Assembly: GCA_947258495.1 (NCBI GenBank)
Contig: CAMYIN010000097.1
Coordinates: forward strand, 11,229 to 75,228
DNA: 64,000 nucleotides
DNA from: an uncultured Gammaproteobacteria bacterium
GTDB lineage: Bacteria > Pseudomonadota > Gammaproteobacteria > Arenicellales > JAANXG01
Direction of reading: 5' to 3'
Part shown: in pieces, positions 1 through 64,000 of the stretch
Layout of the letters: every line of letters starts with the position of its first letter
Numbering within the stretch: the stretch's first letter is position 1
Translations under genes and position numbers: made by a program
Notes under the pieces: generated by a model
Seen by the model: the letters and a program-made list of their open reading frames with translations, nothing else
Databases searched by the model: none
What the model was told of the DNA's origin: nothing

Positions 1-401
1 CTGAGTACGGAATCGGAATCGTTAAGATAAATAAACGGCGCAGACTTGTCGACATGCGGGCGGTGCGTGACGATCTTCGGCGGCGCACACCACGCCGGGG
101 CGGAAGCTACCGCGGAGTTCGGTTTATCGACCCGGACTTCGTTCACTGCGCTTGACTGTATCCGCACCCGTGGCGATGATCAGGGAATAGCCCCGGACTC
201 ACCGCCCGAACGCTGCTAACGACCCGGCGCGCACGCGTGCAACAACCAGTCTGCAATGAGAACTAACACGGCTGCGCGATGCGGCGCTTCGGCTCTCAGA
301 GACCCGCCTACCCGCGCCGTCCTGCGAGCTCATCGATGCGATAGGCGGCGCGGGTTGCGACCGGAGCGCATACCGGGAGTTGTTGTCCGATTGGACCGTC
401 G

Positions 402-1307
402 ATGAAATCCCTACCGCCGCACGTCTGGCTGACCTTGTGCGTGTTCTTCTGGTCCGGCAATGCCGTGGTCGGCAAGGCGGCCACCGATCACATGCCCGCC
501 TTCAGCCTCTCGTTCTGGCGCTGGGTGGTGGCGCTCGTCATCATCATCCCCTTCGGTTATCCGCAAGTAGTCCGTCAGTGGGAGTTCTACCGCGGGAACT
601 GGCGATTCTTATTCGTCATCGCCTTTCTCAGCGTAGCCCTTTACAACACTTTCCAGTATTGGGCGCTCAACTGGACCTCTGCGATCAACGTCGGCGTCAT
701 CAGCGCGAGCCTGCCGATCATGATCTTGTTGATGACGACCGTAATCGGTGCGGAGAAACCCAACCGGTTTCAGTACGTCGGGGCGGTCATCGCCACAGCC
801 GGCGTGCTCTACGTGATCAGTCGGTCCGATTTGCGGGTGCTGGCGAATCTCAGTGTCAACTTCGGCGACGGTCTGATTCTTCTGGCGGTGATCGGCTGGG
901 CGATATACTCGGTGCTGCTCAAACGCGTGCCCCCGCACATTGAGCACGTCGGACTGTTAACGGTCCTGATCGTCTTCGGTCTGATAGGCATAGTTCCGTT
1001 TTACCTGTGGGATCTCCTCCAGGGCCACGTATTTGCGCTGAACGTTACGACGGCCTCCGTGATCCTCTACGTCGGCCTGTTTCCCTCGGTACTAGCTTAC
1101 GTATTCTGGAACCACGCGGTGAGCGTGGGCGGAGCGAACCTTGCGGGTATATTCGTGAACCTGATCCCGGTGTTCGTTACCCTGCTGGCCATCGTCTTCC
1201 TGGGCGAACGCCTCGCGGGTTTTCATATCCTGGGCATAGCCCTGATATTCCTCGGGATCTATATTGCCACTCGGCTGGCCGATCGTCGTCGCTGCGCGCG
1301 GCGATAA
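402..1307 (+). CDS. DMT/EamA family transporter
   Basis: 301 aa, ~10 hydrophobic helices in two EamA-like halves (FWSGN...; GDxLILLAVIGWAIYS; NLIPVF...FLGE). Confidence 0.9.
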   Translation: MKSLPPHVWLTLCVFFWSGNAVVGKAATDHMPAFSLSFWRWVVALVIIIPFGYPQVVRQWEFYRGNWRFLFVIAFLSVALYNTFQYWALNWTSAINVGVISASLPIMILLMTTVIGAEKPNRFQYVGAVIATAGVLYVISRSDLRVLANLSVNFGDGLILLAVIGWAIYSVLLKRVPPHIEHVGLLTVLIVFGLIGIVPFYLWDLLQGHVFALNVTTASVILYVGLFPSVLAYVFWNHAVSVGGANLAGIFVNLIPVFVTLLAIVFLGERLAGFHILGIALIFLGIYIATRLADRRRCARR

Positions 1308-1313
1308 CGCCCG

Positions 1314-1667
1314 TCAGCTCATGTAGGTCTTCGCTTCTTCGCCGGGGTTGGGGAGACCGGCGATGCACCATGCGGCGATGCAGCCGCCGAACAGGTTTTT
1401 TACCGCATCGCGCGTCATGTTCTGAGAGCGACACACGCGGCGCATCAATGGTACCGCGCCGAACGTCTGGTAGTAGTCGCGAATAAAGTGGATGACCGAC
1501 CAGTGTGCCGGTTCCAATGCGAAAATGCCGTAGCTGGATGCAATGGCGCGCGCGGTGTCTTCGGTCCAGCTCCGGGGGTCGACCAGGAAACCGTCTTCAT
1601 CGAGCAACGGCGGTATTTCGCTGGTGCGCGCCTGCGGTCGGGCGAGCGCGTTGGTGGTATCGATCAC
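1314..1667 (-). CDS. DsrC/TusE-family protein lacking the C-terminal cysteine (RspA-like)
   Basis: LDEDGFLVDPRSW, HWSVIHFIRDYY, LF, IAGLP motifs of the DsrC fold; ends GLPNPGEEAKTYMS; GAGGA RBS. Confidence 0.88.
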   Translation of the reverse strand: MIDTTNALARPQARTSEIPPLLDEDGFLVDPRSWTEDTARAIASSYGIFALEPAHWSVIHFIRDYYQTFGAVPLMRRVCRSQNMTRDAVKNLFGGCIAAWCIAGLPNPGEEAKTYMS

Positions 1668-1944
1668 GGCGTATCCTCTTTCAAGATATTTCGTTCTGTA
1701 AGCAAGACGATACGCCGATTCATTTAGAAACGAAAAGAATATTTATTAATATTGATAGTTCTTTTGGTTATAAGAAAACCCGCCGCGCTTGACGCCGGCG
1801 CGGGCCGCGACGGCCTCCGGCGCCACCCGCTCCGCGCCCGCGGGATGGACGATTTCAATGGGCTCGGCGACTGTGATACCGCCGCCCGCCGGTCTCGACA
1901 CCAGGAAGGGCGGCCGCCGGCCGGCGGCGCCCCGGCACGCCGAT

Positions 1945-2112
1945 TTATTTTTGCGCCAGGTCCTTCAGATGCAAACCGAATTTTTCGCCTTTTCTGCGCC
2001 CCTTGCCGGATCGGCGCGGGACCTTGCCGTCCGCCCGGTGTACGTCGCGGCGATCGGACGCGTCCCGGCGTTGGCGTTTGCGGCGGTTCGGGCCGGAATG
2101 GGTAGACGCCAT
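1945..2112 (-). CDS. small Arg-rich hypothetical protein (GPxRR / DRR repeats)
   Basis: 55 aa MASTHSGPNRRKRQRRDASDRRDVHR...PRRSGKGRRKGE; GGAGG RBS ~10 nt upstream; alternative start at 2160 with GGGGGTG RBS. Confidence 0.55.
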   Translation of the reverse strand: MASTHSGPNRRKRQRRDASDRRDVHRADGKVPRRSGKGRRKGEKFGLHLKDLAQK

Positions 2113-2295
2113 GGATACAGGCCCTCCAGCGTGCCCAACTGCTCGAAAAGTCGTTGACATAATATTCACCCCCACAGTGATTCTTTAAAAAATAACCAAG
2201 ATCCGGGTCGATTGCAACGCCTTTCGGGCCTAACGCCGCCGGTTTCTCCCTCTTTATCTTGACCAGACCGCGCTCGGCTGCCGAGCGCGCCGGAT

Positions 2296-2850
2296 TCAAC
2301 TACTCTTCGGCGTCTCCGCCTCCTCGCAGCCGCCCTCGCTATTGATCTCTACCCGCGGGCGATCCCAGATTCCGCGGCGCCGCAGCTCCACCAGTGACGA
2401 CTCCACGAACGCCTCCAGCGAGCTGATGTCGCCGGATTTCTCCGTCACCAGCTTGCCGTCCACGAACAATTCGGCGCGCACCAGCTGGTCGCCGCAATAG
2501 TTCCCGGTGACCTGGACGAAGCGGCCGCTGGCACGATCGCCGCAACCCTCGAATCCCTGCCTGTCGACCTTGATGTAGGCGATGCCGTAGCGGCGCAGCA
2601 TACGGTTCACATGAGGCAGGGCCCCCTCGAAACCGTAGCGAACGATTGCGGACTCCACCGCCGCCGCGGCGGCGGATCTGTCCTCCGGCGGAAGATCGGG
2701 ACTCTCCAGGAACACGCTTCCGGTCATGTACTGGCAGTTCTGGTAGACGGCCACCAGGGTCGCGCTGGACGCTTGGGCGGCGGAGCCCGACCAGCCAGCG
2801 ACTACCCACAGCGCCAGGGTTATCCGAAGCAAGCATTGATGTGTGCGCAT
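2296..2850 (-). CDS. secreted hypothetical protein with internal duplication and 4 Cys
   Basis: GGGAGG RBS before ATG 2850; signal peptide ending AQA; two similar halves. Confidence 0.7.
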   Translation of the reverse strand: MRTHQCLLRITLALWVVAGWSGSAAQASSATLVAVYQNCQYMTGSVFLESPDLPPEDRSAAAAAVESAIVRYGFEGALPHVNRMLRRYGIAYIKVDRQGFEGCGDRASGRFVQVTGNYCGDQLVRAELFVDGKLVTEKSGDISSLEAFVESSLVELRRRGIWDRPRVEINSEGGCEEAETPKSS

Positions 2851-3203
2851 ATGCCCTCCCCTATCGTCGAGTTGCCTGGCGATCACAGCCCTACGGGGTA
2901 CGGCTCCGGCGCTGCTCGCAGCGTGTTTCGCGCCCGAAATCGGCACTACGGGCGGCGGCCCGGCAAAGCCCGCCCCGGTTTTGGATTATCGGATCGTCAG
3001 TGTGCAGTAATAGGGTTATGGTACCCGGCTTTACTTCCTTGAAGCCAGGATAAAAGGCCCATTTACAACCATGGTTCTAGAGAAATGACCGCATGTCGGC
3101 GCGCCGTAGCGTTCCCCACCGTTGGGATTCGCGGGCGGGTGCCGCGATCGCGCCGGCCGGTCCCGGCGCCGCCGCGGGGTGGGGACCTTTGGGGCCGTGA
3201 TCC

Positions 3204-3920
3204 GTGACCGCGGCAGGGCGGCGTCGCAACCGCCTACTGTCGTGGTTGGCGAAACTCGGCTGGGGCGTGGTGCTGGTGTCCGTGTCCGCGGTGCTGGTGC
3301 TTCGGTGGTACCCCCCGCCGACATCGGCCTTCATGCTCCGCGCGCAGTGGTCTTCGGCCGATGAATCGCCGCACGATCGATATCGCTGGACCGATTGGGA
3401 GCACATATCGCCCCACGTCATGCTCGCGGTTATCGCTGCCGAGGATCAGAAATTCCTGAAACATTGGGGCATCGACTTTGAGCAGATGAGGATCGCGTTG
3501 CAGGAAAACCGGCGCCGGCGGCTACCGCGCGGGGCGAGCACGATCACACAGCAGGTGGCGAAGAACCTGTTTCTCTGGCCCGGCCGCAGCTATCTGCGCA
3601 AGGGGATGGAGGCCTATTTCGCCCTGCTCATCGAGCTGCTGTGGTCGAAACGGCGCATTCTCGAGGTCTACGTCAATATTGCCGAGTTCGCGCCGGGGAC
3701 CTTCGGCGCGGCGGCGGCGAGCAGAACGTTTTTCGCCAAGCCGCCGGGGCAGATCCACGCCGACGAAGCCGCGTTGCTGGCGGCGGTCCTGCCCAACCCA
3801 CGCAGGCTGGAGCTCGGGCGCCCCTCCGCCTACGTGCGGCAGCGGGCAGGTTGGATACGCGGGCAAATGGAACGCCTCGGCGGGGTTGGGCTGCTGGACG
3901 ACCCCCGATTTGGCGCTTGA
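3204..3920 (+). CDS. mtgA: monofunctional biosynthetic peptidoglycan transglycosylase
   Basis: GT51 motifs AAEDQKF..HWGID, GASTITQQVAKNLF, RKxxE, KRRILEVYVN. Confidence 0.95.
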   Translation: MTAAGRRRNRLLSWLAKLGWGVVLVSVSAVLVLRWYPPPTSAFMLRAQWSSADESPHDRYRWTDWEHISPHVMLAVIAAEDQKFLKHWGIDFEQMRIALQENRRRRLPRGASTITQQVAKNLFLWPGRSYLRKGMEAYFALLIELLWSKRRILEVYVNIAEFAPGTFGAAAASRTFFAKPPGQIHADEAALLAAVLPNPRRLELGRPSAYVRQRAGWIRGQMERLGGVGLLDDPRFGA

Positions 3921-3958
3921 ATCGCGGCGGCCGCGTTGCCGGCCGCCGCGACCGGGCG

Positions 3959-4459
3959 TCAGGCCGCTTCGTCGGGGATGAATCGCAGCGCGACGCCGTT
4001 GTTGCACCAGCGCTTTCCGGTCGGCGGTGGCCCGTCGTTGAACACGTGTCCCTGATGGCCGCCGCAACGCGTGCAGTGATATTCCGTCCGCGGATAGATG
4101 AGCTTGAAGTCGGTCTCGGTCTCCAGCTTGCCCGCAATCGGCGCGTAAAAACTGGGCCAGCCGGTTCCGCTGTCGTATTTGGTTTCGGAACGGAACAATT
4201 CGAGGTCGCAGCCGGCACAGACGTACACCCCTTTGCGGTATTCCTTGTTCAGAGGGCTGCTAAAGGGTCGTTCCGTACCTTCCCGGCGCAGCACGTCGTA
4301 CGCGCTCGGCGACAGGATTTTCCGCCACTCGGCGTCGGATCGGGAGATCTTCTCGATCCCCGGGGTCTGTGAGGATTCGGCGCCGGCGCGGAGGAGGCGC
4401 GGCAGGAGCACCGCCGTTCCCAGACCCATTGCGCCGAGCACAAATGCGCGTCTTTTCAT
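3959..4459 (-). CDS. msrB: peptide-methionine (R)-S-oxide reductase with twin-arginine signal
   Basis: GTERPF, CAGC, SGTGWPSF, CTRC, HQGHVF, RWCNNG; N-terminus MKRRAFV. Confidence 0.95.
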   Translation of the reverse strand: MKRRAFVLGAMGLGTAVLLPRLLRAGAESSQTPGIEKISRSDAEWRKILSPSAYDVLRREGTERPFSSPLNKEYRKGVYVCAGCDLELFRSETKYDSGTGWPSFYAPIAGKLETETDFKLIYPRTEYHCTRCGGHQGHVFNDGPPPTGKRWCNNGVALRFIPDEAA

Positions 4460-4511
4460 TTCCACTCTCCTGAATCGATTGACCCGTTAGACGTGAGTAC
4501 GGCGCCGCGGT

Positions 4512-5492
4512 TCAATCTGTGACATTCCCGTAATGCAGCGCGCCAATCAGGCCGGGGTCCCTTTCGGTTATGGCGTCGCGGATGGCGGCGAGCGGCGCGC
4601 CGTCGTCGAAGCGAACAGCGTCCCGGGTCACCACCACCCCGAGTTGATTCCAGAGGCGGGCGAGATCCACCGATTCGGCGGCGGCGCCCATGCGTTCGTA
4701 GAGGCGCGTCAGCGACGACGTCCCGGTTGCCTCATCCGCCATCGCAAGCAAAGGCGACAGCGAGTCCAATCGGTCGGTCATGTCCAGGCCCGCGGCAACG
4801 ATTCCGCGCAGGGCGTGGCGCAGCGTCTTTCTGTTGGCGGTGGTCTTGCGCGTATCGATATCGGCGAGCAGGCAGAACAAGGCGCCGCCCCAATAGGTGC
4901 GGCCCCAGGTGGGTGTGAAATCCAGACCGCGGTCGCCGTCCTCAGGCAGGCCGTGGGGCATGCCCTGCACGAATCCGCGCCACACCTGCTCGGGTGACAG
5001 GTCGCCCGCGTTGGCGCGGGCGACGGACTCGACGTATACAGCCAATCCCTCCTCCAGCCAGTGATGTCTGCGCGGCAGCGAGGGCAGGGCCAGGTGGATC
5101 ATTTCGTGGACCAGCACCCAGTCCCGCTCCAGGTCGGCCGCTCCGGTCTCAGTCCCCAGAGTGATGTTGATCGTGGGTCCGTAGACCAAGGCTCCGCCGT
5201 GCTTCACCCCTCTCCCGGAAGCGGCGCGCATGGCGATATACGCTTGCTCGGTGGGGAAGCGGCCGTAATAACCGCCCACCACTTCGGCGGAACGCCGTAC
5301 CCAATCGAGGAGCGTGTCTTCGGACAGGCGGAAACCGGCATCGTCGACGACCACGTGCAGTCGGCTTTGTGCCACCTCGATGGTGACGGCCTGGCGGGCG
5401 TTCGCCGCGTGGGACGACGCGGCCGGGACCCAAACGAGGGCGATAAGGAACAGACGAATAGCGTCGCCGGGGCTGTTTCTGCAGTGCGTCAC
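4512..5492 (-). CDS. secreted gluzincin-like metallopeptidase (HExxH...EG)
   Basis: HEMIH followed by WLEEGLAVY and YWGGAL; signal peptide ending SHA; start estimated at GTG 5492. Confidence 0.7.
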   Translation of the reverse strand: MTHCRNSPGDAIRLFLIALVWVPAASSHAANARQAVTIEVAQSRLHVVVDDAGFRLSEDTLLDWVRRSAEVVGGYYGRFPTEQAYIAMRAASGRGVKHGGALVYGPTINITLGTETGAADLERDWVLVHEMIHLALPSLPRRHHWLEEGLAVYVESVARANAGDLSPEQVWRGFVQGMPHGLPEDGDRGLDFTPTWGRTYWGGALFCLLADIDTRKTTANRKTLRHALRGIVAAGLDMTDRLDSLSPLLAMADEATGTSSLTRLYERMGAAAESVDLARLWNQLGVVVTRDAVRFDDGAPLAAIRDAITERDPGLIGALHYGNVTD

Positions 5493-5523
5493 TGTTGTTG
5501 CGACAAAGGATTGACGCCCGAGT

Positions 5524-7152
5524 TCAAATGCCCGCCGCGGAGCGGGATGCCGCGTCGCCCCTCGCCGCCAGTCTCTCGACCAGCTGCAGAAACTCCTGGA
5601 AATCGTCGACCACGATGTCGGACCTGTGCGGGTAGCGCACCGTGCCGGGAAAGATCTTGGCCAGCCACGCTTTGTCCCATTTGGCGCCGTTGTAAAACAC
5701 GCTGGTGATTCCCGCGTTCTTCGCCGCCACGGTGTCGGTCGTGCTGTCCCCCACATACCAGCACGCGGCCCCTGCTTCGACTCCGAGGTTGTTGAGCGCC
5801 CTGAAGATGGGGTCGGGTTCCGGCTTTCTCCGCTCGGTATCGTCCCCCGCGACGATGGTGTCAAAAAGGTCGACCCAGGTTCCGTGTTCCACTACCCGCA
5901 GTTCGCTCTCCAGAAACTCTCGATCCCGGTTGCTGAGGACGCCCGTCCTGATTCCGAGTTCCCTGAAGCGACGAAGCATGGCGGGAATGCCGCGCTCAAG
6001 CGGTTCCACCGCGCCGAAATAACGGCGATAGCACCGGTTGAAGGCTTCGTGGGCGATCTGTTTCGCCTCGAGGTCGTCGCCGAACAGGATCTCGAATATG
6101 TCGGTTCGGGAGATCTTTCGTGCGGCTTTGATCTTCGGGTGCAGTTTGTAGTTGTCGCGGACGTATTCGACCAGTTTTCGGTCGTCCTCGTTTTTGCTTT
6201 GCTCGGGATCAATAAGGCGTTCAACGAGACCGAGCGATTCGAGTCCCACCAACATGTCGTCAACGGCGTGGTACATGGCGTCGAGGGTGTCGACAAGGGT
6301 GGCGTGCCAATCGAACAGCACCACCGACGGTGCGACCAATTTGGCAATTTCGCGCTCTCTCTGCTTGTTCCAGCACTGCTGCACCAGGGTCAGGAGCTGC
6401 TGGAAGTCGTCCACCACGTAGTCTGGAAAATGTGGATGGTGCAGCGTATCGGGAAATATTCTGGCGATCCAATCCAGCTCCCATTTCGCCCCGTTGTAAA
6501 AAATACTCGTGATTCCGGCGGACTTTGCCGACACGGTGTCCGTGGTGCTGTCGCCGACATACCAGATCTCCGCATGAGGGCGCAGGTCGGCGAGCTCCAG
6601 CGCTTTGTACACCGGTTCCGGCGACGGTTTCAGCTGCGCGGTATCGTCCCCGGCGACGATAACGTCGAACAGGTCCTTCCACCCACCCGGCTCGATTTCT
6701 TCCAGCTCCTGGAGCAGAAACTCGCGCGCTCGATTGGTCAGAACGCCGACTTTGATTCCCAACGCCTTCATTTGCTCGATAATCCGGCGGATTCCGGACT
6801 CAAAGGGCGTCACGTCGCTGTAGTGATTCCGGTAATGACGATTGAAGGCTTCGTGGGCGATCCGTTTGGCCTCTTCGTCTCGACCGAACAACACCTCGAG
6901 AAGGTCCGTGCGCGAAACCTTCTTTTCCGCCTTGAGCTTCGGGTGTAGCGCACGATGCTCACGGATGTAGGCGACCAGTCGGCGATCGTCCTCCGTTCTG
7001 CTTTGGTCCGGGGGAGTAAGCCGGTCGGTGAGGTCGAGGCGGTCGAGTTGTCGCAGCGTGTCTTCCATGGCGGCGTACATGGCCTCCATGGTGTCCGCGA
7101 GCGTGGCGTGCCAGTCGAACAGGACCAGAACCGGACGTGTTAAGCCGTACAT
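5524..7152 (-). CDS. tandem-duplicated HAD-family hydrolase
   Basis: two copies of LFDWHATL, (T/S)NR, KPxP, YVGDSTTD; start ATG 7152. Confidence 0.88.
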   Translation of the reverse strand: MYGLTRPVLVLFDWHATLADTMEAMYAAMEDTLRQLDRLDLTDRLTPPDQSRTEDDRRLVAYIREHRALHPKLKAEKKVSRTDLLEVLFGRDEEAKRIAHEAFNRHYRNHYSDVTPFESGIRRIIEQMKALGIKVGVLTNRAREFLLQELEEIEPGGWKDLFDVIVAGDDTAQLKPSPEPVYKALELADLRPHAEIWYVGDSTTDTVSAKSAGITSIFYNGAKWELDWIARIFPDTLHHPHFPDYVVDDFQQLLTLVQQCWNKQREREIAKLVAPSVVLFDWHATLVDTLDAMYHAVDDMLVGLESLGLVERLIDPEQSKNEDDRKLVEYVRDNYKLHPKIKAARKISRTDIFEILFGDDLEAKQIAHEAFNRCYRRYFGAVEPLERGIPAMLRRFRELGIRTGVLSNRDREFLESELRVVEHGTWVDLFDTIVAGDDTERRKPEPDPIFRALNNLGVEAGAACWYVGDSTTDTVAAKNAGITSVFYNGAKWDKAWLAKIFPGTVRYPHRSDIVVDDFQEFLQLVERLAARGDAASRSAAGI

Positions 7153-7546
7153 GACCTCGGCACCAGGTCGATGGCACGATGCGAAACGTGGGTCCTCGCG
7201 CACACCGTGCGGTTGCCTGCCGTACGCAGAGTCTCAATACCCATGGATCTACCTCGGTAGCGGTTGACGGCGACGGCCGGGCACGCGGTGCCGGCCTCGA
7301 CCGGCCCGATGCGGTAGTCGGAGTGGTCGTCGGAATTTTCGCAAGAAGATACACAAAATCGGTGATGGTGAACAATCCGTGTTCCGCAGCGCGAAATCGC
7401 TTGCGTAGGCGCACTGTCTGGCCGACAATTTCAGGAGTCGGAATGTGCAGCCGACGCAGGCAGTGGTCATGAGAGAGCACGAGCAGTCCGCATCGGCCTC
7501 GACCACAGGAACGTTCCAGGGTCCTCCTTGCACCGAGGGTCGCGTT

Positions 7547-8029
7547 ATGAGAACGAAGATCGCGCAGTGGGCACGGCGCCTGAGTCAGGATCGCCGCCAG
7601 TATTTCGACGAAGACATCGATCCCGAGCTGTGGGACCTGCTGCAATCTTCGTCGCTGCTCGAAGTCAAGGAATTCGATATCTTCGAGCTCGCCTACAAGG
7701 ACTGGTTCGGGCACGCGCCCAAGCCGCACGTGAGCGAGGCCCATTTTTCCCGTTATATGTTCAACAAGAAGATCCCGGTCTGGGTGCGCCGCTATTCGCG
7801 TAAGGTCGTGGAGTTGCATGAGCGGGGAGAGCTGAATCCCAGACAGCTCGGAGTCTACACTCGCCTGCCGAGCAAACGGTTGAAGCGCCTGGGCACGGTC
7901 TACACCATAGTATTGCTGGCCACCATGCTGTACCTGACCGTTGTCGCCTATCGGGATTACGATTACGTGCAAACGGAGGTGCCGGTACAGAAGGCGCACG
8001 CGGGCCGGCAGAACATGACGACGCCTTAA
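7547..8029 (+). CDS. hypothetical protein with C-terminal transmembrane helix
   Basis: GAGGG RBS, GC3-rich codons, aromatic-rich soluble domain then one TM segment. Confidence 0.7.
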   Translation: MRTKIAQWARRLSQDRRQYFDEDIDPELWDLLQSSSLLEVKEFDIFELAYKDWFGHAPKPHVSEAHFSRYMFNKKIPVWVRRYSRKVVELHERGELNPRQLGVYTRLPSKRLKRLGTVYTIVLLATMLYLTVVAYRDYDYVQTEVPVQKAHAGRQNMTTP

Positions 8030-9441
8030 TCGCGCATCAGCTCCGGGCCCCCTTCGTTCTTGCCCGTCGCCAGCCGTTTTTTCACATCGCGCAAGGCCGC
8101 CTGCAGCCCCTCTTCGATCGATGGGTGATAGAAGGGCATCTGCAGCAGGTTCGCTACTGTCTGTCGTTGTTGAATCGCCCACGCCAACAGATGGGCGAGA
8201 TGTTCACCGCCGGGCGCTATCATGCAGGCGCCCCGTAACCGCCCGTCCTGGCGGTCCGCGTAGAGGCGCAGTATTCCCTGGTTCCTGCCCATGATCAGCG
8301 CCCGCCCCAGGGCGTTGAAGCGGAATTCACCGACCGCCGTGGATTCCTCGTTCAGATCGCGGAACGACACGCCGGTGCTGGCGATGTTTGGATCCGTAAA
8401 AGTGATGGTCAACGGCGTGCGGCGTCGATAACGGACGATCGGGTCCGCCATCGCGTTGCCGCCCGCGGCGCGCCCTTCGTCGGAGGCTTCGTGCAGAATT
8501 TGACGATCGGCGTCGGCGTCTCCGGCAATAAAGATGGGGAATCCGTCGATCTGCATGGTCGCGGGATCGTAAACGGGCGTGCCCCGTGTATCGAGGGTCA
8601 CACCGATGCGTTCCAGTCCCAGGCCCTGCAGGTTCGGACGTCTCCCCATACAGGCCAGGACCTTGTCGACGTGCACACGGCGGTCTCCGCTGGCAACCCG
8701 CAGACGGTCGCCGTCCTCCCGCACCTCGGCCGCCTCGCCGAGCCACAGGCGGAACTCCTTCTGCAACAGCGTCACCGCGAGCTGGTTGACTACGGGGTCG
8801 TGGATGGCGCCAACGTACTGCAACGCGTCGAGCCCCGTCACCGCGACCCCCATGCGGCTCAACGCCTGGCCCAATTCGAGCCCGATCACGCCGAGCCCCA
8901 CCACGGCGACGGAAGCGGGCAGGGTCTCCTGCTCGAAGAAGTTATCGCTGGTCAGGACCCGGTGCCGGAAGGGCCGCCAGTCTTCCGGCACCACGGGGCT
9001 CGAGCCCGTGGCGATGACGACCTTGTCCGCACGGATGCGCTGCCCTGCCGCTTCGAGCACGTTCGGCTCGACGAAACGCGCATGGGCGCCGATGAATTCG
9101 TCGCCCAGGTTGTCGGTAGTGCCGGCGAGTACGCGGTCCACGAAGATATCGCGCAGGTCGCGAACGTGCTCCATGGCCGCCGCGTGGTCCAGACGCAGCG
9201 CGTCGGCGCCCTCTATGCCGAGCCGTCGAAAAATACGTCGACGCTGGAAATCGCCGGCCGCCTGGATGAACGCCTTGGAAGGCATGCAGCCGACCCGAGC
9301 ACAGGTCGTCCCCAGCTCGCCGCCGTCTAGCAACACGAAGTCGGCGGTAACACGTCGAACCTGCGACAGCGCCGCCAGACCCGCGGTGCCGGCGCCGATG
9401 ATGGCCACCTCGACGTGGCGGCTGACGCGGCCGTTGCTCAA
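8026..9441 (-). CDS. dihydrolipoyl dehydrogenase-like flavoprotein disulfide reductase
   Basis: IIGAGTAG, GTTCARVGCMPSK, GLGVIGLE, FYHPSIEE. Confidence 0.9.
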   Translation of the reverse strand: MSNGRVSRHVEVAIIGAGTAGLAALSQVRRVTADFVLLDGGELGTTCARVGCMPSKAFIQAAGDFQRRRIFRRLGIEGADALRLDHAAAMEHVRDLRDIFVDRVLAGTTDNLGDEFIGAHARFVEPNVLEAAGQRIRADKVVIATGSSPVVPEDWRPFRHRVLTSDNFFEQETLPASVAVVGLGVIGLELGQALSRMGVAVTGLDALQYVGAIHDPVVNQLAVTLLQKEFRLWLGEAAEVREDGDRLRVASGDRRVHVDKVLACMGRRPNLQGLGLERIGVTLDTRGTPVYDPATMQIDGFPIFIAGDADADRQILHEASDEGRAAGGNAMADPIVRYRRRTPLTITFTDPNIASTGVSFRDLNEESTAVGEFRFNALGRALIMGRNQGILRLYADRQDGRLRGACMIAPGGEHLAHLLAWAIQQRQTVANLLQMPFYHPSIEEGLQAALRDVKKRLATGKNEGGPELMRD

Positions 9442-9477
9442 GGTGCCGAAATCTCCGATGCAAACACCACTGTCTCG

Positions 9478-10566
9478 CTAAGCGACGTGTTTTTTTGCCA
9501 GGTAGTCGTGGGACTGCATCTCCACGAGCCGGCTGGCGGTGCGGGCGAACTCGTGCTGCATCCTCGCACCGTGATAGAGGTCGTCCGGCTCCGCCTCAGC
9601 CGACGCAATGAATTTGACATTGTGGTCGTACATGATGTCGATCAGGTTCACCAGACGGCGCGCCTTGTCTTCCGAATCCGCATCCAATCGCGGGATGTTG
9701 GACACGAGTACCGTGTGAAAACACCGAGCGATTTCCAGGTAGTCGTTCTGTGACCGCGGGCCGCCGCACAATTCCATGAAATCGAACCATACCACGCCGG
9801 TGGCATGACGCACGGTCCTGATGTTTCGTCCTTCAATCTCCAGCGTTATCCCGGCACGGCCGGGCTCCGACGCCAGATGTGTGAAGTTGTGGCGGAGTCC
9901 GTCCTCCGAGGTACGGTCGATTGGACAGAAGTAGGTGTTCGCACGGTCCAGAAACTGCAAGCGGTAATCGGCACCGCCGTCCAACTCGATTACCATCGTG
10001 TGCGCTTTGATTAGGTCGATGGCGGGCTGGAAACGGTCCCTCTGCAGACCGTTTTTATACAGCTCGTCTGGATGAATGTTCGAAGTAGCCACCAGCACGA
10101 CGCGCCGCGCCAGGAGGTGCTTGAGTAAGCCCCCAAGAATCATGGCGTCACCGATATCGTTGACGATGAATTCGTCGAAACACAGCACTCTGCTCGACTC
10201 GGCGAAGTTTTCACCGATTATCGAGAGCGGGTCGGGTCGATCGCGAAGCGATTTCAACTGTTCATGGGACTTTTTCATGAAACGGTGAAAATGCGTCCGC
10301 TTCTTTTCTTTGAACGGTAGACAATCGAAAAACAAATCCATGAGATAGGTCTTCCCGCGGCCTACGCCTCCCCACAAGTACGCACCTCGAGTTGGTTCCG
10401 AGGGCGATTTGCGATTGAACCAGGAAAGCAGGCCTGTGGATTCCGAGCGGCTCGCGATCAGGTCGTCGTACAATCGCTGCAGCTGGGCGATCGTCTTTTC
10501 CTGCGACGCGTCGCGTTTGAAATGGTTCTTTACCAGGTCGGCGTAATATCGATCAAGCAGGTTCAC
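9478..10566 (-). CDS. zapE: cell division ATPase ZapE (AFG1 family)
   Basis: GAYLWGGVGRGKTYLMDLFF, HFHRFM, LCFDEF, TSN, LYKNGLQR, RTASRL. Confidence 0.93.
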   Translation of the reverse strand: MNLLDRYYADLVKNHFKRDASQEKTIAQLQRLYDDLIASRSESTGLLSWFNRKSPSEPTRGAYLWGGVGRGKTYLMDLFFDCLPFKEKKRTHFHRFMKKSHEQLKSLRDRPDPLSIIGENFAESSRVLCFDEFIVNDIGDAMILGGLLKHLLARRVVLVATSNIHPDELYKNGLQRDRFQPAIDLIKAHTMVIELDGGADYRLQFLDRANTYFCPIDRTSEDGLRHNFTHLASEPGRAGITLEIEGRNIRTVRHATGVVWFDFMELCGGPRSQNDYLEIARCFHTVLVSNIPRLDADSEDKARRLVNLIDIMYDHNVKFIASAEAEPDDLYHGARMQHEFARTASRLVEMQSHDYLAKKHVA

Positions 10567-10734
10567 GCTGAGTGTATACCGATCGTGGAACGCGGGACGC
10601 CGTTGACCGCCCGCTGCGGGACGCGCAGTGGCCCCAATCGTCGGGCGCCTCAACCGGGCTCGCGTACAAAACGGCGCTCGGGGCCAGCGCTGTTGCCGTG
10701 CCTGGGCGGGGTTCGCATAGCCGCTGTCCGCAGC

Positions 10735-11079
10735 TTAGGTTTCCAGCCAGGCGCTGGCGCTTTCCATGTCTTCGAACTGCCGTACATCGGCGGCAACGAA
10801 TGCCCCTGCGAGCCAACCGACCCAGGCGTGCCATCCGTTGCTGGTTACCACGGCGATGCGCTCGTAATCGCGGGCGTGCTGTTTGTTGAATTTCAACTCC
10901 TCCAACGCCATGTCCATGCTGAAGCGCTCCATGTTGGTGAGATCAAACAATACGTTTACGTGATCGTATTCCCGCAATTCGCTGGTCACGGCGTCTTCGA
11001 ACTCCTGGAAATCGTTGAGCGTAAACTCAGCGTATACGTGAACCTTGAGAATATTGCCGTGTTCCTCGATCACAATCAT
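10735..11079 (-). CDS. STAS/SEC14 (SpoIIAA-like) domain protein
   Basis: 114 aa; VLFDLTNM, RIAVV, VRQF...A.AWL pattern; overlaps the rraA stop. Confidence 0.8.
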   Translation of the reverse strand: MIVIEEHGNILKVHVYAEFTLNDFQEFEDAVTSELREYDHVNVLFDLTNMERFSMDMALEELKFNKQHARDYERIAVVTSNGWHAWVGWLAGAFVAADVRQFEDMESASAWLET

Positions 11080-11567
11080 GCTGCAGGCTCCGTGATGTTC
11101 AGCTTTGTCTCGGATAGTACAATACCGTCCGTATCCGCGTACGCATATTCCCCAGGTGTAAATCGCACCCCGGCAAAACGGACGCTGATGTCTTTTTGTC
11201 CTTCTCCACGCTTGACGCTCTTGGTCGGGTTGGTATTGAGCGCCTTGACGCCAAAATCCATTGCCGCGATCTCCTCCGCATCCCGTATGCAGCCATAAAT
11301 GATGATCCCCGACCAGCCGCTATCCATGCCCAGTCGCGCCAGCTGATCACCGAGGAGGGCACAACGAAGGGAGCCTCCGCCGTCAACAACCAGCACTCTC
11401 GCGTCGCCCCGCTGGCCGAGGGTTTCCCGCATGAGAGAATTGTCTTCAAACAGCTTCAAGGTCGTAATTTCGCCGTGAAATCCTCGCCGTCCGCCGTAGT
11501 CTTTGAACTCCGGTGCGGCGACCTGAAGCTGCTCTCCGTACTGATCGTAGAGATCCGCCGTTTTCAT
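11076..11567 (-). CDS. rraA: RraA family protein (RNase E regulator / HMG aldolase-like)
   Basis: TADLYD, FEDNSL, VLVVDGGGSLRCALLGD, GCIRD, YADTDGI. Confidence 0.92.
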   Translation of the reverse strand: MKTADLYDQYGEQLQVAAPEFKDYGGRRGFHGEITTLKLFEDNSLMRETLGQRGDARVLVVDGGGSLRCALLGDQLARLGMDSGWSGIIIYGCIRDAEEIAAMDFGVKALNTNPTKSVKRGEGQKDISVRFAGVRFTPGEYAYADTDGIVLSETKLNITEPAA

Positions 11568-11666
11568 GATTGTTGTACTCCAGCTATGGATTCGACATTG
11601 TCGCTGTTATGGTCGATTGTGGGGGCGAAACAATAGACGGATGTTACGTCGCCCACGTGTTCCGGG

Positions 11667-12323
11667 CTACGGGCCGGGCATGATTTCCGCGAACGACCGG
11701 ATCGCCCTGAATGCTGTGATCTCACGTTCCGGTTGTTGCGAATCCGGTTGAAACACGGCGAGCACATGGCGTACGCCGTATGCCTGGGCCGCCCGCAACA
11801 CCTCGAGATTGTCATCGATAAGCATACTGCGGCGGGGATCGAACGGATTTCTCCGGTTCAGCAATCGCCAAAACCCCACCTCCTCCTTGGGCACGCCAAG
11901 CTCGTGGGAACAGATGATGGCATCGAAATGCGGACTCAGCCCGGTGTACTGCATCTTCACGCCAAGCGCTTTCTTGTGGGCATTGGTGACCAGCCTGATG
12001 TCGACGCCTCGCGTGCGCAGGGCCTGGAGAAACCGCACCACCGTGGGTTTGATCGAAATCTTGTGGGACAAATCGTGCTTGAGCTGCACGATATCCAATC
12101 CAAGTTTTTCCGACCAGTAATCCACGCAATACCAATCGAGCGAACCCTCGACTTCACGATATTTCGAGCGCAGTTCCCGCAGCGCAAGCTCGAATTCGAT
12201 TCCGTGTTTTTGCGCGAATTGCGCCGGTACGTGACTCAGCCAGAAATGATTATCGAAATGTAGATCCAGGAGCGTGCCGTCCATATCCAGCAAGACGGTA
12301 TCGATGCCATCCCAATCAAGCAT
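11667..12323 (-). CDS. yrfG: GMP/IMP nucleotidase (HAD)
   Basis: IDTVLLDMDGTLLDLHFDNHFW, LDWYCVDYWS, VTNAH, PKE, IDDN; divergent from nudE. Confidence 0.9.
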   Translation of the reverse strand: MLDWDGIDTVLLDMDGTLLDLHFDNHFWLSHVPAQFAQKHGIEFELALRELRSKYREVEGSLDWYCVDYWSEKLGLDIVQLKHDLSHKISIKPTVVRFLQALRTRGVDIRLVTNAHKKALGVKMQYTGLSPHFDAIICSHELGVPKEEVGFWRLLNRRNPFDPRRSMLIDDNLEVLRAAQAYGVRHVLAVFQPDSQQPEREITAFRAIRSFAEIMPGP

Positions 12324-12417
12324 TGTGTCTCCGAGCCAAGTTCTCAGTACCAACGGAATGTCCGTGTCGTGCCTCTGCGGTCGGACGTCTTCGCTATAAT
12401 GTTCGAAACGAGCAGCT

Positions 12418-12981
12418 ATGCAGACACAAACGCCCATGAAACCCGAGATCACCAGCCGCCAAATCATCGCCCGAACCAGGAAGTTCTTGATCGAGCGCGT
12501 GGGGCTGCGGTTCGACAACGGGGCCGAGGTAGAATACGAACGCCTGCGCAGCCGCGGCGTCGGCGCGGTCATGATTATACCCTTATTGCAGGGCGACACT
12601 TTGCTGTTGGTGCGCGAGTACGCGGCCGGACTCGACCGTTATGAGCTGGCTTTCCCGAAAGGACTCATAGACGCGGAAGAATCGATCGAGGCCGCGGCGG
12701 ACAGAGAGCTGAAAGAGGAGGTCGGATTCGGTTCTCGCCGCCTGACGACGCTACGAACCGTATCCGTCGCCCCGGGTTACGCCAACTTTGAAACCCACAT
12801 TGTGCTCGCGGAGGATCTCTACCCCCAACGCCTGGTTGGGGATGAGCCGGAACCGATCGAGGTCGTGCCGTGGAAACTCGCCGATATCGCCTCGCTCCTG
12901 AGGCAGGAGGATTTCGTTGAGGCGCGGAGTATAGCGGCGGTGTACCTCCTGAACAGGCATCTCGAGGCGAACCGTGATTAA
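12418..12981 (+). CDS. nudE: ADP compounds hydrolase NudE
   Basis: LRFDNG..YERL, REYAAG, FPKGLID, RELKEEVG Nudix box, GDEPEP. Confidence 0.93.
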   Translation: MQTQTPMKPEITSRQIIARTRKFLIERVGLRFDNGAEVEYERLRSRGVGAVMIIPLLQGDTLLLVREYAAGLDRYELAFPKGLIDAEESIEAAADRELKEEVGFGSRRLTTLRTVSVAPGYANFETHIVLAEDLYPQRLVGDEPEPIEVVPWKLADIASLLRQEDFVEARSIAAVYLLNRHLEANRD

Positions 12982-13813
12982 TCCGCGTGATTTCCCGGTA
13001 GTGGCCTCCGAGGTCAGCCGCATCGCCCACGCGGCGGGCGCGCGGATACTGGACATCTACGAGCGCGGATTCGAGGTCTATACCAAGAGCGACGGATCGC
13101 CATTGACCACCGCCGATCGCGCGTCTCACGAGTACATCGTCGAGCAGTTGAGCGTCATCGACAGCGAGGTGCCGGTGTTGTCCGAGGAATCCGCGGAGGA
13201 CTCGTACAGCGGCCGGCGCAACTGGAAGCAGTTCTGGTTGGTCGATCCCATAGACGGAACCCGCGAGTTCGTAAAGCGCAACGGTGAATTTACCGTCAAT
13301 ATCGCGCTTATCGATGAGCGTCGTCCGGTGCTGGGTGTGGTGCACACGCCGGTGAAGGGGCTGACGCATTGGGCGCATGACGGTGGGCCGGCACGCCGCG
13401 GCAACGGGCGCGCGCAGACCAGGATCATACGTGCGAGAGAGTATCACGGCGGTCCGGCAAAGGTGGTTGCCAGCCGCTCCCACGCGCGTGACTCGCTGAT
13501 CCGTTTCTTGCACAGGCTGAAACAGCGAGAAGGCGGCTACGACGTCACCAATATGGGCAGCGCGTTGAAGATCTGTCTCATTGCGGAGGGCCGGGGGGAT
13601 GTCTATCCGAGGCTCGGCCCGACCTACGAGTGGGACACGGCGGCGGCGCAGTGCGTTCTCGAAGCGGCGGGTGGCAAGCTCACCGACTGCAGCGGCGCTT
13701 CGCTTCGCTACAACAAGAAGTCCCTGCTCAACCCGTGGTTCGTCGCCACCGGCGCGGGCGATTACGATTGGTACGGTCTTTTCGAGGGAATAACAGGGGC
13801 GTCGGCCGAGTAG
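12974..13813 (+). CDS. cysQ: 3'(2'),5'-bisphosphate nucleotidase
   Basis: KSDGSPLTTAD, LSEE, WLVDPIDGTREF, SRSH, GSALK, EWDTAA. Confidence 0.95.
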   Translation: MINPRDFPVVASEVSRIAHAAGARILDIYERGFEVYTKSDGSPLTTADRASHEYIVEQLSVIDSEVPVLSEESAEDSYSGRRNWKQFWLVDPIDGTREFVKRNGEFTVNIALIDERRPVLGVVHTPVKGLTHWAHDGGPARRGNGRAQTRIIRAREYHGGPAKVVASRSHARDSLIRFLHRLKQREGGYDVTNMGSALKICLIAEGRGDVYPRLGPTYEWDTAAAQCVLEAAGGKLTDCSGASLRYNKKSLLNPWFVATGAGDYDWYGLFEGITGASAE

Positions 13814-14166
13814 CGAGACCAGTCGCCGTGCTCTACGATGGGTTCCTTGCCCGTCGCACGCCGATAAAGGTATATCCAGGCGAGGCCTGCGCGGGTGACG
13901 ATGCGTTCCCGCCCGTACTCCAGCGGGCAGTCCTCGATCGCGTCCAATTGCGCGAGGCTGGCGCCGGAAACGCGGTATATTTCACCGACAATGGCGTGAT
14001 GCCCGCAGGCTATAACGCCGGGATAGGCGCCGACGACGAGCATGGTGTACGCGGGCTCGGTCCTGTGCAGGCCGAGAAAGGGCGAGGCGTACAGCAGATG
14101 GTGATTTCGCTGACCGCGTCGCAGACTGCCGTAGACGAAAATCAGGTCTCGCTGTAAGGTTTGCAT
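13762..14166 (-). CDS. gamma-glutamylcyclotransferase family protein
   Basis: FVYGSLRRGQRNH, YPG, GEIY, LDAIE, AWIY, GDW; 3' end overlaps cysQ. Confidence 0.85.
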   Translation of the reverse strand: MQTLQRDLIFVYGSLRRGQRNHHLLYASPFLGLHRTEPAYTMLVVGAYPGVIACGHHAIVGEIYRVSGASLAQLDAIEDCPLEYGRERIVTRAGLAWIYLYRRATGKEPIVEHGDWSRYSADAPVIPSKRPYQS

Positions 14167-14244
14167 CTCAGATCTACAGTACAGGAACGGCGAAAAGAGC
14201 GTCGACGATTCCAGGACGATTTTCCTCCTCGCCGGAAATGCAGC

Positions 14245-14922
14245 ATGAAGCGTATCCCGGAAGCGGAAATGATGAACGACGCGGCGCAGGCCGCTGCTTA
14301 CGCCGGCGCCGACTTCGTACAGCCGAACACCCTGTTCGTCGACACCTTCGCACGCTGTTTCCCGGATTTCAACGGCTGTTGGATGATAGATCTCGGCTGC
14401 GGACCCGCCGACATTCCGATTCGCTTTGCGCGCGCCTACCCGGGTCTGCAACTGGTGGCGGTCGATGGCGCCGATGCCATGATCGCGCTGGCCTCCGAAG
14501 CGGTGCAGCACGCCGGGATGACGGCGCGCGTGCAGCCTGTCCGCTGGCGTCTGGGACGAGAGCCCGCGCCCGAAGTCGCGCAACGATCGTTCGACGCCGC
14601 AATCAGTAACAGCCTGCTGCATCACATGGCGGATCCTCGCGTTCTTTGGAGCACGATCCTACAATGCGTCGAACCCGCCGCGCCGGTGTTGGTGATGGAT
14701 CTCGAGCGTCCACGGGATGAGGCCCGTGCCCGCGACATGGTCGAAGAGCACTCCGGTGATGAACCCGCGATATTGAAACACGATTTCTTCCACTCTCTGC
14801 TCGCCTCCTACCGCGTGGAGGAAGTGCGCACACAACTCGATACCGCCGGATTGCCGCATTTCAAGGTCGAACGGCTCGGCGATCGGCATCTGGTAGCCTA
14901 CGGCCGGACCGGATGCGCTTGA
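14245..14922 (+). CDS. class I SAM-dependent methyltransferase
   Basis: IDLGCGPAD, VDG, FDAAISNSLLHH, DLERP. Confidence 0.88.
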   Translation: MKRIPEAEMMNDAAQAAAYAGADFVQPNTLFVDTFARCFPDFNGCWMIDLGCGPADIPIRFARAYPGLQLVAVDGADAMIALASEAVQHAGMTARVQPVRWRLGREPAPEVAQRSFDAAISNSLLHHMADPRVLWSTILQCVEPAAPVLVMDLERPRDEARARDMVEEHSGDEPAILKHDFFHSLLASYRVEEVRTQLDTAGLPHFKVERLGDRHLVAYGRTGCA

Positions 14923-15036
14923 GCGGAGGAAAACGGCTTCGGGTTCGGAGGCGGACGCCGTGCTTTCGCTGCGGGCGGGGGGTGCAGTCCGTCGATCGCC
15001 GCACCGGCGTCCGGGGTCGATGGTGTGTGTTAGCGG

Positions 15037-15309
15037 TTACTCTTGTTGCGACGACCCGGAACCGGCGGAGTCGCTGCCCGGCGTGGTTTTCAGCCGATTC
15101 CACCAACGACGGATTCTGGCGTTGGATCTTTTCACCCAGGGGAAATCCACCGATAGCAACACGGCTCCCAGCGGCAACATCCAGAAGCCGAAGACAGGCA
15201 GGGCTCCAAAGATGCCGCCAATTACCAGTAAAATGCCGGCGGAGACGCGCACGCTTTTTCTGGGATGCGTCTTCAGGTCGTGGAATTTTCCGGTGACGTA
15301 GGATTTCAT
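15037..15309 (-). CDS. small membrane protein (PGPGW-like)
   Basis: GILLVIGGIFGALPVFGFWMLPLGAVLLSVDFPW hydrophobic hairpin. Confidence 0.7.
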   Translation of the reverse strand: MKSYVTGKFHDLKTHPRKSVRVSAGILLVIGGIFGALPVFGFWMLPLGAVLLSVDFPWVKRSNARIRRWWNRLKTTPGSDSAGSGSSQQE

Positions 15310-15364
15310 GCCGTTACCGGCCCCCGGGTTTGGCGGTGGCAATATAGCTCAGCACGTACTATCG

Positions 15365-16195
15365 ATGCGCATGAATTTCACAAAAATGCAGGCCCTCGGC
15401 AACGATTTTGTTGTTATTGATGCCATATCGCAAGCGGTTTCGATGGATCGCGAACGAGCGAAAAAGATCGCGGACCGGCGCCTGGGAGTGGGCTGCGATC
15501 AGATCTTGATGGTCGAGCGGGCCTCGCGCGACGACGTGGATTTTCGTTTTCGCGTCATCAATGCCGACGGTGGTGAAGTCGCGCAATGCGGTAACGGCGC
15601 GCGTTGTTTCGCGCTGTTCGTGCGCCAACACGGTTTGACGCAGAAGAACGAGATGAGACTGGAGACCGCGGCGGACATCCTGGTGGTGACGTTGTCGCCA
15701 AACGGAGAAGTGTGCGTCAATATGGGTGTTCCCCGGTTCGCGCCGGAGGACATTCCCTTAATCGCCGAGCGACGCCGGGAAGTGTACGATCTCGAGTTGG
15801 AACGGCAGACGGTCGAAATATCGGCGCTTTCCCTGGGCAATCCCCACGCGGTGCAAATCGTCGAAGACGTGGACCGCGCCCCGGTGTCTCAGCAGGGCCC
15901 TCTGATCGAGGGCCATGCGCGATTTCCGCAGCGCGCCAACGCGGGGTTCATGCAGATCTGTTCTCGCGACCGCATCCGTCTGCGCGTGTTCGAGCGCGGC
16001 GCGGGGGAGACCATGGCTTGCGGCAGCGGCGCCTGCGCAGCGGTGGTCGCCGGCCACCAGCGTGGTCTGCTGGACGATAGCGTCAGCGTGGATCTGCCTG
16101 GAGGTTCGCTGCGCGTTCGATGGTCCGGAAACGCAAAGCCGGTATACCTGACGGGGCCGGCGCAATCGGTGTTTGATGGAGAAATAGAACTGTAA
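15365..16195 (+). CDS. dapF: diaminopimelate epimerase
   Basis: FTKMQALGNDF, GVGCDQ, NADG..CGNG, GNPH, ERGAGETMACGSG. Confidence 0.97.
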   Translation: MRMNFTKMQALGNDFVVIDAISQAVSMDRERAKKIADRRLGVGCDQILMVERASRDDVDFRFRVINADGGEVAQCGNGARCFALFVRQHGLTQKNEMRLETAADILVVTLSPNGEVCVNMGVPRFAPEDIPLIAERRREVYDLELERQTVEISALSLGNPHAVQIVEDVDRAPVSQQGPLIEGHARFPQRANAGFMQICSRDRIRLRVFERGAGETMACGSGACAAVVAGHQRGLLDDSVSVDLPGGSLRVRWSGNAKPVYLTGPAQSVFDGEIEL

Positions 16196-16220
16196 CAACA
16201 TCCAAGCAATTGGAGGACAA

Positions 16221-16928
16221 ATGACGCCAAAGCCCAGTGTAGAGCAGGTGGATGCCGCAGACGACGAACACAAAATCGTCAATTACTTGCGAATTCATGG
16301 AGATTTTTTCGTACGCCACCCCGATTTGCTTCTGGAGATGACGCTGCCGCACGATGCCGGCAGCGGCGTCTCGCTGATCGAGCGCCAGGTACTCGAATTA
16401 CGCGCTCAGAACGACACCCTCAAAAAGAAGTTGAGCGCATTGGTGGCGAACGCGCGGCACAACGAGCGGCTGCATCAGCAGATGCACGAGGTTCTGCTTG
16501 CGGTGGTGCGCCAACCCGATATCCGCAGTGTGCTGGAGAGTCTTGCGGGGACGATCAAGCAGCAATTCGCGCTCTCGCTCGCAGTGCCGCGCATCGCGAA
16601 CGTAGATTGGCAGTCGCACGAATGTGAGTATATGGTCGATGCCGATGATGCGAACTACCGCAAGCTGCGCGCTCGCATCGCCCACGGCAGAAGCGTCTGC
16701 GACGACCGTTTGCCGAGCGAAATACTCACCTGGCTGTTCGGCGACGAGGCGGCAACCGTGGGCTCCTGCGTCTTGGTCCCACTGGGAGGAAGTGAGCCGG
16801 TTGGCTTTCTCGCCCTGGCGGCGCACGACGAAAGCCGTTTTCGCTCGGACCTGGATACGATGTTCCTGGATCGATTGGGCGCCGTCGTCGGCGCGTTGAT
16901 GCAACGCCTGTTGATCGACAATCCGTGA
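16221..16928 (+). CDS. DUF484 (YigA) family protein
   Basis: FF.RHPDLL..M.LPH, SLIERQ, LR..N; typical position between dapF and xerC. Confidence 0.88.
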   Translation: MTPKPSVEQVDAADDEHKIVNYLRIHGDFFVRHPDLLLEMTLPHDAGSGVSLIERQVLELRAQNDTLKKKLSALVANARHNERLHQQMHEVLLAVVRQPDIRSVLESLAGTIKQQFALSLAVPRIANVDWQSHECEYMVDADDANYRKLRARIAHGRSVCDDRLPSEILTWLFGDEAATVGSCVLVPLGGSEPVGFLALAAHDESRFRSDLDTMFLDRLGAVVGALMQRLLIDNP

Positions 16929-17827
16929 ATCCGAGTTCCAAGCAGCAGCTCGCGGGATTCAGGGAGCATCTCTGCACCGAACGGCGCATGTCGCCCCATA
17001 CGCAGGTGGGCTATCGTCGGGACCTGGAATCCCTGGTGAGATACTGCGCAGTTGCGGGCGTAGCGCGGTGGCGAGATCTGGACGTGCACCGCGCGCGCAA
17101 CTTCATCGCTTATCTGCACAAGGCCGGTCTCTCGGGAAGAAGTATCCAGCGCGCGCTTTCGGCGGCGCGGACTTTCTACGCCTATCTGGCGCGCGAGCGG
17201 GCGGTGAGCAAGAATCCCTTTCTCGGGCTGCGGGCGCCGAGGCAGGAGAAAAGGCTCCCAGCGGCCCTGACCACAGACCAGGTGGCGTTGCTGGTGTCGG
17301 TGAAGGCGAAAGAACCCTTGGCGCTGCGGGATCGGGCGATCATGGAGTTGTTGTATTCGTCCGGTCTGCGTTTGTCGGAGCTCGTAGACCTGGATCTGGA
17401 CCATCTGGATGTTCCGCAGTCGCTGGTGCGTGTTCGCGGCAAGGGAGGAAAATCGCGGGAGGTGCCCGTCGGCCGATGGGCGCTGCTGGCGATAGAGGAA
17501 TGGAGGGGACCGCGCGCCGCGATCGCCGCTGCGCAGGAGCAGGCGTTGTTTGTTACAAGACGAGGCGGGCGTATGTCGGCGCGAGCAGTGCAACATCGAA
17601 TACGATACTGGGGACAGAGACAGGGTCTCGGCGTGTCCGTGCACCCCCACATGTTGCGGCACAGCTTTGCAAGTCATCTGCTGGAATCCAGCGGCGAACT
17701 GCGGGCGGTCCAGGAGCTCCTGGGTCACGCCAATATCAGTACCACGCAGGTCTATACCCACCTCGACTTTCAGCACCTCAGCAAGGTCTACGACCGCGCG
17801 CACCCCCGGGCCAAGAAGAAATCGTAG
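16925..17827 (+). CDS. xerC: tyrosine recombinase XerC
   Basis: RDRAIMELLYSSGLRLSEL, GKGGK, HPHMLRHSFASH, LGHA, TTQVYTH; dapF-yigA-xerC context. Confidence 0.95.
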   Translation: MNPSSKQQLAGFREHLCTERRMSPHTQVGYRRDLESLVRYCAVAGVARWRDLDVHRARNFIAYLHKAGLSGRSIQRALSAARTFYAYLARERAVSKNPFLGLRAPRQEKRLPAALTTDQVALLVSVKAKEPLALRDRAIMELLYSSGLRLSELVDLDLDHLDVPQSLVRVRGKGGKSREVPVGRWALLAIEEWRGPRAAIAAAQEQALFVTRRGGRMSARAVQHRIRYWGQRQGLGVSVHPHMLRHSFASHLLESSGELRAVQELLGHANISTTQVYTHLDFQHLSKVYDRAHPRAKKKS

Positions 17828-18064
17828 CGCATTCGCGGTGCGGCACGGCGGCATGAACTCGCGGTCTCCGCGGCCTGATCGCAGGTGATAAAAGTTGTCC
17901 AAGTGCGCTATCATACGCCGCTCGCAGCCACGCCTTCCGCGTGTCCCGGGGCCATCGCGAGGCGGCGAAGCCTATTCGAAACGAACCGGTAATCCGAGCG
18001 AAAACGCTCATTCGCTGAGCGGAAACGCGCTACAAACACAACAAGACATCGTGAAGGGGAGATT

Positions 18065-20074
<2,010 letters not shown>

Positions 20075-20109
20075 CACCGCGGTTTTCTCCGGTCGCGGCG
20101 ATTCAGAAT

Positions 20110-20136
20110 AAGGGGCCCCGCGTCACGGGGCTTCTT
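20110..20136. terminator. hairpin terminator between convergent genes
   Basis: AAGGGGCCCCG-cgtca-CGGGGCTTCTT stem-loop 35 nt after the hppA stop. Confidence 0.65.
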
Positions 20137-20192
20137 ACGCTACGGGCACGCGCCGGTGTCCGCTGTGCGGCCAGCCTCGGCAGCGGCTCGGG

Positions 20193-20393
20193 TCAGACGA
20201 GGCCTTCGAATCTTGTCCCCGACTCGAATCCGAACACGGACCCGAGGTCGAGATCCCGGATCAGCCTGTCCACCGCCTCCTGGCCGTGTTCCCGCTGCAC
20301 CTCCGCGAGAATGAGGCGCGCGGAATTGCGATTGTAAAAACCCCCGAAATCGGCCTGCACCTTCAGCAGTTCGTAGGCCTTTTCCAGCGTCAT
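20193..20393 (-). CDS. small hypothetical protein downstream of pfk
   Basis: 66 aa, GGGGAGG RBS, 29 bp after the pfk stop, GC3-rich codons. Confidence 0.75.
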   Translation of the reverse strand: MTLEKAYELLKVQADFGGFYNRNSARLILAEVQREHGQEAVDRLIRDLDLGSVFGFESGTRFEGLV

Positions 20394-20422
20394 GGGTGTC
20401 GCCTCCCCAATGCGGGGCAGCC

Positions 20423-21694
20423 TCAGACCTCGAATTTGTGCGGCAGCTTTTTCTTCACCGGCAGGTTCTTCAGCCGCACGTAGCGCGGCATGCCGTTCGC
20501 ATAGGGCGGATAGTCTTCGCCGCGAATGAGCGGCGCCAGGTAGTCGCGACAGCGTCGGGTAATGCCGAAGCCGTCGCGCGAAATGAAGTTCTTCGGCATC
20601 ATTTTTTCCACGTTGGCGACCTTGTCCAGCGGCGCCAGTTCGATTTTCCAGCGGTAGGGCTTGTTTGACACGCGTTTGATGGCCGGCATCACCGCGTTGT
20701 GGCCCTTGAGTGCCAGGCGAACGGCTTCCCGGCCCACCGCGTAGGCCTGCTCCACATCGGTCTTGGAAGCTATATGGCGTGCTGCGCGCTGCAGGTAATC
20801 CGCCACCGCCCAGTGGTACTTGAGGTCGAGATCCTGTTTCACCATGTTGGCCACCACCGGCGCCACGCCTCCCAGTTGCGCGTGGCCGAAGGCGTCCGTC
20901 AGGCCCTGGTCGGAGAGAAACCGGCCTTCGGGCCCTTTCACGCCCTCGGATACCACGACCGAGACGTAGCCGTGCTGTTTCACCAGCTGGTCGACCCTGT
21001 CTATGAATTTCTGCCGATCGAATCGCACCTCGGGAAACAGGATGAGGACCGGAATCGGGGTGTCTTCGCTCGACGCCAGGCCGCCGGCGGCGGCGATCCA
21101 GCCCGCATGCCGACCCATGACCTCGATGATGAACACCTTGGTCGAGGTCTTGGCCATGCTCGCCACATCGAAACTCGCTTCCCGGGTCGAGACCGCGATG
21201 TATTTCGCTACCGAGCCGAAGCCCGGGCAGTTGTCCGTGATAGGCAGGTCGTTATCCACGGTCTTGGGGACGTGGATGGCCTGTATCGGATAACCCATGG
21301 TCTCCGAGAGTTGCGACACCTTCAGGCACGTATCCGCCGAATCTCCACCACCGTTGTAAAAGAAATATCCGATATTGTGCGCCTCGAACACTTCTATCAG
21401 CCGCTGGTACTCGCGCCTGTTTTCCTCCAGGCTCTTGAGTTTGTATCGGCACGAGCCGAAAGCGCCGGAGGGCGTGTGGCGGAGTGCGGCTATTGATCTT
21501 GCGTTTTCCCGATTGGTATCTATGAGGTCTTCGGTCAGGGCCCCGATGATGCCGTTGCGCCCGGCGTAGACCCGTCCGATCTTGTTCTTGTGCTTTCTTG
21601 CGGTTTCGATGACGCCACAGGCGCTGGCGTTGATCACCGCGGTGACGCCGCCGGATTGGGCATAGAAGGCATTCTTCGGTTTGATTTTAGGCAT
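20423..21694 (-). CDS. pfp: 6-phosphofructokinase, pyrophosphate-dependent type
   Basis: QSGG..VIN, GSCR, NGGGDS (Asp at the G104-equivalent), PKTVDND, EVMGRHAGW. Confidence 0.88.
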   Translation of the reverse strand: MPKIKPKNAFYAQSGGVTAVINASACGVIETARKHKNKIGRVYAGRNGIIGALTEDLIDTNRENARSIAALRHTPSGAFGSCRYKLKSLEENRREYQRLIEVFEAHNIGYFFYNGGGDSADTCLKVSQLSETMGYPIQAIHVPKTVDNDLPITDNCPGFGSVAKYIAVSTREASFDVASMAKTSTKVFIIEVMGRHAGWIAAAGGLASSEDTPIPVLILFPEVRFDRQKFIDRVDQLVKQHGYVSVVVSEGVKGPEGRFLSDQGLTDAFGHAQLGGVAPVVANMVKQDLDLKYHWAVADYLQRAARHIASKTDVEQAYAVGREAVRLALKGHNAVMPAIKRVSNKPYRWKIELAPLDKVANVEKMMPKNFISRDGFGITRRCRDYLAPLIRGEDYPPYANGMPRYVRLKNLPVKKKLPHKFEV

Positions 21695-21739
21695 GTTCCC
21701 CTCTGATGGTTGCTGAAATGGTTGTCCCGTCCAATCGTG

Positions 21740-22108
21740 TCAGAGATCTTTTCCGGTGACGCCCGAGGTCACGCCTTCCCGATCCCTTTCGCTGTCCGAC
21801 TGTACCTGCAGTAATGCCGACACGCATTCCTGGATGTCGTCGTACTTGTCGAGGCCGGTGCCGAACTGATCCGAGGGCTCGTAAAAAAATTGACAGCGGT
21901 ACTCGCGCACTCCGGTCTTGAATATCACAAAGCTGCAGTCACGCTCCTTCCAGAATACGGTAGGGCATTCGCGCAGATCGTTAGAGGACGGGTCCAGCCG
22001 CAACTCGGCGTCCGCGAGGTGAAGCTCCACGGATTTCTTGTAACGCAGCTGCAAAAGATCCCGTATTATGTCCAGCTCCGACTCACTGAAATCAGGAATA
22101 ACAGGCAT
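21740..22108 (-). CDS. conserved-looking acidic hypothetical protein
   Basis: 122 aa; IPDF, LADAELRLDP, CPTVFW, YRCQFFY, QFGTG; GGGAG RBS. Confidence 0.75.
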   Translation of the reverse strand: MPVIPDFSESELDIIRDLLQLRYKKSVELHLADAELRLDPSSNDLRECPTVFWKERDCSFVIFKTGVREYRCQFFYEPSDQFGTGLDKYDDIQECVSALLQVQSDSERDREGVTSGVTGKDL

Positions 22109-22212
22109 GATTCGACTCCCGGAGACGCGGATTTTCCCATAATGCCGTGATTCTGCAAGCGCGGGCGGAGGCGATGCGGTTGGTGCCCGGCGCGAGGGCA
22201 TTTATAGTATAA

Positions 22213-23304
<1,092 letters not shown>

Positions 23305-23352
23305 CATCGACCTTACCGCGATACGCGGTGGTCACCGACGGTATGCCAGGCG

Positions 23353-23748
23353 ATGGCTGAAAGCAGGCCGAAACCTACCGACATCAGGCTGCATCAGCAG
23401 TCCCGCGTGCTGGAAACGGCGTTCGACGACGGCGCCCGGTTCAAGCTGCCGTGCGAATATCTGCGCGTATACTCCCCATCCGCGGAGGTGCGGGGCCACG
23501 GGCCCGGTCAGGAGGTGCTGCAGATGGGGAAGGAGAAGGTAAACATCGTCGCCATCGAGCCGGTGGGAAGCTATGCCGTGATGCTGCGGTTCGATGACGG
23601 CCACGATACAGGTATCTATTCCTGGGAAACGCTTTATGAACTCGGCGCCAAACGCAAGGAGTACTGGGAGGCCTACCTCAGGCGTTTGAAAGACGCCGGT
23701 CATGAAAGGAACCCACAACCCTACGACGATCTGATGCGCGGTGACTGA
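23353..23748 (+). CDS. DUF971 (GBBH-like N-terminal) protein
   Basis: [31 protein letters not shown]. Confidence 0.9.
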
Positions 23749-24499
23749 CACGAATCGCGACAAGTATACACACTTCGGATTCCGTGACGTCCGCGAGAAA
23801 GAAAAATCGCGACTGGTGGGCGAGGTTTTTCATTCGGTTGCGGACAGATACGATCTCATGAACGACCTCATGTCGTTCGGCGTTCACCGGATGTGGAAGC
23901 AGTTTGCCGCGGCCCTGAGCAACGTCAGGAGTGGCGATGCAGTGTTGGACATTGCCGCGGGAAGCGGGGATCTGACGAAAAAGTTCGCGCACCGGGTCGG
24001 AGAGTCCGGACTGGTGGTCTCGACCGACATCAACGCGGCGATGTTGCGACGCGGACGAGACCGATTGGCGGATGCCGGTATCGTCGGCAATGTATTCTAC
24101 GTTCAGGCGGACGCGGAGAAACTGCCGTTTGCGGAGAATTCCTTTCACTGCATCAGTATCGGTTTCGGCTTGCGCAATGTGACGCGCCAGGAGCAGGCGC
24201 TGCAATCCATGTACCGGTGCCTGATACCGGGCGGGCGGGTCGTGATCCTGGAGTTTTCGCGTCCAACCTCGAAGCTGCTTCGCAGGCTTTACGACGGTTA
24301 TTCGTTCGGTGTGTTGCCGCAACTCGGACGATGGGTCGCGGGGGACAGGGGCAGTTACCGATACCTCGTCGAATCGATTCGAAAGCAACCCACCCAGGAG
24401 GAGTTGCGGGCGATGATGGAAGCGGCCGATTTCGAACGTGTCGCCTACCATAATCTCAGCGGGGGCATCGTCGCAGTGCACAGCGGCTACAAGCTTTGA
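23741..24499 (+). CDS. ubiE: ubiquinone/menaquinone C-methyltransferase
   Basis: [41 protein letters not shown]. Confidence 0.97.
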
Positions 24500-24548
24500 G
24501 CGGTCGCCGACGAACATTGAGAATTCAGTCCGGGGTGACGAAAGCGGC

Positions 24549-25145
24549 ATGTTGTTTGACCTGATCGAATCCGGTGGAAATTGGTTGCTTCGTTTGGACC
24601 CCGAATCCGTCCGCCGAATGCGTGAGCTCCAGGGCGTGGTCGTATGTCTGGAGATAGAGGGTCTGCACCAGCGGTTGTATCTCATGCCGAAGGAAGACGG
24701 CATCGCGATCCGCCGCGGCCATGAGGGTCCCGCCGACGTGACCTTGTCGGGATCCCCCGTCACGATTGCACAACTGGGTCTTCGCGGGATTCAGGGCAAG
24801 ATTTTCCAGGACGGCAAGTTGACGATCGAGGGCGACGTCGAACTGGGTCAGCGCTTTCAGAATGTGTTGTCGCAGATCGACTTGGACTGGGAGGAATTCG
24901 TGGCACGCATATTGGGCGACGTACCGGCCCGTCAGCTCGGTAATCTGTTGCGCGGCTTCGGCGACTGGCAGCGGAGCGCCCGAACCACGGCGCTTCAGAA
25001 TGCGTCAGAGTACCTGCAGGAAGAAGCCCGACTGCTGGCGCCCGCCTCGCTGGTGTCGCAATTCACCGCCGCGGTTGACGAACTGCGTTCCGCTGTGGAC
25101 CGGCTCGAGCAGCGCGTACAGAGACTGCGATCTCTTAAGCCATGA
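24549..25145 (+). CDS. ubiJ: ubiquinone biosynthesis accessory factor
   Basis: SCP2 domain, IEGD, DWEE...GD, EYLQEE; between ubiE and ubiB. Confidence 0.9.
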   Translation: MLFDLIESGGNWLLRLDPESVRRMRELQGVVVCLEIEGLHQRLYLMPKEDGIAIRRGHEGPADVTLSGSPVTIAQLGLRGIQGKIFQDGKLTIEGDVELGQRFQNVLSQIDLDWEEFVARILGDVPARQLGNLLRGFGDWQRSARTTALQNASEYLQEEARLLAPASLVSQFTAAVDELRSAVDRLEQRVQRLRSLKP

Positions 25146-26797
25146 TGCGTCCGTCGCAGTTCTTCCGGCTCCTGCGCATTTCGCAGGTGTTCGCAAAACA
25201 CGGGCTGGACGACTTCGTTACCGCGATTCACCTGTTTCGCCCTTACCGCTACGTCTCCTACCTCATGCCGTGGCGCTGGCGGCGTTCGATGCGAAAACCG
25301 CGCGGCAAACGCCTGCGGGAAGCGTTGGAGGAACTGGGCCCGGTGTTTGTCAAATTCGGGCAGATGCTGTCGACCCGGCCGGACTTGATCTCGGAGGACC
25401 TGGCGAACGAGTTGAGCAAGCTGCAGGACCAGGTCCCGCCCTTCTCCAGCGCGAGCGCCAAGTCCGTGATTGAACACGCGTACGAAGCACCGTTGGACAG
25501 GTTCTTCTCTTCCTTCGAATCCACACCCATGGCGTCCGCCTCCGTGGCCCAGGTGCATCCGGCGACGCTGTTGAACGGAACCGACGTAGTGGTGAAGGTC
25601 CTGCGGCCTAACATTCAAAACGTAATCGATCGCGATATCGAGTTGCTCTACACGGTCGCGCGCCTGGCGGAGAAATACTGGGAAGAAGGTCCACGTTTAC
25701 GTCCCGTGGACATCGTCGATGAATACAACAAGACCATCCACAACGAATTGGACCTGAGAATGGAGGCAGCCAACGCCAGTCAATTGCGCTCCAACTTCGA
25801 GGGTTCGGATATCATCTACGTGCCGGAGGTGTACTGGGATGTGACGCGCAAAGATGTGATGGTGATGGAGCGTATCCACGGCATCCCTATCCGCGACATC
25901 GAGGCCTTACGGGCCGCCGGCATCGATATGCGCACGCTCGCGCACAACGGCGTAGAAATCTTTTTCACCCAGGCTTTCCGAGACGGCTTTTTCCACGCCG
26001 ACATGCACCCGGGCAACATATTCGTCTCCGACAGTGGGCAGTACAGAGCAGTTGATTTCGGCATCATGGGCACCCTCAGCGACGACGACAAGCGTTATCT
26101 GGCGGAGAATTTTCTCGGCTTTTTCAATCGAGACTATCGCGCCGTCGCCGAGGCGCATCTGACCGCAGGCTGGGTGCCGGCGCACACCAAGGTGGACGAG
26201 TTCGAGGCCGCCATCCGGACCGTGTGTGAGCCTATATTCGCCAAACCGATCAGCGAAATCTCGTTCGGGAAACTGGTGGTGCAGCTGTTTCAGACGGCGC
26301 GGCGATTCGAAATGCCGATCCAGCCGCAACTGGTATTGCTGCAGAAGACGCTGCTGAATATAGAGGGCCTGGGGCGACAGCTGTATCCCCAGTTGGATCT
26401 CTGGGAGACGGCGAAACCGTTCCTGGAGAAGTGGATGCGTAGACAGGTCGGCCCCGCGGCATTTCGTGACGGCCTCAAGCGCGAGCTCCCCAAGTGGGGC
26501 CGGGTGCTGCCGGAAATTCCCACACTGGCGCACGGACTGCTGCGCAAGTTGCACGACGACGAGACCGCGAGCCGGCGCCAGACCGACGAACTGGCGCGGT
26601 TACGCAAGACGCTGCTCGCCAACCATCGTCGCCAGTTCGTCGGCACGGTCGGCGCGGTGCTGCTGCTCGCGGCGGCCATTCTCGCGGCCCTGGACGGTTA
26701 TGCGCCGCTCATGGTCCACGACATGCCGCTGTCGACCTGGGTGCTCGGTGGGTTGGGCGTGGGGTTTCTGTTGCTGAGCTGGCCCAACGGGAAATAA
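25142..26797 (+). CDS. ubiB: ubiquinone biosynthesis regulatory kinase
   Basis: LGPVFVKFGQMLSTRPD, ASASVAQVH, VVKVLRP, FFHADMHPGN, DFGIMG. Confidence 0.96.
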   Translation: MMRPSQFFRLLRISQVFAKHGLDDFVTAIHLFRPYRYVSYLMPWRWRRSMRKPRGKRLREALEELGPVFVKFGQMLSTRPDLISEDLANELSKLQDQVPPFSSASAKSVIEHAYEAPLDRFFSSFESTPMASASVAQVHPATLLNGTDVVVKVLRPNIQNVIDRDIELLYTVARLAEKYWEEGPRLRPVDIVDEYNKTIHNELDLRMEAANASQLRSNFEGSDIIYVPEVYWDVTRKDVMVMERIHGIPIRDIEALRAAGIDMRTLAHNGVEIFFTQAFRDGFFHADMHPGNIFVSDSGQYRAVDFGIMGTLSDDDKRYLAENFLGFFNRDYRAVAEAHLTAGWVPAHTKVDEFEAAIRTVCEPIFAKPISEISFGKLVVQLFQTARRFEMPIQPQLVLLQKTLLNIEGLGRQLYPQLDLWETAKPFLEKWMRRQVGPAAFRDGLKRELPKWGRVLPEIPTLAHGLLRKLHDDETASRRQTDELARLRKTLLANHRRQFVGTVGAVLLLAAAILAALDGYAPLMVHDMPLSTWVLGGLGVGFLLLSWPNGK

Positions 26798-26834
26798 TCG
26801 GCGTTGCCTCTGGCGCCCCTCTCGATAGAGGTAT

Positions 26835-26863
26835 ATATTCCCACCAGCATATTGGGGGATTAT
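26835..26863. promoter_or_regulatory. imperfect palindrome, possible second IscR site
   Basis: ATATTCCCACC...GGGGGATTAT inverted repeat upstream of the type 1 site. Confidence 0.35.
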
Positions 26864-26888
26864 GGTTCAAATAGGACTAAGCCATGGT

Positions 26889-26921
26889 TTACTTGACCAT
26901 ATTAGTCGGGTATTTTACATT
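26889..26921 (+). promoter_or_regulatory. IscR type 1 operator overlapping a sigma70 promoter
   Basis: TTACTTGACCATATTAGTCGGGTAT matches ATASYYGACTRWWWYAGTCRRSTAT at 23/25 positions; TTGACC-N17-TACATT. Confidence 0.85.
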
Positions 26922-26995
26922 TCAATAAATCTGCCCCGTCATCCAATCGTTCTACGCGCCCGATGGTTTGGGCAGAGCAAGCAGGAGTCGCGACT

Positions 26996-27472
26996 ATGAG
27001 ACTGACTACGAAAGGCCGTTACGCTGTCACCGCAATGATGGATCTGGCAATACACGAGGTCTCCGGGCCGGTGACCTTGAGCGACATTGCCACGAGCCAA
27101 AATATTTCCCTGTCCTATCTGGAGCAGCTGTTCGCGGCGTTGCGTAAAGCCGGGCTGGTGAAGGGTCTGCGGGGGCCTGGAGGCGGTTATCGCTTGGCCA
27201 TACCGGCGAGCGACATATCCGTTGCCGACATCATTACCGCGGTTGACGAAAAAGTCGACGTCACGCGCTGTGGGGGTCGCGGGGACTGTCAAGACGGGCA
27301 GCCGTGTCTGACCCACGAGCTTTGGAAGGATCTGAGCCGCCAGCTGTATGAATTTCTCGACAAGATCAAGCTGGGTGAACTGACTCAGTGGCCCTGCGTG
27401 CAGGAGAGGTCACAGCAGCAGGACGTGCGCCTGGGCCGCGTCGGTACCGCGTCTTCCAACGCTTCCGTCTGA
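26996..27472 (+). CDS. iscR: Fe-S cluster assembly regulator IscR (Rrf2 family)
   Basis: [36 protein letters not shown]-x5-C-x5-C-LTH ligands. Confidence 0.95.
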
Positions 27473-27487
27473 GGTCACCGAGCGATC

Positions 27488-28951
27488 GTGACGGAGCGTG
27501 CACCGGTGACGAGTCCTGCGAACGACCTCGACCGGCTGGTCGGTCGGGAGTACAAGGAGGGTTTCGTCACAGAAATCGATGCCGAGACTTTGCCCCCGGG
27601 CCTCAACGAGGACGTGGTGCGCGCGATTTCGGAAAAAAAGCGGGAGCCGGCGTTCATGCTGGAGTGGAGGTTGCAGGCGTACCGCCACTGGCTGACGATG
27701 CGCGAGCCCCGGTGGGCCCAGGTGCAGTATTCGCCGATCGATTATCAGGCCATCAGCTACTATTCCGCTCCCAAGCAGACGCCCGGTCCCAAGAGCCTGG
27801 AGGAGGTGGACCCCAAGCTGCTCGAGACCTATGAAAAACTGGGTATCCCCCTCGAAGAACAAAAGGCGCTTGCGGGCGTGGCTGTGGACGCCGTTTTCGA
27901 CAGCGTGTCGGTGAAAACCACGTTTCGCAACACGCTCGCGGAGGCGGGAGTCATCTTTTGCTCCATCTCCGAGGCGTTGCAGGAGCATCCCGAGTTGGTG
28001 CGGCGATACCTGGGTTCGGTCGTGCCGCAGGGTGACAATTTTTACGCCGCACTAAATTCCGCGGTATTCAGCGACGGTTCTTTTGTTTACATTCCCAAGG
28101 GTGTTCGCTGCCCCATGGAGTTGTCGACGTATTTTCGCATCAACGCCATGAACACCGGCCAGTTTGAACGCACGCTGATCATCGCCGACGAGGGCAGCTA
28201 CGTCAGTTATCTCGAGGGTTGCACGGCGCCCATGCGCGACGAGAACCAGCTGCACGCGGCCGTAGTGGAGTTGATCGCCCTGGAAAACGCGCAGATAAAA
28301 TATTCCACCGTGCAGAACTGGTATCCCGGTGACGAGCTCGGGCGGGGAGGAATCTACAACTTCGTCACCAAGCGCGGCGCGTGCCGGGGCCACCGTTCGA
28401 AGATTTCCTGGACCCAGGTGGAGACGGGTTCCGCCATCACCTGGAAGTATCCGAGTGTGCTCCTCGAGGGCGACGGCTCCGTGGGTGAGTTTTATTCCGT
28501 GGCCCTGACGAACAATCGGCAGCAGGCCGACACCGGCACCAAGATGATACACATCGGAAAGAACACCGCGAGCACGATCATTTCCAAAGGCATCTCCGCC
28601 GGACACGGTCAGAACACCTACCGTGGATTGGTGAAAGTGCTGAGCGGATCGGATAACGCGCGCAATTACTCACAATGCGATTCGCTGTTGCTGGGCGATC
28701 GCTGCGGCGCACACACCTTCCCCTACGTCGAGGTGAAAAACCCTACAGCCCGGGTGGAACACGAGGCTACGACGTCCAAGATCAGCGACGATCAACTGTT
28801 CTATTGTCGACAGCGGGGGTTGTCCGAGGAGGATGCGGTGTCCATGATCGTAAACGGATTCTGTAAAGAAGTATTCAGGGAACTGCCCATGGAGTTCGCC
28901 GTGGAGGCGCAGAAGCTTCTGGATGTGAGCCTGGAAGGGGCGGTCGGCTAG
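27488..28951 (+). CDS. sufB: Fe-S cluster assembly protein SufB
   Basis: [43 protein letters not shown]. Confidence 0.97.
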
Positions 28952-29045
28952 TCGCCTATTCGTTTGTTACGCAGAGCACGGCGCGTGCACCCGGGACCAA
29001 CGCCGCCTGCGCGTTCCACTATTGACCGGAAGTTGACTCATCGAA

Positions 29046-29822
29046 ATGTTGAAGATCGAGAACTTGCACGTTGATGTTGACGGTACGCCGATACTGAAGG
29101 GCATCGATTTAGAGGTTCGTGCCGGGGAGGTTCATGCGATCATGGGCCCCAATGGTTCGGGCAAGAGCACCTTGGCGAACGTACTTACGGGTCGCGACGG
29201 ATACGAAGTCACTCAGGGCAAGATCAGCTATCGGGACCGGGACCTGTTCGCGCTGTCGACGGAGGAGCGAGCCCGGGAGGGGATTTTTCTCGCGTTTCAG
29301 TATCCGGTGGAGATCCCGGGCGTGAGCAATTTGTATCTGCTCAAAGCGGCCCTCAACTCCAAGCGCAAGCACCTGGGACTCGGCGAGTTGTCGGCGGTGG
29401 AGTTCTTGAAGCTGATCAAGGAAAAAGTCAAATTGGTGCAGATGAAGGAAGAATTCCTGCACCGGTCGGTAAACCAAGGATTCTCCGGTGGTGAGAAGAA
29501 GCGCAACGAGATACTGCAACTGGCGGTGTTGGAGCCGCTGCTAGCGATACTGGACGAGACCGATTCCGGACTCGACATAGACGCTCTGAAGATCGTCGCC
29601 CACGGCGTCAACTCGCTGCGCGATGCGGAGCGCGCCATTATCGTCGTCACGCACTACCAGCGGTTGCTCGACTATATTGTGCCGGACTACGTTCATGTAT
29701 TGGCCAATGGACGGGTCGTAAAGTCCGGGGACAAGGAATTGGCGCTCGAGTTGGAGAAACACGGCTATACGCAGCTTGTGCAATCGTCCGGTGAAGGTGC
29801 GGCGCGTTCCGCGGGAGCTTGA
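29046..29822 (+). CDS. sufC: Fe-S cluster assembly ATPase SufC
   Basis: GPNGSGKST, FLAFQYP, FSGGEKKRNE, LDETDSGLDID. Confidence 0.97.
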   Translation: MLKIENLHVDVDGTPILKGIDLEVRAGEVHAIMGPNGSGKSTLANVLTGRDGYEVTQGKISYRDRDLFALSTEERAREGIFLAFQYPVEIPGVSNLYLLKAALNSKRKHLGLGELSAVEFLKLIKEKVKLVQMKEEFLHRSVNQGFSGGEKKRNEILQLAVLEPLLAILDETDSGLDIDALKIVAHGVNSLRDAERAIIVVTHYQRLLDYIVPDYVHVLANGRVVKSGDKELALELEKHGYTQLVQSSGEGAARSAGA

Positions 29823-31168
29823 ATACCGTGACCGATCCCGTACGTCAATCGTACGTCGACTCCCACCGTAGTGTTGCGCAACGACTTCCGGGAAGCGCGC
29901 AGCCGTGGCTGCGGCGGGTACGCGAAGCCGGTCTTTCACGCTTCAATAACGTCGGATTTCCCACCCTGCGAGACGAAGACTGGAAATACACCGACGTTCG
30001 GGTCATCGCCAAGCAACCGTTCTTGCCCGTACTCGACCCCGGCGACGGTGTCGACGGTGAACGTTTGCGGCCGCTCTCGTTTGCGGGTTTGGAGAGCCAT
30101 CGTTGTGTCTTCGTCAACGGTCACTATGCGCCGCACCTCTCCGCACTCGGCACACTAGCGGATGGAATCGTGGTGGACAACCTGGCAACGGTCCTGAATC
30201 AGCAGCCCCGGGAGCTGGAGGGAGAACTGGGCCGCAGCGCGCCCGGAGAGCTCCACGGGTTCGCCGCACTGAATACGGCCTATCTCATGGATGGCGCCTA
30301 TGTCCGCCTGGGCCGCAACTGCGAGTTGGAGCTCCCCATTGAGTTGATCTACGTATCGACGGGTACTGACGACAACCGGCGGGTTACCTATCCGCGGAAC
30401 CTAATAATCGCGGAAAGCGGCAGCCGTGCCGTGATCGTGGAACGCTTCGTCGGTCTGGGACAGAACCGATACCTGACCAGCGCGATAACCGAAGTCATCG
30501 CCGGGCCTTCGGCGCACATCGACTACTACAAGCTGCAGGAGGAGAGCCAGCGCGCGTATCACGTGCACGGCTTGTATCTCGAGCAGGCGCGGGACAGTGC
30601 GGTCACGACGAACAATATCGCCTTGGGCGCCGCCATCGCCCGCACCGACATCCAGGTCTCCCTCGCCGCTCCGGGGACATGCAGCAAACTCAACGGGCTT
30701 TACATCGGTACCGGCAAGCAGCATATCGACAACCACACCCAGGTCGACCATCGGTCGCCGCACTGTATCAGCGATGAGTTCTACAAGGGCGTCCTGGATG
30801 GCCGCGCCCGCGCGGTCTTTCACGGGCGTGTCGTCGTGCACCAGGATGCGCAGCACACCGACGCCCAGCAGCAGAACAAGAATCTGTTGTTGTCTCCGAA
30901 CGCCGAAGTCGATACCAAACCCCAGCTCGAAATCTATGCCGACGATGTCAAGTGTTCCCACGGCGCAACCGTCGGCCAGCTCGATCCCGATGCGATTTTC
31001 TATCTCCGGTCACGGGCACTTGACGAATCGACTGCGCGTAACCTACTGACCTACGCGTTCGCCAACGATGTCATCAACCGATTTGCGCTGGATCCGATTC
31101 GACGGGCGATGGAGGGTCGTCTGGTGTCGAAATTACTGCACGGCCAGCAGTTAGAGGATTTGGCGTGA
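29819..31168 (+). CDS. sufD: Fe-S cluster assembly protein SufD
   Basis: GFPT..DEDWKYT, FAALN, KPQLEIYADDVKCSHGAT. Confidence 0.95.
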   Translation: MNTVTDPVRQSYVDSHRSVAQRLPGSAQPWLRRVREAGLSRFNNVGFPTLRDEDWKYTDVRVIAKQPFLPVLDPGDGVDGERLRPLSFAGLESHRCVFVNGHYAPHLSALGTLADGIVVDNLATVLNQQPRELEGELGRSAPGELHGFAALNTAYLMDGAYVRLGRNCELELPIELIYVSTGTDDNRRVTYPRNLIIAESGSRAVIVERFVGLGQNRYLTSAITEVIAGPSAHIDYYKLQEESQRAYHVHGLYLEQARDSAVTTNNIALGAAIARTDIQVSLAAPGTCSKLNGLYIGTGKQHIDNHTQVDHRSPHCISDEFYKGVLDGRARAVFHGRVVVHQDAQHTDAQQQNKNLLLSPNAEVDTKPQLEIYADDVKCSHGATVGQLDPDAIFYLRSRALDESTARNLLTYAFANDVINRFALDPIRRAMEGRLVSKLLHGQQLEDLA

Positions 31169-32433
31169 CCCACGCGGAAGCATCTTTGCATCGCGCGCCT
31201 GATGCACAGAGTTTCGATATCGATCGAGTTCGCGCCGACTTCCCCATACTGCATCAAGAAGTGCACGGGCGACTGTTGGTGTATCTCGACAATGGCGCCA
31301 CCACACAGAAACCCGTGTCGGTGATAGAAACCCTTGAGCGGTATTACTATCTCGACAACGCAAACGTGCACCGGGGCCTGCACGAATTGAGCGAACGCGC
31401 CACGCGTGCCTTCGAGGCGGCGCGGGAGAAGGTGCGAAACTTCATACACGCCTCCGAAGTGCAGGAAATCGTGTTCGTTCGTGGGACCACGGAAGCGATT
31501 AATCTGGTGGCGCAAAGCTATGGCCGCCGGAATATCCGCGAGGGCGACGAGATTTTGATCACGCAGATGGAGCACCATTCCAACATCGTACCCTGGCAGC
31601 TGCTTTGCGAGCAGACCGGCGCCGTGCTGCGGATCGTGCCGATGTCCGAGCGTGGCGAACTCGTCCTCGAGGAGTTCGACCGCCTGCTCAACGAACGCAC
31701 CAAAATGGTTGCGGTAACCCACGTTTCCAACGCCCTCGGCAGCATCAATCCGATCAAGACGCTGATCCGCAGGGCCCACGACGCCGGCGCGGTGGTGCTC
31801 GTCGACGGGGCGCAGGCCGTAGCGCATATACAGGTGGACGTGCGAGATCTGGATTGCGATTTCTATGCATTTTCCGGTCACAAACTGTACGCCCCCACCG
31901 GAATCGGCGTGCTTTACGGCAAACAAGCACTGTTGGAGGCGATGCCGCCCTATCAGGGCGGCGGCGAAATGATCGAACGCGTCACCTTCGAGAAGACCAC
32001 GTACAACGCGCTGCCGTACAAGTTTGAAGCCGGAACGCCGAACATTTCCGGGGCGATCGGTCTGGGATCCGCCATAGATTACGTCAAGGCCATGGGTCTG
32101 GGGGCTATATCCGCCCACGAAAGAAGCATATTGCAGTACGCGACACAAAGGGCGCTGGAGGTGCCGGGGCTGCGAATCATCGGTACCGCGTCGCTGAAGT
32201 GCAGTATTCTCTCGTTCGTCATCGACGACGTCCATCCTTCGGATGTGGGCACGATATTGGATCAGTTGGGTGTCGCCGTTCGCGCCGGTCACCATTGCGC
32301 GATGCCGGTGATGCAGTATTTCAACCTTCCCGGTACCGCACGGGCGTCCATTGGAATGTACAATACCCGCGATGACGTGGACAGATTTATCGACGCAGTG
32401 GTGCGGGCCAAGCACATGTTGAGCAAGCAATGA
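31165..32433 (+). CDS. sufS: cysteine desulfurase (group II)
   Basis: YLDNGATTQKP, NVHRG, EHHSN, FSGHK, EAGTP, RAGHHCA. Confidence 0.96.
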   Translation: MTHAEASLHRAPDAQSFDIDRVRADFPILHQEVHGRLLVYLDNGATTQKPVSVIETLERYYYLDNANVHRGLHELSERATRAFEAAREKVRNFIHASEVQEIVFVRGTTEAINLVAQSYGRRNIREGDEILITQMEHHSNIVPWQLLCEQTGAVLRIVPMSERGELVLEEFDRLLNERTKMVAVTHVSNALGSINPIKTLIRRAHDAGAVVLVDGAQAVAHIQVDVRDLDCDFYAFSGHKLYAPTGIGVLYGKQALLEAMPPYQGGGEMIERVTFEKTTYNALPYKFEAGTPNISGAIGLGSAIDYVKAMGLGAISAHERSILQYATQRALEVPGLRIIGTASLKCSILSFVIDDVHPSDVGTILDQLGVAVRAGHHCAMPVMQYFNLPGTARASIGMYNTRDDVDRFIDAVVRAKHMLSKQ

Positions 32434-32786
32434 GCACGATCCAAGAGCAATCGAAATCGGCACAGCTAACGGACGCGGTCCGGGGCTCCCTGGAGGAGCG
32501 CGTGATCGCCGCGCTCAGGACGATTTACGATCCGGAAATTCCGGTGAACATCTACGACCTGGGTCTGATCTACGAGATCAACATCGACGCCGAAGCGGTG
32601 GTCAGCGTCAACATGACCCTGACCGCCCCGGGGTGCCCCGTGGCGCAGACCTTTCCCGGAGTCGTGGAGGAGAAGATAAGGTCTGTGGAAGGTGTCAAGG
32701 ACGCGGTCGTCGAACTGGTGTGGGACCCCCCCTGGGACCAGGATCTGATGAGCGAGGAGGCCAAGCTCGAACTCGGCCTGCTTTAG
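32430..32786 (+). CDS. sufT: DUF59 / SufT Fe-S assembly protein
   Basis: DPEIPVNIYDLGLIY, TLTAPGCP, WDPPW. Confidence 0.9.
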   Translation: MSTIQEQSKSAQLTDAVRGSLEERVIAALRTIYDPEIPVNIYDLGLIYEINIDAEAVVSVNMTLTAPGCPVAQTFPGVVEEKIRSVEGVKDAVVELVWDPPWDQDLMSEEAKLELGLL

Positions 32787-32979
32787 GGGCCGGGTGCCCA
32801 GGGCCGCAAAATCGGCCACGCTCCGCTGTAGCCTAGACGAGAAAGTGTAATCGCCGCAGTACGACGATTCGGCGCTCGCGTTTCCTGCGCGCACGCCCTC
32901 TCTTGTATCGGGTGCTGAATATTGTGGGCCACGCGCGGCTCGGCCACAGCGCGATCATCAAGCTTTTGTTTCGTCACTT

Positions 32980-33303
32980 ATGTCCGATTGGGTTGATGTA
33001 GCGAAAAAAGACGAACTCCCGCCCGGTGAGCGAGTCATCGTAGATGTCGATGACGTAGCCGTAGCGGTGTTCAATATCGATGGCGAATTTCTCGCAATCG
33101 AAGACGTGTGCTCCCACGACGGTGCGGAGCTGGCCAGTGGTGAGCTGGAGGGAGACGTCATCGTCTGCCCTCGGCACGGCGCCAAATTCTGCCTCAGGAC
33201 CGGCGACGTGCTGGCGCCCCCCGCGTACGAACCCATTTCGGTTTTCCCCGTTCGCATCGTCGGTGACACCGTGCAGGTGCGTGACGACCGGTGGGATTCG
33301 TGA
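32980..33303 (+). CDS. Rieske-type [2Fe-2S] ferredoxin
   Basis: CSH ... CPRH Rieske ligands, 107 aa. Confidence 0.92.
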   Translation: MSDWVDVAKKDELPPGERVIVDVDDVAVAVFNIDGEFLAIEDVCSHDGAELASGELEGDVIVCPRHGAKFCLRTGDVLAPPAYEPISVFPVRIVGDTVQVRDDRWDS

Positions 33304-33476
33304 TGCCGACCGTCCGTCACCTGTCGCCGATCGGTGTCGAGGACACGGGCGAAGGAGTTCGCATCGAGGGTTGTCCGGAGACGCGGGAACGCACACGTGC
33401 TCGTTGCGGTGTCGCTCACGCGAGTGCACGCCGGTCCAGCACGGGGACCCAATTTCGCAGATCGGGCTGAACGAAC

Positions 33477-34529
33477 ATGCCGATTTCGGGCACGGTAACC
33501 GTCTCCCTAGCTATCGTTGCCACGGTGGTGGGATTCTATGTTCTCGCCGTGGGCAAAGCGCTGCTGGTGCCGTTCGCGGTGGCCGTCATGATCTGGTACG
33601 TCATTAACGCCTTGAGCCGCGCCTACGGACATTGGTTGCTGCGGGGGCAGAAAGCTACCAATTGGGTGACGTTGTGCCTGGCGTTGGTGACGATATTCGT
33701 CGTCGCCGGTATTTTGGTCAACATGATCCAGTCGAACATCGCCCAGGTCTCGGCGGCGGTGCCCGCTTACAGGGAAAACCTGGAGCGGATCTTCCATCAA
33801 TTTACGGTCTGGACCGGCCTGGAACAATTACCGCATATCGGGCAGCTCACGGAGACGATAAAGCTCGGACCGGCAGTCTCGCAGCTGGTGTCGGCGCTCA
33901 CCGGTTTTCTGGGCAATACCGGATTGATTCTCATATACGTGATTTTTCTGTTGGTTGAGCAAAAGACGTTTTCACGCAAACTGGATTTTCTTTTCGCCGA
34001 TCCGCAGCACCGCGTTGCTACAGAGCGGCTGTTGTCGCACATGCAATCCGACATCCAGACGTACATCTCCATCAAGACGCTGATGAGTCTGGTCACCGGT
34101 TTCTTGAGTTATGGGATCTTGCTGGCTGTCGGAGTCGATTTTGCCGAGTTCTGGGCGTTTACCATTTTCCTCCTCAACTACATTCCCACCATCGGGTCGA
34201 TTATCGCCACGGTCTTTCCCGCGCTTCTGGCGCTGGTGCAGTTCGACAATGCGACGCCGTTTCTGGTCGTAGCCGTAGGTCTGACGGCGGTGCAATTCCT
34301 CGTAGGCAACGTCGTCGAACCGAAGCTCATGGGAAGTTCGCTGAACCTGAGCCCTTTGGTGGTGCTGTTGTCATTGGTTTTGTGGGGAAGCGTATGGGGC
34401 ATCGCGGGAATGTTTCTGAGTGTGCCGATTACGGTGATCGCCATGATAGTGCTGGCGCAATTCGACGGTACCCGGCCCATCGCCGTGCTCCTTTCCAAGG
34501 ACGGCAAGCTCAAATACGCTTCGCCGTGA
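33477..34529 (+). CDS. AI-2E family transporter
   Basis: NYIPTIGS, EPKLMG.SLNLSP, WG..WG..GM.LSVP. Confidence 0.92.
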   Translation: MPISGTVTVSLAIVATVVGFYVLAVGKALLVPFAVAVMIWYVINALSRAYGHWLLRGQKATNWVTLCLALVTIFVVAGILVNMIQSNIAQVSAAVPAYRENLERIFHQFTVWTGLEQLPHIGQLTETIKLGPAVSQLVSALTGFLGNTGLILIYVIFLLVEQKTFSRKLDFLFADPQHRVATERLLSHMQSDIQTYISIKTLMSLVTGFLSYGILLAVGVDFAEFWAFTIFLLNYIPTIGSIIATVFPALLALVQFDNATPFLVVAVGLTAVQFLVGNVVEPKLMGSSLNLSPLVVLLSLVLWGSVWGIAGMFLSVPITVIAMIVLAQFDGTRPIAVLLSKDGKLKYASP

Positions 34530-34599
34530 CGCCGCCGGGGAAAGTCGTCGGGGGCGTCCTCCGGGTCCCGGGTAATGGCGCGGGGATCGGGTCAAGACC

Positions 34600-34626
34600 T
34601 CGGGCCTGAGTTCGATTCAGGCCCGA
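34600..34626. terminator. strong hairpin between convergent genes
   Basis: TCGGGCCTGAG-ttcga-TTCAGGCCCGA; no U-tract on either side. Confidence 0.45.
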
Positions 34627-34674
34627 TCGGCATTCGCGTCAAGCCGCGCGCAGGCGTTGCACAGCGGCCCGGAC

Positions 34675-35991
34675 TCAGCCTTCCTTTCTGCCGCCGACGA
34701 CGTTGACGCCTTTCAGCAGGTTCAGCGCTTCGCGCAGCTGGAAATCGTCATCGATGGACGGACCTCTGTCGGGCGCGTCCTGCGCCTCTTCGTCGTTGTC
34801 TTTTCCGTTCTCGTTTCGCAGATGACCGAGCAGGTCCTGTTCACGGATGCGCCGCGAGGCGTCGCTGTCCTTCTTTGCGAGCTTCAGATCTTCGACGACC
34901 ACATCGGGGACAATGCCGGCGGCCTGGATGGAGCGGTCCTGTGGCGTGTAGTAACGGGCGGTGGTGATTTTCAGCGCCGCGCCGTTTTTCATCGGTAGTA
35001 TGGTCTGCACCGATCCCTTGCCGAAGGTCTTGGTGCCCATGATGATCGCGCGTTTATGGTCCTGCAGGGCACCGGCGACGATTTCGGACGCAGACGCCGA
35101 TCCGCCGTTGACCAGGACGACGATCGGTGCGTCGTCGCTGTAGTCATTGGGGGTGGCGGTGAATTTGAGTTGCGAGTCCTCGATTCGGCCCTTGGTGGAG
35201 ACAATCACCCCCTTTCGCAGGAAGGTGTCGGTGACCGCAACTGCGCCGTTCAGTACTCCCCCCGGGTTGTTCCGCAGGTCGAGCACGATGCCCTTCAAGG
35301 CTCCGCCGGATTGTTTCTTCATTTTGCCCAGTTGGCGTCGCACGGCGTCTGCGGTGGACGATTGAAACTGAGTCACGCGCAGATAGCCGTAGCCGTCCTC
35401 GAGGATTTTACCGCGCACACTGGTGATCTTGATGATAGCCCGCGTGAGCACGAACTCCAGCGGCTGAGGTTCGTCTTCTCGAATTACCGTCAGTTTTATT
35501 TTCGTGTTCGGCTTGCCGCGCATGCGCCGCACCGCATCGCTCAAGGTCATTCCCTTCACCGGGGAATCATCCAGGCGGGTGATCAGATCTCCGGCCTTGA
35601 TTCCCGCTCGATGAGCCGGGGTGTCGTCGATGGGGGCCACCACCTTGACGAAGCCGTTTTCCATGGTGACTTCGATTCCAAGGCCCCCGAATTTGCCTTC
35701 GGTACCGATGCGTACTTCCTTGAAGGACTCCGGGTCCAGATAGGTCGAATGCGGGTCCAGGCCGGAGAGCATGCCTTGAATCGCGTCGATAAGGAGTTTC
35801 TTGTCATCCACGTCTTCGACGTAGTCGCTCTTTACCTTGCCAAAGACCTCCGTCAAGACCCTCAACTCGTCCAGAGGCAGCGGCTGCAATGAATCCTGAC
35901 GTTCAGCCTGAACGTCCCGGTAAAACGTGGTACTGACGCCGAGCAACGCGCCTAGGGCCAACACTAATAAATTTCGAGTTACTCTACCCAT
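34675..35991 (-). CDS. ctpA: carboxy-terminal processing protease (S41)
   Basis: LDPHS, FGGLGIEV (PDZ), DLRNNPGG, SASASEI, TFGKGSVQ. Confidence 0.93.
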   Translation of the reverse strand: MGRVTRNLLVLALGALLGVSTTFYRDVQAERQDSLQPLPLDELRVLTEVFGKVKSDYVEDVDDKKLLIDAIQGMLSGLDPHSTYLDPESFKEVRIGTEGKFGGLGIEVTMENGFVKVVAPIDDTPAHRAGIKAGDLITRLDDSPVKGMTLSDAVRRMRGKPNTKIKLTVIREDEPQPLEFVLTRAIIKITSVRGKILEDGYGYLRVTQFQSSTADAVRRQLGKMKKQSGGALKGIVLDLRNNPGGVLNGAVAVTDTFLRKGVIVSTKGRIEDSQLKFTATPNDYSDDAPIVVLVNGGSASASEIVAGALQDHKRAIIMGTKTFGKGSVQTILPMKNGAALKITTARYYTPQDRSIQAAGIVPDVVVEDLKLAKKDSDASRRIREQDLLGHLRNENGKDNDEEAQDAPDRGPSIDDDFQLREALNLLKGVNVVGGRKEG

Positions 35992-36046
35992 ACTGCTGTT
36001 CTCCCGCCGCTACGATACCTGCGTGCGACTCGCCTGATGACTGCAT

Positions 36047-37186
36047 TTACCCGGCCTTGCACCACAAGAGCGGATTGCGTGGTTTCCCGTTATGCCTGAT
36101 TTCAAAATATAATCCGGTCTGGCTCAAACCGCCACTGTTCCCCACCACCGCGATGGGATTGCCGGTATCTACCCAGTCCCCCACTTCCTTGTACAGCAGC
36201 TTGTTGTGGCTGTACAAGCTCATATAGCCGTCGCCGTGATCGATAATCAATAATAACCCAAACCCCCGCAGCCAATCCGCGAACGCCACTCGTCCGTGAA
36301 ATACGGCGCGCACGACGCGGTCTTCGGGAGCCTTCAGGAACAGGCCCTGCCAGCGCAGGTTGCCTTTCTTCTGCTGATTGAAACGCGCCCCGATGGTCCC
36401 TTTTACCGGCAGCGCCAAGCGACCTTTCATGTCGCCGAATCTGATCTCGGCCTTCAAGGTCGCCGGCAGCTCTCGCATCATTTCCGCGAGCTCGGCAAGC
36501 AGCGTTTCGAGTCGGCGCTCGTGCTCGTGAAGCGATGCCAGTTCCTCGTTTTGGCTCAGAATGCGTGCCTCCAGTTTGGCAAGCAGCGCAGCGCGCTCCT
36601 TGCGCTTCTGTCGCAACGCCCGGCGGCTTTCCAGCTGCGTCTGCTGCAGCGCAACCAGTTCCCGCTGCTCCTTATCCAATCGTTCCTGCGACTGCTGCAA
36701 AGCCGCCAGGGACTGACGCACGGCTTCGATCTGTTGACTGCGCGCACGCGCGAGATAGCGGTAGTAGGTGATCGCCCGGCCCAGCTTGGCCGGGTCCTCC
36801 TGATTGAGCAGCATCTTGACATACCCCTGCCGTCCCATGACATAGGTTGCGTATATCGTGCGACTGAAGACGTCGGTGTGCGTCTGCAGACGTTGCTGCT
36901 GACGCTCGCGATCCGCATTGAGCTCTTTGATGCGCGTGTTTTTCTGTTCGATCGCCGTGCGCAGCGCGCGCAGCTTGGCGTTGATGGCCCCGATTTCCCG
37001 CTCGCTGCGATGCAGCGCTTCGCGGGTCTCATCCCGCTTTGACCTGTCGCGATTTATTTCAGCCTGCAGCGCCTGCATTTTTACCCGCAGTCGCTGCAGC
37101 TGTTTTTCGTACGGTCCTTCGGGCGGCGCGGCCGCGGTCGTCGCGGCCGCGAGCATGGTAGCGAAAACGAGGAATCTGGGAGCCAC
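36047..37186 (-). CDS. envC: murein hydrolase activator EnvC
   Basis: long coiled coil plus degenerate M23 domain (WQG, GFGLLLIIDHG, LYFEIR). Confidence 0.9.
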   Translation of the reverse strand: MAPRFLVFATMLAAATTAAAPPEGPYEKQLQRLRVKMQALQAEINRDRSKRDETREALHRSEREIGAINAKLRALRTAIEQKNTRIKELNADRERQQQRLQTHTDVFSRTIYATYVMGRQGYVKMLLNQEDPAKLGRAITYYRYLARARSQQIEAVRQSLAALQQSQERLDKEQRELVALQQTQLESRRALRQKRKERAALLAKLEARILSQNEELASLHEHERRLETLLAELAEMMRELPATLKAEIRFGDMKGRLALPVKGTIGARFNQQKKGNLRWQGLFLKAPEDRVVRAVFHGRVAFADWLRGFGLLLIIDHGDGYMSLYSHNKLLYKEVGDWVDTGNPIAVVGNSGGLSQTGLYFEIRHNGKPRNPLLWCKAG

Positions 37187-37218
37187 AAACGGCGATTATA
37201 GGGGCTTTTATCGGCGTA

Positions 37219-37246
37219 ATATTAGTGTATAATCGACTACTAATAG
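37219..37246. promoter_or_regulatory. AT-rich promoter/operator of the ArsR gene
   Basis: perfect TATAAT (37228-37233) flanked by ATATTAG (37219-25) and CTAATAG (37240-46). Confidence 0.5.
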
Positions 37247-37270
37247 AGTTACGACTGGAAAGGGTGGCCC

Positions 37271-37627
37271 ATGAGCAGTTCGAAATCCGGCGCCGGCAAT
37301 TCCGCAGCCACTGCGGCCGAGATGCTGCTGGCGAGCGAGGCGGACATTCATCATGCCTCGCGATCGCTGAAAGCGATGGCCCATCCGCTGCGACTCAAGA
37401 TCTTGTGTATCCTGGGAGGAGCGCCGGAGACCAGCGTCCAGGACCTCGTTGATATGGTCGGTACTTCGCAAAGCAACATTTCCCAACACCTCTCCATTTT
37501 ACGGGATAAAGGCATCCTGGACTCGCGCAAGGACGCCAACAAGGTCTACTACAGCATCGGCGACGAACGCATTCTTCGGCTCATGGAGTCGATGCGGCTC
37601 GCGTTCTGCACCACACAGGATCACTGA
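37271..37627 (+). CDS. ArsR/SmtB regulator, BigR/SqrR-type two-Cys persulfide sensor
   Basis: LKAMAHPLRLKILCIL, SQSNISQHL, C-terminal LAFC. Confidence 0.85.
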   Translation: MSSSKSGAGNSAATAAEMLLASEADIHHASRSLKAMAHPLRLKILCILGGAPETSVQDLVDMVGTSQSNISQHLSILRDKGILDSRKDANKVYYSIGDERILRLMESMRLAFCTTQDH

Positions 37628-37757
37628 CCACCACGTCCTGCGCCGTACGGACGGCGCTACCGCACCGTCGGCGCCGATCTATTGCTGATGGCGACCATAA
37701 CCGGTAATCTCGCGCACTTCCAGGATTTATCGATACCGGTCTCAACGGCCTCCTCAG

Positions 37758-38174
37758 ATGACGACAAAATTCATCATCGACAACTGGTATTTATTCGCGA
37801 TGGCGGCCGCGATCGTCGTCATGCTACTGCTGGAGCCTCTACGGACACGCCGTTCCGGAATCAAGTCGGTATCGGCATTGGAGCTCCCCCGTTTGCTCCG
37901 GGATGACGCCCTCATCGTCGATGTCAGTGAGCCCCATGAATTCAAGAAGGGTCATATAGCCCGTTCCTTGAACGTGCCGCTAAAGAAACTATCCTCAGAT
38001 AACGTCGCCCTGAAGAAGAACAAAGATAAGACGATAATCATCACTTGCAGAACCGGGAATCGCTCGTCGACCGCCGCCCGTGCACTCAGCAAACAAGGGT
38101 TCGAGCGCGTGTATACGTTGGCGGGAGGAGTGCTTTCCTGGGAAAAGGAAAAGCTGCCCATAGAAAAAGGTTAA
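37758..38174 (+). CDS. membrane-anchored rhodanese (YibN-like)
   Basis: N-terminal TM, GHI, CRTGNR active-site loop, LAGG..SW; upstream of secB. Confidence 0.88.
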   Translation: MTTKFIIDNWYLFAMAAAIVVMLLLEPLRTRRSGIKSVSALELPRLLRDDALIVDVSEPHEFKKGHIARSLNVPLKKLSSDNVALKKNKDKTIIITCRTGNRSSTAARALSKQGFERVYTLAGGVLSWEKEKLPIEKG

Positions 38175-38228
38175 CAGGTCTCTGATCAATTCAGAGCCGT
38201 CGCGAAATTCTAAAATAAGGTGCGCGAA

Positions 38229-38765
38229 ATGGCAGAACAGCCGCAAAGTCAAGCAAAATTCGGTATACGAAAGATCTACCTCAAGGACGTTTCCTTCGAG
38301 TCGCCGCAGGCGCCGCAAATCTTCGTTAAGGCCGACATCACGCCGACCATCGATGTGCAGATTCGCCTTGCCCACTCGGTATTGAGCAAGGAAACGGGTT
38401 TCTACGAGGTGGTATTGACGATGACGGTGACCGCGAAGTCGGGCGACCAGACCACGTTTCTCATCGAGGCGCAACAAGCGGGTGTGTTCGAGATAATGGG
38501 GGTCAGCGACGACGAATTGCCCCTGGCCCTCGAAGTGGCCTGCCCCAACGTATTGCTGCCGTTTGCCCGCGAAGCGGTGGCGGATTTCGTGGCCAAAGGT
38601 GGTTTTCCTCAGCTTTTGGTCAACCCCGTGAATTTCGAGGCGCTCTACCTGCAGAAAAAGTCGCAGCAGCAGGCGACGTCCCCGGCGGGCGGAAACGGCG
38701 AGGCCGATGCCAAAACGGCCACCGCGCCGGAAAAGTCCCCGCCCGAGGAACCGAAGGCCAACTGA
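38229..38765 (+). CDS. secB: protein-export chaperone SecB
   Basis: KIYLKDVSFESP, YEVVL, QAGVF, CPNVLLPFARE, GGFP, PVNFEALY. Confidence 0.96.
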   Translation: MAEQPQSQAKFGIRKIYLKDVSFESPQAPQIFVKADITPTIDVQIRLAHSVLSKETGFYEVVLTMTVTAKSGDQTTFLIEAQQAGVFEIMGVSDDELPLALEVACPNVLLPFAREAVADFVAKGGFPQLLVNPVNFEALYLQKKSQQQATSPAGGNGEADAKTATAPEKSPPEEPKAN

Positions 38766-38825
38766 AGTCCGCGCAACGGACTGACGTACGTCCCCCGGGT
38801 CATGCCGAGTCTGGATCCCGGTAAC

Positions 38826-39827
38826 ATGAGCGCCTCCGTGGCGGTGCTCGGCGCGGGTTCCTGGGGTACCGCCCTGGCCGTACTGCTCGCCCGCAACGGC
38901 CATCGCGTGCGCCTGTGGGGCCACGATGCGGAGCACATGGCGAGGCTCTCAAGGCATCGCGAAAACAAGGACTACCTTCCCGGCATTGCACTTCCCGACG
39001 CCGTAGATGTATGCCTCGAATTGGCGGCCGTGGTGCGCGGCAACGACCAGATCCTTATCGTGGTTCCGAGCCACGCGTTTCGGCATACGGTGGCGCAGAT
39101 CGCCGAGACGCGTCCCGACCGCAGCGGAATGATCGTCGCCTGGGGCACTAAGGGATTCGATCCCGATCGCGAGTTGCTGCTGAGCGACGTCGTCGTCGAG
39201 TTACTGGGCACGTCGGTGTCGCGCGCCGTAGTGTCTGGACCCAGTTTCGCGAGCGAAGTCGCCAGGGCGTTGCCGACGGCTCTGACGGTGGCCTCGGACG
39301 ACGAGGAGATCGCGGCGCGCGTGGCCGCTTGGTTGCGCAACGAACGCGTACGTGTGTACACCAACCCGGACATGGCGGGGGTTCAGCTCGGAGGCGCCAT
39401 CAAGAACGTCATGGCGTTGGCGGCGGGGATCAGCGATGGGCTGGGATTCGGCGCCAATGCCCGCGCCGCCCTCATAACCCGGGGTTTGGCGGAGATGCAT
39501 CGATTGGGGGTGGCGCTCGGGGGGCGCGCTTCCACCTTCATGGGATTGACCGGCGTTGGGGATCTGGTACTGACTTGTACCGATGACCAGTCTCGTAACC
39601 GGCGCGTTGGCATCGCACTCGGAAAAGGCCGAAGCCTGCAGCAGGCGCTGGCGGATGTCGGTCAGGAAGCGGAAGGCGTGAAGACCGTGCGCGAGTTGTA
39701 CAATATGGCGACACGCGCACGCATAGACATGCCGATCACGGAAAAAGTCTACCGGGTGATCTACGAGGGACATTCGCCGCAGATGGCGGTGGAAGAGCTC
39801 ATCCGGCGCGAGCCCAAATCGGAGTAG
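38826..39827 (+). CDS. gpsA: NAD(P)H-dependent glycerol-3-phosphate dehydrogenase
   Basis: GAGSWGTALA, TKG, SGPSFA, GAIKNV, GDLVLTC...SRN. Confidence 0.96.
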   Translation: MSASVAVLGAGSWGTALAVLLARNGHRVRLWGHDAEHMARLSRHRENKDYLPGIALPDAVDVCLELAAVVRGNDQILIVVPSHAFRHTVAQIAETRPDRSGMIVAWGTKGFDPDRELLLSDVVVELLGTSVSRAVVSGPSFASEVARALPTALTVASDDEEIAARVAAWLRNERVRVYTNPDMAGVQLGGAIKNVMALAAGISDGLGFGANARAALITRGLAEMHRLGVALGGRASTFMGLTGVGDLVLTCTDDQSRNRRVGIALGKGRSLQQALADVGQEAEGVKTVRELYNMATRARIDMPITEKVYRVIYEGHSPQMAVEELIRREPKSE

Positions 39828-39844
39828 TCACGGACAGCGGCGTT

Positions 39845-40312
39845 TCACGTCTTTCTCTCCGCAAAGCCGAGTTGTCGCCACGCCTCGAACACCACCACGC
39901 TGACTGCGTTGGAGAGATTGAGGGAGCGGTTGTTGGGGATCATCGGCAGCGTGATACGCTGCCCCTCGGGCACCGAGTCTCGAAGATCGGGGGGCAGTCC
40001 TCGGGTCTCCGGACCGAACAGAAACACGTCCTGCTGCCGATACCGGGGCGCGGTGTAGACGGTGCGGTTGTGCGTCGACACCGTGAACAGACGTCCGCTC
40101 GTGATCGACGCCAGGAACGCCGCTACCGAGGGGTGCCTCGCCACGCTCGCCCAGTCGCTGTAATCGAGTCCGGCGCGGCGGAGTTTCGCGTCGTCCGGAC
40201 TGAAACCGAGCGGTTCGATCAAATGCAGACGACAACCGGTATTGGCGCACAATCGCATGACGTTGCCGGTGTTGGGCGGTATCTCGGGTTGATAGAGAAC
40301 CACGTGAAACAC
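39845..40312 (-). CDS. trmL: tRNA (cytidine34-2'-O)-methyltransferase
   Basis: PEIPPNTGN..RLCA, RRAGLDY, FGPETRGLP, RSLNLSN. Confidence 0.95.
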   Translation of the reverse strand: MFHVVLYQPEIPPNTGNVMRLCANTGCRLHLIEPLGFSPDDAKLRRAGLDYSDWASVARHPSVAAFLASITSGRLFTVSTHNRTVYTAPRYRQQDVFLFGPETRGLPPDLRDSVPEGQRITLPMIPNNRSLNLSNAVSVVVFEAWRQLGFAERKT

Positions 40313-40324
40313 GGCGGCCTCCTC

Positions 40325-41521
40325 CTATTCGAGGTTCGTTCGCCGCTTGCGGCGATGTCCGGGCGCCGGTTCCGGCAGCATCCGCAACAGCAGCCCATCG
40401 AGATGGCGATAGCCGCGCGCGGTCGCGCGCACGCGCGTGCCGTCGATCGACATCAGGCCCATACGTGTCAGCGTTTCGCATTGCTGCAGGAGACGATGCG
40501 GGCACAAACCCGTGCGGCGCTCGAACAGCGTGGTCGAGAATCCGTGTCTCAGCCTCAGGGCGTTCATGAGGAATTCGAAAGCGCGATCCTCGGCGGTCAA
40601 CTCCCTCACGCCGGCGACACGGGCGTCGCTGGACGCGTTACGCATGTATTCCTTCGGATGTCGGGTTTTCCAACTGCGCACGACGCGATGCGGGTGCGTG
40701 ATCTTGGAGTGCGCCCCGGCGCCGATGCCGAGATAGTCGCCGAAACGCCAATAGTTGAGATTGTGCCGGCACCGGCGCGCGGCCCGGGCGTACGCGGAAA
40801 CCTCGTATCGGGCATACCCCGCGGAGCGCAGTACCGCCTGGATCAGCCGTTGCATGCGGCACAGTTCGTCTTCGTCGGGCAGCGGTGGCGGGTTGCGGTG
40901 AAACGGTGTGTTGGCCTCCAGGGTCAGTTGATAGTAGGACAAGTGAGGCGGCCGCGCCGCGATGGCGGCCTCCACGTCCCTGCCCGCGTCGTCGAGCGTC
41001 TGTGCCGGCAGACCGAACATCATATCGACGTTGACGCTGTCGAACCCGGTGGCGTTGGCGGCGGCAACCGCCGCCAACGCCTGCTCGTCATCGTGGGCCC
41101 GACCCAGGCGCCGGAGAAATGCGGTTTGAAAGCTTTGCACCCCGAGCGACAATCGGTTGACGCCGGCTCGTCGATAACCGAGAAACGCATCCGCCTCGGC
41201 GCTCTCCGGATTTGCCTCCAGGGTGATCTCTGCGTCGGGCTCCAAGGGAAGCCTTGCGGATATGCCTGCGATCAGCGAGGCGATGCCTGCAACACTGAAT
41301 AGGCTGGGGGTACCGCCGCCGAGGAAGATCGAGCACAGCGTTCGGCCTTCTATTTCGTGGAGGTGCTGCTCAAGATCGATGAGCAATGCGGCGATGTAGT
41401 CGCGCTCCGGCAATCGCGCTCGAAGCGGGTGCGAATTGAAATCGCAATAGGGGCACTTCGAGGTGCACCAGGGCAGGTGCACATACAGGGACAGCGGCGG
41501 CAATTCAGAAAAAAGCGCCAC
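40325..41521 (-). CDS. hemW: radical SAM heme chaperone HemW
   Basis: LYVHLPWCTSKCPYCDF, FLGGGTPS, EANP, YEVS, HNLNYW, GIGAGAH. Confidence 0.93.
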   Translation of the reverse strand: MALFSELPPLSLYVHLPWCTSKCPYCDFNSHPLRARLPERDYIAALLIDLEQHLHEIEGRTLCSIFLGGGTPSLFSVAGIASLIAGISARLPLEPDAEITLEANPESAEADAFLGYRRAGVNRLSLGVQSFQTAFLRRLGRAHDDEQALAAVAAANATGFDSVNVDMMFGLPAQTLDDAGRDVEAAIAARPPHLSYYQLTLEANTPFHRNPPPLPDEDELCRMQRLIQAVLRSAGYARYEVSAYARAARRCRHNLNYWRFGDYLGIGAGAHSKITHPHRVVRSWKTRHPKEYMRNASSDARVAGVRELTAEDRAFEFLMNALRLRHGFSTTLFERRTGLCPHRLLQQCETLTRMGLMSIDGTRVRATARGYRHLDGLLLRMLPEPAPGHRRKRRTNLE

Positions 41522-41561
41522 GCCGGGCCGGCCGTCGGCGAATCCGATTGCACGGCCGTGG

Positions 41562-42521
41562 CTACACCACGACGTTCTGCGGTTTGCCATGCAGGTACGC
41601 GCGGATGTTTGCGACCACTATGTCTACGACCCGCTGTCGCGACGCACGCGCCGCCCAGGCGATGTGCGGGGTGACGATCAGATTCGGTATATCCGGATCC
41701 AGCAGCGGATTGCCGTCGACCGGCGGTTCCTGCGACAGCACATCCACGCCGGCGCCCGCTATGGTTCCATTGCGCAGTGCCTGCGCCAGCGCGCTTTCGT
41801 TGACGATCCCGCCGCGTGCAGTGTTGATCAGGATAGCGTCGTCCTTCATGAGCTGCAATTCCCGCTCCCCGATCAGGTCCCTGGTCTCATCGGTGAGCGG
41901 ACAATGTAGACTCACTATGTCCGCTTCCCGCAGTAATTGCTCGATGGGCACACGGCCAGGCTGCGGCGCGCCGCCCGGCCTCTGTCCGATCTTGACCGTG
42001 AGGCCGAAAGCGGGTGCGGCTTCGGCGACGCCCCGCCCGAGCGCGCCGTATCCTACGATGCCCAGGGTGAGGCCGGCGAGCTCGCGTATGGGAAAATCCA
42101 GCAGGCAGAAATGCGGGTGCCGCTGCCAGCGACCGTCGGCGACCGCGCGTTGGTACTGGGGCAGCCGCGTGGTGAGCGCCAGGATCAATGCGTACACGTG
42201 CTGCACGACGGAGGGGGTGCCGTAGTCGCGGACGTTGCACACCGTGATTCCGAGCCCTGTAGCCGCCTCCAGGTCGATGTTGTTGGTGCCGGTGGCGGCG
42301 ATGACCACCAACTTAAGGTTTTTCGCCTGTGTCAGCGTACCGCGAGCCAGCGGAACCTTGTTGGAAATGACGACGGTCGCGTCCCGCACCCGCGCCTGGA
42401 TCTGGTCCCCGGCGGTGGTACCGAACGTGTTCCAGGAGATGGGAAATTCCTGCAGTGCGCTCAGGTCCAAGTCGCCGGGGTCGACCGTGTCGGTGTCGAG
42501 GAATACGCCGGCGAGGGTCAT
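41562..42521 (-). CDS. D-2-hydroxyacid (glycerate/hydroxypyruvate) dehydrogenase
   Basis: ATGTNNID, GYGALG, LHCPLT, INTARG, DVL..EP, TPHIAW. Confidence 0.9.
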   Translation of the reverse strand: MTLAGVFLDTDTVDPGDLDLSALQEFPISWNTFGTTAGDQIQARVRDATVVISNKVPLARGTLTQAKNLKLVVIAATGTNNIDLEAATGLGITVCNVRDYGTPSVVQHVYALILALTTRLPQYQRAVADGRWQRHPHFCLLDFPIRELAGLTLGIVGYGALGRGVAEAAPAFGLTVKIGQRPGGAPQPGRVPIEQLLREADIVSLHCPLTDETRDLIGERELQLMKDDAILINTARGGIVNESALAQALRNGTIAGAGVDVLSQEPPVDGNPLLDPDIPNLIVTPHIAWAARASRQRVVDIVVANIRAYLHGKPQNVVV

Positions 42522-43009
42522 CGCAGATTATCGCAGTGAATCTGCTTCCACTTCGTCGCCCAGCGCTTTCCCCGCGTCACGGCTTCGGCCGACATCCTCC
42601 CTGCGAGTTGCTCGCGAACGTCGAGGGCCTGTCGGTGCCCGTTGATGGAAGCGACCGTGTACCACATGTAGGCACTGGCGTAGTCGGGTGCCGAGAACGC
42701 GGTGCTCCGGGCGTCGTCGTTGAAGAATCCCGAGAGCACGTTGCCCATTTCGTATTGCGCCGTGACGTCGCCCTGAATCGCTGCACGACAATACCAGTAC
42801 AGGGCCTTAACGGTGCTGCGGCGCGGTCCCAGTCCGCAGCAGTAGGACTTTGCCAGCTGATACTGGGCCTGTGCGTCACCCTGCTCCGCCGCTGCGCGCC
42901 ACTGCTCGCGGTTGTCGGGGGCGCGCTGCAACCCCCCGGCGCAACCCACCGAGGTCAACCCGAGGACGACGCAAACGATCAGCGGCAGGCATGCGGGCTT
43001 GGTGGTCAT
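42518..43009 (-). CDS. Sel1-repeat lipoprotein
   Basis: lipobox SVGC; AAEQGDAQAQYQLA, A..WY..AA.QG..AQY, AYMWY. Confidence 0.82.
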   Translation of the reverse strand: MTTKPACLPLIVCVVLGLTSVGCAGGLQRAPDNREQWRAAAEQGDAQAQYQLAKSYCCGLGPRRSTVKALYWYCRAAIQGDVTAQYEMGNVLSGFFNDDARSTAFSAPDYASAYMWYTVASINGHRQALDVREQLAGRMSAEAVTRGKRWATKWKQIHCDNLR

Positions 43010-43289
43010 CGGCACTCCCTTTATCATTATCGGCATCGCGACCATTGTGCCACGGCATTTGCGACGTCCTCAACCGGATCGCAGAGGAACCTGGCGCATT
43101 GTGGCGCGCACCGGAATTCGATGATCCTGAAACAAAAACGCTGGCTTCGCACCGCTTGACACACCGACGGCATAGAGATGTCCGTTGCGTTCTTGCGTCG
43201 CGATCTTGGAACGCCGCATCAACGCAACGCCGAGGACCGCCGAGCTCCGCGACGGGCGCGGACCGCGCGACGGCCGGGATGAGCAGGTG

Positions 43290-43907
43290 ATGTACGTGTC
43301 GTGTCTGGATCTGGAGGGTGTGCTGGTGCCTGAAATCTGGTTGAACGTCGCAGAGCATACGGGACTGGATGCTCTCGCGTTGACGACGCGCGATATGTCG
43401 GATTACGACCAGCTGATGCGCCACCGCCTAGGTGTAATCCAGAAAAACGGCCTGCGCTACAGCGACATTCAGCGTGTCATTGCGGGGATGGCTCCCCTGG
43501 ACGGCGCCCTGGAGTTCCTGGATTGGCTGCGCGAGCGCAGTCAAGTGATAATCCTTTCGGACACGTTCTACCAGTTTGCCGGGCCGCTCATGCGCCAGTT
43601 ACGCTGGCCGACCCTGTTTTGTAACGAACTTCTGCTCCATGACGACGGACGTATCGGCGGCTATCGATTGCGCCAGGCGGACCAGAAACGTCGTGCGATC
43701 GAGGCGCTGCATCGATTGAACTTCGTGGTCGTCGCCGCCGGTGATTCCTACAACGATACCACCATGCTGGCGGAGGCGGACCGCGGCATCCTGTTTCGTC
43801 CGCCGGCGCAGATGGCGACGGAATTTCCCCAATACCCGGTTACCGTCGACTACGACGAGTTGCGCCGGGCGTTCGAGCACGCGGCGTCGGAGCTCAACGT
43901 TCGTTAG
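43290..43907 (+). CDS. thrH: phosphoserine phosphatase / homoserine phosphotransferase
   Basis: CLDLEGVLVPEIW, TTRD..DYD.LM, LSDTF, AAGDSYNDTTML. Confidence 0.95.
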   Translation: MYVSCLDLEGVLVPEIWLNVAEHTGLDALALTTRDMSDYDQLMRHRLGVIQKNGLRYSDIQRVIAGMAPLDGALEFLDWLRERSQVIILSDTFYQFAGPLMRQLRWPTLFCNELLLHDDGRIGGYRLRQADQKRRAIEALHRLNFVVVAAGDSYNDTTMLAEADRGILFRPPAQMATEFPQYPVTVDYDELRRAFEHAASELNVR

Positions 43908-45282
43908 TCGAGCAGAGACCGGTGGAAACCGCTTCACCAGTCGGTTCGGATTCCTTGTTTTCGAGCGGGATCTGCGCCGACACCGTCGTCCCTTGCCGCG
44001 GCCGGCTTTCCACGATCAAGCGGCCGCCGTGCGCCTCGACGATCAGGCGACACAAATACAGTCCCAATCCGTAGCCGCCCGTCCGCCGCTGGCGCGAGCG
44101 GTCGGCGCGGAAAAACGGTTCCGTCACGTGGCCCAGGTCCTGGGGCGGGATCCCCTCACCGTGATCGCGCACCCGTATGCAAACGCTCCGTTGGCCGGTT
44201 TTGACCGACAACTCCGGGCCGCGTTGGGCGCCCCTGCTGTGTCGCACCGCATTCGACAGCAGGTTTACGATCAACAGCTTGATGCGCGACGCGTCCAGCA
44301 TGACGTAGTCGTCGCCTTCGGGTAGCCGCGTGCGGATGCCGGCGCCGGGAAAGTGCATCTCGAGGACCTCGTCGACCAACTGGCGCAGGGATACAGGTGT
44401 GCGATTCAATATCGCGTGGCCGCTGTTCAGCCGTTCGGTCTCGAGTATCTCCGATATCAGCGCCTCCATCTCTCCCAGATCGTTGATCAAGTTCTGTTTC
44501 AATGCGGAGTTTTCCAGTAATTCGGTGGAAACACGCGCCCGCGTAATCGGCGTGCGGAGTTCGTGGCTGACAGAAAGAAGAAGTTGTCGTTTGGCTTCCA
44601 GCATGCGTTGGATTTCGTCGGCCATGGCATTGATGCTGCGGCCGAGGTCTCCCAGCTCGTCTTTGCGGTCGATCGGGATGCGCTGTTGCAAATCACCCGC
44701 GCCGAAACGCCGTACCGCATCATTGATCACGTGTACCGGTCGAAAAAGGCGCCGGATCAATCGGTACATGGTATACAGCGCCGCCAACACACCGGCCATG
44801 GCCGCAAGAACCACCCATAGCGCATGCCTCGGTCCGGATTGCTTGGGAATGGACAGAAACGCAACGTGTCGACCCAGTCGCGTTCGCAACACCAGGCGGT
44901 CGCGGTAATCGCCTATAGCAAACGCACGCATTGGCGTGTTTACGGTGGGTCCGTGGCGGGGGCGACGGAAGCGGATCTCGGCGAGATCCAGGTCTCCGTT
45001 TCCGGAGGACCAGTTCATCTCCGGACCGCGGATGTAGATTTCGATACCGGCGCGCTCCGCCAGGCGCCGGGCGCGCTCGCGGTCCGGCGGGTCACCCAGC
45101 TCCCTTTGCACGTAGTGAAGGTACTGGGTCAGATGGGGTCGCAGGTTACGGTCGAATTGATGCTTGAGGGCGAAGCCTATGGTGATATTGAGGACGAAAA
45201 GTATGAAAATGCCTGCCGCCAGAAACAACAACATGAGGCGCGCGGCAAGGCTGTAACGCAGCTTGGAGAGCCAGTCTTTCAA
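43894..45282 (-). CDS. HAMP-domain sensor histidine kinase
   Basis: two TM helices, HAMP (DELG.L), SHELRTP, NLLSNA, DHGEG, GYGLGL. Confidence 0.93.
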   Translation of the reverse strand: MKDWLSKLRYSLAARLMLLFLAAGIFILFVLNITIGFALKHQFDRNLRPHLTQYLHYVQRELGDPPDRERARRLAERAGIEIYIRGPEMNWSSGNGDLDLAEIRFRRPRHGPTVNTPMRAFAIGDYRDRLVLRTRLGRHVAFLSIPKQSGPRHALWVVLAAMAGVLAALYTMYRLIRRLFRPVHVINDAVRRFGAGDLQQRIPIDRKDELGDLGRSINAMADEIQRMLEAKRQLLLSVSHELRTPITRARVSTELLENSALKQNLINDLGEMEALISEILETERLNSGHAILNRTPVSLRQLVDEVLEMHFPGAGIRTRLPEGDDYVMLDASRIKLLIVNLLSNAVRHSRGAQRGPELSVKTGQRSVCIRVRDHGEGIPPQDLGHVTEPFFRADRSRQRRTGGYGLGLYLCRLIVEAHGGRLIVESRPRQGTTVSAQIPLENKESEPTGEAVSTGLCSTNER

Positions 45283-45953
45283 TTACCTGGACCGATGAAC
45301 GCGTAGCCGGAACCCCAGACGGTCTTGATGTATTCCGTGGGCCTCAACTTCTGGCGCAGTCGACTCACCAGAATGTCCACCGATCGGGAATAGATGTCGG
45401 CATCGACCCCTTTCAGTGCGGAGAGGATGTCGTCGCGCGTAAAATTTTTTCCCGGAGACCGGACGAGCAACGCAAGCAGCTGATATTCCATTGTTGTCAG
45501 ACGCAGCGGACGGTCCGCCAAAGACACCTGCTGTTTTCCCAGGTCGACTTCCAGTGCTCCAAAACGCAACACCGTCTTTTGCCGATACGGGCGGGTGACG
45601 CGTTTGAGCACGTTCTGCACGCGCGCGACCAACTCTCTGGGTTCGAACGGTTTCGGCAGATAATCGTCGGCGCCGATTTCGAGACCGACCACGCGATCCA
45701 TGACGTCCCCGCGTGCGGTGAGCATGACGATGGGAATATCGCTGTTTCTGCGAATGCGTCTGCACAACGCGAATCCGTCTTGTTGCGGAAGCATGACGTC
45801 CAGAATGAGCAGATCAAAATCCTCGTCTCGCAGCCGTTTCAGCCCGTCGGCCGGATGCAGCGCGTTATCGAGCGTCATGTCGAACCTGGAGAAATACTGC
45901 CGCAGCGGCTCAGCCAGTTTTTCGTCGTCGTCGATGAGCAGTATCTTGGTCAT
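45279..45953 (-). CDS. OmpR-family response regulator
   Basis: LIDDD, LDVMLP, LTARGD, ADDYLPKPF, RSVD...RLRQKL, TVWGSGY. Confidence 0.95.
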   Translation of the reverse strand: MTKILLIDDDEKLAEPLRQYFSRFDMTLDNALHPADGLKRLRDEDFDLLILDVMLPQQDGFALCRRIRRNSDIPIVMLTARGDVMDRVVGLEIGADDYLPKPFEPRELVARVQNVLKRVTRPYRQKTVLRFGALEVDLGKQQVSLADRPLRLTTMEYQLLALLVRSPGKNFTRDDILSALKGVDADIYSRSVDILVSRLRQKLRPTEYIKTVWGSGYAFIGPGN

Positions 45954-46174
45954 ACCGAGAAACGGACGGTGTTTGCTGTCGTGCGGCAGCACAGCTTGGG
46001 GTAACGCAAGGCGCGCAGTGTAGCAGATGCGACCCTAGGAGCCTGTCCGCGTATTCTGCCCGTAGCGAGAATGTGGGAGGGTGAGACCAGTTGGTCGAAG
46101 ATTCGAGGAGAATAGCCAGCTATCTGACAAGAAGCTTCGGCAAAGTGGGCCGCTGACGCCGGTCGACGCTGAGG

Positions 46175-46648
46175 CTAGCGCTGCCAGCGGCCTGCTTTGC
46201 CCCGCATCCGATGCGCAAGCCAGTCTCGTATCTGTTGTTTCTGGTCCGCCCGCAGAGTGTCCGTAAACGACGCGATCGCGGCGATCACTTCCGGGGCGCG
46301 CCGCTCGAGAATTCCGACGTTCTGCCGTACCACTTCCAGGGCCGAGTTCTGATCCAAAGTGGGAGACCCGAGCAATCCCAGTAACTGTTCTCTGCCGTCG
46401 CGCCGCTGCCTGCGCACGTCCCTGCGGAATCGATGCAGTTGTTCCATGGCCCCGTCAAGTTTGGCTTCCTGTGCATCGGTGAGATCTAATTCTTCCTGCA
46501 GCCGATCCAGTAAGTGAGCGCCATGGTGGCCGCCAAAATAGCCCGGTCCTGCGGTTGGGCCGCCACGCCAGTTATGGGCGAACGCCACGCCGCCCAGGAT
46601 CGTCGCGCCCAGTACTCCTGCAATGGCAAGCTTGCTCGCGATGTTCAT
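46175..46648 (-). CDS. Spy/CpxP family periplasmic chaperone
   Basis: signal peptide, LDLTDAQ and LRADQ (LTxxQ-like) motifs, GGAG RBS. Confidence 0.82.
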   Translation of the reverse strand: MNIASKLAIAGVLGATILGGVAFAHNWRGGPTAGPGYFGGHHGAHLLDRLQEELDLTDAQEAKLDGAMEQLHRFRRDVRRQRRDGREQLLGLLGSPTLDQNSALEVVRQNVGILERRAPEVIAAIASFTDTLRADQKQQIRDWLAHRMRGKAGRWQR

Positions 46649-46722
46649 GCGTCGGTCTCCTGTAGTGAATTGAATTGTGCGTTCATGCTAACCACTCGCC
46701 GGCGGGCGTTCTTTTCCGAACG

Positions 46723-46747
46723 GTAACGATGTGTATCAATTTGTAAC
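46723..46747. promoter_or_regulatory. tandem direct-repeat operator for an OmpR/CpxR-type regulator
   Basis: GTAAC-N5-GTATC-N5-GTAAC (10-bp period) upstream of a TAGCAT -10 (minus strand, 46685-46690). Confidence 0.6.
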
Positions 46748-46791
46748 AGGAAACGGGATGGCGTGCGGCCGTTTCGAGGGGCGAAACCGAA

Positions 46792-47193
46792 TTACTGCGT
46801 TCGTTTTCTTTTGCGCATCGCTCTCCGCTCGCGCGACGACGGTGCTTGACGGTCGTAGACAATTTGTGCCGCGAGCGTGCGGCGCTCGCCGGCAAGGCGG
46901 GCACGCTCGGAGATGCTGTGGTCGGATTCGGTGTAGAGCGCCGACGCGTCGTCTGCGGAACCCCGTTTCGCGGACAAGGCGTCCACCCTAACTACCCAGG
47001 TGTAGTGCCCGCGACGGATCTCGAGCGCGTCGCCGACCGCGACAGTCTTCGCCGGTTTGGCGCGACCCCCGTTGACGTGCACCTTTCCGCCCTTCACCGC
47101 GGCCGCGGCGAGCTGGCGGGTCTTGAAGAACCTGGCGGCCCACAGCCACTTATCCAGGCGCGTGTGGGAAACCTTGCGATTATCATCGGCCAT
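46792..47193 (-). CDS. hslR: ribosome-associated heat shock protein Hsp15
   Basis: RLDKWLWAARFFKTR, KV.VNG..KP, RG.A..A..LY.E. Confidence 0.92.
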   Translation of the reverse strand: MADDNRKVSHTRLDKWLWAARFFKTRQLAAAAVKGGKVHVNGGRAKPAKTVAVGDALEIRRGHYTWVVRVDALSAKRGSADDASALYTESDHSISERARLAGERRTLAAQIVYDRQAPSSRERRAMRKRKRTQ

Positions 47194-47492
47194 GGTCGTC
47201 GTCGGAGGGCCGTCAGTCGTCGGCGGTGGAAACCGCGGAGCAGTGGCCGCGTTTGTCTGCGGAATGCGCTTGTGGTGGTGTCACGTTGTCGAATTGTAGG
47301 CAAACTGCCCCGGTGCGGTAAGTCCAACGCGACAGGTGCTTCGGAGAGGCGTTGGTCGAATCCACGAAGCCCGGCGTTGCCGGTACGAATTGCCCCTATC
47401 GGCACGAGCTCAAGGCGTAATGTTGAATTGCGCCGCGCGGGCGGATAAGTGCTATCATCTCCAGGTTAACGTAAACCTCCTTTTCCTCTCGC

Positions 47493-48605
47493 ATGTTTTC
47501 CAGGCTCCCAGTTCGTGGCGCGCGCATCGTCCTTCGCCGCCTTTGTGCCGCTTTCGCCGTGTTTGCGTTTGCCGCCGTGTCGCAATCGGCCCATACCCAG
47601 GACAAGACACCGACCGCACCGCCGCCCGCGCTGGTGCAGGTCGCGGAAGCGCAACAAATACACATGGCGCCTACCGTGTGGATGCCGGGGGCGATCGTCA
47701 GCCGCGACGACGCGCGCGTCGCCGCGGAGGTCGAAGGCCGGCTGGTTGAGGTCGCCGACGTCGGCGAACGCGTTGCCGGCAATGATCCCATCGCCCGCAT
47801 TGACGATACCGATCTCAAGATCGAGTTCGCCGAGGCGCGCGCGGTGCTTTTACGCGAGCGGGCAAAGTTGCAGTTCGCCGAGCAGGAACGCTCGCGCCTG
47901 CAGGGTCTTGCCGGCAAGGGCCTCGTGACCAAGAGCCGTTTGGATCAGGCACGGGCGGAGCGGGATGCGGCGCAGGGTGAATGGCAGGTGGCGCGAGCGC
48001 GGCTCGACGCGGCGGAGGATCGGCTGGCCGACACCGTCCTGCGCGCGCCGTTCGCGGGCGTTGTCGCGGAACGTTATCGCCGCTCCGGAGAAAGAGTGGA
48101 CGTGGGCACCGAAGTTCTGCGTTTGGTGAGTCCGGAATCGCTCGAAGCGCAGACGCGCGTACCGCCATCGAGCCTGCCACACGTTACCATCGGGTCGGCG
48201 ATGCGGGTGCGCGCCAACCCTTCCGAGACCGACGCGCGCGTACGCGCCGTGGTGCCGGTCGGCGACGACCGGTCGAGGTTGTACGAGGTGCGACTCACAC
48301 TCGACAACGTCCACTGGCCGGCGGGCACCGTGGTGCGGGTGTCGGTGCCGACGGCGAAGCCGAGAAGCGTGGTTGCGGTTCCCCGTGATGCACTGGTTTT
48401 ACGGCAGGACGGCGTCTCCGTGTTTCGAGTCGGCGACGACCACACCGCGCAACTGATCCCGGTCACCACCGGTCTGGCCGATGAGAGCATGATCGAGGTT
48501 CACGGCGACATCGCACCCGGCGATCGCGTCATTACCCGCGGCGGGGAACGGTTGCGCCCGGGCCAGCCATTGAAGCTCATGCCGCCGGTGAAGCCGAAGC
48601 CATGA
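47493..48605 (+). CDS. RND efflux periplasmic adaptor (MFP)
   Basis: signal peptide, lipoyl-like halves, coiled hairpin, LRAPFAG, VPRDAL, GDRVI. Confidence 0.9.
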   Translation: MFSRLPVRGARIVLRRLCAAFAVFAFAAVSQSAHTQDKTPTAPPPALVQVAEAQQIHMAPTVWMPGAIVSRDDARVAAEVEGRLVEVADVGERVAGNDPIARIDDTDLKIEFAEARAVLLRERAKLQFAEQERSRLQGLAGKGLVTKSRLDQARAERDAAQGEWQVARARLDAAEDRLADTVLRAPFAGVVAERYRRSGERVDVGTEVLRLVSPESLEAQTRVPPSSLPHVTIGSAMRVRANPSETDARVRAVVPVGDDRSRLYEVRLTLDNVHWPAGTVVRVSVPTAKPRSVVAVPRDALVLRQDGVSVFRVGDDHTAQLIPVTTGLADESMIEVHGDIAPGDRVITRGGERLRPGQPLKLMPPVKPKP

Positions 48606-51600
48606 ACCCGACGCGGCTGGCTCTCTCCAACCCGGTGGCGGTCATCGTCGCGCTCCTGCTGGTGCTGCTGTTCGGCGGCATCAGTCTGTCGCGGCTACCG
48701 GTGCAGTTGACCCCCGATATTGAGAAACCCGAGATCACCGTGCGTCAGTCTTGGCGCGCGGCGGCGCCGGAGGAAGTGGAGGCGGAACTCGTCGAAGCGC
48801 AGGAAGAAGTGTTCCGGGGCCTGCCGGGAGTGACCAAGATCGTCTCCAAGGCCAGCCGTGGCCAGTCGGAAATCACTTTGACCTTCGACGTCGATACCAG
48901 CCTGGAACGAAACCTGCTCGAGGTCTTGAATCGCCTCAATCGCGTAGCGAGCTACCCCGAAGACGCGGACGAGCCCGTCATCAGCGCCGTCGGCGGCGAC
49001 AGCCGCGCCATCGCCTGGTTCATCGTGAAAACCGCCGCGAACAACCCCCGACCCATCGACAGCTACCAGGATTTCATGGAAGAGGTGGTGCAAGCGCGAT
49101 TCGAACGTGTCCCGGGGGTGGCGTTGTCCGAGGTCTACGGTGGTCGGGAGACGGAAATCCGCGTGACTTTCGATCCCTATGTGGCTGCGAGCCTGGGGGT
49201 GGAGCTGCCGCGGGCGGCGCAGCTCGCAGGCAGCGGTAAAGACGCCTCGGGGGGGTTTACCGACATCGGCAAGCGTCGCTACACGGTGCGCTTCGCCGGG
49301 ACCTATCCCGTGGAAGAGCTGCAGGAGATGGTGATTGAGTGGCGCGACGGTCGACCCATCCAGCTCCGGGACGTGGCCGAGGTGGAAACGCGCCTGGTCG
49401 ACCGCGACAGCTTCGTTACCACCAACGGTACGGCATCGATTGCGGTGAACGCCCACCGGGAGCAGGGCGTCAACGTGCTCGCAGTCATGGCGGGGTTGCG
49501 GGACGCGGTCGCGGAGCTACAGCAGGGGCCCTTGCAGCGCGCCGGCCTGACGATCGAACAGGTCTACGACGAGACCACGTATATCGACAAATCCATAGAA
49601 ATGCTGCGTAATAATCTGATTGTCGGCATGCTGCTGGCGATCGGCGTTTTATGGTGGTTCTTGCGTAAGTTTCGCGCCACCTTGATGGTGGCGGTGGCGA
49701 TACCTCTGTCTTTGTTCGTGGCGTTCATGTTCATGGACGCCCTGGGGCGAACCCTCAACGTTATTTCTCTGGCTGGGCTGGCGTTCGCCGTGGGCATGGT
49801 ATTGGACGCCAGCATCGTGGTGTTGGAGAACATCATGCGCCTGCGGGAATCGGGCGAAGCTCCGGCTCGGGCGGCGGAACGCGGCGCGCTTCAGGTATGG
49901 GGCGCACTGCTGGCGTCGACCGCAACCACCGTAGCCATCTTTCTCCCCGTGGTGTTTCTGGAAAACGAGATCGGGCAGCTATTCGGCGACCTGGCGCTGA
50001 CCATCGCCGCGGCCATCATTGCGTCTCTGGTCATCGCGCTGACGATCATACCGACGGCGGCGAGCCAACTGATACGCAGCAAATCGATCCGGGACCCTCA
50101 CCATCACTGGTGGGAGGCGGGTTGCCGCCTGGTCATGCAGCTCACCGCCACGCCGGCGAGGAGGTGGTCCTGGATAGCGGTGCTGCTCACGGTTCCCATA
50201 GTGATCGTTTATCTGCTTTTTCCCAAAGCCGACTATCTGCCCGAGGGCAACCGCAATCTGGTCTTCGCCTTCATCGTTCCGCCCCCCGGCTCGAGCGTCG
50301 ACTACATCGACAAGGAAATGGGCCAGATCCTGGCGGATCGGCTGGCCCCCTTCATGACCGGCGAGCGCGAGCCCAGGGTCCGCTACTACTTTTTCGTGAC
50401 CTTCTCCCGCGGCACCTTCATAGGGGCGCGGACCCGGGATCCGGCGCGCACCGCTGAGCTGGTCGCGGTGGTGAACGAAGTCGTCCAGGGTTTCCCGGAC
50501 ACCATCGCGTTTGCCAGGCGCGCGTCGTTGTTCGGGGGGCTGTCGGGGGGCAACACCGTCGAGGTCGACATTCAATCGAACGACGTACCGGCGCTGCTGG
50601 AAGCGGCGCGCACGGGCCTCGGGGTCATTGCCGGCGTGCTGCCCGGCGCCAGGGTCCGGCCGTTGCCCGGGGTGGTGCTTGCCGAGCCCGAGTTGCGCTT
50701 GATCCCGGATGAGCAACGCATCGCCGAGGCGGGGTGGGACCGGGGCATCATGACGGCGGTGATCCGCGCCCTCGGGGACGGACTGTTCGTGGGCGACTAC
50801 TTCGACGGCGATAAGCGCCGCGACATCATACTGCGCGCCCAGCCCTGGAAGACCCCGGAGGAACTGGCGGCGATTCCGCTGGCAACGCCCGACAGTGGCG
50901 TGGTGCCGGTCGGGGAGCTGGTGCGCATTGCGCGCACCGCGGGACCCAACGAGATCCGCCGGGTGAATCGCCGGCGCACCATCACTTTGCAGGTCACGCC
51001 GCCGGAAGGCATGGCGCTGGAGACGGTGATCCGCACGCTGCAGAAGCAGGCGGAACCCGCGATCAAGAATGCGTTGCCGGAGGACGGCGCCATCAGTTAC
51101 TCGGGATCGGCGGATAAACTCGACGTCGCCGTGCAGACCATGGGCGGCACCTTCCTTCTCGCCATCGTCATACTTTATCTTCTCATCAGCGCCTTGTTCC
51201 GTTCATTCATCGACAGTTTGCTCGTGATCCTGGTCATACCTCTGGCCACCGTGGGGGGTGTGGTGGCCGTCGATTTGGTGAACCGCGTCGTTCCCCAGCC
51301 CATGGACCTGTTGACCATGATCGGATTCATCATTCTGCTGGGACTGGTGGTGAACAACGCCATTCTCCTGGTGCATCAGACGCGGGCGGCGGAACGGGAA
51401 GGCACGGCCAGGCGTGACGCCGTCGAGCAGGCCGTGCACCTGCGGTTGCGGCCGATACTCATGAGCACCTTGACCAGCCTGTTCGGCATGTTGCCGCTGC
51501 TGTTGAATCCCGGAGCGGGCAGCGAGCTGTACCGTGGCCTGGCGGCGGTGATCGTCGGCGGCTTGAGCGTGAGTACCGTCTTTACCCTGATCCTGCTTCC

Positions 51601-51670
51601 CAGTCTGCTGCGCTTGGGTGAATCGAGGAAAGAAGCGCAAAGTGCGTCGCCCGCGCCGGCCGTCTCCTGA
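48602..51670 (+). CDS. RND efflux permease
   Basis: 1022 aa; LNVISLAGL, GMVLDASIVVLEN, GLVVNNAILL, RLRPILMST. Confidence 0.94.
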   Translation: MNPTRLALSNPVAVIVALLLVLLFGGISLSRLPVQLTPDIEKPEITVRQSWRAAAPEEVEAELVEAQEEVFRGLPGVTKIVSKASRGQSEITLTFDVDTSLERNLLEVLNRLNRVASYPEDADEPVISAVGGDSRAIAWFIVKTAANNPRPIDSYQDFMEEVVQARFERVPGVALSEVYGGRETEIRVTFDPYVAASLGVELPRAAQLAGSGKDASGGFTDIGKRRYTVRFAGTYPVEELQEMVIEWRDGRPIQLRDVAEVETRLVDRDSFVTTNGTASIAVNAHREQGVNVLAVMAGLRDAVAELQQGPLQRAGLTIEQVYDETTYIDKSIEMLRNNLIVGMLLAIGVLWWFLRKFRATLMVAVAIPLSLFVAFMFMDALGRTLNVISLAGLAFAVGMVLDASIVVLENIMRLRESGEAPARAAERGALQVWGALLASTATTVAIFLPVVFLENEIGQLFGDLALTIAAAIIASLVIALTIIPTAASQLIRSKSIRDPHHHWWEAGCRLVMQLTATPARRWSWIAVLLTVPIVIVYLLFPKADYLPEGNRNLVFAFIVPPPGSSVDYIDKEMGQILADRLAPFMTGEREPRVRYYFFVTFSRGTFIGARTRDPARTAELVAVVNEVVQGFPDTIAFARRASLFGGLSGGNTVEVDIQSNDVPALLEAARTGLGVIAGVLPGARVRPLPGVVLAEPELRLIPDEQRIAEAGWDRGIMTAVIRALGDGLFVGDYFDGDKRRDIILRAQPWKTPEELAAIPLATPDSGVVPVGELVRIARTAGPNEIRRVNRRRTITLQVTPPEGMALETVIRTLQKQAEPAIKNALPEDGAISYSGSADKLDVAVQTMGGTFLLAIVILYLLISALFRSFIDSLLVILVIPLATVGGVVAVDLVNRVVPQPMDLLTMIGFIILLGLVVNNAILLVHQTRAAEREGTARRDAVEQAVHLRLRPILMSTLTSLFGMLPLLLNPGAGSELYRGLAAVIVGGLSVSTVFTLILLPSLLRLGESRKEAQSASPAPAVS

Positions 51671-51818
51671 TTGCGACGTCGCATATCTGTGCGATCGCCG
51701 CAAGGTCAATTCCGGTCTGCACGCTACGGTTGTCCAAGGCGTGGACGCCGGCAGCAATCTACGGTTGCGTGCGTACATCTTTGCACCGCTCCCACGGACG
51801 TGCCTTAGGTGTTAGGCC

Positions 51819-52565
51819 ATGGAGCTACCGCCGAGCGGGCAATCCATTTGGTTTCTGATACTCATCGGTCTGGCCGCCGCCCTCTATTCCTCGGTCGGCC
51901 AGGGGGGCGGTTCCGGTTACCTCGCCGTCATGGCCCTGTACGGCATGAGTCCCGCTCATATGAAGCCGGCGGCGCTCATCATGAATATCTTCGTCACGTC
52001 GCTGGTCTGGTATCGCCATTATCGCGCGGGCGAATTCAAGTGGGTGTTGTTCTGGCCCTTCATTGTCACTTCGATCCCGGCCGCGTTTGTCGGCGGTGCG
52101 TTGACCCTCGGCCCTTCCTTGTACCGTGCGCTCGTTGCCGTGGCGCTGCTGGTGGCGGCGTTGCGTACCCTGTGGCGCTCGCAGGTCGACGACACCGTGG
52201 TTCGACCCACGGCGACGGCGATGCTCATCACCGGCGCGGTGCTGGGCCTGGTCAGTGGCGCAACCGGCGTGGGCGGGGGTATCTTTTTGGCGCCGTTGCT
52301 GCTGTATTTTCGATGGTGCGACCTGCGGGAAACGTTCGCCCTCTCCGCGGCGTTTATCTGGGTCAACTCCGTCGCCGCGGTTTTCGGCTATGGGTTCGCC
52401 GGACACGCCTTTCCATTGAATGTGGCGTGGCTGGTCGTCGCCGCTTTGGCGGGGACCTTCGTGGGTGTAAAAATCGTCGCTTTCTATGGAACGCCGCACA
52501 GGCTCCAGCGCCTGCTGGGGATCGTGTTGGCGGTCGCCGCCGTAAGAATGCTGACCGACCTATGA
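51819..52565 (+). CDS. TauE/SafE family sulfite exporter
   Basis: SSVGQGGGSGY, GLVSGATGVGGGIFLAP, ~8 TM helices. Confidence 0.87.
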   Translation: MELPPSGQSIWFLILIGLAAALYSSVGQGGGSGYLAVMALYGMSPAHMKPAALIMNIFVTSLVWYRHYRAGEFKWVLFWPFIVTSIPAAFVGGALTLGPSLYRALVAVALLVAALRTLWRSQVDDTVVRPTATAMLITGAVLGLVSGATGVGGGIFLAPLLLYFRWCDLRETFALSAAFIWVNSVAAVFGYGFAGHAFPLNVAWLVVAALAGTFVGVKIVAFYGTPHRLQRLLGIVLAVAAVRMLTDL

Positions 52566-53179
52566 GTGACGCAAGCAAACTGACTATGGATGCGATCAGG
52601 GCGCGGCTGCAGCGATACTCGCCCCAGAGACTCGACATAGGCGAGCATCGGCATGCCTCGGTGGCGATGGTGCTCAGGCCGGCAGGCGCGCACGCCGAGG
52701 TGTTGTTGATCCAACGCGCCCACTGCGAAGGAGATCCCTGGTCGGGACAGATGGCGTTCCCCGGGGGTATCGTCGAGGCGGGTGATCGCGATGCCCGGGC
52801 GGCGGCGGTCAGGGAGACCGAGGAGGAGATCGGCTTGCAACTGCGCGAACGGGATTATTTGGGTCGCATCGACGACATGCAAGGGCGGCATCGGGGACAT
52901 CCCGTTGGCATCGTGGTGGCGGCCTTTGCCTACGCGGTGAACGAACGTTTCGTTCCGAAACCGAACTACGAGGTTCGCGACATATTGTGGGTACCGCTGC
53001 ACACCTTCCTCGATCGGCGGCGCCGGGTTGAGGTGCGGCATCCGGCGTCACCGAATGAGCGCTTTCCGGGTATCCGCGTCTCGGACAATACAGACCAGGT
53101 CGTTTGGGGGCTGACCCGCCGCTTCCTGTATGCGTTCTTTCAAATTCTCGACGAGAGCTTGATCGACGCCATGGAGTAG
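52562..53179 (+). CDS. CoA pyrophosphatase (NudL-like Nudix hydrolase)
   Basis: LLIQRA, WSGQMAFPGG, AVRETEEEIG, NYEV, VWGLT. Confidence 0.88.
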   Translation: MSDASKLTMDAIRARLQRYSPQRLDIGEHRHASVAMVLRPAGAHAEVLLIQRAHCEGDPWSGQMAFPGGIVEAGDRDARAAAVRETEEEIGLQLRERDYLGRIDDMQGRHRGHPVGIVVAAFAYAVNERFVPKPNYEVRDILWVPLHTFLDRRRRVEVRHPASPNERFPGIRVSDNTDQVVWGLTRRFLYAFFQILDESLIDAME

Positions 53180-53244
53180 CGGTCTTCGGCCGTGTGGTAA
53201 CATTCGCTCCCACTATCGTTCCAGGCACCAATACGGAGGCACCT

Positions 53245-53841
53245 ATGGCACGCACGCTCTCGACGATGATGGAACTCGGTACCGCCGCGCCGGACTTCTG
53301 CCTGCCCAATACCAATCCGCGAAGCGGCGGCGACACCGTATCTCTGGCGGACTTCAATGACGCACCGGCATTACTGCTGGCGTTCATATGCAACCACTGT
53401 CCCTACGTGATCCATATCCGAGACGCTTTTGTCGGCTTCGCCAAAGACTATCAGTCCAAGGGGCTGGCGGTGGTGGCCATCAGTGCCAACGACGCCGGCA
53501 CGCATCCCGATGACGGCCCCGAAAGAATGGCCGAGGCAGCGAGTAAAAACGGCTTTACGTTTCCGTATTTGTACGACGAGTCTCAAACTATCGCCCGGGC
53601 CTACCAGGCGGCGTGCACACCGGACTTCTTTCTGTTCGATGCGGATCGCAGGCTGTTCTATCGGGGACAGTTTGACCGCGCCCGTCCGCGCAACGACGAG
53701 CCCATTACCGGTGAAGACTTGCGCGCCGCGGTAGACGCCTTGCTCGAAGGCAGGGACGCGCCCACGGAACAGAAACCGAGCATGGGCTGTAATATTAAAT
53801 GGAGGGCCGGCAACGAACCGGCCTACGCCGTGGGCGCTTAG
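53245..53841 (+). CDS. thioredoxin-fold (AhpC/TSA-like) protein
   Basis: APDF.LP, FICNHCPYV, AISAND, YLYDESQ, AACTPDFF, SMGCNIKW. Confidence 0.92.
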   Translation: MARTLSTMMELGTAAPDFCLPNTNPRSGGDTVSLADFNDAPALLLAFICNHCPYVIHIRDAFVGFAKDYQSKGLAVVAISANDAGTHPDDGPERMAEAASKNGFTFPYLYDESQTIARAYQAACTPDFFLFDADRRLFYRGQFDRARPRNDEPITGEDLRAAVDALLEGRDAPTEQKPSMGCNIKWRAGNEPAYAVGA

Positions 53842-54009
53842 ACTTCGCCCGGCCGCGTGCAATAAAGTGGACGCCCGCTGTTGACGCGGGCAGGTGGGAC
53901 GCGCGCTGACGTCTGCAAAGGTTCGGCGGGTAGGCGCGCTCGGCGGGACCGAAATGCCGACACGCTTGTGCAACCAAGACGGCGATAAACGAGGGTTAAC
54001 CGGGGCGGC

Positions 54010-55179
54010 ATGACGCACGACTCCATCATCTTTTCGATCTTTCTCATCTTTACCGGCGCTGCCGTCACCGCAACCCTAGCCCTGTACGCACGCCAGGCCC
54101 TTCTGGTCGGTTACATCGTGCTCGGGGCCGTGGCCGGACCCTGGGGGTTCGGGTTGGTCTCCGACTCCGACTTGATTCGCGATATCGCCCACGTCGGAAT
54201 CATCTTTTTACTGTTCCTGCTGGGCTTGAATCTCTATCCGCAGAAGCTGCTGCAACTGCTTCGCGAAACGACTCTCGTCACCATCGCCACTTCTCTGGTT
54301 TTCGGGGCTGTCGGCGGCCTCATCGCCCTGGCCTTCGGGTTCCCCTTCGGCGACAGCGTGGTCGTCGGTCTCGCCGCGATGTTTTCGAGCACCATCATAG
54401 GCCTCAAGCTGCTGCCGACGACGGTATTGCATCATCGCCACATGGGGGAAGTCATCATCAGCGTGCTGCTGCTGCAGGACCTGGTCGCCATCGTGGTGCT
54501 CCTGGTCATGCAGGGCCTGAAACGGGGAGGGGTGCCGTTCGCCGACATTGCCCTGCTCATGCTTGCGCTGCCCGCTCTGATCGGCGTCGCCTATCTCCTG
54601 GAACGGTTCGTCCTCATCCCACTGTTCCAGCGATTCGACCGGATACAGGAGTACGTGTTCCTGCTCGCCGTGGGCTGGTGTCTCGGTATCGCGGAGCTGG
54701 CGCACAAGGTCGGACTTTCCTACGAGATCGGCGCGTTCGTGGCCGGGATCGCGGTCGCCACCAGCCCGATCTCGCGTTACATCGCGGAGAGCCTGCGGCC
54801 GATCCGGGATTTTTTCCTGGTCATGTTCTTTTTCGCCCTCGGTGCCGGCCTGGACATGAGCGTGATCGCCGAAGTCTGGATGCCGGCGGTTGTGCTGACG
54901 ACGGTGCTGCTGGCCGTAAAACCCGTGGTATTCCGGTTCTTGTTGATCAAGACCGCGGAGAACGAGAAGCTGGCGTGGGAAACGGGCTGGCGCCTGGGGC
55001 AGATGAGCGAATTCTCGCTGCTGATTGCGTTCCTCGCGCTCGAGGCCGGACTGATAGCGAGTCAGGCGGCGTCCCTGATCCAGGTTGCCACCTTGCTGAC
55101 GTTCGTAGGCTCGTCCTACCTCATCGTTCTGCGGTTTCCCACCCCGATCGCGGTGTCCGATCGCCTGCGTCGAGATTGA
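54010..55179 (+). CDS. cation:proton antiporter (CPA2)
   Basis: FSST, LLLQD, GAFVAG, FFF..G, QMSEFS; ~12 TM helices. Confidence 0.9.
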   Translation: MTHDSIIFSIFLIFTGAAVTATLALYARQALLVGYIVLGAVAGPWGFGLVSDSDLIRDIAHVGIIFLLFLLGLNLYPQKLLQLLRETTLVTIATSLVFGAVGGLIALAFGFPFGDSVVVGLAAMFSSTIIGLKLLPTTVLHHRHMGEVIISVLLLQDLVAIVVLLVMQGLKRGGVPFADIALLMLALPALIGVAYLLERFVLIPLFQRFDRIQEYVFLLAVGWCLGIAELAHKVGLSYEIGAFVAGIAVATSPISRYIAESLRPIRDFFLVMFFFALGAGLDMSVIAEVWMPAVVLTTVLLAVKPVVFRFLLIKTAENEKLAWETGWRLGQMSEFSLLIAFLALEAGLIASQAASLIQVATLLTFVGSSYLIVLRFPTPIAVSDRLRRD

Positions 55180-55243
55180 GCGCCGACAACGGCGGGCGTC
55201 TCGGCCGTGGCGGCGCGGCCCGGCGACGGGCGAGAGGCGGGAC

Positions 55244-55531
55244 CTACCTGTCGGTGGCGGGCTCCGGGACCGGGCAGGCCTTGTTGTACCAGTACTCCGC
55301 CCGGGCGGCGTCGCGCGGCAGTCCCAGACCGTTATCGTACATGGTGCCCAGCCGAAACTGCGCATCCGGCTGCCCTTGTTCCGCGAGCGGTCGCAGGACC
55401 TTGAGCGCGGTCGCGTAATCGCCCGATTCGTAGGCCGCCAACGCCTTGTCCAGGGAATCGGCGCGCGCCGCCGAGAGGCACAGCAGCAGGGCGAAAAACC
55501 ATACCAACGATCTGGATGAACGAACCATCAT
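55244..55531 (-). CDS. short secreted Sel1-repeat protein
   Basis: signal peptide, AY..GDYA.A...RPLAEQG...AQF.LG.MY.NG.G...A..WY.KA. Confidence 0.8.
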   Translation of the reverse strand: MMVRSSRSLVWFFALLLCLSAARADSLDKALAAYESGDYATALKVLRPLAEQGQPDAQFRLGTMYDNGLGLPRDAARAEYWYNKACPVPEPATDR

Positions 55532-55655
55532 GTCCGGCGAACTCGCAATCTGCGTCTACGGTACCGGCTCGCGACGCGGGAGGCAACCGTTCGCGCTCGT
55601 CGGCGGCGATGTGGCCGCTGTGCAATTGCGGCCGGTTTGTGGTATCCACCCGAGC

Positions 55656-56540
55656 ATGACCCGGGTGTTTATCGTCGGTTGCGGCTATGTGGGAACACGA
55701 CTCGCGCAGGAGTGGCTGAGGCGCGGCGCCGCGGTCGCCGCGCTCGCGCGCAGCGACACCGCTGCCGCGCGCTTGCAGCGACTCGGCATTTCACCCGTCG
55801 CCGGCGACCTGGGGGACGTCTGGAGCCTGCGACGCCTGGCGCTGCGGGACAGCCTGCTGTACTACCTGGCGCCGCCACCGCCTTCCGGTGTTGCCGACAC
55901 CTGGATGCGCTGCTTTGTGTCCGCACTCAGGACATCGCGTCTGCCCGGACGATGCGTGTTACTCGGCACCACCGGGGTATACGGCGATCACCGCGGCGGA
56001 TGGATAGACGAGAACGCGGAGCTGCGGCCGGGTTCCGACCGTTCGCGGAGACGTTTGGATGCGGAGCGGGTCCTGAGGGCGTGGGGCCGGGTGTGGCGGG
56101 TCCCCGTCGTGGTGCTGCGGGTGGCGGGTATATACGGACCCGAAAGGCTGCCGTTGCAGCGCCTGCGGGCCGGCGCTCCGCTTGTGCGTGAGCAGGAGTG
56201 CCCGTTCACGAACCGGATACACGTGGACGATCTGGTCGCAGCCTGCGTCGCCGCAGGAGAGCGCGGTCGCGCCGACAACGTATACAATGTCAGCGACGGT
56301 GATCCATGCACTATGACCGCCTATTTCAACTCCGTGGCGGACGCGGTTGGATTACCGCGACCGCCGCAGGTGCCAATGCGGCAGGCCCGGCAGCACATGA
56401 CGCCGGCCATGCTCGCCTACCTCGCCGAATCCCGGCGCCTGTGCAACCACAAGCTGGTACAGGAGCTCGGTCTCGAACTGCGTTATCCAACGCTGGCGGA
56501 GGGTCTCGGCGCGATCTGTGAACACAAAAAAAAAGGGTAG
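55656..56540 (+). CDS. NAD-dependent epimerase/dehydratase (atypical SDR)
   Basis: IVGCGYVG, TTGVYGD, LRVAGIYGP, NRIHVDD, YNVSD. Confidence 0.88.
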   Translation: MTRVFIVGCGYVGTRLAQEWLRRGAAVAALARSDTAAARLQRLGISPVAGDLGDVWSLRRLALRDSLLYYLAPPPPSGVADTWMRCFVSALRTSRLPGRCVLLGTTGVYGDHRGGWIDENAELRPGSDRSRRRLDAERVLRAWGRVWRVPVVVLRVAGIYGPERLPLQRLRAGAPLVREQECPFTNRIHVDDLVAACVAAGERGRADNVYNVSDGDPCTMTAYFNSVADAVGLPRPPQVPMRQARQHMTPAMLAYLAESRRLCNHKLVQELGLELRYPTLAEGLGAICEHKKKG

Positions 56541-56559
56541 GCGCGTGGCCTACCCTTTT
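56526..56559. terminator. bidirectional intrinsic terminator
   Basis: A9-GGGTAGGC-gcgtg-GCCTACCC-TTTT between convergent genes. Confidence 0.85.
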
Positions 56560-56582
56560 CTAGCAACCGCTGCGTGTGCGTG

Positions 56583-57254
56583 TTACTTGCTGGCTTCCGT
56601 CGGCTGGGTCTGAGTCACGTTGCCCCAAGTCGCGGGATCGAACCAGTTGAAGCCGCCGGCAGAGGAGACGTCGACGCCCGGAATGCTGTACGCCGCGGGA
56701 TTCATCCACTGCATGTACGTCATCGGGTTCATGAACGCGGCGTAGTTCGCAGGGTTCATGCCCTGGAAGTACTGTGTCGGCTCCATCACGTGCGCATAGG
56801 CGCCCGGATTCATCCAGTACAGGTAGTTCGCCGGGTTAAGAAAGGCGGAGTACGAAGCGGGATTCATCCACGCCAGCCAGTTATTGGGGTTCATAAACTG
56901 CATGTAGAACTGCGGCGTCATGAACTGCGCGTAGGTCGCCGGATTGGTGAAAGCGCGGTGCGCGGAGGCGTGGGTCGCGGGATCAAAAAAGATCGCCCAA
57001 CCGGCCGGATGGGCTGGATTGAACTGCATGGGGGTCGTCGTCGCAGCGCCGGTGCTCCATGTGGAGGGATCAAACCAGTTGACGGCTCCGCCCGCGGCTT
57101 GATCGCCGTACAGGTTGGTCCAGCTGCTGGGGTCAAAGGGATTGGGTACGGCGGTCGGCTGCTGCTGCGTCTGGCTGGCCTCTTCGGCGGCGTGCACCGG
57201 GCTGAGGGTACTGAGCAACGCGAACAAGGCCGCGGCAAGTGTGGACTTAAACAT
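56583..57254 (-). CDS. secreted protein with ten 9-residue [FW]MNPxxYxx repeats
   Basis: GGAGGA RBS, Sec signal ending VHA, regular repeats, strong terminator downstream. Confidence 0.88.
   Translation of the reverse strand: MFKSTLAAALFALLSTLSPVHAAEEASQTQQQPTAVPNPFDPSSWTNLYGDQAAGGAVNWFDPSTWSTGAATTTPMQFNPAHPAGWAIFFDPATHASAHRAFTNPATYAQFMTPQFYMQFMNPNNWLAWMNPASYSAFLNPANYLYWMNPGAYAHVMEPTQYFQGMNPANYAAFMNPMTYMQWMNPAAYSIPGVDVSSAGGFNWFDPATWGNVTQTQPTEASK
56682..56951 (-). repeat. 10 x 27-bp degenerate coding tandem repeat
   Basis: FTNPATYAQ FMTPQFYMQ FMNPNNWLA WMNPASYSA FLNPANYLY WMNPGAYAH VMEPTQYFQ GMNPANYAA FMNPMTYMQ WMNPAAYSI. Confidence 0.9.
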
Positions 57255-57308
57255 GTTACATATCCTCCGATTTTAGTAAATGAGCCCTAGAGAAGTTGAA
57301 AATATTAA

Positions 57309-57330
57309 TATATAAGGAATGTCTAATATA
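57309..57330. promoter_or_regulatory. AT-rich palindromic operator
   Basis: TATATAAG-gaatgt-CTAATATA (7/8 arm symmetry) in a strongly AT-rich divergent intergenic region. Confidence 0.6.
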
Positions 57331-57458
57331 ACAGGATTAAAAACCAAAACCACCCTTTACTCAAGGACAATGGAGATAACGACTTGCTCCAATGGGGAGA
57401 TGCAACTTAGACTTGTTATATCACTTTTGGGATAGATGACCGCGAAGAGGGCCGAAAC

Positions 57459-57947
57459 TTGGACAAAAAAATCTGGTGGGGCGCAATCACACTGGCGTCG
57501 CTGGTCACCGCGACATTGGGCTGGAACCTGGTCGGCAACGAGCACAGTTCCGCATCCCTCGATCCATCGTCCGCTGCCGCCACGGCTGCGGTGAAGACCC
57601 AGGCGGCGCCGGCGCCGGCCGACGCGCAGACGCCGGTCGCGGAAATCGACGAACTGGCCACGCCGGCCCGAGACTTGCGCGCGCCCGCCGCCTCCCTGTC
57701 GCAACGCGCGGGCTCCCAGGCGGCTTCGGCGCTGGCACAGCGCCAGCGCGCCGCGTTGCAGCTGCGCAAGGCCGATGTCGCCGCAGCCGGGCCCGTGGGT
57801 GTGGGGCCTGCGGAGGCGTGCTTCAACCAGATGAAGACCGTCTTCTGTCCCATTATCGCCCAAATGCCCTTCGTTCGTGATGTCGCCGGGCAGGTGGCGC
57901 TGTGGGGGCGATTCGACTGTCCGGTCGGCGTGACGCCGAAGATCTAG
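57459..57947 (+). CDS. membrane-anchored hypothetical protein with Ala-rich linker and 3-Cys C-terminal domain
   Basis: TTG start after GAGGGG; N-terminal TM; low-complexity linker; ACFNQ..FCP...RFDCP. Confidence 0.6.
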   Translation: MDKKIWWGAITLASLVTATLGWNLVGNEHSSASLDPSSAAATAAVKTQAAPAPADAQTPVAEIDELATPARDLRAPAASLSQRAGSQAASALAQRQRAALQLRKADVAAAGPVGVGPAEACFNQMKTVFCPIIAQMPFVRDVAGQVALWGRFDCPVGVTPKI

Positions 57948-58017
57948 ACCGCGCCGCGGCGACGGTGCTCGACACTCTCGGGTGACTGCGACGCCGCGTG
58001 GCGCGGCCGCCGGCCGC

Positions 58018-58563
58018 TCAATCCGTCGCCCCGACGTCGGCTTCCTCCACCAGACTGCGAATACGGTCGAGGACCTCCGGACTGTCCCACTCCAGCGCGC
58101 CGTGCATGATATAGGTCACGCGGCCCCGGCGGTCCAGCAGGAAGGAGGCCGGCAGGCCCTTGAGCGGCCAGAAGCGCGCAGCGTCCATGTGCTCGTCCAG
58201 CAATACGGTGAAGGTGGGTGACGGTGACATGGCCAACATGAACTTGCTGATGGCGTGGGGATTTTCGTTCACCGCGATTGCGAGGACGATGAAATCTTCG
58301 CCTTGGAGCTTTTGCCAGGCGCGTTGCAGCGACGGCATCTCCGCGCGACAGGGCGGACACCAGGTCGCCCAGAAATTGATCAATACCACCTTGCCTTTGA
58401 ATTCCTTGAGCCGGTACGGTTTACCACCGAGATCACGCAACGTGAAGCCCGGCGCATCTGGGCGTGCTTCCAGCTGTTTCAACGAGGACGATGCGTTCGT
58501 AGGTACCAGAACGCACAACAGTCCCACGATGAACAGTCCGAATAGTCCGATGTTTCGAATCAT
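58018..58563 (-). CDS. TlpA-family disulfide reductase
   Basis: N-terminal TM, APGFTL, GKVVLINFWATWCPPCRAEMP, GLPASFLLD. Confidence 0.92.
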   Translation of the reverse strand: MIRNIGLFGLFIVGLLCVLVPTNASSSLKQLEARPDAPGFTLRDLGGKPYRLKEFKGKVVLINFWATWCPPCRAEMPSLQRAWQKLQGEDFIVLAIAVNENPHAISKFMLAMSPSPTFTVLLDEHMDAARFWPLKGLPASFLLDRRGRVTYIMHGALEWDSPEVLDRIRSLVEEADVGATD

Positions 58564-58970
58564 GGTTCCTAATTCGTCGCAGCGCGTTGATACACCCCCG
58601 GCTCGCGACTGCGGGCAACATCCCATATCTGCGTTAGATAATCAAAGGGTAGCGCATTTATCTTCACCACGACAGCGACGGCATTGGCGCACAAGGGTAT
58701 TGCCGCAGACGCCGGATCGCCATTTTGCCGCAGTTGAATGCACATCGGTGCGGCATGCCGCGGTTGTTAAACAAGTTTTACATCAGTGAGTCTGTGTTCA
58801 CCTACGTAAACCGCGGAATCTCGCGGCCGGTGTCCGCGGCCATGGTGCAATGTGCAGCGGGCGGTTTTATGATAGGACCGTTACCCGTGAAGACGGTCAT
58901 GGCGTCCTGGGTCGCGCTCTAGAAAGCATGTTTGTGAATATCCGCCGCGCTGCCGGCGGGAGGAGTTCGA

Positions 58971-60533
58971 ATGTCCGCTGTTGAAGGAGTTCTGGCCGAT
59001 TTGGGAATCCGCGAAACGAACCTGGGCGGTTGTATCGGCGCCGACGCGTGGTTCGATGGCGGGCGCACCTCGGCGCTCGATTCCTTGAATCCCGCTAGCG
59101 GCGAGTCCATCGCCTCCATATGGTGCCCCAACGTCGACGATTACGAACATATCGTGCGCCGGGCGCAGGAGGCGTCTCTTGCCTGGCGCGAAGTGCCGGC
59201 GCCCAAACGCGGCGAGGTCGTGCGCAGACTCGGCAACGCGCTGCGTGAACACAAGCACCAGCTGGGTACCCTGGTTGCCTTGGAGACCGGGAAGATCAAA
59301 CAAGAGGGGGACGGAGAGGTCCAGGAGATGATCGATATCGCCGATTTGGCCGTCGGCCAATCCAGGATGCTCTACGGCAAGACCATGCACTCCGAGCGAC
59401 CCCGCCACCGTATGTACGAACAGTGGCACCCGTTAGGTGTAGTCGGTGTCATCACCGCGTTTAACTTTCCGGTCGCGGTGTGGGCCTGGAACGCCTTCAT
59501 CGCCGCGGTGACCGGCAACACCGTCGTATGGAAGCCGTCTCCCAAAGGGGCATTGTGCGCGATCGCGGTTCAACATCTCTGTAACCGCGTGTTGCGCGAG
59601 GAAGCGATGCCGGGAATCTTCTCGCTGATCGTGGAACGCGGGACCGAGCTGGCCTCGCGTTTGGTCGAGGATCGCAGAGTGGCGTTGATTTCGTTTACCG
59701 GTTCCACCAAGGTCGGTCGCCGGGTGGGCGAGGCGGTGGCCGCAAGGATGGGCAAGGTGTTGCTGGAGTTGAGCGGTAACAACGCCGTGATCGTCGACGA
59801 GACCGCGGATCTGGATCTCGCCATTCCCGCGATCGTTTTCGGTAGTGTCGGTACCGCGGGACAGCGCTGCACCACTAGCCGACGTTTGTTTGTGCACCAG
59901 TCCCACTACGATGAGACGGTTGCACGCCTGCGGGACGCCTTTCGCCGGGTCCGCATCGGCGACCCCCTTGACCGTGACGTATTGATGGGACCATTGATCG
60001 ACCGCGCGGCGAAACAGCGGTTCCTGGACGCGGTGGAGGAACTGCGGCGCTCGGGCGGCGAGGTGCTGTACGGTGGCCGGGGCATCGACGCACCCGGTTT
60101 TTACGTCATGCCCACGCTCGCCACGGCGGACAACCGTTCGGATCTGGTGCAGCGAGAAACCTTCGGCCCGCTTCTTTACGTGATGAAATTCAACGACCTC
60201 GACGAGGCGATCGCCATGCACAACGACGTCTCCCAGGGTTTGTCGTCGGCGATATTCACCAACGACCTGCGCAACGCCGAGCGTTTTTTGTCGCACGCCG
60301 GCAGCGACTGCGGGATCGCCAACATCAACATCGGAACCTCCGGGGCGGAAATCGGCGGCGCGTTCGGTGGAGAGAAAGACACGGGTGGCGGTCGAGAGGC
60401 GGGTTCGGACGCCTGGCAGGCGTATATGCGCCGCCAGACCAATACCATCAACTGGGGCCGCGATCTGCCCCTGGCTCAGGGAATCCGCTTCGACCTGAGG
60501 CGAACCGAAAAAAAGCCGGAGGACGAGAATTAA
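58971..60533 (+). CDS. aldehyde dehydrogenase family 7 (piperideine-6-carboxylate dehydrogenase-like)
   Basis: [50 protein letters not shown]. Confidence 0.92.
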
Positions 60534-60569
60534 CGCGCGTTTTCGGGCGCGGCTCGGTGCGGACCCGGT

Positions 60570-61091
60570 TCAGGTGTGGTGTTTGAGAAACGCACTACCG
60601 CGGAACAATGCCGCCAGAGTTTTCGCGTCGCGAATTTCGTTGCTTCGCGCCATCGAGAGCACGGTTTCGATCGGAAACCAGTGGATCTCAATGAGCTCGT
60701 CGCGGTTGTGCCTCGCCGTCGTCACTTCGAGTTCCTGCGCCAAATAGAGATGCAGGACCTCGTCGCAGAACCCCGGCGTCGGCCAGACGCTGCCGAGGTC
60801 GCGCCACACGCTGGCCCGCACCCCGGCTTCCTCCTGCAGTTCCCGTCTCGCCGTATCCGCCGGCGATTCTCCGGCATCGATGGTTCCGGCCGGCAGTTCC
60901 CATATTTTGTCGCCGACGGCGTGCCGGAACTGACGCAGTAGACAGACCTCGTTGTCGGCGTTTGCCGCAAGTACGACCGCGCCGCCGGGGTGGCGTACGA
61001 TCTCGAGCTCCAGGTGCACACCGTCTGGGAGTTGCAGCGTCTCCAGGCCAACGTCGATGAGGCGACCGCGATAGATCTCTTTCACCGCCAC
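60570..61091 (-). CDS. Nudix hydrolase (ADP-ribose pyrophosphatase-like)
   Basis: EIVRHPG, RQFRH, ELPAG, ARRELQEEAG, PGFCDE, DAKT. Confidence 0.88.
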   Translation of the reverse strand: MAVKEIYRGRLIDVGLETLQLPDGVHLELEIVRHPGGAVVLAANADNEVCLLRQFRHAVGDKIWELPAGTIDAGESPADTARRELQEEAGVRASVWRDLGSVWPTPGFCDEVLHLYLAQELEVTTARHNRDELIEIHWFPIETVLSMARSNEIRDAKTLAALFRGSAFLKHHT

Positions 61092-61101
61092 CGGAGTACG
61101 C

Positions 61102-61848
61102 TCACTGCTTGCCGGCGGCGGTCTGGTTGGCGACCTCCTTGACGGCGGATTGCAAGGTCTCTTCGTCGGCCAGATAATAGTGCTTCGTCGGCGTGAGGTC
61201 GCTGTTGAATTCGTACACCAACGGTATGCCGGTGGGGACGTTCAACTCCATTACGGTCTCGCTGCTCAGGTTGTCCAAGTGCTTGATCAGAGCACGCAAA
61301 CTGTTTCCGTGGGCGGAAACGATGGGTTGTCTTCCGGCCTGCAACAGCGGAACCACTTTCTCCTCCCAGTACGGCACGACACGGGCGAGCGTGTCCTTGA
61401 GGCTCTCCGAGCTGGGGACCTGCTTCAGGCCTTGGTAGCGCGGGTCGTGGCTTGGGTGGCTGGGATCACCGGGATCCAGTTGCGGAGGCCGCACATCGTA
61501 GCCGCGCCGCCATTGCCTGACCTGGTCTTTCCCGTGTTGTTCCACCATCTGTTTCTTGTTGAATCCCTGAAGCGCACCGTAGTGGCGTTCGTTCAAGCGC
61601 CAGTCGGTGTCCACCGAGAGCCACATGCGGTCTAGTTCCTCGAGCACCAGCCAGAGGGTGCGTATGGCGCGCTTGAGATAGGAGGTCAAGGCGATGTCGA
61701 ACTCAAAACCCGACTCTTTCAGGGTCTTGCCCGCAGTTCGCGCCTCCTGGATTCCCCTCTTTGAGAGGTCTACATCGGTCCATCCGGTGAACAGGTTCTG
61801 CGCGTTCCAGGTGCTCTGTCCGTGACGTATCAACACTATTCTCGTCAT
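61102..61848 (-). CDS. gpmA: 2,3-bisphosphoglycerate-dependent phosphoglycerate mutase
   Basis: LIRHGQSTWN, FTGWTDV, RLNERHYGALQG, ESLKD, AHGNSLR, PTGIP. Confidence 0.97.
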   Translation of the reverse strand: MTRIVLIRHGQSTWNAQNLFTGWTDVDLSKRGIQEARTAGKTLKESGFEFDIALTSYLKRAIRTLWLVLEELDRMWLSVDTDWRLNERHYGALQGFNKKQMVEQHGKDQVRQWRRGYDVRPPQLDPGDPSHPSHDPRYQGLKQVPSSESLKDTLARVVPYWEEKVVPLLQAGRQPIVSAHGNSLRALIKHLDNLSSETVMELNVPTGIPLVYEFNSDLTPTKHYYLADEETLQSAVKEVANQTAAGKQ

Positions 61849-62169
61849 TCAGTCTTCCTCAGGCTAGGGCCTATTGAGTCTCCCCGCGCTCATGTGCGGG
61901 AAGCGTCCCGGCGTAGCCGGGATACACTGGACTCGGCCGTCTGTCGGCAGAGCCGCGTCCGACCTCGTCCGTGGCCCGCAGGATTCCATACGGGCATTGC
62001 GTCCGAGCCCGTGGTCTCGCACGGGGTCTTGTTCCGCGACGAAACGCCGCACCGTGCCGGTGTGTGTGCGCGCGCCGTGCGTCGGGATTCGGGCGGGGCG
62101 CCGCCGGCCCCGCGGCTCGGGCACGTTGGGTTTGTGCGCGATTCATTGTAAACCAAGCGCCGCGAGCCA

Positions 62170-62763
62170 TCAGGAAAGCCGTTGCTGAAGTTGCGCCAAC
62201 GCCTGACCGCGGTGACTGAGCCGGTTCTTGGTTTCCGGATCGAGTTCCGCCGCGGTACATCCGTGCGTCGGGACGAAGAACACCGGATCGTAGCCGAACC
62301 CGTTCGACCCGCGCGGTGCTGCCCCTATCCGGCCCTCCCAGGTTCCCTGGGCGATGATCGGTGTGGGATCCAGGGCGTGCCGTAAAAAGACGGCCAGGCA
62401 CTGGAAGCGCGCGCCGCGCTCGTCGGCCGGTACGTCCACCAGGTTCCGCAGGAGTTTTCGCGTATTGTCGTCGTCCGATGCGTTCGGGCCTGCGTAACGC
62501 GCCGAATAGATCCCGGGTGCGCCGTCCAACGCGTCCACCTCGAGGCCGGAATCGTCAGCGATCGCCGGAAGACCGGTCGCCCGGGTGGCGTTTCTTGCTT
62601 TGATGACGGCGTTCTCGACGAACGTCAACCCGGTTTCCTCCACGGATTCCACCCCGAATTCGTTCTGTAAACGTACGCGGACCTGCAGCGGTGCAAGCAG
62701 GGTGTGCAATTCACGCAGCTTTCCGGGGTTTCCAGAAGCCAGCACAATCTGCGGTTTCGGCAT
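62170..62763 (-). CDS. rdgB: non-canonical purine NTP pyrophosphatase
   Basis: [35 protein letters not shown]. Confidence 0.96.
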
Positions 62764-62776
62764 TGCCAGGCGCTGG

Positions 62777-63514
62777 CTACGAGGTCAGGGCGTTCCGTTG
62801 CATATCGATCAACTCTCGAATACCACGCTCGGCGTATTCCGACATGGTGACGAGTTCATGCATGCAGAATGCTTCACCCTCCGCCGTGCCCTGAATCTCG
62901 ATGAATCTACCGGCCTCGTTCATTACGAAATTCATGTCCGTACCGGCGGTGCTGTCCTCGACGTAATCCAGGTCCAACACCACCTGGTTGTTGTAGATGC
63001 CGGTGGAAACCGAGGCGACCTGCCCGAGCAGGGGATCTTCACGAATCGCCCGGGTCTCGAGTAAGAACGAGACCGCGTCCGAGAGGGCGACATACCCCCC
63101 GGTGATGGCGGCTGTGCGCGTGCCGCCGTCGGCCTGCAACACATCGCAATCGATAGTGATCGTACGTTCACCTATTTTACGCAGGTCTATAATAGCCCTG
63201 AGTGATCGCCCTATGAGACGTTGGATTTCCAGGGTGCGCCCGGATTGCCTGCCCCTCGCCGCTTCGCGCGCGGTTCGAATTCCGGTTGCGCGGGGCAGCA
63301 TTCCGTATTCCGCGGTAACCCAGCCCCTGCCGGCACCGCGCAGAAACCCCGGGATCTTGTCTTCGAGGCTGGCGTTGCACAGTACTCGCGTGTCTCCATA
63401 AGCGATCAGCACCGAACCCTCGGCGTGCTTGGTATAGTGTCTGGTTATTGACACAGGTCGCATCTCGTCGGGAGCGCGTCCACTGGGCCGGACACTGCGT
63501 GACTCGTCAGGCAT
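62777..63514 (-). CDS. rph: ribonuclease PH
   Basis: [48 protein letters not shown]. Confidence 0.97.
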
Positions 63515-63651
63515 GCTATTGATCAGACGATGGCTCTCAGTTTCTTAATTGCGGGCCGGGCTAGTATAAAGTAGCAGTCAACACTGAGCGAGTCCTGCCG
63601 TGACAGCGGGCGAGTGGCCCCGACGAGGCGAGACGCCGACGGTCGATTCGT

Positions 63652-64000
63652 CTAGATAATGTCGTCGATCTTGTTGACGAACGATTCTATGTCCGCGAGC
63701 TTGCTGCCCAGGTTTGCCTTCGGCTTTTGGGTGCCGTTCGCGTCTGCGTCCGTCTCCGCGGTTTGGTTGCTGCGTGCCTCCCAGATCTTGTCCTGATCGA
63801 GCTCGGGAACGGAGAGTTTGTAGAGAGGTGTACCGGTGGTCGATGGTTCTTCCCAGCGGAACAGGACGGCGCTTAGATTGTCGCAATCTTTCGGTTGTGC
63901 CCGTTGCGCATGCGACAGCAGTGATTCGATTCCATCTTCGATCTGCGCTGCATTGGCGTGAGATTCGAGGTCTCTCGTTTTCAACGCTCGCCAGATCCCG
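63652..64000 (-). CDS. C-terminal part of a probable PP2C-family Ser/Thr phosphatase (truncated by window edge)
   Basis: DNLSAVLFRW resembles PP2C motif 11; position directly upstream of rph. Confidence 0.55.
   Translation of the reverse strand, partial: GIWRALKTRDLESHANAAQIEDGIESLLSHAQRAQPKDCDNLSAVLFRWEEPSTTGTPLYKLSVPELDQDKIWEARSNQTAETDADANGTQKPKANLGSKLADIESFVNKIDDII

Follow-up and report, generated by a model that had tools for sequence, protein, structure and literature searches.

A conserved family of putatively exported nonamer-repeat proteins linked to soxCD-less sulfur oxidation in Arenicellales

Within the window analyzed here (the whole 64,000-nt stretch of DNA), the minus strand at 56583..57254 (ATG start, stop codon included) encodes a 223-aa repeat protein, P0001, of about 22 kDa. 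Residues 1–23 (57186..57254, minus strand) are predicted from sequence to form a Sec-type signal peptide, MFKSTLAAALFALLSTLSPVHA, with A following the predicted cleavage point; read by eye, it comprises a basic n-region, a hydrophobic core, and a V-H-A motif (residues 20–22) after which cleavage is likely. An N-terminus of the same type is present in the 30 homologues shown of 60 aligned. The predicted mature protein has a GRAVY of −0.44, 6% Asp, Glu, Lys, and Arg, and 17.5% aromatic residues. Ahead of the repeats lie two cap motifs, FDPSSW (residues 40–45; 57120..57137, minus strand) and FDPSTW (residues 61–66; 57057..57074, minus strand), modeled by AlphaFold2 with helices at residues 42–50 and 63–70, respectively; a third, FDPATW (residues 205–210; 56625..56642, minus strand; modeled helix 207–214), caps the C-terminal side. 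The segment FNPAHPAGW..FDPATHASAH (residues 78–99; 56958..57023, minus strand) comprises two degenerate repeats with His. Across the aligned homologues, N79, P83, and P92 of this segment are nearly invariant, while its His positions are kept in only part of the family.

The gene is preceded by a Shine-Dalgarno sequence, GGAGGA, 8 nt 5′ of the ATG (57263..57268, minus strand) and kept in orthologous loci. Further upstream, an AT-rich block (57296..57355, minus strand) inside the 204-bp divergent intergenic region is probably a promoter or operator: it contains long runs of invariant columns in eight of eight orthologous loci, and its GC content is 0.41 versus about 0.6–0.7 in the flanks. The block has no match to the sigma-70 consensus. 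A hairpin resembling an intrinsic terminator (56529..56561, minus strand; 14-bp stem plus T-run) begins 21 nt past the stop codon and is shared with a convergent epimerase gene. The first-pass annotation had described a signal peptide, FDPxxW caps, a His segment, a strong ribosome-binding site, and a terminator belonging to this gene, and all can be recognized at the locus, the signal peptide as a prediction. Six DNA sequencing runs cover the locus with small shares (0.05–0.12), and no RNA run is among them.

Two neighbors of the gene are conserved. The first, transcribed divergently (57459..57947, plus strand), encodes a protein of 162 aa in which an Ala/Pro linker joins an N-terminal membrane anchor to a three-Cys domain at the C-terminus; neither Pfam nor NCBIfam yields a family for it, and in 12 of 50 loci it adjoins a family gene. 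The second (58018..58626, minus strand) encodes a TlpA/ResA-like exported thioredoxin with a WCPPC motif (Pfam AhpC-TSA, 4.4e-24; Redoxin, 1.9e-22; NCBIfam ResA/TlpA matches below cut-off), which shares a BLAST cluster with the thioredoxin encoded within the sox/fcc clusters at loci L018–L020. Other neighbors are mostly housekeeping genes (epimerase, Na+/H+ exchanger, aldehyde dehydrogenase, NUDIX), and the target and its seven closest orthologues lie outside any sox cluster.

The core of the protein (residues 102–191; 56682..56951, minus strand) is a run of ten nonamers: FTNPATYAQ, FMTPQFYMQ, FMNPNNWLA, WMNPASYSA, FLNPANYLY, WMNPGAYAH, VMEPTQYFQ, GMNPANYAA, FMNPMTYMQ, and WMNPAAYSI, with the consensus [F/W]-M-N-P-A-T-Y-M-Q. 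Self-identity of the array was 0.22, 0.20, and 0.21 at lags of 9, 18, and 27 residues versus 0.01–0.12 at all other lags from 1 to 30, and the array ran without an indel in 50 of the 60 aligned homologues, confirming the gap-free repeat and, with E158, the single charged residue that had been noted at first pass. The array also contains one His. Across the 60 homologues, charged residues make up 4.7% of array positions; Met fills 63% of cells at repeat position 2, where the alternatives are Phe, Ala, Ile, or Leu, and 37% at position 8. No tandem repeat was found in the array at the DNA level, so the nine-residue period is maintained at the level of the protein.

AlphaFold2 models every nonamer as one 7–8-residue helix beginning at the Pro, with pLDDT of 85–95 over residues 80–190, and thus predicts a helical, solenoid-like repeat in agreement with the solenoid initially proposed. 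The hydrophobic moment faces the same side in nine of the ten modeled helices, while a face of small uncharged residues (Ala, Thr, Asn) recurs periodically along the array. The fixed number of repeats and the highly conserved Pro, Tyr, and Asn point to a defined fold rather than a disposable carrier of Met. Foldseek searches of the PDB returned nothing at E ≤ 1e-3, the lowest value being 2.7, and the wide VIA-align search of 48,161 chains likewise gave no solved analogue, with a top Z of 2.0 at an rmsd of 34 Å, though a missing structural match does not prove that the fold is new. A three-copy complex prediction for residues 72–216 (score 0.00, mark 0.42) has no bearing either way on self-assembly.

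We found 230 homologues at E ≤ 1e-3, which fall into 150 clusters at 50% identity, all of about 200 aa; among the 120 homologues listed, every one is named "hypothetical protein". The first-pass annotation had recognized no named family, and searches of Pfam, NCBIfam, PDB sequences, and the ESM Atlas likewise yielded none. Pfam at E ≤ 10 returned only JmjN (11.7 bits; cut-off 26) and Amnionless (9.8 bits) for the target and no family over cut-off for five other members, NCBIfam returned 0 families, and the ESM Atlas returned only two clusters, both "hypothetical protein" (0.86 and 0.76). A 44-residue PDB sequence match to peptide-binding proteins (best E 0.02) was treated as chance. Nor is the family described in the partial texts of the literature on Arenicellales sulfur globules, DUF302, and methionine-rich periplasmic proteins, in which a sequence motif is not text-searchable. 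Judged by sequence, these putatively exported nonamer-repeat proteins are a genuine, conserved, unnamed family.

Eight long apparent homologues of 516–1928 aa (P0157, P0215, P0216, P0225, P0226, P0235, P0245, and P0247) were dropped as spurious. Four of these (P0215, P0216, P0225, and P0235) have no Pfam family, P0245 has sub-threshold Pfam matches only, and in the remaining three the Pfam domains are of eukaryote type and unrelated (TALPID3, MSP, ligand-gated channel); P0216, P0225, and P0235 are unrelated low-complexity repeats. With the eight removed, none of the 150 cluster representatives shows the repeat protein in fused form. Cys is absent from all 11 well-delimited members tabulated, and Met and His contents vary by subtype: a short subtype embedded in sox clusters contains 4.2% Met, has Leu, Ile, or Val where other members have Met, and lacks His, while a Met-super-rich subtype contains 15–26% Met. 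The members at L020, L079, L083, and L087 also lack His. In the family tree, sox-embedded members sit in clades other than the target's, so functions may have diverged.

The family occurs in sulfur-oxidizing Gammaproteobacteria. The host, an Arenicellales metagenome-assembled genome that is 74% complete, contains SoxB (835 bits), SoxZ, and DsrB (545 bits), and SoxC was not found in it. Among 243 Arenicellales genomes, 41 carry the family (1–5 matches per genome) and 116 carry DsrB; cross-tabulating both lists places DsrB in 41 of 41 family-positive genomes and the family in none of the 127 DsrB-negative genomes, a count that overstates the association because related genomes are not independent. 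SoxB was detected at E ≤ 1e-120 in 37 of the 41 and SoxC in only 5. DsrB in all 41, the lack of SoxC in 36 of them, and the gene content of the host fit organisms of the S0-intermediate type (soxCD-less Sox, rDsr). In genus g5 of taxonomic family f1, DsrB and the nonamer family are each found in 0/5 genomes. An evenly drawn class-wide sample of 400 genomes added seven family-positive genomes from four other taxonomic families, of which five have DsrB (versus 118/400 overall) and all five tested have SoxZ; no DsrB was detected in the other two (G269 and G481, 92–93% complete). Our data thus support the family being confined to genomes with Sox/rDsr, apart from the DsrB-negative G269 and G481. 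The pathway does not need the family, since it is absent from 75 of 116 DsrB-positive Arenicellales genomes and 113 of 118 DsrB-positive genomes in the class sample.

Gene order provides a second tie. In eight genomes (G224, G234, G236, G239, G229, G211, G058, and G059), soxB lies 0.8–1.3 kb from a family gene. Two arrangements recur: soxY-Z-A-B-thioredoxin-FAMILY-DUF302, and soxYZAB followed by an ArsR/BigR-like gene, the family gene, DUF302, and a TsuA-like gene. Family genes also lie within or beside soxYZAB in loci L018–L022 and L073, and soxZ is 3 kb away in G437 and 12 kb away in G545, both class-sample genomes from other taxonomic families. Genomes from at least three Arenicellales families (f14, f5, and f3) have a nonamer gene inserted in a sox operon. 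Among 51 non-identical family genes, a set biased by the choice of L068–L087 partly for sharing a contig with dsrB (soxB distances are unaffected), Sox, FccB, or TusA/DsrE2 genes occur within 10 kb of 18 and DUF302 within two genes of 14, while Sox, Fcc, TusA/DsrE2, and DUF302 are all absent from the DNA examined around 27. The link to sulfur metabolism suspected at first pass is therefore strengthened by both the confinement to Sox/rDsr genomes and the paralogues inside sox operons.

We tentatively favor the interpretation that the target serves soxCD-less sulfur oxidation from outside the cytoplasm, in an accessory or structural capacity, by binding or coating sulfur in its zero-valent form. 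The putatively exported, cysteine-free, nearly uncharged protein would have as its core a rod or spring of fixed length, made up of ten nonamers with one helix apiece. In each nonamer, Asn-Pro would cap a helix of 7–8 residues, presenting Phe/Trp, Met, and Tyr on a hydrophobic face and Ala, Thr, Gln, and Asn on an uncharged polar one. The family as a whole may represent accessory proteins of extracytoplasmic sulfur oxidation in bacteria that combine soxCD-less Sox with reverse Dsr and would be expected to go through zero-valent sulfur. The repeat surface could bind or coat this hydrophobic sulfur (S8 or polysulfane), in which case the family would either be functionally analogous to the proteins that envelop sulfur globules or hold S0 between SoxYZ/Fcc and cytoplasmic Dsr. 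The analysis shows the anatomy of the sequence, the family, the model, its restricted distribution, and its gene neighborhoods; that the protein is exported, binds sulfur, or plays a structural part is inferred from these, and the same holds for the sulfur-globule coat raised at first pass.

In Arenicellales and several further lineages of Gammaproteobacteria, which are known mainly from metagenomes, the nonamer family offers a concrete candidate for the poorly understood step by which sulfane sulfur exits SoxYZ and is stored in zero-valent form by soxCD-less oxidizers. It is also tied to DUF302, a gene of truncated sox clusters whose role is just as poorly explained. Function aside, a confidently modeled nine-residue, one-helix repeat without a solved analogue is structurally interesting. 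A bolder version of the favored interpretation, which we regard as rather doubtful, is that these proteins bind zero-valent sulfur in a way not seen before and, with their DUF302 partner, form the route or envelope by which SoxYZ sulfane sulfur moves to storage. A periodic aromatic/Met groove, or the flat Ala/Thr/Asn face, might then hold S8 or polysulfane, serving a SoxYZ-to-storage step for which marine soxCD-less oxidizers would have no recognized carrier.

Alternatively, the solenoid could be a protein-binding scaffold or adaptor that organizes or stabilizes exported proteins of sulfur oxidation and respiration (SoxYZ, cytochromes c, the DUF302 protein, and Nap) without binding sulfur itself. 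Of the 51 family genes in the biased set, 15 have a cytochrome c gene and 5 a Nap gene no more than 10 kb away, DUF302 is a frequent partner, and a Spy/CpxP-like protein is encoded within two genes of 6/51. The [M/F]-[D/N]-P-x-x-[Y/W] motif also occurs in two neighboring families, a ~240-aa MDP-repeat protein and a 175-aa CxxCH protein, suggesting a common interaction module. However, no partner is constant throughout the family, and an uncharged Ala/Thr/Gln surface would probably be unusual for a specific protein interface, which leaves a scaffold unlikely in our estimation.

The first-pass annotation had also raised a Met-rich metal or oxidant sink, an idea weakened by the low-Met, His-less sox-embedded subtype, by the several further members that lack His, by the absence of Cys from all 11 members tabulated, and by the lack of a recurrent cop/cus-type neighbor among family loci. 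A Met- and His-rich exported protein that binds Cu(I)/Ag(I) or buffers metals would explain the frequent Met at positions 2 and 8, the extreme composition of the Met-super-rich subtype, and the His-containing segment of the target. It would also suit the Spy-like partner, which has a Met/His/Pro-rich N-terminus and matches Pfam Metal_resist (over cut-off at L016, 1.9e-08 and 34.9 bits; below it in the host's own copy, 27.2 bits), as well as a Met-rich paralogue of the host on contig C28, which has a multicopper oxidase gene roughly 2 kb away. Yet the multicopper oxidase is a neighbor at that one locus only, and no Met/His ligand motif is conserved family-wide. The replacement of Met by Leu, Ile, or Val and the missing His in some subfamilies make a metal role less likely, and Met is probably buried in the core since it shares a helical face with Phe, Trp, and Tyr. 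Restriction to Sox/Dsr genomes is likewise not expected of a general metal buffer, and we consider this explanation improbable.

It is distinctly improbable, too, that the family consists of lineage-specific envelope or surface structural proteins unrelated to sulfur, with the Sox/Dsr link reflecting ancestry and ecology only. The mainly housekeeping neighborhood of the target and the patchiness of the family even across DsrB-positive genomes would fit such a role, but shared ancestry does not readily account for sox-operon insertion in several Arenicellales families, soxZ nearby in L018–L022, G437, and G545, or the joint absence of DsrB and the family from genus g5. A sacrificial methionine oxidant sink, recycled via the neighboring TlpA-like thioredoxin and a methionine sulfoxide reductase, is highly improbable: the protein is Met-rich and predicted to be exported, thioredoxin-like genes (TlpA-like or other) occur within 10 kb of 26/51 family genes, and the TlpA-like protein weakly (far sub-threshold) matches the thioredoxin part of an MsrA/MsrB fusion model, but no msr gene is among the recurrent neighbors, Met is dispensable in one subtype, and the fixed, conserved repeat points to a defined fold.

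Known proteins resemble the nonamer family in part. Alpha-solenoids such as TPR, HEAT, PPR, and Sel1 have repeats of 34–40 residues with two helices, while insect antifreeze proteins are beta-solenoid surface binders. Like these, the modeled nonamers would stack in tandem into an elongated, regular surface, but unlike TPR, HEAT, PPR, and Sel1 repeats they would span nine residues with one helix each. Met-rich periplasmic Cu(I)/Ag(I) proteins include CusF, CopC, PcoE/SilE, and the Met-rich inserts of CueO/PcoA. The target shares with them predicted export, a lack of cysteine, richness in Met and, in places, His, and one paralogue lies near a multicopper oxidase; it differs in its rigid nonamer with invariant Pro/Tyr instead of MxxM/MxxH motifs, in the loss of Met to Leu/Ile/Val in one subtype, and in occurring only in Sox/Dsr genomes. 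Pfam, PDB, Foldseek, and the exhaustive aligner gave no sequence or fold match between the target and these proteins.

The comparison with sulfur-globule proteins rests on published description, the target itself matching no Pfam or NCBIfam family. In the excerpted text of PMC10386293, Sgp proteins are Sec-exported and "extremely hydrophobic", with 1–6 sgp genes per genome, and sgpD adjoins exporter and regulator genes. As with SgpA, SgpB, SgpC, and SgpD of Allochromatium vinosum, so far as that excerpt describes them, Sec export (here predicted) occurs in hosts that are rDsr-reliant sulfur oxidizers, paralogue number varies (1–5 matches per genome here), and a structural, non-enzymatic role has been proposed. 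The target gene also has its own probable promoter region, ribosome-binding site, and terminator. In contrast to Sgp proteins, the target is larger (about 22 kDa versus 11–13 kDa for SgpA–C) and its negative GRAVY departs from the hydrophobicity reported in the excerpt; unlike sgpD, several nonamer paralogues sit in sox operons. DUF302 proteins (Pfam PF03625) have no sequence relation to the nonamer family, which is not in Pfam. DUF302 genes are reported in sox clusters of soxCD-less bacteria without an assigned function in the excerpt of PMC5037610, and none is assigned in the titles or abstract openings of the DUF302 literature. Insofar as these texts reflect the field, nonamer and DUF302 genes are both accessory members of truncated sox clusters with no explained role, and in the biased set of 51 family genes they are often found side by side.

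The repeat-protein gene (window 56583-57254, minus strand) encodes 223 residues from an ATG start, with a GGAGGA ribosome-binding site 8 nt 5' of the ATG and a terminator hairpin with a 14-bp stem 3' of the stop codon. Its N-terminus, MFKSTLAAALFALLSTLSPVHA/A, resembles a signal peptide, suggesting that the protein is exported. Residues 102-191 form ten nonamers in a row with no indels and a single charged residue (E158), and at lags of 9, 18 and 27 residues the self-identity reaches 0.22, 0.20 and 0.21, versus 0.01-0.12 at all other lags up to 30. FDPSSW (residues 40-45), FDPSTW (61-66) and FDPATW (205-210) flank the array, and residues 78-99 (FNPAHPAGW...FDPATHASAH) hold two degenerate repeats with histidine. 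All of the elements described in the first-pass annotation (signal-peptide-like start, ten gap-free nonamers, FDPxxW motifs, histidine segment, ribosome-binding site and terminator) are therefore present. Since no tandem repeat was found in the gene at the DNA level, the repeat period is kept by selection on the protein.

A Pfam scan of the protein returned only sub-threshold noise, NCBIfam gave zero matches and a PDB sequence search found no credible match; in line with the first-pass annotation, which recognised no named family for it, the protein, judged by its sequence, is outside every named family. A word-index search nevertheless recovered 230 homologues at E<=1e-3 from 589 candidates, and all 120 among the matches listed are named "hypothetical protein". 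Scanning 1.84 billion cluster representatives exhaustively with HMMER gave 150 matches at E<=1e-3, of which 111 reached E<=1e-10 and 40 reached E<=1e-30. Eight long matches were dropped as spurious (five without a Pfam family over the cut-off, three with unrelated eukaryote-type domains), and the three long-match sequences that were read all contained low-complexity repeats; the family therefore comprises stand-alone proteins of ~200 aa. An alignment of 60 diverse members gave the nonamer consensus (in percent) [F37 W27 M13]-[M63]-[N64 D14]-[P90]-[A42]-[T27 A20 N18]-[Y79 W12]-[M37 A20]-[Q37 A15], with 4.7% charged residues across the array. The array is indel-free in 50 of the 60 members, and the ten repeats are thus a fixed feature rather than a drifting low-complexity tract. 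In seven genomes (G182, G179, G185, G066, G070, G234, G080) some family matches are interrupted by one or two in-frame stops (TAG, TAA or TGA), and these may be pseudogenes or matches reading past gene ends.

AlphaFold2, run with the family alignment, returned a model with mean pLDDT 79.4 and pTM 0.63, rising to pLDDT 85-95 at residues 80-190. Each nonamer is modelled as a single helix of 7-8 residues from the proline onward, and the FDPxxW motifs are likewise helical. A helical-wheel projection places the conserved Phe/Trp, Tyr and two Met positions on one arc, with Ala, Thr and Gln opposite, and the hydrophobic moment points in the same direction in nine of ten helices; in this model the methionines therefore more likely belong to a hydrophobic stacking face than act as free ligands. 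Foldseek against the PDB gave zero matches at E<=1e-3 (best 2.7) and an exhaustive structure aligner reached at best Z 2.0 over 48,161 chains. The predicted fold is possibly new, an absent match being no proof of novelty.

Loci related to the target are titled as Arenicellales or uncultured Gammaproteobacteria metagenome-assembled genomes. The window's genome (3.18 Mb, 74% complete) carries SoxB (835 bits), SoxZ and DsrB (545 bits), SoxC was not found in this 74%-complete assembly, and by gene content the genome is of the soxCD-less Sox plus reverse-Dsr type. From established knowledge, sulfur oxidation in organisms of this type should proceed via zero-valent sulfur, an expectation restated in a preprint (10.64898/2026.04.01.715867). 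Among 243 Arenicellales genomes, the repeat family (E<=1e-5) occurred in 41, across 13 of 43 genera and with 1-5 matches per genome, DsrB (over cut-off) in 116, SoxB (E<=1e-120) in 135 and SoxC in 19. Tabulated by hand from the separate match lists, and with same-clade genomes non-independent, all 41 family-positive genomes had DsrB, none of the 127 DsrB-negative genomes had the family, and SoxB and SoxC were present in 37 and only five of the 41, respectively. The four without SoxB (G063, G056, G226, G232) are 59, 95, 88 and 68% complete. Genus g5 of taxonomic family f1, with neither DsrB (0/5) nor the repeat family (0/5), provides one independent contrast. Counter to the association, 75 DsrB-positive genomes lack the family. 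SoxB occurs in 35 of the 36 genomes of taxonomic family f8, yet DsrB, SoxC and the repeat family were found in none of them, and sulfane sulfur may follow a different route in this lineage. Across the wider class, sampled evenly at 400 genomes, the family occurred in seven others from four taxonomic families, with DsrB in five of these seven versus 118 of 400 overall and SoxZ in both DsrB-less ones (SoxZ was present in 5/5 genomes checked). A second DsrB-like gene (442-462 bits) accompanies the main one (~545 bits) in relatives of the window's genus (G063-G068, G070, G079). In G065 this second gene (C3:215684-216682) and the target's orthologue are 22 kb apart, and no such gene was found in the window's genome, whose assembly is 74% complete.

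Gene neighbourhoods were compared across 50 loci, comprising 27 unbiased loci, three stretches from the genome that contains the window and 20 further regions that were biased by being picked partly for a family match sharing a contig with dsrB. ORFs were called by a greedy script and clustered by BLASTP, and neighbour clusters were named from representatives via Pfam and NCBIfam. In this partly biased set the recurrent neighbours were sulfur-oxidation genes: a TlpA-like redoxin (16 loci), a 242-aa exported DUF302 protein (15), SoxZ (11), a SoxA/TsdA-type cytochrome, flavocytochrome-c sulfide dehydrogenase FccB and a 345-aa thioredoxin-like protein (8 each), TusA and DsrE2-like (7 each), and SoxY and SoxB (6 each; SoxB 854 bits). 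Genes for an ArsR/BigR-like regulator and for a TsuA/YeeE-like transporter recurred as well. Representative gene orders are soxY-Z-A-B-thioredoxin-repeat gene-DUF302 in taxonomic family f14, soxZ-A-thioredoxin-repeat gene-CxxCH protein-DUF302 in f3, and soxYZAB, regulator, repeat gene, DUF302, TsuA-like in f5. Genome-search coordinates, free of the region-choice bias, place soxB 0.8-1.3 kb from a family gene in eight genomes. Sox, Fcc or TusA/DsrE2 genes lie within 10 kb of 18 of 51 non-identical family genes, where a random gene would have a ~1% chance by a rough, uncomputed estimate (20-kb window around 1-3 sox loci, 3-5 Mb genome), and DUF302 lies within two genes of 14 of the 51. The other 27, including the target and its orthologues, have none of these genes nearby.

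The 242-aa protein (L087:10435-11163, L020:11752-12477 and 13 further loci), the commonest direct neighbour, is predicted to be exported and has a Met-rich N-terminal part and a C-terminal DUF302 domain; in bacteria that lack soxCD, a DUF302 gene of unexplained role has already been noted within sox clusters (PMC5037610). A 127-aa stand-alone protein resembling DUF302 by eye, with no NCBIfam match, is encoded after family genes in another three genomes (L026/L084, L072/L073). In sox clusters, a putatively exported 175-aa protein (L020:9041-9568, plus strand; also in L018, L019, L022, L073, L076), with no Pfam family and one CxxCH haem-binding motif between family-like MDPxxW/MNPxxx motifs, is encoded by a gene that separates the family gene from DUF302 or cytochrome genes. 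In five genomes the gene directly downstream of a family gene encodes a Spy/CpxP-like protein (Pfam Metal_resist, LTXXQ; e.g., L016:8143-8778, L012:8782-9369), whose N-terminal tail is rich in Met, Pro and His and which may be a dedicated chaperone or metal-binding partner. Some 5-9 kb from the sox-repeat gene-DUF302 cluster, loci L068-L070, L073 and L074, from three Arenicellales families, share a conserved block that includes a Cas6-family match (PF09559, 9.2e-56), a TauD-family dioxygenase and genes without names.

In a maximum-likelihood tree built from 50 family proteins, a Met-super-rich clade of 10 rows (support 100/100; 15-26% Met, nearly always paired with DUF302) stands apart from a 40-row canonical clade that contains the target in an 18-row clade (100/99). 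The soxYZ/fccAB or soxAB genes adjoin other branches of the canonical clade, not the target's, whose conserved neighbours are a divergent 162-aa protein and a TlpA/ResA-like thioredoxin. This thioredoxin shares a BLAST cluster with that inside the sox/fcc clusters of L018-L020. The 162-aa protein (window 57459-57947, plus strand; 12 of 50 loci) combines a membrane anchor with an Ala/Pro-rich linker and, at its C-terminus, a conserved three-Cys domain; it matches zero Pfam and zero NCBIfam families and is a possible substrate for the neighbouring thioredoxin. The 204-bp region between the two divergent genes is AT-rich (GC 0.41). Within it, a ~60-bp AT-rich block (window 57296-57355), better conserved than much coding sequence, has long invariant runs (e.g., TATATTAG ... 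TATATATTAATAT) in 8/8 orthologous loci, which suggests a strong or regulated promoter, although the block has no sigma-70 consensus match; it is probably a promoter or operator of the gene pair. The genome has two further family members. The paralogue on contig C178 is 55% identical to the target and is followed by a Met/Pro-rich Spy/CpxP-like gene (L029:2220-2864). The relative on contig C28 (L033) is Met-super-rich (18.8% Met) and lies back to back with a second repeat family (~250 aa, MDPxxY/MNPxxY motifs), the two adjoining a hemerythrin-like ORF (5173-5559) and lying ~1-2 kb from a Tat-signal multicopper oxidase; these genes are at C28 positions 5956-6438 (plus strand), 6770-7540 (minus strand) and 8624-10054 (plus strand).

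All functional statements on the family rest on genomic association and a predicted model. We tentatively favor, at somewhat less than even confidence, the reading that the protein is exported and has an accessory or structural role in soxCD-less sulfur oxidation, in which it would bind or coat zero-valent sulfur. Alternatively, the protein could serve to scaffold exported redox proteins or to absorb oxidants, or could belong to the envelope and be unrelated to sulfur; each of these is possible. The Met-rich metal sink raised in the first-pass annotation keeps some weight, given a clade that is Met-super-rich and a Spy-like partner rich in Met and His, but metal binding as a family function is weakened because the short subtype next to soxB contains 4.2% Met and zero His, several other members lack His, Cys occurs in no tabulated member except L085 (an over-extended ORF call starting far upstream of the signal peptide), and the multicopper oxidase neighbor is a single case.

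The target resembles sulfur-globule proteins, as described in PMC10386293, in its putative export, its host physiology and the several paralogues per genome, and differs from them in size and hydropathy, a comparison made on described traits. We rate the family as a putative kind of extracytoplasmic accessory or structural protein of sulfur oxidation, belonging to no named family and possibly new in fold.
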